Virus record (IMG/VR): IMGVR_UViG_3300032270_000224 | Coordinates: 1 to 35,114 of that record | Direction: 5' to 3' (one strand) | From: a virus | Taxonomy: Duplodnaviria; Caudoviricetes | Length of the DNA: 35,114 nt | Notes under the pieces: model-generated | What the model saw: the letters and a program-made list of their open reading frames with translations, nothing else | Databases searched by the model: none | Told to the model about the DNA's origin: nothing | Made by a program: the position numbers and the translations under genes | Part shown: in pieces, positions 1 to 35,114 of the stretch | Layout of the letters: each line of letters opens with the position of its first letter | How positions within the stretch are numbered: the stretch's first letter is position 1

Positions 1-452
1 GTGATGCGCTTGTCGAGCGCGGCGATTAGTTGTGCCATGTCAAAGCGGATGGCGGCGCGGGCCTGCGCGGCGTCAGCCACCATGTCCATGCGGCTCTTTT
101 CAATGGCGGCCATTGAGCGTTCACGGTCCAAAGTCATTGCGGCGCGGGCCAAGGCACTTTCTCGGTCAACCTTGGAAATCTGGTCGCTCAGATGCTCGCG
201 AATCTGAGCCATGTCGATGGTTGTACCCTGCGGGGGAATGGCCTTGTTGTCGGCGTTGACGACAACCGCAACCTTCGACTTTAGTTGAATGATCTCGTTG
301 TTGGCAGCAGAAAGCGAACTCATGAGGTAGACGACGCAAGAGAACAGGATCGGGATACCCGCGAAGGTGATCTTTTCAACCAGTGCGCCCTTGCTGGCGC
401 TCGCAGCCATCTCAATGGCGAACTTTTCCTGCTTCTCTTCCGTTGTGCTCAT
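1..452 (-). CDS. Membrane-anchored coiled-coil protein, 3' end truncated by the window edge (possible lysis/spanin-like accessory)
   Basis: Not in the ORF track. ATG at 452 overlaps the upstream stop (ATGA). Reads MSTTEEKQEKFAIEMAASASKGALVEKITFAGIPILFSCVVYLMSSLSAANNEIIQLK... with no stop to base 1. One hydrophobic segment followed by an Ala/Arg/Glu-rich helical region. Confidence 0.7.
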   Translation of the reverse strand, partial: MSTTEEKQEKFAIEMAASASKGALVEKITFAGIPILFSCVVYLMSSLSAANNEIIQLKSKVAVVVNADNKAIPPQGTTIDMAQIREHLSDQISKVDRESALARAAMTLDRERSMAAIEKSRMDMVADAAQARAAIRFDMAQLIAALDKRI

Positions 453-682
453 TTGTCTGCCTTCCCATCAAGCTTGTCATAGATTCGCTGGAACATCACC
501 TCGATGTGGTCCATGCGCTTGTCCATGTCGAACTTGCTGACGTAGGATTTGGGCAAGTCCGTCTCAATTGAATGAAGGTCTTTGCGCAATTCTTTCACCG
601 CACCCCATATTTCGCGGGCGAACCAGCCGCCAGTGGCGATGGCGGCAACGCTGATCATGTTCATGACGTTCTGCGTGTCCAT
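449..682 (-). CDS. Small membrane protein with N-terminal TM helix and coiled coil (holin/XhlA-like candidate)
   Basis: 77 aa; hydrophobic MISVAAIATGGWFA followed by a charged heptad-like region; translationally coupled to both neighbours. Confidence 0.6.
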   Translation of the reverse strand: MDTQNVMNMISVAAIATGGWFAREIWGAVKELRKDLHSIETDLPKSYVSKFDMDKRMDHIEVMFQRIYDKLDGKADK

Positions 683-1770
683 TATGCAGCCTCTTCAAGC
701 TCAACTTTACCCATGTACCAATCCAAGTTGGCACGGAGACGACTGTCCCCCGGCTCCAGATCGACCGCAAGTTGTCCCTGCTGGACAGCTATGTCCTTCA
801 ATCCAAGGTTCCACGCGGCGACGGCGGCGAGGTCGTGGGCCTGATAGCCCCACACGGCGGGGTCGCAGGTGTAGACAGCCTCTCGGTTGGTGATGCGCAG
901 CGCCCGCATGGCGTAGGCAAAGCACTCCTCCCAGCGGCTCTGGCGGTAGCACAGCAGCGCCAACTCGCACCAAGGCTCGCGGGTGTTGGGGGCCTCGCCA
1001 GCCGCCGAGTGAAAGGCCTGCTCGGCTTCGTGTGAGAGCCTTATCTCGCTGTAGCAGCGGCCCATGACCCTGTAGGCGTAGCACCGCTCGTTCATCCAAG
1101 TGGCGCGGGGCAGCTTTAGGTAGTTCTTGCAGGCGACAATCGACTCTTCCCACCGAGAGTGGAAGCTCAATTCGCGGGCATAGTAGAATGCGTTGCGCGG
1201 GCACTGCGGGTCTTCCTTTACGGAAAGCTCCAGAAGATCCATGTACTGCCCCCGGCTCTTGGTCGGGTCCGGCTTGTGGACGGCAAGGAGGAAGTCGGTC
1301 TGGGCCCAGACTTCCGTAATGCGTCCGTCAGGTACAGGATATTCGTGGCAGGGATGGTGCCAGTGGTATCCGTGCCGGGCGTGGATCTTCTCGTAGTAGA
1401 AGCTGATGCCGCATCCCCAGTCAAACATGTAGCGGAGGCGGGTGGTTTCTCCCTTGATCCAGACACGCTCAATCTCCTCGCGCCAGCCGGGCTGAAGAAC
1501 CTCATCAATGTCTAGGCTGATGCAGACATCAATATCGCGAGGCACAAGAGCAAGAGCAGCGTTGCGCGCCAAATCAAACCGCCACGGGGTGATGCAAATG
1601 TGGTGAACAACCGCGCCATATAACTCCGCCTTTTCGGGCAACCCGTCTTCTGATCCCGTGTCGGCGATCATAATGAGGTCCGCGTCCTGCGCCGACTCGC
1701 AGAAACGCTGCGCAAAGTGCGCCTCGTTCTTGCTGATGGCGTAGACGCATATCTTCAACTTCTTCTCCAT
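682..1770 (-). CDS. Glycosyltransferase family 2 with C-terminal TPR repeats
   Basis: KICVYAISKNE, IADTGSED, RFDLARNAAL and a DxD motif (SLDIDE), then TPR-like helices (RNAFYYAREL, EPWCELALLCYRQSRWEEC). Start placed at ATG 1770 behind a GAGGGGG RBS. Confidence 0.9.
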   Translation of the reverse strand: MEKKLKICVYAISKNEAHFAQRFCESAQDADLIMIADTGSEDGLPEKAELYGAVVHHICITPWRFDLARNAALALVPRDIDVCISLDIDEVLQPGWREEIERVWIKGETTRLRYMFDWGCGISFYYEKIHARHGYHWHHPCHEYPVPDGRITEVWAQTDFLLAVHKPDPTKSRGQYMDLLELSVKEDPQCPRNAFYYARELSFHSRWEESIVACKNYLKLPRATWMNERCYAYRVMGRCYSEIRLSHEAEQAFHSAAGEAPNTREPWCELALLCYRQSRWEECFAYAMRALRITNREAVYTCDPAVWGYQAHDLAAVAAWNLGLKDIAVQQGQLAVDLEPGDSRLRANLDWYMGKVELEEAA

Positions 1771-1792
1771 AGCGACCCCCTCGCTTTTGAGA

Positions 1793-2556
<764 letters not shown>

Positions 2557-2557
<1 letters not shown>

Positions 2558-3291
2558 CAGAGCGGTCCTGTCTTGGGCACTTCAGTGAAGCCGTATGGCA
2601 GGCTGGGATTGTTTATAACATACCCGCCGGACGTGTAGGCGCCCGAGAACGCCGAACCCTGAAGGTCAATTTGGGTCGTATTCATCACCGTTATGCGCCA
2701 ATTTCCATTGGCAGAAGACACGCCGCTCACGTCCTGAACGGTCACATTTTGCCCTGTAATCATGCCATTGGTTGTCGCAATTGTCAGGCGAATGAGGCCG
2801 ATGCCGTTGTTGGCGGCGCCCGTCACCGTGCGGTAGGTGACCGCATTGGGGTCCGTGCCCGGCAACTGGTTCGTGCCGTAGGGGGCCTCGCCAGTCTGCT
2901 GCGTGACGCGGGTCTGGTCCGGCACGTCGGTGTCGATGGTGGTGACGCGAATGTCGCCGCGCTGGACCGGGATACCCGTCTGCGGGTTGGTGGTATTGTT
3001 GCCGGACACCTGACGCCGGTCGATCTCGTCCCAAGCGTAGGGCTCGACGCGGGGATTGATGATCGGCACGGGATCAGCGGGGATGATGATGGCGCGGAGC
3101 TGCTGCTGCGGCTCGTCGTAGCAGGTGGAGCAGACCAGAATGCGCTTGTTGATCAGGGACGCGCCAGCCCAGTCGTACTGCCACTTCAGGTCAACGTGAT
3201 TGTACCGAAAGGCGCAGCGGTCGCAGATCGCATGGGCCTGCGGGTTGGTGGAGCTAGTTCTGGCCCGGCCCGATCTTGATGCGTAGCCCAT
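2557..3291 (-). CDS. Virion protein with N-terminal CxxC...CxxC motif and C-terminal beta-rich (E1 FCCH-like) domain
   Basis: ICDRC...VCSTC; C-terminal [24 protein letters not shown]...GAYTSGG resembles FCCH-like domains of phage structural proteins (recognised by eye). Confidence 0.6.
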
Positions 3292-3301
3292 TCACGCCCC
3301 C

Positions 3302-4021
3302 TTACCTGAAGTAGCCAGAGATCATGGGGGAAATGTATTGCTGCGCGGTCTCAACATTCTGATCAGCCGCGATCTGGTAGGACTCGTCCGCCATGGGCTT
3401 GATCATCGCCACCGCCTGCGGGTTCCAGATCTGCGCGAGGCGCAGGGCGAGGCCGTAGGCGAACGCCTCAAGCCACAGGTAGGGGATTTCGACCGTCTGC
3501 CCGTTTTGGAGCGCCGAGTCCTGCACCTGCCTGACACGATAGTATTTTAGGCTCTGGGGGCCGTTGTCGGTGTTCGGCACAGGCCACAGCGTCACGGACG
3601 GCCCGGCAGACCCGGTCGAGCGGGACGAGCTAATCAGGCGGTCAAACCAGAAGACAGTCGGGAAGCCCTGCTGCTCCTTGTTGGGGTAGCTGGCGTATTC
3701 CGTGCGGCTCACCGGCAGGATGATGCGGTCGATGTTGGCGCCGGAGTCGTCGTTCTGGACGTAGGCGTCCAAGATCGCGACCGTGTTTCCATCGACGGCG
3801 TAGGTGGCCTGATCGGTGACGAGGGGCGTCGTGACAAGGTCAACGGCCCAGAGGTTGACGCCCATGTTCGACCAGCGCGCGCAGAGCATGTTGGACGCCA
3901 TGCGGGCGGCCTCCATGTGCTCCTGAAGCACGGCTGTATTCCTGATGCCGACGAGGTTGTACGCGTAGAGCGTAAGCTCGCCTAAGCCGGGATTGAACGC
4001 ATAGGTGTCGCTCGTCGCCAT
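3302..4021 (-). CDS. Putative head-tail adaptor / tail tubular protein
   Basis: 239 aa; WSNMGVNLW, SRTEYASYPNKEQQGFPT and WLEAFAYGLALRLA resemble podovirus adaptor proteins; lies downstream of the capsid genes; GGAG RBS. Confidence 0.6.
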   Translation of the reverse strand: MATSDTYAFNPGLGELTLYAYNLVGIRNTAVLQEHMEAARMASNMLCARWSNMGVNLWAVDLVTTPLVTDQATYAVDGNTVAILDAYVQNDDSGANIDRIILPVSRTEYASYPNKEQQGFPTVFWFDRLISSSRSTGSAGPSVTLWPVPNTDNGPQSLKYYRVRQVQDSALQNGQTVEIPYLWLEAFAYGLALRLAQIWNPQAVAMIKPMADESYQIAADQNVETAQQYISPMISGYFR

Positions 4022-4030
4022 GGTGGCTCC

Positions 4031-4363
4031 TTAGACCGGGCCAGCCTGAACGATGCTTGCCGTGACCGCGCCGGTGCCGCTGGTGATATTGATGCAGATG
4101 GCGCGGCAGGGAATGATGACGGCGCCGCCCGTCGAAGCCGTCAGGGCGCTGAAGCCCGTGGCGACGTACCATGTGGCCCCGGCGACGGTGTACCCGTCGG
4201 CGTTGGGGTCATCAAGCGAGTACTCAATGTTGAATGTGGGCGACCCGGACGTGACCTTGGCGCCAACGCCAATGTTGAACGGCGTCTGGAAGTCATCGAC
4301 GACGCGGGCGGCGCTGCGGATTTGCGAACCTGTGGCGGTCGCGCTGATGCTACCGAGTTGCAT
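4031..4363 (-). CDS. Small beta-rich virion structural protein
   Basis: 110 aa, Thr/Gly/Ala/Val-rich, inside the structural operon. Confidence 0.6.
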   Translation of the reverse strand: MQLGSISATATGSQIRSAARVVDDFQTPFNIGVGAKVTSGSPTFNIEYSLDDPNADGYTVAGATWYVATGFSALTASTGGAVIIPCRAICINITSGTGAVTASIVQAGPV

Positions 4364-4364
4364 G

Positions 4365-4526
4365 TTATTTCCCCTTGCTGCGGGCTGCCGCTGCGTTGTC
4401 GATCAAGTTAGGCCAAGGACGGCCAGCGGCACGGGCATGGGCCTTGGCGGACTGAAGCTTCTTTTTGCTCAGATGCTTTTCCTCGGCATCCTTGGGTGCT
4501 TTCTTTTCCCAAAAAGGCTTGTCCAT
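4365..4526 (-). CDS. Small basic protein (53 aa)
   Basis: Not in the ORF track (<60 aa). MDKPFWEKKAPKDAEEKHLSKKKLQSAKAHARAAGRPWPNLIDNAAAARSKGK fills the gap between neighbours with 1-nt spacers. Confidence 0.8.
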   Translation of the reverse strand: MDKPFWEKKAPKDAEEKHLSKKKLQSAKAHARAAGRPWPNLIDNAAAARSKGK

Positions 4527-4527
4527 C

Positions 4528-4767
4528 TCAGCAATCCCACTTCCTCAGTGACTTGTTGATGCGGCTGTCAGGATCTGCGGCCTTCGCGGACCCGGTCAGC
4601 TTGCGCTTCATTCCGGTCATCCTAGCACAGAAGCTGTCCTTGCGCGACCCGCCCTCGGGCTGGGGACGCTTGATGTCTTTGCCCTGCGCCCTGAGAGACG
4701 CACGGCCCTTTTCGTTGAGCCCACCGGACTCAGATTTGCCTTCCTTGCGGGTCCAAGCAGCAGTCAT
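4528..4767 (-). CDS. Small basic phage protein, DUF6321-like
   Basis: AWTRKEGKSESGGLN...SFCARM...DPDSRINKSLRKWDC pattern; start ATG 4767 after GGAG. Confidence 0.7.
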   Translation of the reverse strand: MTAAWTRKEGKSESGGLNEKGRASLRAQGKDIKRPQPEGGSRKDSFCARMTGMKRKLTGSAKAADPDSRINKSLRKWDC

Positions 4768-4785
4768 AGCAGTCTCCATGCGAAT

Positions 4786-4807
4786 GCGGGGGCACGAATG
4801 CCCCCGC
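4786..4807 (-). other. GC-rich hairpin with UUCG loop (9-bp stem), no U-tract
   Basis: Minus strand GCGGGGGCA-TTCG-TGCCCCCGC in an intergenic space; possibly an mRNA-stabilising or processing element. Confidence 0.55.
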
Positions 4808-4836
4808 CGTAAACCACCAAATCGGGGGAGGACGAC

Positions 4837-5079
4837 TTAGTAGTTCGCACCTTTGCCGCGAGGCGTACCGCCAGCGGCAGAAGACATGACGCTGCCGCCG
4901 CTCTTGCGGGGCTTGCGACCGGCGTGGGCCTCGGACATGACGCCCTCGGCCTTCATGCCGACCTTGCCGCCCTTTTTGAATCCGCCCGTGGGCTTCATCA
5001 TTTCAGAGGCCACAGTGCTGTTGCCGCCAGCGTAGGCGGTGTGAGACTTGGCTTCGCGAGTTCCAGACTTACCCTTCAT
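4837..5079 (-). CDS. Small K/G-rich protein with GG motifs (80 aa)
   Basis: Start ATG 5079 after AGGAG. Contains FKKGGKV and HAGRKPRKSGG, which is also present in the 523-aa protein. Confidence 0.75.
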   Translation of the reverse strand: MKGKSGTREAKSHTAYAGGNSTVASEMMKPTGGFKKGGKVGMKAEGVMSEAHAGRKPRKSGGSVMSSAAGGTPRGKGANY

Positions 5080-5095
5080 GACGATCTCCTGTGAC

Positions 5096-5554
5096 TTAGG
5101 CGTTGGCTGCCTGAATGTAGCGGATGACGAGAGTGCCTGTACCGGCGGTAGCACTCAACGCGCCGGACAGAACGTAGATGATGTCATCCGTAGTCCCGGT
5201 ATTGAGCCAAGCACCAGTGCGGGTAGCATCTGTGCCGGGACTAAGCGAAAGTTTGCCAATAGCATTGGCATTCGTCGCCGCAACCAGTTCAGTGGCCGTG
5301 GCGGAAGTGCCGACGCTGATGGTGTATGTCGTCGTCGCGCTCGTCCAAGCAGCCGTAACGAACAGGTCAATCGAGGTGATCAAGCTGTTGGCGGGGATTA
5401 CAATGGTCGTCGCCGCAGCGGTAGCCGACTGCGTAACGGTAGCAAACTGCGCCATCTCGACGAAGCCGACATTCTTGACCGTACCGGCAGTGGTGCCGGT
5501 CGTGTTCAGAACGTCGCCAGCCTTGATGGGGCCGGTGAATGTAGTAGTACCCAT
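5096..5554 (-). CDS. Putative capsid decoration / minor head protein
   Basis: Start ATG 5554 after AGGAGG. MGTTTFTGPIKAG N-terminus, Thr/Ala-rich beta protein; first structural gene after the MCP/endonuclease. Confidence 0.65.
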   Translation of the reverse strand: MGTTTFTGPIKAGDVLNTTGTTAGTVKNVGFVEMAQFATVTQSATAAATTIVIPANSLITSIDLFVTAAWTSATTTYTISVGTSATATELVAATNANAIGKLSLSPGTDATRTGAWLNTGTTDDIIYVLSGALSATAGTGTLVIRYIQAANA

Positions 5555-5563
5555 GGGGTCCTC

Positions 5564-5630
5564 CTGCACGATGAGATCACGAAGTCTGTGCAGCGTCCGC
5601 TAGGCCGGTCTGCGTGATCGGGTTGCCTAG
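5564..5630 (-). ncRNA. Candidate structured RNA with three interlocked stems (double pseudoknot)
   Basis: Perfect complementary pairs CUAGGC/GCCUAG, GAUCACG/CGUGAUC and CUGCAC/GUGCAG in the order a-b-a'-c-b'-c', with GAC in three linkers; abuts the RBS of 5096..5554. Confidence 0.65.
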
Positions 5631-6290
5631 ATGGTAGTCCAGATATTGAGCGGCTAACCGGAGAACTTTTGGGTCATCCTTCAACTTCCCAATTCCTGTA
5701 TTGCAATCAGAACACAAAAGCCCTCGAATTGCACCACTTTTGTGGTCATGATCGACGGCCAATGCTCTGAGCCTTCCCTTCCGTAGTTGCGTTTCTGGCT
5801 GTTCGCAGATAGCGCATTTACCTTGTTGGGCATCAAGCATTTTATTGTATTCAGTAAGAGAAAGATCAAAGCTTCGGCGCAAGGCGCGGGCCTTTTGCTG
5901 AACTGGCGTTAAGATCCTATAAGCCTTGTGATAGGCCAACCGGCCTTTCTTTGTCTTATGGTCATATTCACCAGCAAGGCCGTTGAAGAGAGTTAGATTT
6001 TCAAAACGGCAATCACTTTTATCGCCGTTCTTGTATCTGACTCGCCGCTCCGGCCATTCCCCAGTCATATAAAACCAAGCCAGCCTTGACTCCGTGACTT
6101 CTTCGCCACTGATGCGAATGTAGCGATAACCACCGCCAACACTTTTTCCACCAGCAACAACTCCCGCCTTCAGATTCTTGGCCGGACTGATCTTCCACAC
6201 AAACACTCCGGTAGCAGGATTGTAGTCCAATGCGGCCCGAACTTGATCGTGAGTTAGATTAGGAATTCTAGCTTTACCCTTCATTTTCAT
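5577..6290 (-). CDS. Free-standing homing-type endonuclease: degenerate HNH-like N-terminal region plus recombination endonuclease VII domain
   Basis: LDYNPATGVFVW...RLAWFYMTGEWP...KNGDKSDCRFENL (HNH_3-like; the usual His/Asn residues appear replaced). QQGKCAIC...LAVDHDHKSGAIRGLLCSDCNTGIG is the EndoVII signature. AT-richer than its flanks. Confidence 0.85.
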   Translation of the reverse strand: MKMKGKARIPNLTHDQVRAALDYNPATGVFVWKISPAKNLKAGVVAGGKSVGGGYRYIRISGEEVTESRLAWFYMTGEWPERRVRYKNGDKSDCRFENLTLFNGLAGEYDHKTKKGRLAYHKAYRILTPVQQKARALRRSFDLSLTEYNKMLDAQQGKCAICEQPETQLRKGRLRALAVDHDHKSGAIRGLLCSDCNTGIGKLKDDPKVLRLAAQYLDYHLGNPITQTGLADAAQTS

Positions 6291-6339
6291 CTCCCGGTGT
6301 TAGCTTTAGAAGCTTATACCGGGAGATGACTTTTTGCAA
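6287..6339 (-). promoter_or_regulatory. Sigma70-type promoter embedded in an RBS-sequestering hairpin of the endonuclease gene
   Basis: -35 TTGCAA (6339-6334), 17 nt, -10 TAAGCT (6316-6311). A 12-bp inverted repeat TCATCTCCCGGT/ACCGGGAGATGA covers the GGGAG RBS and the ATG. Confidence 0.7.
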
Positions 6340-6378
6340 GCTATACGATTCAATTTTAGAAAATACCCCGGAAATCCC

Positions 6379-7284
6379 TTAGGTTGGGAAGGCTCCAAAG
6401 ATACTCCTAAAATTATAATAGCCGAAACTGTAGCGCTCGTAACCTTTGACAAGCAAATTGTCTGTAGTGAAGTCAACTTGCATGTCTGTTTCAAACTTAA
6501 TGCGCTCCATATAGGAGAGCCCATCAATGTTCGTAAGCAGGAACCACGCGCGGGCAGAGGTCAGGTAGTCATTGACCATGTAGCCCTCGGGGAGGCCGCC
6601 TGCCGTGGACATGATCGCGTTCACGTCATTGTCCGCAGTGCCGGGGCGCAGTTCGGTCTTCGTCAGGCGGATCGCCACCGGCTCAAGAGCGGGCGGGATA
6701 ACCAGACGACGACCGCGAGCAAACACCTTCAGACCGGCCTGATCACGGAAGTTGGTCCTGATGGCGATCATGCCAGCAAGCAGCGTACTCTCGTTCAGGT
6801 CGTTGGTGGTGTAGTTCGAGATCGTGCCACCGTCGATGGGGTGGTCAGACGCCACGAGGGCCTTGCCGTCGCCGCCAATGGACCCATTGTAGGTCGTCGC
6901 GGTGTTCAGCACGTTGGCGCCGTAGATTTCCTTGGTCTGCGCAAAGGACTGCGTCAGGCCGAGGTTCGACGGGGCAAACTGGCTCTTGTAGAGGTTGTCG
7001 TCAATGGCCTTGCGAGTGATCGCGTAGCCGAGGCCGATCTCGGTGTGCTCCTGATTGTACACGAAGCGTTCGCCAGCGCCGTTGTCGAACGCGGTCTGGC
7101 CGCCCTCGGTCTTGAGCTGGGCGTAGCCAAGGAAGCGCATCTCAGCGGTGCGCTCCAGAGCCATCTTCGAGTCGTGCTTGGTGAAGATCTTGTCGTACTG
7201 CGACGGGATCTGCTCGTACTGACCTTCAACGCCCCGGAGGCCGGGGAGGAGAAGATCTTTAATCGCTGAAAGATTGACAGCCAT
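6379..7284 (-). CDS. Major capsid protein (Mu gpT-like family)
   Basis: LLLPGL, EIGLGYAITRKAIDDNLY, GGDGKAL...DHP, LVIPPALE, WFLLT and ERYSFG match this MCP family; strong GC3 codon bias; AAGGAG RBS. Confidence 0.85.
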   Translation of the reverse strand: MAVNLSAIKDLLLPGLRGVEGQYEQIPSQYDKIFTKHDSKMALERTAEMRFLGYAQLKTEGGQTAFDNGAGERFVYNQEHTEIGLGYAITRKAIDDNLYKSQFAPSNLGLTQSFAQTKEIYGANVLNTATTYNGSIGGDGKALVASDHPIDGGTISNYTTNDLNESTLLAGMIAIRTNFRDQAGLKVFARGRRLVIPPALEPVAIRLTKTELRPGTADNDVNAIMSTAGGLPEGYMVNDYLTSARAWFLLTNIDGLSYMERIKFETDMQVDFTTDNLLVKGYERYSFGYYNFRSIFGAFPT

Positions 7285-7299
7285 TGATCCTACTCCTTG

Positions 7300-7890
7300 T
7301 TAGACGCCCGGAAGGGCCTTGGTCTGGACGAAGTTAAACGCCACGACAGCCTTCTGGTAAGCACCAGACTCCGTGCCGTTCACGCCGGGCGGGTCAGTAA
7401 TGAGAGACACGACCTTGAACGGGAACGTGGTGTCAGTCGTGCCGAGGGTGGCAAGAAAGGCGCCCGAGATGCCGTTGGAGGTGTTGCCCGTGCCGATGTT
7501 GAACCCGACAGCGGAGTTCACATAGGACTGGCTGACGCTGACGTTGCCGAACTGGGCGACGAACTTCGCGTTGGGGTCGTTGATGATGTAGCCGGTGACC
7601 ACATTGCCGGAGGCGACATCGGAGCCGGGCCAATAGTTCGACCAGACGGTGCGCTTCTGCGACACCGACAGGTACTGGCAGCCGACGAAGATGCCCGCAA
7701 TCTGGGTGTTGGCGGAGGCGCCAGTCGTGACGCCCACAACGACGTAGCCGTTGGCGTCGGGGTTTACGGGGTCACCAAAGAAGATGGCCGAAGCATTATA
7801 GGCGATCTGGACCGCGACCTGCTCATAGGTCGGGGCGGAACCAGTGCCACTGTATTGCTGAAAACCGTTATAGGCGGCAGTGTTCGCCAT
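7300..7890 (-). CDS. Structural protein immediately upstream of the MCP (putative head/cement protein)
   Basis: 196 aa, IFFGDPV...GIFVGCQY...IINDP pattern; strong AAGGAG RBS and codon bias. Confidence 0.65.
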   Translation of the reverse strand: MANTAAYNGFQQYSGTGSAPTYEQVAVQIAYNASAIFFGDPVNPDANGYVVVGVTTGASANTQIAGIFVGCQYLSVSQKRTVWSNYWPGSDVASGNVVTGYIINDPNAKFVAQFGNVSVSQSYVNSAVGFNIGTGNTSNGISGAFLATLGTTDTTFPFKVVSLITDPPGVNGTESGAYQKAVVAFNFVQTKALPGV

Positions 7891-7923
7891 GACGGGTTCT
7901 CCTTTTTACGGGAAAGCTCGTCA

Positions 7924-7981
7924 TCTCGCACCGGGGAGACTCGGAAGCCGGGGGTAGCGAACCTCCCGCGCCGGGGGGAGG
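7924..7981 (-). promoter_or_regulatory. Twin hairpins with the same 8-nt loop CCCGG(C/U)GC in the capsid-operon leader
   Basis: CCTCCC-CCCGGCGC-GGGAGG (7981-7962) and TCTC-CCCGGTGC-GAGA (7939-7924). Confidence 0.55.
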
Positions 7982-8028
7982 AAAGAACAGCAGGTGTTCC
8001 TGACGTTGCAGTATATATAAGATTGCAA

Positions 8029-8058
8029 CAAAAGAAAAGGGGGCCGGTTAGGGCCCCC
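8029..8058 (-). terminator. Rho-independent terminator
   Basis: GGGGGCC-CTAACC-GGCCCCC followed by TTTTCTTTTG, 10 nt after the stop of 8069..8611. Confidence 0.8.
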
Positions 8059-8068
8059 TAATCAATGC

Positions 8069-8611
8069 CTAGAGATCCTCGGGGATCGGCATGTCAAAGG
8101 TCTTCTTGATGCTGGGCGCCACGCGGTCCATCGTGCCGTCAGGCGTACCTGAGAGCTGCGACTCCTTGATGCGTACCTGCTCGCGGGCGCGGCGATACTC
8201 AATGCGGCGCACCTCGTCAGAAATCTCCTTCGGGCGCTCCATAAGGATCATGCCCTTGCGCTCAATGCTGCCCTTCTCCCAATTGGAGGGCATCCAAGTC
8301 GGGTGGCGGCTGGCGGGCACGGGCTCCCAGCCCTCTCGGGCAAGTTGCACGGTGTAGGCCGGATCTTCCTGATTCCAGATCGTGTGGCGCTTCCACTCGT
8401 AGACCCAGCCCTCTGGAACCATGCCCTTGGGGATGTAGAACTCATCCGTTCCCTCGTCCATGCCGCCATTGTCGTCACGGATCTGGGCGGCGCGCGCTGC
8501 GGCGCGGGCGCGGGGGTCGTCTTCACGCAGTTCTGGCCTCATGGCTGGGCGCTCCGGGGTTGCTGACATGGCCGACTTCTCGGCGATTACACGTTGAAAT
8601 TTGGCATTCAT
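8069..8611 (-). CDS. Conserved phage head-module protein of unknown function
   Basis: 180 aa; YEWKR...EGWEPVP...IERKGMILMERPKE; ATGA overlap with the upstream gene. Confidence 0.7.
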   Translation of the reverse strand: MNAKFQRVIAEKSAMSATPERPAMRPELREDDPRARAAARAAQIRDDNGGMDEGTDEFYIPKGMVPEGWVYEWKRHTIWNQEDPAYTVQLAREGWEPVPASRHPTWMPSNWEKGSIERKGMILMERPKEISDEVRRIEYRRAREQVRIKESQLSGTPDGTMDRVAPSIKKTFDMPIPEDL

Positions 8612-9489
8612 TGCATCCGTCCCTCTTTCTTGAGGAGCATCTTGTTGCGGGCATATTCCTTCTCGGTCATGCCCAAGTCGCGAGCCGTCTCAATCTCGTC
8701 CCGGGTGAGGCGGACCTCGTTGGGGCGGGAGCCAGTCCCGCCGCCGCCGCGAGAGACGGGGGCTGCGGGGGGCGCCGAGCGGCGCTGTGTGACCTTGGCG
8801 GCGCCCGAGGTGGGGTCGTCGTCATAGTCAGTGTTGACGCGCTTGCTAATCTTCAGCGTGTCCTCGATCTGGCCGAAGTAGTCATCGCTGTCGGGCGTGT
8901 ACCCGTCAGCCACGGCGATGTTATGGGCCGCCACCATCTTCTGGTACATGCGCGGGTCCGTCACGCACTGCGGATTGCGCCGCACCCAGTCCGCCGAGCG
9001 GGGGGAAAGCTGAGACGCCAGCTCCTCCACGGGGTCGGAGTGGCGCGGGGGCTCGGGGGCCACGATCTTAGGAGCGTTTTCCATGTGGGAACGGCCCCGC
9101 TCCAGCTCCATGAGCTTGGCGGAGTTCATGCCCATCGTCTCTTGAAGCTCTGCGGCCTTAGTGTAGTCGCCGACAGACATGGCCTCGGAGTAATTGTACT
9201 TGAGGATGTCGTTGTTGCGCTTCACCGTGTCGATGGCGTTCTTGACAAGCTGCAAGTTGGTGTCCTGCACCTCGTTTTTGGCTTCGGCAGCCGAGCTATA
9301 GGCCGCCCGGGCCTGCTTTTCGGCCTCAATACGGGCCGCGCGCTCCTGTTCAAGCTTCATTTTAAGCTCTTGAATGCCCTCTTGGGGTTCAATCTGCTCT
9401 TTTGAAGCGTTTTTAGGCGGATTTTCGACTTCTACGACCTCAATCTCGTCGTTCGCGTCGTCTTCGACCTTGTTTTCAGTGTCTGACAT
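8608..9489 (-). CDS. Putative capsid scaffolding protein
   Basis: Acidic N-terminus, long coiled coil, C-terminal VRLTRDEIETARDLGMTEKEYARNK helix pair; lies between portal and MCP; start ATG 9489 after GAGGAG. Confidence 0.6.
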   Translation of the reverse strand: MSDTENKVEDDANDEIEVVEVENPPKNASKEQIEPQEGIQELKMKLEQERAARIEAEKQARAAYSSAAEAKNEVQDTNLQLVKNAIDTVKRNNDILKYNYSEAMSVGDYTKAAELQETMGMNSAKLMELERGRSHMENAPKIVAPEPPRHSDPVEELASQLSPRSADWVRRNPQCVTDPRMYQKMVAAHNIAVADGYTPDSDDYFGQIEDTLKISKRVNTDYDDDPTSGAAKVTQRRSAPPAAPVSRGGGGTGSRPNEVRLTRDEIETARDLGMTEKEYARNKMLLKKEGRMQ

Positions 9490-9500
9490 GAAATTTCTCC

Positions 9501-9911
9501 TCAATAGACTTCATCGGGATGGGGAACGCGACCTTGAAAGCTCGCGTCGTCAAACATGCGGCACAAGACGCCGTGGACGGTGAGGTTCCACCCGTCACTG
9601 GGGCGAAAGACCAGCCAATCGCCGACATTAATGTCGAGGCCGTCAAACCACTTGCCGTCGCTTTCGACAAAGGCGCTCGGACCCTTTCGAACTACCAACC
9701 CAACTTTGGACTGATAGCGGTCTTCGTCGCGGGTCTTGTCGGTGAGGTAGAAGCCGCCCTTGGTCTTCTCGGGGCGGATGTATACCGCAACAAGCACGCG
9801 AGTATTAAACACCTCAAATTTGCTGAGATCGCCGAGTTCGGCGAGCAGCTTCTCCTTCGGATCAACTTCGTGGCTCATGGCGATGTTGTGGTGTGCAGAT
9901 ACGTTGGACAT
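9501..9911 (-). CDS. GroES/Cpn10-like co-chaperonin
   Basis: RVLV...EKTKGGFYL (mobile loop)...GLVVRKGP...INVGDWLVF matches the Cpn10 pattern. Confidence 0.85.
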   Translation of the reverse strand: MSNVSAHHNIAMSHEVDPKEKLLAELGDLSKFEVFNTRVLVAVYIRPEKTKGGFYLTDKTRDEDRYQSKVGLVVRKGPSAFVESDGKWFDGLDINVGDWLVFRPSDGWNLTVHGVLCRMFDDASFQGRVPHPDEVY

Positions 9912-9925
9912 TTAAACCCCCTCTT

Positions 9926-10138
9926 CTACTGGCCGCGCTCCTCGCGGTTACAGACCGTCGCCGCCTCGTCGCACATATCAAGAGCCATGCGCAGACCGGC
10001 GATTATTCCTACTTGGTGTTTGTAAGTTGGGAAATCAATCGTTGCCAAGCCTGTGGACAGGTTGTCTTTCCGATCTTCCACGGCTGATGCGATTAATTTC
10101 TTCAGTTCGCGCTCGAAGAGCGTGTTGAGCGTAAGCAT
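9926..10138 (-). CDS. Small helical hypothetical protein
   Basis: 70 aa; DFPTYKHQVGIIAGLRMA; RBS AGAGGGG; operon context. Confidence 0.7.
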   Translation of the reverse strand: MLTLNTLFERELKKLIASAVEDRKDNLSTGLATIDFPTYKHQVGIIAGLRMALDMCDEAATVCNREERGQ

Positions 10139-10139
10139 A

Positions 10140-10236
10140 GACCCCTCTTTGCTCCCCCTCGATGTAAGTGGGACGGCTGGTAGAGGGGGTCAAACCAGCC
10201 GTCCCGTTACCCGCAGGCAGTACCGATCTGCCTGCG
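10140..10236 (-). promoter_or_regulatory. Tandem hairpins; the second has an anti-Shine-Dalgarno-like loop
   Basis: CGCAGGCAG/CTGCCTGCG stem (10236-10212) and a perfect 12-bp GGGACGGCTGGT/ACCAGCCGTCCC stem (10205-10170) with loop TTGACCCCCTCT. Confidence 0.6.
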
Positions 10237-10242
10237 AATTGT

Positions 10243-11814
10243 TTACGCCTTGCGCTTCTGGATCTCGGTCTTCTCAAGGCGACCGAGGCCCGAACCGGCG
10301 CCCGCGTCCATGTCTTTGTAGGACTTGTAGACCTTGCCACCGGCCTTGCGGGCCATCGGGGGCATGCCGCCCCCCATGGGGGCAGGCGCGGGCATGGGCA
10401 TTGGCATCGGGGCCGCAGCGCCAGCGGGGGGCATGCCCATGGGAACGGGGATGCCGCCAGCGGGGCGGGGAGGCAGGCCGGGGGGCATGGGAGGCATGCC
10501 GCTATTCATCTGATCGTCAGGCTTGGCGCCGGGGTTGATCACGATGTTGATGTTGGTCTTGCCCTTGCCGCCCTTCTTGGGCTTGTCGCCCAGAGCGCCG
10601 CCGCCAAACTTGGCGGTGCGGGCTTCGGGCTTCACCATCTTCTTGATGAGCGCCTTGTCCTCGGCAACGTCCTCGTGCTTGGCCATGCCGCCATGGGCTT
10701 TTCCAACGGGACGATGGCTATAACGAGATCCACCGTATTCGTTGTCGCGCCGATCAACAGCGCGGGAGGCCCTTTTCAAAGAACCGTAGGTGCCAACGAC
10801 ATCACCGTTCTGGCGGTCGTAGACCTCAAACATTTCTTTTTCAGGCGACATGGTAGGAAGTGGAACACCTTGCTCAGCCTTCATTCCACCTTCAGCATAA
10901 CGCGCTCTTGCAGCGCCGCCCTTCTTGTAGGGCGAGCCGGGGGCGCCAACGCCAAAGTTCATGGCGTTCTTCTGGACGATGCCCATTCGGCTGTCAGGGC
11001 CCATCGCCGCGACCGGAGCGGTGGCGCCGTAGGGGGCAAGTCCGCCATCGGCGTAGTTCTTGGACTTGCCGCGAGTGGGCTTGGACGCCGCGTCCTGCTT
11101 CTTCTCAAGGGCAACTTGCTCGGAGGTGCTCATGCCCTTCTTGCCAGCAGGCATCTCCATGGGGCCATAGTTGACGTTGCCGCCAGCCTTGCGGGCGGTG
11201 CGACCGCCAGCCTTGCGGGTCATCTCCGTCAGCTTGTCCTTCTCCTCCTTGGAGGGGCCTTCGTTCGCCGGGGGCTTGTAGCTGGGGTCCGTCTTGGGCG
11301 AGTAGTCCGGGCTGGGGTTCGGGTTCTTGACCCGGTCCATCATCCCGCCGCCAGCCTTCTTGGCCTTGCCGCCCTTCTTCATGCCCATGGTCGGCCCGAG
11401 CACGTTCTTGATGTAGGCTGCGGGGTTGATGGAGTTCTTGAGGCCGTCAGTGGGTGAGCCGCCCATGGCCTTGCCAGTGCGGCCGCCCTTCTTCATGCCG
11501 CCGATGTGCTTCTTGCCCTCGCGGTCCTCGTTCGCTTCCTTCTGGTCGCGGTTGATGAGGCTGTCGGCAGTGATGGCGCGGCCACCGGACTTGCGGGGCT
11601 TGCGGCCCGCGTGGGTCTCCATCTTCTCGCCAGCGATCTTGCCGCCGCGCTTGAAGCCCTGCTTGGAGATCGGGCGCATGCCAGTCTTCACGTCAGCGTT
11701 CAGCATCGGCGCGGGGGTGAAGTCCGAACTGTCCACCTTCTGGTCCTTCTCGCCCGCCATGCGCTTGGCCTTGCCCCGCATGGCCTCGCGGGCCTTTTTT
11801 GCCATCTCATACAT
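10243..11814 (-). CDS. Low-complexity K/G/M/P-rich protein with ~15 xxxGG motifs (putative internal virion protein)
   Basis: 523 aa; FKRGG, RKSGG, MKKGG x2, RKAGG x3, YADGG, YKKGG, YAEGG, KAHGG, KFGGG and others; AAGGAG RBS. Confidence 0.8.
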   Translation of the reverse strand: MYEMAKKAREAMRGKAKRMAGEKDQKVDSSDFTPAPMLNADVKTGMRPISKQGFKRGGKIAGEKMETHAGRKPRKSGGRAITADSLINRDQKEANEDREGKKHIGGMKKGGRTGKAMGGSPTDGLKNSINPAAYIKNVLGPTMGMKKGGKAKKAGGGMMDRVKNPNPSPDYSPKTDPSYKPPANEGPSKEEKDKLTEMTRKAGGRTARKAGGNVNYGPMEMPAGKKGMSTSEQVALEKKQDAASKPTRGKSKNYADGGLAPYGATAPVAAMGPDSRMGIVQKNAMNFGVGAPGSPYKKGGAARARYAEGGMKAEQGVPLPTMSPEKEMFEVYDRQNGDVVGTYGSLKRASRAVDRRDNEYGGSRYSHRPVGKAHGGMAKHEDVAEDKALIKKMVKPEARTAKFGGGALGDKPKKGGKGKTNINIVINPGAKPDDQMNSGMPPMPPGLPPRPAGGIPVPMGMPPAGAAAPMPMPMPAPAPMGGGMPPMARKAGGKVYKSYKDMDAGAGSGLGRLEKTEIQKRKA

Positions 11815-11877
11815 GCTTTTTCTCCTTGGAGGTTACGGGCGTCCCCGTTGCTGCCTGAATGGATAGCTTGGGCAACA

Positions 11878-14800
11878 TCAAGCTTGCCGGGATACTAACA
11901 TAAGGGCGCGATCCACGACAGAGGCGCTTGTTTTCCCGCCTTTGGAGAACTTGGGGGCCAATTTTATGTCAGGGTTTGCTTGTGCTTGCTCACTGAACCA
12001 TTTTTGAATTGCTTCTACATTTGGCTTTTCAAAATCCCGCGAAGCTACAATGTCACCAGTAGTTGGGTGAGATAGCTCAACAAGCATCGGTTCGCCGCGA
12101 TATTTAGTATTGTGCGATGAAACAATGGTTTTAATTTGTTTATCTGTTGGGATTGTTGCAACCTCAAACCCAATGCCGGGTTTGTTTCTAATTGCACTTG
12201 CATCAGCCATGAACTTGGTCATGGCTTCATGACCTTCCATGCCTTCAGGACCCGTCATCATGTGAACGACATCGCGGTGGTCTACAGCACGATCATTGGC
12301 AAGATAATCCTGCTTCCCTTGCGGGGCGTAAAACTTATCACCAACACGATTGTACCCAGCTTGACTCCGTCCTGAAAAATCCAGCATCTTGCCATTTGGC
12401 AAAACATAACCAGCCTCTGCGATGTTATGCGTAGTGCCGTAAGTCTGTATGGCCTTGTTAGCCAACTCTTGCGCAGCCCCTATTGATTTGGAACTTCCCC
12501 CAATAGGCGGGTTTAGGATGTGCTCGACATCAGGAACATCTTGCGTTTCCCAAGGATGTGTTGCTTTCAGCTCTTCAGGCGTCATGTTCATGCGGCGTGG
12601 AACATTTCTTGCTTCCACTTCACCCGCCGTGTTGTGGTACAGTTTGCTCCGCGCAGGCTCGAACCATTGCACCTTCTCCCGCATTGGAAGATCATTCCAC
12701 GGGATGCTTTTGTCGGGTTCTGTGTATCCAAAATCTTTCAACAATTGAACGAGATCAGGATCAGTTTCAGGTACAGCGGGCCTCTCATAAAGTTTTTTAG
12801 CCATAGGCTCAACTTGAGAACGTTTCCAACCAAAATCTGGGTTGGAGCCGGGGGTAAAACCTTCTAATTCTTGAATATAATGTTGAAGCTCGTGCAAAAT
12901 TGTCTGGCTTTTGTTTGGTCCAGACAAGTCAATTCTTCCATTTCCATAGCTTCCTTCAGAAGGACCAGACAAAGATCTTTCTTCACGAAGCTTTATGTCA
13001 GATGCGTTTGGATATGCCTTGTAGAGGTCGTCATGAACAAACTGACGACCAACAGTATTTGGTCCTTGAGCCATAAGTTCGGCATGCGAACTGACGGGAG
13101 GAAGGGCGCGATAGAATGATTTTTGATCGGGTATTTCAAATCTCCAATGACCATCAGATCCTTGGAACCAACCTGTTTTCCCAATTATTTCGCTGCGGTC
13201 GGCTCCTGCTTTTGCCATTCTTTCTGCAATCGCAAGTTTGCCAAGATCAGCGGTTTTTGCCAACCGTCCAGCAAAAAGAGCCTGCGCCTCCCCCGGCTCC
13301 ATCCCTGCGGCGCCCATGAGCGCGCCCGCGCCGTACTTGGCGACCTTACCGGGGACACCAAGCAGCGACATCGCCATGCCGGGCAGGCTCTTGTCCATCG
13401 CGCTTTCGGTGAAGTCGGAGGCGGCGGCAGGGAGGGCCGTAATGGGGTTCATGTAGAGCGGCAGCGTCTTGGCGCCGTAGGCGGTGTTCGCCAGCGTAGA
13501 CATGCCGGGGGCAACGTCGAAGGGCGCGCGGCCAAGTTCCATGCCTTTGGCGTAGCCACTGTCGAGCGTGACGGGCAGCGTCGGCTTGGCCCCGAGGTGC
13601 GTCATTGATTGGATCTCGGGGCTTTGTTGGGCAACTTGCGCCGCCATTTCCTTGTAGGCCCTGACGCGGTCTGCATCGGTCTCGGCGGGCGGCTCAACTG
13701 CCTTTGGCCTGTTGTCGCGATAGATCGTCAGTGGGCGCGGCTCAAACGTGAAGAACGGCGCCTGCCCCACCGCCTCGCCATCAGCGTGATGCTCGCGCAC
13801 GACGCGCAGGGCGTCGTCAACAGGCGCTTCTGCCGCAGCGTCGTCAGGCATGGTCGCAGCACCAGCCGCACCGGCGCCAGTGCCCGCCAGCATGTTGCGG
13901 ATCGTGATCATGTCGTAAACGGGATGCTCATCGCCCGTCTTCTTGTTCACAATCGTTCCGACTTGCTCGCCCGGATAGACGTTACCCTGCGTCGTCGGCT
14001 TGAGGCGAGGCTCGCTAGTCTCTTTCGGGTATCGAGCGAGATCGACCCCCTTGGGATAGTCGGCACCCAGCGAGTAATAATGCTTGTTGCGGTTCTCGGT
14101 GCTGACGATCATCGGGACGTTTTCATAGCCCTCTGGGGCATTTTTCCAGTCCCAACCGGCGCTTCTCCTGAACAGGTTTGTCATAGTCTTGGTGCTGCCC
14201 TTGCCGGGCGATCCAGTCACGTCAACCTGTTCTGGGTCCGTCATAAATACCGGTTTGCCCTCTGGCGTAACGCCAAGGACAGCACGGGCGGGCTTCTGGC
14301 CGGTAACGGCCTCACCTGTGGCGGCATTGATGTATTCGCCGCCCGGAGGCCGGGCGTCCGCAGGGAACATACGCTGGGGCTTGGGGAACACCTTGTTGCC
14401 GCCACGAAGCGCCGCAAGCGCCTTGGCAACAACGTCGCCGCCGCCAGCATACCCCTCAACCTCGCCGCCCTCGGCGCGCTCAAGCTTGTGGAAGCGCGTC
14501 TCTCCAATGTCCACACCGCCGGTGCGGCCCCATGACGGAGCCTCGCGGCCAAGTGCAAACTGAGCCTTCGGCCCCCAGAAGTGCGTGGCCCCACCAGTAA
14601 TGTCTTCACCCGCCATCGCCGCCTCAAGGGCGTCCCGAGCGTCGGAATACCGCTGGCTCTTGGGCGAGATATTCATGGGGTAGTTCTTGCCCGCCGGGTT
14701 CATCCAAGGCTCAAACTGTCGCTTGGCGAACAGAACGGCCTCGGGGCTTGCGCCATACTTGCCCGAGTTGATCCGGTTGAGGATGACGCTGGCGATGGCC

Positions 14801-16926
14801 CGCGTCTCCTCCGGCGACTTGCCACTGGTCTCCGCCGCGATGGTGCGGATGACGTAGTCGGCCTGTTGCTTGGTCAGCGCCGTGCCGTGGGGCTCCTCGG
14901 GGATGCGGGCCGTCAGCTTGCCCGTCGCCTGATCAATCGCGTCAACGGCTGGCGCAGGGGCTGGCGTGGCAGTGTAAGCAAGAGGTCGAACCGCCGGGCG
15001 CTCCTCCCTCGGCATACCCTGATTGACCATGGGCGGACCTTCGGCGCGAATCAGGCGCAGGGCCGCATCAACTGGAATATTGTCGCGTTGGGCGAGGTTG
15101 TGAGCCTGAAGGATCTCGCCAGCCCTGTCCAACTCGGGGCCGGAGTAGACGCCAGCATTGTGCAGCTTCTCAACGGCGGCGAGGGCGTCTGCGGCGTTGG
15201 GGATCTCAGTCTGCGGGGCTACGTTTTGCGCCAGCGAGACGGCATTGTTGATGGCGGCCTGCGGGGTGGGGAGCGCGAACGCTGCGTCGGGGAGCGTATA
15301 TTTTTGCGGGCTGCTTGTTGGAACTTCCGGCTGTGCATCCGCCCAATTTGTCTTGCCATCAACCAAGACTTGCCCAAAGCCGGGGCTTTCCCGAAAATGT
15401 GGGAGCATCTGCGTCGTCACTTGCTGCCCAGACACGGCCTGCCCAAAGTCATAGGGGCCAATGGTCCGCTCAAGAACGGGTGGGAAATCGTGCGGCTCTA
15501 CCGTGTCGCCGGGGAGCGTCTCAATGCGGCGGATCGCAGGCGCCGGTGCTGGAGCGGGCGCAGCGATCTGCTGGCGCGGCGCAACCTCCGGCGCAGGGCG
15601 ACGAAGCGGCAGCGGCATATCGCGGGCAGGTTCAGACGCCTGAACCTCACGCGCCAAACGCAGGGCCTTGTCGGCCTTGAAGAAGTCAGACGCCACCTCG
15701 GGATCGCCCCAGTTCGTCGGAGACGCCACCTCGCCAGTGGACAGGTAGTCGGGGCCGGAGAACAGGTCGGACAGGAAGCCGCCGCCTGCCAAGTGGTGGC
15801 GGACGGCGTGGAGGGCGGCGTCAACTTCGCCGCCATCAGCGAAGTTGAATTTGGCTCCGCCACGAACGTGGGTCTCGCGGTCGCCGGTCCTGTGTCCGGC
15901 TCCGGCATAAAGCTGGCCCACCAATTCCTTGCGAGAAGGTTGGCGCTCCCGATCCCTGCGCGACGGCGGGACCATTGGTTGTTCCTCGCGGGAGGACGGG
16001 AGCCTGAATTGTGGGGCATCAGGGTTGCGCCCAGTCGTCAGGGGAAGCGAGTAGGACACGTCATAAGATGGCGCCCCGTGCGCACCGGAACGGCTGGCCG
16101 TGGCATTAATGCTTCCCTTGTCTAAGGCCTTGGAAAGTGAAATCGCGTTCTCCGCATCCCATGGGCTGCCAATTTCATTGCTGCGGCGGTAGGACGCGCT
16201 CAGGCCCTCGGGCAAGCGCGCGGTCATCATGGCGTTATAGCCGGGCGTTGAACCGTTCTGGCCGGACATATCGAGCATACCGCTCATTGGCCCAGCATTA
16301 GCCATGACGCCAAATTGGCCGACGCCCCCGGAAGGATCAAAATCCATCGGGTTCGACATACCGGGCTCCAGCGGACGCGGCATGTTAAAGAATAAAGGCA
16401 ACTGCTCTTGTGTTAGCTGGCCTGATTGAGGCCTAACATTCTCTGGTGTGTAGGCGGGTTGGCTAGGATACGCCTCACTGAGACGGGCCATGAGGGCTTC
16501 GTAGGCAGCGTCATCAGCTTTAGTGCGACCACCTTCAGCCATAGTCTCAGGCTGCACCATCTTTGGCGGCGCCAAAGCCAACTGCTGCGCATTTGGAGCG
16601 GAGTTGAACTGCGCAAGGTTGAAGTTGTTTGCTGGCATCATTGAGGCGGGCGGGGTGGCCGCAACGATAGGCGCAATCGCGGCCTCCGCAACAGGCCTTG
16701 CCGCAGCCAGATAAGGCTGCATGGGAGCGGCTGGAACAGAAGCATTTGACACAAGCTGCTTCATATAATTGTTGTAGGAACCGCTTGAAAACGGGTCTGG
16801 AAACATCTTTTGAACTATCTGCCCAGCAAGGCCAAGCTGGGGAAGGCGATAGTTCATGTCATAATATTCAGGCCTTGAGAAGTCGTCTGAATATGTGGCG
16901 CCGCTGTCATATGAGATTTTGGCCAT
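11878..16926 (-). CDS. Large multidomain (polyvalent/ejection-type) protein with SleB-like cell wall hydrolase and LPD23-like HExxH domain
   Basis: Hydrolase_2 pattern RTIAAE...IASVILNR...QFEPW...ITGGATHF...IGETRF (~14488-14865). TGWFQGSDGHWRFEI...LHELQHYIQELEGF...AGEVEARNV (~12540-13280; HELQH at 12880-12894). C-terminal AGYVLPNGKMLDFSG...DHRDV domain. Confidence 0.85.
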   Translation of the reverse strand: MAKISYDSGATYSDDFSRPEYYDMNYRLPQLGLAGQIVQKMFPDPFSSGSYNNYMKQLVSNASVPAAPMQPYLAAARPVAEAAIAPIVAATPPASMMPANNFNLAQFNSAPNAQQLALAPPKMVQPETMAEGGRTKADDAAYEALMARLSEAYPSQPAYTPENVRPQSGQLTQEQLPLFFNMPRPLEPGMSNPMDFDPSGGVGQFGVMANAGPMSGMLDMSGQNGSTPGYNAMMTARLPEGLSASYRRSNEIGSPWDAENAISLSKALDKGSINATASRSGAHGAPSYDVSYSLPLTTGRNPDAPQFRLPSSREEQPMVPPSRRDRERQPSRKELVGQLYAGAGHRTGDRETHVRGGAKFNFADGGEVDAALHAVRHHLAGGGFLSDLFSGPDYLSTGEVASPTNWGDPEVASDFFKADKALRLAREVQASEPARDMPLPLRRPAPEVAPRQQIAAPAPAPAPAIRRIETLPGDTVEPHDFPPVLERTIGPYDFGQAVSGQQVTTQMLPHFRESPGFGQVLVDGKTNWADAQPEVPTSSPQKYTLPDAAFALPTPQAAINNAVSLAQNVAPQTEIPNAADALAAVEKLHNAGVYSGPELDRAGEILQAHNLAQRDNIPVDAALRLIRAEGPPMVNQGMPREERPAVRPLAYTATPAPAPAVDAIDQATGKLTARIPEEPHGTALTKQQADYVIRTIAAETSGKSPEETRAIASVILNRINSGKYGASPEAVLFAKRQFEPWMNPAGKNYPMNISPKSQRYSDARDALEAAMAGEDITGGATHFWGPKAQFALGREAPSWGRTGGVDIGETRFHKLERAEGGEVEGYAGGGDVVAKALAALRGGNKVFPKPQRMFPADARPPGGEYINAATGEAVTGQKPARAVLGVTPEGKPVFMTDPEQVDVTGSPGKGSTKTMTNLFRRSAGWDWKNAPEGYENVPMIVSTENRNKHYYSLGADYPKGVDLARYPKETSEPRLKPTTQGNVYPGEQVGTIVNKKTGDEHPVYDMITIRNMLAGTGAGAAGAATMPDDAAAEAPVDDALRVVREHHADGEAVGQAPFFTFEPRPLTIYRDNRPKAVEPPAETDADRVRAYKEMAAQVAQQSPEIQSMTHLGAKPTLPVTLDSGYAKGMELGRAPFDVAPGMSTLANTAYGAKTLPLYMNPITALPAAASDFTESAMDKSLPGMAMSLLGVPGKVAKYGAGALMGAAGMEPGEAQALFAGRLAKTADLGKLAIAERMAKAGADRSEIIGKTGWFQGSDGHWRFEIPDQKSFYRALPPVSSHAELMAQGPNTVGRQFVHDDLYKAYPNASDIKLREERSLSGPSEGSYGNGRIDLSGPNKSQTILHELQHYIQELEGFTPGSNPDFGWKRSQVEPMAKKLYERPAVPETDPDLVQLLKDFGYTEPDKSIPWNDLPMREKVQWFEPARSKLYHNTAGEVEARNVPRRMNMTPEELKATHPWETQDVPDVEHILNPPIGGSSKSIGAAQELANKAIQTYGTTHNIAEAGYVLPNGKMLDFSGRSQAGYNRVGDKFYAPQGKQDYLANDRAVDHRDVVHMMTGPEGMEGHEAMTKFMADASAIRNKPGIGFEVATIPTDKQIKTIVSSHNTKYRGEPMLVELSHPTTGDIVASRDFEKPNVEAIQKWFSEQAQANPDIKLAPKFSKGGKTSASVVDRALMLVSRQA

Positions 16927-16927
16927 C

Positions 16928-19243
16928 TCACTGCTCCGTCGTCAGGGGCTGCTCGTTGCTCTCAAGGCGCTGGATCATGCCGGGGTCCAGCAGGCTCTGC
17001 ACCGCCTGCTCCGCGCCGGGCACGGTCGCGATGGTCTCGGCCAGCTTGACGGCGGCCAGACGCTCGCGGCTCTCGCGGTCGCGCTTGCGGTTGATCGCGT
17101 CCATCATCGAGTCCTTTTGATCCATCTGCATTTCCTGCTGACGGGCCTGCAATTCGGCGATCTTGATCTGGTCCTCAATGGTGGGGCCCTGCGGCTGCCC
17201 GCCAGCCATGGCGCCAGCCTCCTGCATCTTGGCCGCGACTTCCTGCTGCTTGACGCCGACCATGGCGGTCTTGGCGTCGGCCTCCTGCTTCTTGATCTGC
17301 ACCATGGCCTGAGCGTACTGGACCTCCGGCGGGGGCTTGTTCTGGAGCGACGAGGGCGGCACCATGAACTGCTGGGGATTGCTCCAGCCCATCGCCTGCA
17401 AGGCGGCCGTGTCGATGGCGATAGGATCGTAGAGACTGGGGTTGCCCTGCTGGAGCTGCTTCAGGCCCATGATCTTCATCATGCGCTGAGAGTGCGAAGC
17501 CGTGTTCGGGTCGGCCTGCGGGACCAGATTGCAGTTGTCGAGCGCCGACAGGAACGTCGCCTCGTCCCACGGGTAGGCGGGCTTCTTGTTGCGCTGCCAG
17601 AAGCTCTCGGGGTTCTCGTGGAAGCAGCGGGCGAGGAGTTGGAACTCCTGCGCCTGCGCGCTGTGCATCCGCTTGTGGACGGCGTTCATAACCTTGGTGG
17701 CCTGATCAATCATGGCCAGCGTCGTGCCCACGGGCGCGTCGGCGCGGCCCTCGCCCACCTGCATCTCGCTCGTGCCGCCAACTCTCATCCCGGTTTCGGC
17801 CATATTGGAGACGAGGCTCATCAGCGAGGGGGCGGCGCCGTTGTTGTAGGGCAGGGGCATGATGGCCTGATTGATCGGCATGCCGCCGGTCTTCACCAAA
17901 GCCCCGCCGCCCGGCGGGACGCGGAAGATGTTGGTGTTCTGCCGAGCGCCATTGTCCGCCATGAGGAAGCCGGGGAAGTTGGCGTACATGCCCGAGTCGA
18001 GCAGCTCGCGCCAAGCCGCCGTGATGGCGTTGGTCGTGTTGCCGAGGATGTGGAGCAGGCCGATGTCGTAGAAGCCGAGGCCGGGGACGAAGGTGTACTT
18101 GATGAAGTTGGTGCGCGCCTCGGGGAGCGCCGCCTCGTCCTCGTCGTAGTTGCGGACGATGGACAGGACTTCGCGGGAGGACAGGTCGATGGTCACCCGG
18201 TAGGGGATCTCAAGGCCGGACTCTTTCCCCTTGTACTTGTGCTCGAAGCCGGGGATGTCCAACTCGCAGTAGACCTCGTAGATCTCGCGGTCGCGGTCCT
18301 CGGGCCGGAAGGAGCCCGCCGAGATGCCCTGCTGGGCCCGCTCCTCGCGTTGCGCCGCGTCGAGGTCGGGGTCCTTGGCCATCGGCAAGTCGACGTCGCG
18401 GTAGACGCCGAGGATCTGGAGGCGCCGGACGGTGCTTGAGCGCATCATTGAGCGGTGCGTGATCCGCTTGGCGTTGCGCAGGTCGGTCGCTGAATTGTTC
18501 ACGATGAGGTCGTCGGCGTCCACGCTCTCGGACACCGGACGCCCGCGCAGGGGGCAGAAGTAGACCTTCTTGAAGGACGTGCCGCCAAAGCCCAGCATCA
18601 ACAGCATGCGGTCGGTGTCGGGGTAATACTCGGACGCCGTGGCCGTCAGGTAGTGGTTCAGGTCGCGCTCAAGCGAGTTGGCGAGCGTGTCCTCCTCCAG
18701 AGTGCCGTTGTTGTTGTCGTCCCGGATCTTCACGGGGCCGTCGGTCGGCAGCAGCTCGCTGCGGGCGTTGGCCTGAAAGCGCAGGACGGCCTCAAGCAGG
18801 AGCGGGTGTCGGACTTTTGACATGCCCTCGACCGGGGCGCCGTCAGCCGAGCCCCCGAGGCCCGGTATCTCCAGCTTCAGGCCGAGTAGCTTGATGCCCT
18901 GCGCCCGGCCCTCGATCCAGTCGCGGCGGCTCTCGATGTCGTCCTCAATGCCCCGCAGCAGGTCGTCGGCGATGGAGCCGAGCGCGCCTTGGTCGATGTC
19001 CTCAACCAAGTTGTCGAACCATGCGCCCTTCGCCTTGCCGGGCTGATCGACGAGGCTCTTGCCGTCCATGGAGATTGAGATCGACCCGTCGTCGTGCTCA
19101 ATGCGCAGGATCGGCTCGTTGTCGTTCAACTCCGGCGCCGGGCCGTCGTCCGCCTCGATGATCACGTCTGGCGCCATGGGAATGGCCGCGTCAGGCAGGC
19201 CGGGCAGGCGGATGTTCTGGGGCGCGAGGCCGGGCAAAGGCAT
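16928..19243 (-). CDS. Portal protein
   Basis: Follows the terminase; HPLLLEAVLRFQANA, FKKVY, PGLGFY..GL, VGTTLA; Q-rich C-terminal coiled coil (P22-like barrel). True start ATG 19243 after AAGGA (771 aa). Confidence 0.85.
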   Translation of the reverse strand: MPLPGLAPQNIRLPGLPDAAIPMAPDVIIEADDGPAPELNDNEPILRIEHDDGSISISMDGKSLVDQPGKAKGAWFDNLVEDIDQGALGSIADDLLRGIEDDIESRRDWIEGRAQGIKLLGLKLEIPGLGGSADGAPVEGMSKVRHPLLLEAVLRFQANARSELLPTDGPVKIRDDNNNGTLEEDTLANSLERDLNHYLTATASEYYPDTDRMLLMLGFGGTSFKKVYFCPLRGRPVSESVDADDLIVNNSATDLRNAKRITHRSMMRSSTVRRLQILGVYRDVDLPMAKDPDLDAAQREERAQQGISAGSFRPEDRDREIYEVYCELDIPGFEHKYKGKESGLEIPYRVTIDLSSREVLSIVRNYDEDEAALPEARTNFIKYTFVPGLGFYDIGLLHILGNTTNAITAAWRELLDSGMYANFPGFLMADNGARQNTNIFRVPPGGGALVKTGGMPINQAIMPLPYNNGAAPSLMSLVSNMAETGMRVGGTSEMQVGEGRADAPVGTTLAMIDQATKVMNAVHKRMHSAQAQEFQLLARCFHENPESFWQRNKKPAYPWDEATFLSALDNCNLVPQADPNTASHSQRMMKIMGLKQLQQGNPSLYDPIAIDTAALQAMGWSNPQQFMVPPSSLQNKPPPEVQYAQAMVQIKKQEADAKTAMVGVKQQEVAAKMQEAGAMAGGQPQGPTIEDQIKIAELQARQQEMQMDQKDSMMDAINRKRDRESRERLAAVKLAETIATVPGAEQAVQSLLDPGMIQRLESNEQPLTTEQ

Positions 19244-19244
19244 G

Positions 19245-19460
19245 TTACGTTCCTTGAACTGGCGGCTCGGGCAATGCTTCCATCTCCGCGACGAAGCGGG
19301 CAATGCCTTGCTGTGCCGCGATTGTATCAGATTGGGCCATGATCTCATAGTGACGGACGAAGTCGTAGGGCGACTGGCCCCAGACCTCGACCCTGAAGTT
19401 CCCGATCCGCTTGGGCGTGTTGGGGGTGATGACATCGACGACGGCGCTGGCTTGGATCAT
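19245..19460 (-). CDS. Small hypothetical protein
   Basis: 71 aa, fills the gap between terminase and portal. Confidence 0.7.
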   Translation of the reverse strand: MIQASAVVDVITPNTPKRIGNFRVEVWGQSPYDFVRHYEIMAQSDTIAAQQGIARFVAEMEALPEPPVQGT

Positions 19461-19471
19461 GGGCTTGGCCT

Positions 19472-21157
19472 TTAGATTGGGTAGAGGGGTGCGGGGGCCG
19501 CACCGATGTGGCGGCGCCCGGCGTCGATCTCAGCCATACGCTCAGGCGCGCGGACGAGCAAGCCGGTCTCGCGCAGGTGGCGCAGGGCCATCGAGACGGT
19601 ATCGACGAGATCGTCGTGCTTGCCCTTGGGGAAGACCTCGCACTGGCGGATGACCATGTCGGCCCATTGGCGGTCGGGGGCGAAGATCATGCCCTCGGAG
19701 AAAAGATGCTGGATGGAGTAGACGCGCGCCAACTTGTCGAGCGAGCCGGGGTTGATGAGCTGGACGGCGAACTCCTCGGCCCCGTACAGGCGCCGGATCT
19801 CTTGGGCGACGGACAGGCCGCTGGCCTTGGCCTCGACGAGCAGCTTGTCCACCTTGAACTTGCGGCAGGTGCTGGCGACCTTGGCCACCAGCTCGGACAG
19901 TTCAAGGTGCTCCTGCCAAGCGCCCATGAGGAAGACGCGGGGGACGGACTCGGGGTTGTGGTCGAGCATGTCGCGGATGCGGACGCCCTCGTCGAACTTG
20001 GCGGCCTCGTCCTCGACGCTCTTGAACCGGCCCCGTGGGCTGACGAAGTTGTCCGACCGGGCGGACGTTGCGATGTCGCCCGAGAAGACGCCCCAGACCG
20101 TCATGGCGCTGGGGTCGTTCTCGGTCTTGGACGTGTAGGCCGTGTCGATGGACGCGATGATGTAGTCGAAGGCGGGGTAGCCCTCCTCCATCCACGTCTC
20201 CCACCACTGGCCCTTGATGACGCCGCCGCCCCGGGGCGTGGGCTCCTGCTGGAATTGGCCAGCCGTGGCGTAGGGGCCCATGACCTTGCTGTCGCGGTCC
20301 ACGACCTCCTGCGGGAAGCGGGCGGGGAAGAGCAGCTCGCCGTCCTCCTCGCGGGGGTCCACGATGCCCAGCTTGGTCGGGTAGACGCGGGACTTGTCGA
20401 GCATCATGGGCAACATGACGTGATCGTAGCCGAGGCGCTTGTCGAGGATGACGCCTGAAACGTCAGCCTCATGGAGCCGCTGCATGATGGTAATAATAGC
20501 CGAGCTGTCGGGGTTGTTGAGGCGGGTAGGGACCGCCTCAAGGAACCACTGGACCGTGCTCTCGCGCTGGGCGTCGGAGTTGGCGCCATCGACGCTGTGC
20601 GGGTCGTCGATGATCACGCGGTCGCCTCGGGCGCCGGTGATCGAACCGGCGGCTGCGGCCTGCCTGAAGCCTGTCGCCGTGTTCTCGAACTTGGTCTTCT
20701 GGTTCTGGTCGCCGGTGAGCGTGACGCGGTCGCCCCAGCGTTTCTGATACCACTCGGACGTGACGAGGCGGCGCATCCGCAGGCCGTCGCGGATGGACAG
20801 GTCGAGGCTGTGCGAGGCGCAGACGTAGCGCAGGTGGGGCATGTTGCGCGGCCCCCATTCCCACGCGGGCCAGAAGACGCCGCAGAGCAGGGACTTCATG
20901 GTGCCGGGCGGGACGTTGATCAGCAGGCGGTTGTACAGCTCGCCATTATCCAACTCGACGCCGTCCGTGATGGCTTCAAGGTGGGCACAAATGAAATCTA
21001 TATGCCAACCATGTTGGTACTTTTGACCGGGCTCAATGACGGCCCAAGCCTGACGCACGAAGGCGGCAAGGCTCTCCTCCGCATCGACGAGGTCAAGCTC
21101 GTAGAGCGTCTGGTCGATGTCGATCTTCTGATCGCCATATGTAATGTATCTGGCCAT
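19472..21157 (-). CDS. terL: Terminase large subunit
   Basis: Walker A-like INVPPGTMKS, Walker B VIIDDP, IMQRLH coupling motif, nuclease SIDTA...VEAKASG...FPKGKHDDLVD. Confidence 0.95.
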   Translation of the reverse strand: MARYITYGDQKIDIDQTLYELDLVDAEESLAAFVRQAWAVIEPGQKYQHGWHIDFICAHLEAITDGVELDNGELYNRLLINVPPGTMKSLLCGVFWPAWEWGPRNMPHLRYVCASHSLDLSIRDGLRMRRLVTSEWYQKRWGDRVTLTGDQNQKTKFENTATGFRQAAAAGSITGARGDRVIIDDPHSVDGANSDAQRESTVQWFLEAVPTRLNNPDSSAIITIMQRLHEADVSGVILDKRLGYDHVMLPMMLDKSRVYPTKLGIVDPREEDGELLFPARFPQEVVDRDSKVMGPYATAGQFQQEPTPRGGGVIKGQWWETWMEEGYPAFDYIIASIDTAYTSKTENDPSAMTVWGVFSGDIATSARSDNFVSPRGRFKSVEDEAAKFDEGVRIRDMLDHNPESVPRVFLMGAWQEHLELSELVAKVASTCRKFKVDKLLVEAKASGLSVAQEIRRLYGAEEFAVQLINPGSLDKLARVYSIQHLFSEGMIFAPDRQWADMVIRQCEVFPKGKHDDLVDTVSMALRHLRETGLLVRAPERMAEIDAGRRHIGAAPAPLYPI

Positions 21158-21372
21158 CAGCAGCTCAGCCCGACGCGGTCAACGAGGTACGAGTTGCCGT
21201 CCTCGTCGTAGACTTCGAACAGGGTCATGACCTCAATGTGATCCTCCTGCGAACTGAACACGAGCGTACCATCAGGTGCCTCGTAGCAGTAGCCCTCGTC
21301 GCAACTGTCCAGCTCGGGGCGGCGCAGCCAGCCGTAGGTCCAGTGGGGGCCGCAGGATTGATATGGCTTCAA
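21157..21372 (-). CDS. Small hypothetical protein
   Basis: TTG start at 21372 overlapping the upstream TGA, RBS GGGAGG; 71 aa; stop overlaps the terL ATG. Confidence 0.6.
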   Translation of the reverse strand: MKPYQSCGPHWTYGWLRRPELDSCDEGYCYEAPDGTLVFSSQEDHIEVMTLFEVYDEDGNSYLVDRVGLSC

Positions 21373-21557
21373 AGTTTCCTCCCCATGGTGACGTTCGCCT
21401 GAGCCCGAACTTCCTGATTGCGCCAAGACCAGCACTCGCCAGTGTCCTGAAACACGACCCAGACGAGATCGTGCTCGGCGCCATAATCAATGAGGACGTG
21501 CGCGAGGCCCGGCCCCTTGGGCGTCGTGACCGGCAGCGGCGGGTCGAGCCGAAGCAT
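21369..21557 (-). CDS. Small hypothetical phage protein
   Basis: 62 aa; PVTTPKG..LIDYGAEHDLVWVVF..TGECW; coupled to the terS stop. Confidence 0.7.
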   Translation of the reverse strand: MLRLDPPLPVTTPKGPGLAHVLIDYGAEHDLVWVVFQDTGECWSWRNQEVRAQANVTMGRKL

Positions 21558-22030
21558 TACCGCTCACCCGGGTCGTGCTCGATTGTTTTCCCGGCGCTCA
21601 TCAGCGCCATGCGCAGGGCGTCACGGCTGTCAGCGTCGAGCTGACGAACGTCAACGGCGCTGTTCGTGACGATGGTGATTTGCGGCGCGTCGTCGCGCTT
21701 CTCGCTGTAATCGTTCTTAAAACGGGCCGTGACTGACTTGGTCCAGACGGCGGCGTTGAACTTGTCCGCGATCATCCCAGACTTGCCAGCCTTCTCCCAC
21801 CAAGCCTGCTCGTGGACCTTCGCGCGCGTTAAAGCTGTGCGAAAATCTTCGTGCTCGTCTGTCCACCTGATCAAAGTAGCCCGATCAACATCAAGCTCCG
21901 ACGCGATCTCCGCAGGCGAGCAGCCCTTGCGTCCAAGCTCGATAACCTTCTCGCAATACTCGGGACGGTACAGCGACGGGCGCCCAACAGGTCGCTTTTC
22001 TTTTGAGGCAATCGCCTTCTTAACAGCCAT
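21557..22030 (-). CDS. terS: Terminase small subunit
   Basis: GRPSLYRPEYCEKVIELG plus HTH (PAEIASELDVDRATLIRW..EHEDF); upstream of terL; start ATG 22030 after GAGGGG. Confidence 0.85.
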   Translation of the reverse strand: MAVKKAIASKEKRPVGRPSLYRPEYCEKVIELGRKGCSPAEIASELDVDRATLIRWTDEHEDFRTALTRAKVHEQAWWEKAGKSGMIADKFNAAVWTKSVTARFKNDYSEKRDDAPQITIVTNSAVDVRQLDADSRDALRMALMSAGKTIEHDPGER

Positions 22031-22055
22031 GTTCAAGCCCCTCACATTCGCATCA

Positions 22056-22084
22056 AAGATAATCCCTCTCTGATGAAAGGACAA
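22056..22084 (-). promoter_or_regulatory. Candidate sigma70 promoter of the morphogenesis arm
   Basis: -35 TTGTCC (22084-22079), 17 nt, -10 TATCTT (22061-22056), 25 nt before the terS ATG. Confidence 0.45.
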
Positions 22085-22137
22085 TGACCCCCAGAATTGC
22101 GGGCAGAACGTCCCACTGAAATTATTTTTGAAAAAAG

Positions 22138-22189
22138 TTATCCACAGGGCTCAAACCCACTTTACAGGCGAAATATCTTCGTTTACAAG
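22138..22189 (+). promoter_or_regulatory. Early promoter 1 with upstream DnaA box and spacer operator
   Basis: TTATCCACA 22138-22146; -35 TTTACA 22161-22166; CGAA-N5-TTCG 22169-22181; -10 TACAAG 22184-22189 (17-nt spacer). Confidence 0.7.
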
Positions 22190-22236
22190 ATTAATCACGG
22201 TCGCTGATGACCTGACTGATTGATATGGAGATGAAC

Positions 22237-22554
22237 ATGACCAACGCTTTCGCCAACCAGATCAGCTACTCCGATGTCACCCCCTTCGAGGTCGTGCGCC
22301 ACGTCAGCGGCAAGACCGTAGACATCCGCGAAATGGACGCGGTGCGCTCCAACCCCGAGAACAAGCTGGGCTTCATCCCCGGTGGCTTCTGCGGTGAATG
22401 CACCAAGCAGCACGAGCAAGAGTGGACGATCACCAGCAACCCCGAGAACCGGGTTGTCCGCATCCGCCTTGGGCGCAAGGGATGGCGGGATGCTTGGGGC
22501 AACCGCTACGACATGTGCAATCAGCCCCGCCGCTTCTACGATTACAATTTCTGA
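22237..22554 (+). CDS. Early hypothetical protein
   Basis: Start at ATG 22237, 6 nt after GGAG in ATGGAGATGAACATG; 105 aa ending RFYDYNF. Confidence 0.8.
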   Translation: MTNAFANQISYSDVTPFEVVRHVSGKTVDIREMDAVRSNPENKLGFIPGGFCGECTKQHEQEWTITSNPENRVVRIRLGRKGWRDAWGNRYDMCNQPRRFYDYNF

Positions 22555-22559
22555 TCTCA

Positions 22560-22588
22560 GAGGGGGGAATTACCCCCCTCTATTTCCC
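22560..22588 (+). repeat. G6/C6 hairpin, copy 1 (terminator-like)
   Basis: GAGGGGGG-AATTA-CCCCCCTC-TATTTCCC; near-identical copy at 23598. Confidence 0.7.
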
Positions 22589-22599
22589 CCTAAAAAAAG

Positions 22600-22651
22600 T
22601 TATCCACAGGGGCCAACAGGACTAGACAAGCGAAATATCTTCGCCTAATCT
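22600..22651 (+). promoter_or_regulatory. Early promoter 2 with upstream DnaA box and spacer operator
   Basis: TTATCCACA 22600-22608; -35 TAGACA 22623-22628; CGAAATATCTTCG 22631-22643; -10 TAATCT 22646-22651 (17-nt spacer). Confidence 0.75.
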
Positions 22652-22697
22652 GTTTCTACGGTCACAGACCGAATCACTTAACCAGATGGAGATCGAC

Positions 22698-22976
22698 ATG
22701 GAAATCCGCTTCTTCGCCCTCAACGAGTACACCCCCTCCCTGAGCATCGTCTGCGGCGGCGAGGGCCTCTGGGACCAGATGTGCGAGGCGATTGCTGACC
22801 ACGTCCTCGGCGCCGACCCCTACTCCGAGACCGCCGCCCGCGACCTGATTGACCTCGTCGAGATGGAGAGCACGGACGGCGCCGAGTACGTCGAGGCCAT
22901 CTACCTCAACGGCAAGCTTGTCGGCTCGGTCGGCGCCCCCTTCTGGTACGCCCCCAGCGAGTACATCAAGCTCTGA
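22698..22976 (+). CDS. Early acidic hypothetical protein
   Basis: Start after ATGGAGATCGAC; 92 aa, strongly acidic. Confidence 0.75.
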   Translation: MEIRFFALNEYTPSLSIVCGGEGLWDQMCEAIADHVLGADPYSETAARDLIDLVEMESTDGAEYVEAIYLNGKLVGSVGAPFWYAPSEYIKL

Positions 22977-22997
22977 ACCCAAATTATGGAGATCGAC

Positions 22998-23180
22998 ATG
23001 ACCACCAACTACAAAATCATCGTAAGCTTCAACGTCCACTCCCCCCACAAGAGCTGGGACTGGTGCGCGGTCACCGACGACTATGACGGGCAGGAGGACG
23101 ATCCGATTGGCTACGGCGCCACGGCGCTGGAGGCCATCGAGATCCTGATGGATCAATTAAATGACCGGGAGGCGAAATAA
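22998..23180 (+). CDS. Early acidic hypothetical protein
   Basis: Start after ATGGAGATCGAC; 60 aa; WDWCAVTDDYDG..DPIGYGAT..EAI. Confidence 0.75.
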   Translation: MTTNYKIIVSFNVHSPHKSWDWCAVTDDYDGQEDDPIGYGATALEAIEILMDQLNDREAK

Positions 23181-23194
23181 TTTCACAAACCCAG

Positions 23195-23224
23195 TTGACA
23201 GGCGAAACGCTTTCGCGGTATTGA
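23195..23224 (+). promoter_or_regulatory. Early promoter 3 (consensus -35, no DnaA box)
   Basis: TTGACA 23195-23200; CGAAACGCTTTCG 23203-23215; -10-like TATTGA 23219-23224. Confidence 0.7.
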
Positions 23225-23272
23225 ATAACTACGGTCGAGATAGAGACCGGAACGAACCAGATGGAGATTGAC

Positions 23273-23590
23273 ATGACCGCTTCCAACATCGCCACCCTCG
23301 TAGACGACGCCGCCGTTCTCAACAACGAGATCAAGATCCTGACTGCCAAGCTTGACGCCATCAAAGAGCAGTTCAAACAGGTTGGCGTGGGCGAATACGA
23401 AGGCCACCTCGCCACCATCACCATCCGCCAGAACAAGGACACCGAGGGATTTGACTACAAGAAAGCCTTCGAACATGTGTCCGAGCACATTTCTTCGCAG
23501 CTTCTGACCGCCACCAAAAAGAAGTTCGCCACGGTCAAGGCTGGCGCCAAAGTCATGAACATCGACCTGAAACTGGCGGTTGCCGCCTAA
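23273..23590 (+). CDS. Early hypothetical protein with N-terminal coiled coil
   Basis: Start after ATGGAGATTGAC; 105 aa ending LKLAVAA. Confidence 0.8.
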   Translation: MTASNIATLVDDAAVLNNEIKILTAKLDAIKEQFKQVGVGEYEGHLATITIRQNKDTEGFDYKKAFEHVSEHISSQLLTATKKKFATVKAGAKVMNIDLKLAVAA

Positions 23591-23597
23591 TCATCCC

Positions 23598-23626
23598 GAG
23601 GGGGGAAATACCCCCCTCAATTTCCC
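23598..23626 (+). repeat. G6/C6 hairpin, copy 2 (terminator-like)
   Basis: GAGGGGGG-AAATA-CCCCCCTC-AATTTCCC. Confidence 0.7.
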
Positions 23627-23649
23627 ACACCCACCAAATGGAGATCGAC

Positions 23650-23847
23650 ATGCACAAGCTCATCGACGCCTACCGCAAGGACCCCACGGACATGAACGCC
23701 CTCAAGCTGGCGCATCACGCCAAAAAGCACCCCATGAGCATCTGCCTCCTGAGCGTGGCCGACGCCGCCCTGATCGGCAAGGCCCGGGAGCAGCTTGCGC
23801 CCCACGTCGAGAAGCTGAACGCCATCGTGATCGGGGAGTTCATCTAA
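23650..23847 (+). CDS. Early hypothetical protein
   Basis: Start after ATGGAGATCGAC; 65 aa. Confidence 0.75.
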   Translation: MHKLIDAYRKDPTDMNALKLAHHAKKHPMSICLLSVADAALIGKAREQLAPHVEKLNAIVIGEFI

Positions 23848-24050
23848 TGCCCCACCCCGTCCACACCTCGCTCAATAGAGACGGCACCTTCTCCGTCTAC
23901 TACTTCGACCGTCTGATAGGATACCTCGCCAAGGGCTCCATGAGGGCCAAGGGCAGGCCCATCTGGCGGGCGCTATCCGTCCACGGGGATTTGCGCCACG
24001 CCCACTCACAAGCCTCCGCACGGGCCGCGCTGCTGGAGATGAGCCATTGA
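23847..24050 (+). CDS. Early hypothetical protein
   Basis: ATG overlaps the upstream TAA (TAATG), RBS GGGGAG; MPHPVHTSLNRDGTFSVYYFDRLIG..., 67 aa. Confidence 0.7.
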   Translation: MPHPVHTSLNRDGTFSVYYFDRLIGYLAKGSMRAKGRPIWRALSVHGDLRHAHSQASARAALLEMSH

Positions 24051-25294
24051 GCGCCTACTACAACGAGATAGACCCCTACGCAGCCCAGTGGCTGCGTAAC
24101 CTCATCAAGGAAGGATTGATTGCAGATGGCGAGGTCGATACCCGGTCAATTGTCGATGTTCAGCCTCTGGACCTTAGAGGCTTCACCCAGTGCCACTTCT
24201 TCGCCGGAATCGGCGGGTGGAGCCACGCCCTCCGCCTCGCCGGGTGGCCCGACGACCGGCCTGTGTGGACTGGCTCATGCCCCTGCCAGCCGTTCTCGGT
24301 CGCAGGCAAAGGCGCCGGAGTTGATGACGCCCGACACCTCTGGCCCCACTTCCACCGCCTCATTCAGGCATGCCGACCCCCTGTCGTCATGGGGGAGCAA
24401 GTTGCGGGAAAGGCTGGGTACGGATGGTTCGATGGAGTTCGAGCTGATCTGGAAGGAACTGGCTACTCCAGCCGGGCGGCAGATATTCCGGCTCTCGCGG
24501 TCAACGCCCCGCACATTCGCCAGCGGCTCTACTGGGTCGCATGCGACGTGGCCAACGCCAACGACGCGCGATTCCAAGGGACAGAGCGGCGCCGGTCGGC
24601 AGGAGCGGAAGGGGAACCCGCTGGACACCCTACCGAACGCGATAGCGGCGACATGGCCGACGCCTCGGACAACGGACCAAGCTTCGGGCCGCATCCTGAC
24701 GCCGGACGGACAGAGGACGAACGCCGCAGGGACGATGACCTTCGGAGCGAACATCTCGGATCTGGTTCATCTGTACGCGACATGGCCCACCCCCACCAAG
24801 GCGGACGGGGACGGCGGCCACGGGATGGGGACGGCGAGCGTGACGGGCAAACGGGAGAACGGGACGAAAATCACGGTCTCTTTGCCGGGTGTGGTGAAGA
24901 TCGTTGGGATTTGGCCGACTTGCACCAAAGCAGACAGTTGGAACCCATCGACAATGGAGAGCGCGCAGCGGGAGTGGGATCACAGCAACCTCCGGGGGAT
25001 AGCGGCAGTGACCACATGGCCAACGCCAACGTCTCAGGACTGCGCCAGAGGGGTGGGGACCATCCGCCCGCAGGACACGGGCATCCCGCTGCCCCAGAGG
25101 GTCGCTCAGGTCATTGGGACGACCACGTCTGGCTCGCCGGATCAGACGGCAAAGCCCGGCGCGTTGAACCCTCAATTCCCCTGCTGGCTCATGGGGTATC
25201 CAACCGAGTGGGACGCCTGCGCGCCTACGGCAACGCCATCGTCCCGCAAGTCGCGGCAGAAGTGATCAAAGCATTTATGGAGACCGAAGCATGA
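24047..25294 (+). CDS. C5 cytosine DNA methyltransferase (main/alpha frame)
   Basis: Motif I FFAGIGG, IV GSCPCQPFS, VI GEQV, VIII HIRQRLYWVA, X RLRAYGNAIVPQVA; the variable region is low-complexity. Confidence 0.9.
   Translation: MSAYYNEIDPYAAQWLRNLIKEGLIADGEVDTRSIVDVQPLDLRGFTQCHFFAGIGGWSHALRLAGWPDDRPVWTGSCPCQPFSVAGKGAGVDDARHLWPHFHRLIQACRPPVVMGEQVAGKAGYGWFDGVRADLEGTGYSSRAADIPALAVNAPHIRQRLYWVACDVANANDARFQGTERRRSAGAEGEPAGHPTERDSGDMADASDNGPSFGPHPDAGRTEDERRRDDDLRSEHLGSGSSVRDMAHPHQGGRGRRPRDGDGERDGQTGERDENHGLFAGCGEDRWDLADLHQSRQLEPIDNGERAAGVGSQQPPGDSGSDHMANANVSGLRQRGGDHPPAGHGHPAAPEGRSGHWDDHVWLAGSDGKARRVEPSIPLLAHGVSNRVGRLRAYGNAIVPQVAAEVIKAFMETEA
24126..25265 (+). CDS. Nested +1-frame ORF of the methyltransferase (putative beta chain) with five WPTP repeats
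   Basis: 379 sense codons fully inside the MTase gene; RBS AAGGAAGGA before ATG 24126; repeats TWPTPxxxD; C-terminal LNPQFPCWLMGYP (motif IX-like). Confidence 0.7.
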   Translation: MARSIPGQLSMFSLWTLEASPSATSSPESAGGATPSASPGGPTTGLCGLAHAPASRSRSQAKAPELMTPDTSGPTSTASFRHADPLSSWGSKLRERLGTDGSMEFELIWKELATPAGRQIFRLSRSTPRTFASGSTGSHATWPTPTTRDSKGQSGAGRQERKGNPLDTLPNAIAATWPTPRTTDQASGRILTPDGQRTNAAGTMTFGANISDLVHLYATWPTPTKADGDGGHGMGTASVTGKRENGTKITVSLPGVVKIVGIWPTCTKADSWNPSTMESAQREWDHSNLRGIAAVTTWPTPTSQDCARGVGTIRPQDTGIPLPQRVAQVIGTTTSGSPDQTAKPGALNPQFPCWLMGYPTEWDACAPTATPSSRKSRQK

Positions 25295-25509
25295 CACCCG
25301 CCGCCTTCAGGGAACTCACCAAAGACCTCGGCTTCACCACCGGCGACGTGGCCGTCCTGATGGGGGTGACGCGCCGGACGCCCCAGCTCTGGCTCACTGG
25401 CCACTCCCCCATCCCCCAGTCCGTCTCCATCTTGCTGCGGGCCATCAAGGACGGCCTGATCCCGCTGGAGTGGGTTGAGGATAGGATACTTGAGACACTC
25501 AAGGTATGA
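25291..25509 (+). CDS. HTH DNA-binding protein (XRE/Cro-like)
   Basis: LGFTTGDVAVLMGVTRRTPQLWLTG..PIP helix-turn-helix pattern; ATGA-coupled to the MTase. Confidence 0.8.
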   Translation: MTPAAFRELTKDLGFTTGDVAVLMGVTRRTPQLWLTGHSPIPQSVSILLRAIKDGLIPLEWVEDRILETLKV

Positions 25510-25555
25510 ACTAATCAAGATCGCCTGACGCCCGAGGGGGTGTGTCAGGCATAGG

Positions 25556-25592
25556 GGGCCGGGGGCTGGTTCAGCGTACCCCGGCCCTTTTT
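25556..25592 (+). terminator. Rho-independent terminator between convergent units
   Basis: GGGCCGGGG...CCCCGGCCC-TTTTT; a second hairpin GCCTGAC/GTCAGGC lies at 25523-25550. Confidence 0.75.
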
Positions 25593-25594
25593 CG

Positions 25595-25846
25595 TCAGTG
25601 GCGCATGTCCGGGAATGTCCAAATAGGCTTGACCTTGCGCCCAGCGGGCGTGAAGTAGGCCCGGCCCTCCTCCACAAGCTCATCCACGGCGTCCCACACG
25701 TCCTCCTCGGGATTCGAGAAGTGCATGGTGAGCCACGCCGTTTCAAATCCCCCCTCCCGCCACAGGAGGTTCCAGACCCGGTCGGCGAGGGTTTTTTCCT
25801 CCATTTGGAAGTCGGGGTCGAGAATGTCGTACTTGGTCTGGGTCAT
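25595..25846 (-). CDS. Small hypothetical protein (possible winged helix)
   Basis: Start ATG 25846 after AAGGAG; 83 aa; VWDAVDELVEEGRAY. Confidence 0.65.
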   Translation of the reverse strand: MTQTKYDILDPDFQMEEKTLADRVWNLLWREGGFETAWLTMHFSNPEEDVWDAVDELVEEGRAYFTPAGRKVKPIWTFPDMRH

Positions 25847-25851
25847 GCTTA

Positions 25852-26145
25852 TTACTCCTTTGGTCCTTCGGGCAGCGGCATCCAATGCGTCGGCTCGGGC
25901 AGGAACAGATCCTCGGTGTCGTGTGTTGAGCCCCACCGCTCGACAACGACGCACCAGTCCACGATCATGCACTCGGTCCCCCACCAGCCGAGGACGGGGG
26001 TGCCGTCCCTCGGCGCCGTCGCAATTGGGCGCCACGGGCTTCCAGCGTAGCGGCGCTCGTCCGCCACCATCTGGGTGAGGGCGGCGTACACCTCGCGCTC
26101 GGCGTCTTCGGGAATATCGGTTGGGATGATCTCACGCGGCGTCAT
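25852..26145 (-). CDS. DUF551-like phage protein
   Basis: WRPIATAPRDGTPVL...PTHWMPLPEGP signature; start ATG 26145. Confidence 0.75.
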   Translation of the reverse strand: MTPREIIPTDIPEDAEREVYAALTQMVADERRYAGSPWRPIATAPRDGTPVLGWWGTECMIVDWCVVVERWGSTHDTEDLFLPEPTHWMPLPEGPKE

Positions 26146-26458
26146 TAGCGACTTCCCTGATTTTGCTAAGTTCAAGTATGTCGTTAATTTTACTTTCAAT
26201 CAGTTCACACAACTCTGGCCTGTTGGCGCGCATGACCGAAAAATCTCTCCCAAAGAAAGACCCCTCCGCTATCTTGAATGAGAACCAATAGTTTGCCTTG
26301 TTCTTTGCCCGGCCATCCGCCGCGATCTTCAAATTCAAAAATCCCTTTTCGTGAAGCCTGTACAAGATCACCCAATTAACCTCTTCAAATTCACACCGTT
26401 CACCAAACGCCAACCAACCATTCTTTGGTTCCGAGTTGCCCTGCCATGTCTTTCCCAT
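26132..26458 (-). CDS. Hypothetical protein (AT-rich)
   Basis: Start ATG 26458 after GGAG; 108 aa; lower GC than flanks. Confidence 0.7.
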   Translation of the reverse strand: MGKTWQGNSEPKNGWLAFGERCEFEEVNWVILYRLHEKGFLNLKIAADGRAKNKANYWFSFKIAEGSFFGRDFSVMRANRPELCELIESKINDILELSKIREVANDAA

Positions 26459-26535
26459 TTTCAATCTCCGTGCTTGGCCTAGTTCCTAAACCCTATAGTA
26501 TTTGCCCCTCATCATCAACCCCTGCGCCCGCCGTT

Positions 26536-26756
26536 CGTACCGGTTCCAGCTCGCGGGCGTACCCGACCGTACCGGAACGTACTGCCCCCCCGTAAGGGGG
26601 GTGCAGTCTACCGTGCCCGGTACGTCCCGGTACGATCAGGTACGCCCTTGCGACCCTTTGCCCGTACCGTACCAAGGTACGCTAAAGTACGGTACGGTAC
26701 GCCGGTACGCCAACGTACCAACCGTACCAGTACGGTAAAAGTACGGTACGGTACGG
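26536..26756. repeat. GTAC iteron array with central hairpin; candidate replication origin
   Basis: 20 GTAC cores in ~220 bp, non-coding, directly downstream of the primase-helicase gene. Confidence 0.75.
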
Positions 26757-26769
26757 TTGAGCATAGCAA

Positions 26770-28779
26770 TTACCTTTTATCCTTCTCAAACATCATCGCC
26801 ATTGAATGAACATCGTTACTCACCACCCACCCATTACCAAAGGGGCTGATGATCTCCGCGATCAGAAGCGCCCCGATAAGCTGGTCAGCGGACCCCGGCT
26901 TGAGCTTCTTGTCCGCCGTGGCCTCGGTACACCCGTCTTCCATGAGCTTGGCCCGGAGCGCCGCGCGGGTGAGGTATGGCATGCCATTACGGTCCTCGGC
27001 CCCGGAGGCGTACCAAGCCGCCTCGAACTGCTTGCGCAGCGTGTCCACCTTGTTCTCCTTCTTGGGCGCCACGGGGGCCTCCACGAGGCTTACAACCGCG
27101 CTCGTGACGGGCTGCCCGTCCTCGTCGAGCCATCCGGGGATTGTGACCGAGGTCAGCTCCGCCCAGACGGGCTCGGCCAGCTCCGCGTCCTTGGACTTGC
27201 GCTGGACGATCTGGATCGGCCCACCATCCTTGCCGGGGACAATACTGATCTCGATGTCGAGGGCGCCCCGCCACGCGGATGACCCGCGCGCCCGGTGCTG
27301 GGCCTCGTCGCTGACGCCGGTGTGGTGGACGAGCAGGACTGAGCAGTTGAACTCCGCCATGAGGGCCCCGCAGGCGTCGAGCATGGTCTTTGCGTCTTGG
27401 GCGGAATTTTCGTCCCCCAAAAGAAATCTGTGGAGAGTATCGACGACGATGAGGCTGGGCCGCTTGGGCAGGGCCCGGACGTTGTCCACGACCCGCATGT
27501 AGCCTGCGGGGGTGTTGAGGTCGCACCCGTCGCGGGAGAGCCACATGGACAGGGGCCCGGCGCTGTTGTGGACCTTCCAAGCCGCCACGCGGCCCCGGAG
27601 GCCGTGGTGTCCCTCGCCCGCCAGATAGACCACCGTGCCCGGGCGGACCTTGAGGCTGGCCCACTCGGGGACGGCCCCGGCCATGCGCAGGCACCAGTCG
27701 AGGACGACGAAGGTTTTGCCGCCCCCGGAGGGGCCGTGGACCATGACGAGGGCCTTGTCCTGCACCCACCGCTTGACGAGCCACGAGATGGGCGCGGGCT
27801 GGGCGCAGAAGTCGTCAGCGGGGACGAGCCAGTCGTCCTTGGGCGGGGAGAGGAGGGCGGCAAGGTCGTGCCCGGCCTGAACATAGTCATTCGCGTCACC
27901 GGGCTCGGGGGGCATGACCATGCGGGCTCCGAACTTGGCCGAGGCCTGCTCGGCGTAACGCTGGCCGACGCCGGAGGCGTCATGGTCCGCCACGACGACG
28001 ATGTCTTGGGCGGCGCCGTGGATCTCGCGCAGGATCCCGGTGACGGGGACGAGGTTGGAGGCCGAGTAAGCGACGACGCAGGGGCGGTTTGTGACTTCGT
28101 GAATGGTCGCGGCGGTGGCGAAGCCCTCGGCGACGTAGAGGGTGCCGGGGTCATCGTTGGCCCCGACTTGCCAGAAGCGGGAGCCGGTCTGGGCGCCGGA
28201 GTGGTAGAGTTTGCCGCCGTCTGCGGCGATGTATTGGAGGGAAGAGAGATTGCCTTCTTGATCGTAGAGGGGAACAACGAGGCGCCCGTCACCAGTTACG
28301 CGGGCCCCGTGGGTCTTGATGCCCTTGGCCTTGAGGTATGGATGGTCTGGACTGGCGGCGCCGCAATCAACCCAGATCTTTTCGACCGTGTCGGTGGCTA
28401 TTTCCTGCTTCTTGGCCGCCTCGGCGTCGCGTAATGCTTTCGCCTCGGCCATGCGGCGGACGTGGGCCATTTCCTCGGTGTGGGTGAGCTTGCGGCCTAT
28501 ATCCGCCCGCCATGTGGACTCAATGCCTGACCGCCAGCACCCGAACCGACCGGCGGGGATGCCGTCGCCGAAGGCTAAATACCATCCCGGCTTGTCGCCA
28601 TGACCGCCCGATCCCTTGGTCCCGGAAATAAATCTGTGGACTTTACCGTCCAGCAAAATTTCTTTTGGCGGGGTCAGGCCCGCAGCCATGATCGCATCGC
28701 GGAGCTGATCCTCGGGGGGAAGTGTATTTTCTGATGGGGGGGACCATTCACCGCCAAATATGGAAGTCAGATCAGCCAT
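26770..28779 (-). CDS. Primase-helicase fusion (TOPRIM plus RepA-like AAA_25 helicase)
   Basis: HPYLKAKGI, LVVPLYD...SLQYI, VAEGFATA, VADHD, DAND (TOPRIM); HGPSGGGKT, LAGEG, IVVDTL, LVHHTG, RARGSSAW (helicase). Confidence 0.92.
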   Translation of the reverse strand: MADLTSIFGGEWSPPSENTLPPEDQLRDAIMAAGLTPPKEILLDGKVHRFISGTKGSGGHGDKPGWYLAFGDGIPAGRFGCWRSGIESTWRADIGRKLTHTEEMAHVRRMAEAKALRDAEAAKKQEIATDTVEKIWVDCGAASPDHPYLKAKGIKTHGARVTGDGRLVVPLYDQEGNLSSLQYIAADGGKLYHSGAQTGSRFWQVGANDDPGTLYVAEGFATAATIHEVTNRPCVVAYSASNLVPVTGILREIHGAAQDIVVVADHDASGVGQRYAEQASAKFGARMVMPPEPGDANDYVQAGHDLAALLSPPKDDWLVPADDFCAQPAPISWLVKRWVQDKALVMVHGPSGGGKTFVVLDWCLRMAGAVPEWASLKVRPGTVVYLAGEGHHGLRGRVAAWKVHNSAGPLSMWLSRDGCDLNTPAGYMRVVDNVRALPKRPSLIVVDTLHRFLLGDENSAQDAKTMLDACGALMAEFNCSVLLVHHTGVSDEAQHRARGSSAWRGALDIEISIVPGKDGGPIQIVQRKSKDAELAEPVWAELTSVTIPGWLDEDGQPVTSAVVSLVEAPVAPKKENKVDTLRKQFEAAWYASGAEDRNGMPYLTRAALRAKLMEDGCTEATADKKLKPGSADQLIGALLIAEIISPFGNGWVVSNDVHSMAMMFEKDKR

Positions 28780-28951
28780 TGTTCAAGCCTTCCAAATAAT
28801 TGCTCAAAGCCTTGAGGACTCTGTAGCTCGGGTTGGCGACCTTGTTATCCCGGACGCCCCTGATCGTATTGTAATGAATGTTCGTCGCCTCGGCGACCAT
28901 ACTGATTCGCCGGTCGCGTAGGGCAAGCCTGATCGCGTCTATTGTCATCAT
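28772..28951 (-). CDS. Cro-like HTH protein (59 aa)
   Basis: Not in the ORF track. MMTIDAIRLALRDRRISMVAEATNIHYNTIRGVRDNKVANPSYRVLKALSNYLEGLNNG; overlaps the primase start; first gene of the divergent unit. Confidence 0.8.
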   Translation of the reverse strand: MMTIDAIRLALRDRRISMVAEATNIHYNTIRGVRDNKVANPSYRVLKALSNYLEGLNNG

Positions 28952-28986
28952 TTTTCATTTCCCTGTGGGTTTTTGATATTCTGATG

Positions 28987-29051
28987 TTGCAAAGTGACAT
29001 GGGAGCCCCTAAGTTGCAAGTGTTGATCGACCGGATGGTCCGACCGATCAA
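28987..29051 (+). promoter_or_regulatory. Promoter and 5' hairpin of the recombination/replication operon
   Basis: -35 TTGCAA 28987-28992, 17 nt, -10 TAAGTT 29010-29015; direct repeat GTTGCAA(A)GTG; TTGATCG/CGATCAA hairpin before the AAGGAGG RBS. Confidence 0.6.
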
Positions 29052-29067
29052 GACAAAGGAGGCCACA

Positions 29068-29742
29068 TTGGCCATTTCCGTTAAGACGACCGGCAGCCTA
29101 TCTGCCAACGGCGTGAAGATGCTTGTCTACGGGCAAGCGGGCGCCGGTAAGACCAGCCTGATCCGCACACTGCCCGACCCCATCGTGCTGTCGGCGGAGG
29201 GCGGCCTGCTTTCCATTCAGGACGCGGACCTGCCCTATATTGAAATCGCCAGCATGGATGACCTCAAGGAGGCGTTCGAATGGATGTCCACACCGGAGGG
29301 CCTGAACTTCAAGAGCGTGGCGCTCGACAGCATCAGCGAGATAGCTGAAGTCGTCCTGAACCACGAGAAGAAGATCGCGAAAGACCCCCGGCAGGCATAC
29401 GGCGCCATGCAGGAGCAGATGGCCGACATCATCCGCGCCTTCCGCGACTTGCCCGGGCGCCACGTCTACATGAGCGCCAAGCTGGAGAAGTCCACGGACG
29501 AGATGGGGCGGATCCTGTACGCGCCGTCCATGCCCGGCAACAAGACGGGCCAGAGCCTTCCATACTTCTTTGACGAGGTGCTGGCGCTGCGGGTCGAGAA
29601 GGACGCGGACGGCAACACCCAGCGCGCCATCATGTGTGACTCGGACGGGCTCTGGCTGGCCAAGGACCGCTCGGGCAAGCTCGGCGCTTGGGAGGCCCCT
29701 GACCTCGGCGAGATCATTGCAAAGATAGGGGGTGCGGCATGA
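29068..29742 (+). CDS. Sak4-like / AAA_24 phage ATPase (ssDNA annealing)
   Basis: LVYGQAGAGKT, SAEGGL, VALDSISE, FDEV, AKDRSGKL; TTG start after AAGGAGG. Confidence 0.85.
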   Translation: MAISVKTTGSLSANGVKMLVYGQAGAGKTSLIRTLPDPIVLSAEGGLLSIQDADLPYIEIASMDDLKEAFEWMSTPEGLNFKSVALDSISEIAEVVLNHEKKIAKDPRQAYGAMQEQMADIIRAFRDLPGRHVYMSAKLEKSTDEMGRILYAPSMPGNKTGQSLPYFFDEVLALRVEKDADGNTQRAIMCDSDGLWLAKDRSGKLGAWEAPDLGEIIAKIGGAA

Positions 29743-30161
29743 GGCCGCAGCCTAAAAATCTTCAACAGCTTTCTTCGCAGTGGATTGAGGCGAAAGAGGC
29801 CGAGCGGGAGGCCACTGAAAAACGGCGTCTGATTGAAGATGAGATGATCCGTTTGTTGGAAGTGCAACCGAATGACGAACACACCCGCAAGGTGGAGGCT
29901 GATCCCTTCACCATCAAGATTGCCTGCCGCGTCAACCGCAAGGTTGATGGGGACTTGGCGCAAGAGATCGCGGCGGAACACGACATGCAGGACTATCTCG
30001 GCCTGTTGTTTCGTTGGAAGCCCGAACTCAGCAAGACCGCGTGGGACGGCGTTGGAGACAACGTGAAGCAAGTCTTCGCCCGCGCAATCACTGCAACCCC
30101 CGGGCGTCCTTCTTTCACGATCACGCTGGAATCCCCTATCTCAAACATGAAGGCAAAGTGA
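29739..30161 (+). CDS. Conserved hypothetical protein of the recombination module
   Basis: 140 aa; WIEAKEAER...LFRWKPEL...AITATPGRPSF; ATGA-coupled. Confidence 0.75.
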   Translation: MRPQPKNLQQLSSQWIEAKEAEREATEKRRLIEDEMIRLLEVQPNDEHTRKVEADPFTIKIACRVNRKVDGDLAQEIAAEHDMQDYLGLLFRWKPELSKTAWDGVGDNVKQVFARAITATPGRPSFTITLESPISNMKAK

Positions 30162-30162
30162 A

Positions 30163-30651
30163 ATGGCAACTCTTGGTGAAACTTTTGACGTCTCCTCCCT
30201 CCCGCAGGGCAACACTGGCAGCTATGACCCGCTGCCGCCCGGCTGGTACTCGGCCACGATGGCGAATGCTGAACTGAAGGCGACGAAGACTGGCACCGGC
30301 CAGTATATCGCCATCCGCTATGACATCACCGGCCCGACCCATCAGGGGCGCGTGGTGTTTGGCAACATCAACATCCGCAACCAATCCCCGAAGGCTGAGG
30401 AGATTGGGCGCCAGCAGCTTGGCGACATCTGCCGGGCGATTGGTCTGGCGAAGGTGAGCGACACTGACCAGCTTGTCGGCAACAGCCTGATGATTAAGTT
30501 GGACGTGGAGAGGTCGGCTGAGTACGGCGACAAGAACCAAGTGAAGGGTTTCAAGCCCATTGCTGGCGGTGCGCCTCCCCGCGTTGCGGCTCCTGTTGCG
30601 GCGGCGCCTGCCGCCACCACCAAGGCTGCGCCCCCTTGGGCGAAGAAGTAA
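30163..30651 (+). CDS. DUF669-like single-stranded DNA-binding protein
   Basis: YDPLPPGWY...GRVVF...ICRAIG...NQVKGF, Ala/Pro linker and PPW tail; lies next to the Sak4-like gene. Confidence 0.8.
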   Translation: MATLGETFDVSSLPQGNTGSYDPLPPGWYSATMANAELKATKTGTGQYIAIRYDITGPTHQGRVVFGNINIRNQSPKAEEIGRQQLGDICRAIGLAKVSDTDQLVGNSLMIKLDVERSAEYGDKNQVKGFKPIAGGAPPRVAAPVAAAPAATTKAAPPWAKK

Positions 30652-30658
30652 GGCTAAT

Positions 30659-30682
30659 GACCGGGGCGGAAGCGCCCCGGTC
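30659..30682 (+). terminator. GC-rich hairpin (weak terminator or stabiliser)
   Basis: GACCGGGGCG-GAAG-CGCCCCGGTC, 10-bp stem with a poor U-tract. Confidence 0.55.
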
Positions 30683-30703
30683 TATTCAACTCAGAAGGAG
30701 GGT

Positions 30704-31012
30704 ATGATGGATCTCAATATCTCACCGCGTCTAACTCTTGATTATGATCTTGTAAATTGCCCCTATTGTGGAGGAGGGAGTTTGCATCATTCAGTTGTAG
30801 ATGTTTTTGAAAGAGGGGAAGATGAGCCAGAACATACGAAGGTTCATGTAGATGGAAGTAATGTAATTATTTCCAGAGGCAAGAATGGAAATCCTTCTCT
30901 TAGGCGTGATGGTCTTAGCATTTTTTTCTGGTGTGAAACTTGCGAGAACCATCCAAAATTAAACATTTATCAGCATAAAGGCAGCACCTACATTCAGTGG
31001 GGGAATAAATGA
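30704..31012 (+). CDS. AT-rich zinc-ribbon-like protein
   Basis: CPYC...CETC; RBS AAGGAGG; much lower GC than flanks. Confidence 0.7.
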   Translation: MMDLNISPRLTLDYDLVNCPYCGGGSLHHSVVDVFERGEDEPEHTKVHVDGSNVIISRGKNGNPSLRRDGLSIFFWCETCENHPKLNIYQHKGSTYIQWGNK

Positions 31013-32031
31013 AAATTCCTGACCGCGAAAACACCATTGAGAACCTGATCGACAAGAGCCACGAGAACAGGCCCAGCAAGCCGCGCCCGCACATGGGCGC
31101 CTCGATGCTTGGGAGCGCCTGCGAGCGTTGGATGTGGCTTTCGTTTCGCTGGGCGGTGCAGCCAAAGTTTCCGGGACGCATCCTGCGCCTGTTTCGCCGG
31201 GGGCATCAGGAAGAAGAGAACATCATCAAAGACCTTCGCGCTATTGGCGTCATGGTGAAGCCTGTGAACACGCAGGACGGCGTTAATTTTGGATGCCACG
31301 TCTCTGGCAGCATCGACGCTGTCATTGAGGGCGGTGTGCCAGAAGCCCCGCACAAGCGGCACATCGGCGAGTTTAAGACGCACTCATTGAAATCATTTAA
31401 CGACGTGGAGGCGAAGGGTGTCCAAAAATCAAAGCCTGAACATTACGCTCAAATGCAGATCTACATGCACGGGACCGGGATTGACCGTGCGTTATATGTG
31501 GCGGTTTGCAAGGACAACGACCGCATCTACACCGAGCGGGTTCGGTATGACAAGGAGGTGGCGGAAAAGCTGGTCGCGCGTGGTCAACGTGTGGCGCTGT
31601 CTGAGCGCATGCCGCCGCCTATATCAACTGACCCGTCATGGTTTCAGTGTAAATTCTGCGATGCGCATTCTTTCTGCCACGAGACGCAGTTAACCCAGCA
31701 CGTCAATTGCAGGACATGCGCGCACTCGACGCCGACACCTAACAGCACATGGGTTTGCGAACGCCACGAGGCTGAGATTGCGATTGAGTACCAGTATCAG
31801 GGGTGCGAGGCGCATACGCTGCATCCTGATCTTGTGCCGTGGCACATGTTTGACGGTAGCGACTGGATCGCGGTTTACGAAGTTAACGGGAAGAAAGTCA
31901 GGAATGGCGAGGGTGAAACCAGCAGCCAAGAACTGATCGACAACGCCGAAGGCTGCACGAAGCCTATTGTTGAGAAGGTGAAGAATATATGGCCCGGCGC
32001 CAAGGTGGTGAAATATGACCCAACTTCGTGA
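31009..32031 (+). CDS. Cas4-like PD-(D/E)XK exonuclease
   Basis: GASMLGSACER, GH..EE, SGSID, EFKT, HYAQMQIYM, CKFC...C...CRTC cysteine cluster. Confidence 0.85.
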   Translation: MKIPDRENTIENLIDKSHENRPSKPRPHMGASMLGSACERWMWLSFRWAVQPKFPGRILRLFRRGHQEEENIIKDLRAIGVMVKPVNTQDGVNFGCHVSGSIDAVIEGGVPEAPHKRHIGEFKTHSLKSFNDVEAKGVQKSKPEHYAQMQIYMHGTGIDRALYVAVCKDNDRIYTERVRYDKEVAEKLVARGQRVALSERMPPPISTDPSWFQCKFCDAHSFCHETQLTQHVNCRTCAHSTPTPNSTWVCERHEAEIAIEYQYQGCEAHTLHPDLVPWHMFDGSDWIAVYEVNGKKVRNGEGETSSQELIDNAEGCTKPIVEKVKNIWPGAKVVKYDPTS

Positions 32032-33622
32032 CTATCAACGCAAAGCCATCAACGACCTCTACGACTGGTTCTCTGGTAGCAACGCAGGCAACCCTTGCGT
32101 TGTCATGCCGACTGGCTCAGGCAAGAGCCACATCGTGGCGGCGCTCTGTAAGGAGGCCCTGCAAGCGTGGCCTGACCAACAGATCCTGATGCTGACCCAT
32201 GTGAAGGAACTGATTGAGCAGAACGCCGAGAAGCTTCGCCAGCACTGGCCCAATGCGCCTATGGGGATCTACTCGGCCAGCATTGGCCAGAAGCATCTTG
32301 GCGAGCCCATTACGTTTGCGGGCATCCAGTCGATTGGGAAGAAGTCAAAGGAGGTTGGCCACGTTGATTTGGTGATTATTGACGAGTGTCACTTGGTCAA
32401 TCATCGAGAGACTGGCGAGTACCGGACATTTATTGATGAACTGACAAAGATCAATTTGGCGCTGCGGGTGGTAGGGTTAACCGCCACGCCTTTCCGTTTG
32501 GGGCACGGCTACATCACAGACAAGCCCGCCATGTTTGACGCCCTGCTGACGCCGGTCAGCATTGAGGAGCTTATCTACAAGGGCTTTCTAGCCCCCCTGC
32601 GCAGCAAGCACACAACTGAAAAGTTGGACGTGTCTGGCGTTAAAAAACGCGGCGGCGAGTATATTGAGAGCGAGTTGCAGGCGGCGGTGGATACCGACGA
32701 AAAGAACCGGGCGGTGGTGGACGAGGTCATAAGCATGGCCGGTGATCGCAAGGCTTGGTTGTTCTTCTGCACTGGCGTGGCTCACGCTCGCCATGTGGCC
32801 AAGGTGCTGATTGAAAAGGGCATTCCTGCGGCTTGCGTGACGGGCGAAACGCCCAAGAAGGAGCGGGAGCAGATATTGGCGGATTTCAAAGCGGGGCGGC
32901 TGCGGGCGCTCACCAACGCCAATGTGCTAACGACGGGGTTTGACTACCCCGACATTGATTTGATCGCCATGATGAGGCCCACACTGAGCCCCAGTCTGTA
33001 TGTGCAGATGGCGGGTCGGGGGATGCGCCCGAAGTCGCACACGGATCACTGCATGGTGTTGGACTTTGCGGGCGTTGTATCTACGCATGGGCCTATAACA
33101 GCGGTTCAGCCGCCCAAGAAGCCCAAGCCGGGGCAGGAGGGTGAGGCGCCGGTAAAGGCCTGCCCTGAGTGCCACGAACTTGTTCACCCTCGCGTAGAGA
33201 TTTGCCCTTGCTGCGGATTTCAATTTCCAATTGCGCAGAAGAAATTGAAGCTTCACCATGACGACATCATGGGTTTGGACGGCAGCAAGATGGAAGTGAA
33301 AGATTGGCGCTGGCGCAAGCACATAAGCCGCACCAGCGGCAAGGAAATGCTGGCGGTGTCGTACTATGGCGGCCTGTCGGACCCGGCGATTGTGGAGTAT
33401 TTCCCGGTGACGCACGAGGGGTATGCAGGGGAGAAAGCAAGGAGAAATGTTTATATGATTATGTCTTCATCTGATGTTCGCGTTGAACATTTAAACGGGC
33501 CTATAGAAGAAAACCTTGATCAAATATCTAATATAATAAATGATAACTCATCTCCACCAACCACCATCGAATACAAAAAAGACGGAAAGTTCTTCCGCGT
33601 CATGAAAAGGAGCTGGGTATGA
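32015..33622 (+). CDS. Superfamily 2 DExH helicase (RadD/YejH-like) with zinc finger
   Basis: LRDYQ, PTGSGKS, IIDECH, GLTATP, LTTGFD, QMAGRGMR, CPEC...CPCC. Confidence 0.92.
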   Translation: MTQLRDYQRKAINDLYDWFSGSNAGNPCVVMPTGSGKSHIVAALCKEALQAWPDQQILMLTHVKELIEQNAEKLRQHWPNAPMGIYSASIGQKHLGEPITFAGIQSIGKKSKEVGHVDLVIIDECHLVNHRETGEYRTFIDELTKINLALRVVGLTATPFRLGHGYITDKPAMFDALLTPVSIEELIYKGFLAPLRSKHTTEKLDVSGVKKRGGEYIESELQAAVDTDEKNRAVVDEVISMAGDRKAWLFFCTGVAHARHVAKVLIEKGIPAACVTGETPKKEREQILADFKAGRLRALTNANVLTTGFDYPDIDLIAMMRPTLSPSLYVQMAGRGMRPKSHTDHCMVLDFAGVVSTHGPITAVQPPKKPKPGQEGEAPVKACPECHELVHPRVEICPCCGFQFPIAQKKLKLHHDDIMGLDGSKMEVKDWRWRKHISRTSGKEMLAVSYYGGLSDPAIVEYFPVTHEGYAGEKARRNVYMIMSSSDVRVEHLNGPIEENLDQISNIINDNSSPPTTIEYKKDGKFFRVMKRSWV

Positions 33623-33822
33623 GGCACGACAAGCCAGAAGAATTAGCGGCGCATGAGAAGATGATGAAGGAGTTGTTTGCCAAGGGGCCGCCCCGGTTCT
33701 GCTACAACTGCATGAACTACAGCGGGTCTGGGCGCTGCGGCGTGTTTGACATGGAGCCGCCCGAGGAGTTCACTCAGGTGGCAAATCAATGCGATGAGTG
33801 GACTATGGAGCCGCCGTTTTGA
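33619..33822 (+). CDS. Small Cys-rich protein
   Basis: 67 aa; CYNC...C...C, ends PPF; ATGA-coupled. Confidence 0.7.
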   Translation: MRHDKPEELAAHEKMMKELFAKGPPRFCYNCMNYSGSGRCGVFDMEPPEEFTQVANQCDEWTMEPPF

Positions 33823-34202
33823 AGAAAAGATTGGTGACAGACCGGATGGCTGGGGAGCGCATCCCAACTGAACATGAAGAGCAGCGCGAGCTGGTTAAGT
33901 GGTTCCGTCAAAGTTTTGACGGTGTCAGAATATTTGCAATCCCCAATGGCGGCGCCCGCACTATCACTACGGCGGCCAAGTTGAAGGTTGAGGGCGTCAG
34001 TGCTGGCGTCCCCGACCTTTATATCCCCGCATGGAAGATCTGGATTGAGATGAAGCGCGTGAAGGGCGGCGTTGTAGATAAAGCTCAGAAAGATTGGCAC
34101 GACTACTTGACGGCGATTGGCGATAGGGTCATCGTGTGTCGTGGCGCTGATGAAGCGAAGCGCATGATAAGCATGATTGAAATGGAGATAACAGGTAAAT
34201 GA
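33819..34202 (+). CDS. VRR-NUC family nuclease (Holliday junction resolvase-like)
   Basis: TEHEEQ...FAIPNGG...EGVSAGVPDL...IEMK; start uncertain (TTG 33819 or ATG 33846). Confidence 0.85.
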   Translation: MKKRLVTDRMAGERIPTEHEEQRELVKWFRQSFDGVRIFAIPNGGARTITTAAKLKVEGVSAGVPDLYIPAWKIWIEMKRVKGGVVDKAQKDWHDYLTAIGDRVIVCRGADEAKRMISMIEMEITGK

Positions 34203-34480
34203 AGTTTCTCATCACCATGAATATGCCTTCTTATAAGGGTGGCCCCATCCACCAGATCATCTGCGAGTACCCGGCAACGGGGCTGGCCGACTTCTGTGAT
34301 GCGTTGGAACGGCGTGAGTTTACTATTGTTGAAGAGTTCTACAAAAACAGCGAGACGGTCCTCGGTGTTGATCCCTACTATTCGGTGGGACTGACCGGCA
34401 TCAACTACCGTTACGTTGGAAAGATAAAGGAGCTTGGTGGAGTCACCAGCGCACATAAAAACATGAAGAAGGAGTATTGA
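34199..34480 (+). CDS. Hypothetical protein
   Basis: 93 aa; ATGA-coupled. Confidence 0.7.
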   Translation: MKFLITMNMPSYKGGPIHQIICEYPATGLADFCDALERREFTIVEEFYKNSETVLGVDPYYSVGLTGINYRYVGKIKELGGVTSAHKNMKKEY

Positions 34481-34481
34481 T

Positions 34482-34814
34482 ATGAACCACACCGACATCC
34501 TCACCCAGTCCGTCCTCACGCTCCGCGACCGTGACACGCAGTACGGCAGCATGCAGGAGACAATGACCCGCGCCTGCCAACTCTTTGAAATGATCACTGG
34601 CAGCCCCCTGAGTCCCTACCACGCCAACATCTTCATGCACGCTTTGAAGCTGGCGCGCGTCAGGTCATCGCCCGGAAAGCTAGACAACTACATCGACGGC
34701 ATCAACTACCTTGCCTTCGCCGGTGAGTTCGCCGTGCCTCCGGGCGGGGCCGAGGCCCTTGTCAACGCCGGGATGCGCGACCTCGTCGAGCAGATGAACA
34801 CGCAGGAGGGGTAA
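34482..34814 (+). CDS. DUF6378-like protein
   Basis: DRDTQYG...LKLAR...DNYIDGINY pattern; AAGGAG RBS. Confidence 0.75.
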   Translation: MNHTDILTQSVLTLRDRDTQYGSMQETMTRACQLFEMITGSPLSPYHANIFMHALKLARVRSSPGKLDNYIDGINYLAFAGEFAVPPGGAEALVNAGMRDLVEQMNTQEG

Positions 34815-34858
34815 GCGTCCCAAATTAGTACAGCGTGCGGGTGCCTGCGTTAATGAAA

Positions 34859-34894
34859 TGGCGACTTCTCTGCCCCAGAGTGGGGAAGTCGCCA
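34859..34894 (+). other. Intergenic hairpin upstream of the last ORF
   Basis: TGGCGACTTC/GAAGTCGCCA 10-bp perfect stem. Confidence 0.55.
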
Positions 34895-34914
34895 ACATTG
34901 ATATGGAGATTGAG

Positions 34915-35114
34915 ATGGCCCGCATACAGGACAAGTTGAGGAAGACGAACCTCTTCATCGACCCCGCCTACCCCGTCAGCAAGCATGTGCTGATCAACCC
35001 GGACGGCATCGAAGCCGCCGACTACATTGACAACCTCATCCAGAAACTGAGCCACATCGCTCACCTCGCGCTCAACAACATTGACGACGAAGAGGTGAAG
35101 AAAGAGATCTGGCA
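34915..35114 (+). CDS. Hypothetical protein, truncated by the window edge
   Basis: Preceded by TGATATGGAGATTGAG (same RBS motif as the early cassettes); MARIQDKLRKTNLFIDPAY... open to the end. Confidence 0.7.
   Translation, partial: MARIQDKLRKTNLFIDPAYPVSKHVLINPDGIEAADYIDNLIQKLSHIAHLALNNIDDEEVKKEIW

Follow-up and report, generated by a model that had tools for sequence, protein, structure and literature searches.

Genes and features at the locus

In the window, the 35,114-nucleotide stretch of a caudoviricete genome that was analysed as a whole (IMG/VR record IMGVR_UViG_3300032270_000224), a Mu gpT-like major capsid protein of the HTVC023P type is encoded on the minus strand at positions 6379..7284 (PF10124, 20.6 bits with a cut-off of 20.1). 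The protein is 42% identical to the capsid protein of HTVC023P. Further downstream on the same strand are a free-standing HNH/endonuclease VII gene of 237 codons (5577..6290, likely start at 6284; PF02945, E 4.9e-25; PF13392, E 4.6e-8), a 67-nt RNA element (5564..5630), the Shine-Dalgarno sequence (5564-5560), spacer and ATG (5554-5552) of the next gene (together 5552..5564), and that gene itself (5096..5554), whose 152-residue product is predicted from a structure model and structural comparison to be a homotrimeric capsid cement (decoration) protein. The element had initially been annotated as lying downstream of the capsid gene. This is the case in most relatives, where it comes after the capsid stop codon and a terminator-like hairpin, but not directly so in the window, where the endonuclease reading frame lies in between. 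The endonuclease gene occupies the site of the capsid terminator of the relatives and continues into the RNA element: the last 18 codons of the reading frame make up the first 54 nt of the element.

A hairpin is predicted over the ribosome-binding site of the endonuclease gene (6287..6329, minus strand; z -4.43 for 6280-6390), and in 15 of 20 endonuclease alleles the Shine-Dalgarno sequence is predicted to be paired. A section of PMC2988022 describes likewise structured Shine-Dalgarno sequences for T4 homing endonucleases. Neither a sigma-70 promoter nor a terminator was found on the minus strand of 5400-6500 and we therefore claim no promoter for the endonuclease. The window holds no second copy of the element; two other triple-GAC spacings lack the pairings described below.

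Several other minus-strand genes of the window deserve mention. A GroES-like co-chaperonin gene (9501-9911) is situated inside the head module, and a glycosyltransferase gene adjoins a collagen-repeat fibre gene (682-1800 and 1793-2557) and may serve to glycosylate virion surface proteins. A protein of 1682 residues (11878-16926) with a lysozyme-like segment at residues 683-795 is likely an ejection protein.

Predicted fold of the RNA element

Three perfect helices of 6 to 7 bp accompanied by three GACs, as the initial annotation had them, are present on the minus strand of the window: a (5630-5625) with a' (5605-5600) over 6 bp, b (5619-5613) with b' (5581-5575) over 7 perfect bp, extended to 9 bp in most relatives, and c (5593-5588) with c' (5569-5564) over 6 bp. 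They are the only perfect helices of at least 6 bp within the 67 nt, and three compatible helices were obtained in 1 of 5000 dinucleotide shuffles of the element. Nested folding by minimum energy gives nothing out of the ordinary (z 0.09 and 0.63) and misses the structure, as is expected because the fold is pseudoknotted.

The initial picture of three crossing stems is incomplete. The GACs, initially taken for linkers, pair with one another and close a three-way junction, and a fourth short helix is present. In the arrangement read from the sequences, every GAC is joined to both others, its G to the C of the GAC before it and its C to the G of the GAC after it, such that a single A is left over per strand. 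GAC1 (5608..5610) would accordingly pair through its G with the C of GAC3 and through its C with the G of GAC2, its A being unpaired; the C of GAC2 (5595..5597) would pair with the G of GAC3 (5584..5586), the third junction strand. The predicted junction consists of the closing helix P1, of arm 2 with 3 bp and a loop pairing to the 5' tail, and of arm 3 with 1 bp and a loop pairing to the 3' tail. P1 is a helix of 9 bp formed by b (5611..5619; 9 nt, 7 perfect pairs in the window) and b' (5575..5583), the latter containing the stop codon of the endonuclease reading frame (5579-5577). Arm 2 (5598..5607) is 10 nt long, with a 2-bp helix d (5607-5606 with 5599-5598) around the 6-nt loop a', which pairs with the 5' tail a (5625..5630) as pseudoknot 1. 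The loop c of arm 3 (5587..5594) pairs with the 3' tail c' (5564..5569) as pseudoknot 2. P1 ends 20 nt and c' 10 nt before the start codon of the cement gene at 5554, and the last G of c' is indeed the first G of the GGAGG Shine-Dalgarno sequence, an overlap that had been noticed from the outset.

Variants of the junction were collected with a loose parser, which accepted 67 of 348 shuffles and was for this reason used only for reading variants, while all census figures stem from a strict parser. The junction pairs covary: among loci chosen regardless of RNA, cases read by eye gave a change of the G1-C3 pair to A-U in seven loci of four subtypes and of C2-G3 to U-A in L454 and L477; the latter change is also found in L064. 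Swaps to U-A and A-U at the junction were likewise read by eye in DSL-LC04 and 023Pt. For the C1-G2 pair, no change was seen among the loci compared.

Conservation and covariation in related phages

Two protein-led scans of IMG/VR yielded 159 loci, some of which are the same contig. The start of the downstream gene was located in 140 of them and the motif was present in 136 of these 140; one of the four misses, L064, has a variant element. A short gap after the capsid stop codon is found in 113 of the 136 motif loci and a long gap in 22, and in one there is no capsid gene in view. A scan with the core pattern, covering an estimated 560 or so stored stretches, added 120 loci. After removal of two matches with short flanks, nine without the context of a ribosome-binding site and L231, 132 of 144 distinct matches were aligned.

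In this alignment, 95.8% of the cells are paired and changes on both sides occur in 17 of 24 pairs. The covariation score is 0.423, compared with 0.160 after shuffling, a control that ignores relatedness, and with at most 0.098 when the partners are slid. All three helices of the initial annotation covary. Both-side changes affect 4 of 5 pairs in a/a', 8 of 8 variable pairs in b/b' and 3 of 6 pairs in c/c'. For c/c', 99.4% of the cells are paired, and other subtypes have different c/c' sequences. The fourth helix flanks a' with two bases per side, and its first pair is C-G in 118, A-U in 10 and U-A in 4 of the 132 sequences. Invariance of the junction in this alignment is by construction, as the junction letters, like part of c, were prescribed by the search pattern. 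Helix b contains 65 G-U pairs versus 14 A-C mismatches, an excess that points to an RNA on the sense strand. In support of the initial annotation, the element is a conserved, covarying RNA structure across more than 100 related aquatic phage sequences.

Endonuclease genes replace the terminator and spare the RNA

An endonuclease gene takes the place of the terminator hairpin in 20 distinct alleles, which fall into five groups at 60% identity (the window, L002, L005, L041, L082, L091, L105 and others). The stop codon of the endonuclease lies inside the RNA element in 13 of the 20 alleles and at most 2 nt before it in five more. This close association, together with the overlap of the element with the last endonuclease codons in the window, could be taken to mean that the element is a feature of the DNA or part of a homing-endonuclease cassette, be it a target, an intron remnant or a recoding signal. 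We consider this very improbable: the 113 short-gap loci have the element without an endonuclease, which largely refutes such a reading, and a related endonuclease resides behind the capsid gene in a lineage devoid of the element (L060, L071), so that endonuclease and element are independent. The ratio of G-U to A-C in helix b also argues against a function at the DNA level. Moreover, in all 22 long-gap loci where the cement gene was located, the element still lies beside that gene. The locus thereby offers a natural experiment: homing endonucleases of at least five groups have taken the place of the capsid terminator, and the RNA stayed with the cement gene.

A number of side observations concern the endonucleases. 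In Caulobacter phage GB2A (L532, 2843-4393), a distant relative in culture, a gene annotated as a homing endonuclease likewise follows the capsid gene directly, and there is no GAC element. In 19 endonuclease alleles, the third-position G+C content of the last capsid codons (6379-6530 in the window) is 0.60, compared to 0.71 for the rest of the gene, and no such drop occurs in 84 alleles lacking an endonuclease (p 2e-4, uncorrected for relatedness). The last 100 nt of the capsid gene are 87% identical to those of near-identical phages, versus 98-100% in the first 600 nt, and have a lower G+C content. Judged from these sequences, the recoded capsid end is likely a co-converted target immune to cleavage.

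Relation to the Mu-gpT-DE motif

A scan of the window against Rfam at gathering and E-value thresholds gave no family match at the element, and none of the Rfam 15 covariance models for known riboswitches and self-cleaving ribozymes matched it. The initial annotation had raised the possibility of identity with Mu-gpT-DE (RF03012), a motif downstream of Mu gpT-like genes that Rfam lists with 53 positions under the type Gene; sRNA. Even at E 10, no RF03012 match covered the element, which stays below the gathering threshold of 49 bits, and this form was matched by RF03012 in 0 of 50 related records and in none of 20 broad-family loci. Among 12 loci tested, RF03012 recognized CRP-901 and CRP-902 only. 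The best RF03012 scores in the related records were matches to Shine-Dalgarno sequences and start codons elsewhere and were rejected. As a positive control, a pattern built from the partial RF03012 consensus found true members, 19 of 20 of which scored above the cut-off.

Both forms are related nonetheless. Mu-gpT-DE shares with the window element three GACs spaced as in a three-way junction (the middle GAC in 59 of 59), a site behind a Mu gpT-like capsid gene and an arm-3 loop pairing with the translation start, and the same start of the downstream gene follows 107 of 110 pattern-found elements and 58 of 60 Mu-gpT-DE elements. The two forms also differ. Mu-gpT-DE has a closing helix of 3-4 bp that takes up the Shine-Dalgarno sequence, a long arm-2 hairpin and no 5' pseudoknot, whereas the window form has a 9-bp closing helix ending before the Shine-Dalgarno sequence, an arm 2 of 3 bp with its loop paired to the 5' tail, and hence a 5' pseudoknot. 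Arm 3 rests on the start codon in Mu-gpT-DE and on the bases just before the Shine-Dalgarno sequence in the window form. In Mu-gpT-DE the arm-3 loop covaries with codon 2 (GCC with Ala in 34, ACCC with Gly in 21, and 4 unassigned; n=59). As the element appears to work like Mu-gpT-DE and fails RF03012 membership by score, we regard it as a separate, uncatalogued and more elaborate sister form. The suspected kinship was therefore correct as regards the three GACs, the site and the downstream gene family, but does not extend to membership in RF03012.

The prevalence of both forms was assessed with 121 gene starts picked by the codons for the protein N-terminus from an estimated 22,000 or so stretches; four had short flanks, which left 117 loci. 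The strict parser detected the triple-GAC junction in 102 of the 117, L432 being a likely false case, versus 34 of 2320 shuffles. Upon curation by hand, about 85 of the 117 loci have the double-pseudoknot form, 23 are Mu-gpT-DE-like, seven have none and two are of other kinds; the catalogued Mu-gpT-DE form is thus the minority. On a capsid tree the two forms interleave, with 5 changes against 12.2 after shuffling (FastTree, 79 sequences, without clade test; the tree gives no age order of the forms). A capsid gene is situated upstream in 103 of 108 pattern-found loci. Among cultured phages, HTVC023P, HTVC027P and DSL-LC04 have the double-pseudoknot form, CRP-901 and CRP-902 have the RF03012 form, and GB2A and QDWS535 have neither. 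An orphan Rfam motif thereby gains a candidate structural core, the GAC three-way junction, and a larger family.

Hybrids between the forms were also encountered. A long P1 and a 5' pseudoknot are combined with an arm 3 on the start codon in L449, L455, L468, L484 and L505, and with an arm 3 on the Shine-Dalgarno sequence in L437, L438, L458 and L509. In L420, L422, L461 and L417 the leader is reduced to two or three GACs, with hardly any closing helix or none at all; these are possibly minimal or decayed forms.

The 224-motif paper is reportedly the source of Mu-gpT-DE. The name is absent from its main text, and its supplement may already hold the double-pseudoknot form. The same applies to part of the supplement of the 10,006-candidate paper, of which the portion covered has no mention of Mu-gpT-DE (PMC10690425). 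The Rfam structure line of RF03012 draws neither the third arm of the junction nor a pseudoknot. In the literature searched, the CaCoFold paper is the one work that mentions Mu-gpT-DE; a label 'pk_1' stands beside it in a section of the supplement (PMC7657543), and a pseudoknot may therefore already be drawn for this form. The literature searched contained no test of Mu-gpT-DE function, no description of the double-pseudoknot GAC-junction fold and none of a cement-gene operator.

The sRNA type in Rfam, the compact and knotted architecture with its invariant core, and the fact that the loop-tail pairs could form between molecules would all fit an independent non-coding RNA, i.e. a self-cleaving ribozyme, a small RNA or a packaging RNA assembled into a ring by loop-tail pairings. 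We judge this improbable. Rfam models, those of ribozymes included, gave no match, the element is not followed by a terminator, and for an active site it has few conserved letters; nothing was found to support the catalytic role that had initially been listed among the options. Furthermore, on its 3' side the element pairs with the Shine-Dalgarno region or the start codon, with covariation that involves codon 2, which speaks against a separate molecule.

Position of the element in the transcript

In the broad family, 46 of 82 loci have a -10-like hexamer 4-10 nt before helix a, so that the RNA often makes up the whole 5' leader of the cement message. The clade of the window differs: a -10-like hexamer is present in 0 of 73 distinct short alleles, and a hairpin of -15 kcal/mol or stronger is located just before a in 73 of 73, with a U-tail by a set criterion in 49. 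In this clade, which has a terminator-like hairpin instead of its own promoter, the leader would arise by read-through from the capsid gene. A promoterless clade in which endonucleases repeatedly replace the terminator yet spare the RNA is new here. The RNA runs provided assembled contigs, in small shares. One of them, from a freshwater RNA library (X3), spans the capsid end, a terminator hairpin and the element of an endonuclease-free relative and reaches into its cement gene, and X4 holds pieces of the element; ends, strand and a single transcript cannot be read from such contigs, DNA may be present, and they were not counted.

Flaviviral xrRNAs are built on a three-way junction with two pseudoknots, one of which holds the 5' end. 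The window element resembles them in this topology, with one of its two pseudoknots at the 5' end, but lies in a bacterial 5' leader as opposed to a viral 3' region and has no Rfam match. In many loci, transcription likely starts only a few bases from helix a, and in the window clade helix a directly follows the terminator hairpin (73 of 73). Pseudoknot 1 might bury the first bases of the cement message and stop 5'-dependent decay or a 5'-3' exonuclease, with the effect that the cement part outlives the capsid part as with the xrRNAs. This explanation is unlikely. The 5' pseudoknot is optional in the GAC family: it is missing from the Mu-gpT-DE form and from some long-P1 forms (L198, L248, L253), while pairing with the translation start is kept in all forms. 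The nuclease-blocking function proposed initially is therefore possible as an add-on residing in the 5' pseudoknot, but not as the common core of the family.

The downstream gene encodes a predicted cement protein

The 152-residue protein has no name in Pfam and PHROGs, a tblastn search against GenBank phages returned no match, and a homologue search gave close relatives only, all of which are named hypothetical. In pairwise comparison, it is 38% identical to the annotated cement protein of DSL-LC04. The structure model (pLDDT 85.6) shows a beta-sandwich and an N-terminal arm. The best structural matches, with E values from 1e-4 to 2e-2, are capsid chains of Pam1 (E 1.1e-4), GP4 (9.5e-4) and KHP30/40, and a baseplate chain of R4C appears at ranks 3-4. 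The Ig-like cements of Pam1, GP4 and KHP30/40 have the same fold (TM 0.49-0.57) and are encoded by genes adjoining the capsid gene, but their identity to the window protein is just 12-20%. The initial proposal of a decoration-protein gene at this site is thus supported by the predicted fold.

Prediction with three copies gave a score of 0.97, compared with 0.00 for the best of three controls (pLDDT 96; runs agree in at least 99% of contacts), and places residues 1-16 in the trimer interface. In calibration, 20 of 30 solved homodimers and 1 of 23 single chains attained the mark applied to this score, and the result obtained here may stem from likeness to solved cement trimers. The cements of GP4, Pam1 and KHP30 are trimers at three-fold sites, with a cement to capsid ratio of 540:540 in GP4, according to a section of PMC9698820 in which no RNA binding by GP4-type cements is reported. 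The gene downstream of the element is predicted to encode a trimeric capsid cement protein whose N-terminal arm contributes to the interface.

The element tracks the start of this gene: the same N-terminal motif is encoded after 107 of 110 and 58 of 60 RNA-selected elements. This shared family start, M-x-x-T-T-F-S/T-G-P, is also present in the window. The motif is composed mostly of Thr, Phe, Gly and Pro, and position 11 is often Lys or Arg and also Thr, which makes for a weak RNA-binding signature.

Proposed control of cement protein synthesis

The GAC junction and the pairing of an arm at the translation start are common to all subtypes, from which we infer that the element likely controls, and keeps down, translation of the cement gene in cis. 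In 67 of 102 elements the partner of arm 3 ends at positions -18 to -1, and in 33 it overlies the start codon (counts without a control). In the subtype of the window a single Shine-Dalgarno base is paired, and a block would therefore rest on the ribosome footprint. Such control is dispensable, given that the element is absent from ten distinct close loci, five of which (L034, L047, L061, L067 and L131) have a cement-like gene of 150-161 residues directly after the capsid terminator.

As the full mechanism we propose, with a probability of roughly 0.45, autorepression by spare cement trimer acting through the element. The element would be a structured leader that in its locked state blocks ribosome loading. 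With just 3 and 1 closing pairs, arms 2 and 3 suggest a fold that is marginal alone and needs a ligand, and the lock would most likely be provided by spare trimers of the cement protein, in which the N-terminal arm is the conserved portion. The N-terminal face of a C3-symmetric trimer, otherwise bound to the three-fold sites of the capsid, would recognize the three GAC arms. The match between a trimer and three GACs is an argument from shape only, and the core of A triples could be purely structural. As long as free capsid sites soak up the trimer, translation would continue, and once they are filled the cement protein would shut down its own synthesis, leaving it at about 1:1 with the capsid protein. 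A protein needed 1:1 with capsid sites is a classic case for autorepression, and control of the cement-to-capsid stoichiometry is plausible on these grounds. In the window, ribosomes that complete the endonuclease would terminate within P1 and might open it for a short time.

Related arrangements exist in other phages. T4 gp32 represses its own translation via a leader pseudoknot once it is in excess over its ligand, as stated in a section of PMC3014915, and the scaffolding protein of P22 is autoregulated according to part of bioRxiv 2022.12.13.520362. In both cases, as with the window element, the leader is structured where translation of the gene begins, and, as proposed here, the product is needed in a fixed ratio to a titrating partner. 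The folds of the T4 and P22 operators differ from that of the window element, however, and for the latter, binding of the cement protein to RNA is a proposal. The literature searched held no report of a cement protein as an autogenous translational repressor.

More tentatively, and with doubts that outweigh our confidence, the three-fold pseudo-symmetric RNA might mimic the capsid three-fold site, and the trimer might use the same N-terminal face on both. One of the most abundant groups of sea and lake phages would then count free capsid sites by means of an RNA decoy, and the output arm would have been rewired to pre-Shine-Dalgarno bases, the Shine-Dalgarno sequence or the start codon with the core kept.

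All pairing and position evidence would fit equally well if the same fold affected initiation as a constitutive dampener or responded to another ligand, for which capsid or scaffold protein, a host factor, or a metal ion or small molecule at the junction adenines are candidates. The bodies of the downstream proteins are not homologous across the family, and the junction pairs tolerate swaps from G-C to A-U, suggesting that shape is read more than sequence. We regard this alternative as possible, on the unlikely side: a constitutive block could do without a conserved three-fold core, it is hard to see why a capsid cement gene should have a metabolite sensor, and the N-terminal motif stays with the RNA.

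The orphan Rfam motif also gains a named downstream gene, for a predicted capsid cement, and a direct test, which is feasible since some of the HTVC023P-type phages that have the family are in culture. Should the trimer be the ligand, virion stoichiometry would be set by a protein-RNA switch of matched symmetry, and the element would offer RNA design a compact, naturally occurring scaffold with three arms.

A side observation concerns the proteins encoded behind the RNA, which share only about 12 N-terminal residues. Their bodies measure 67-248 residues and are not alignable, differing bodies being found for example in L296, L322, L359, L321, L295, L229, L243, L200 and L221. As a side reading of these sequences, the genes may encode a modular capsid anchor with swappable heads.
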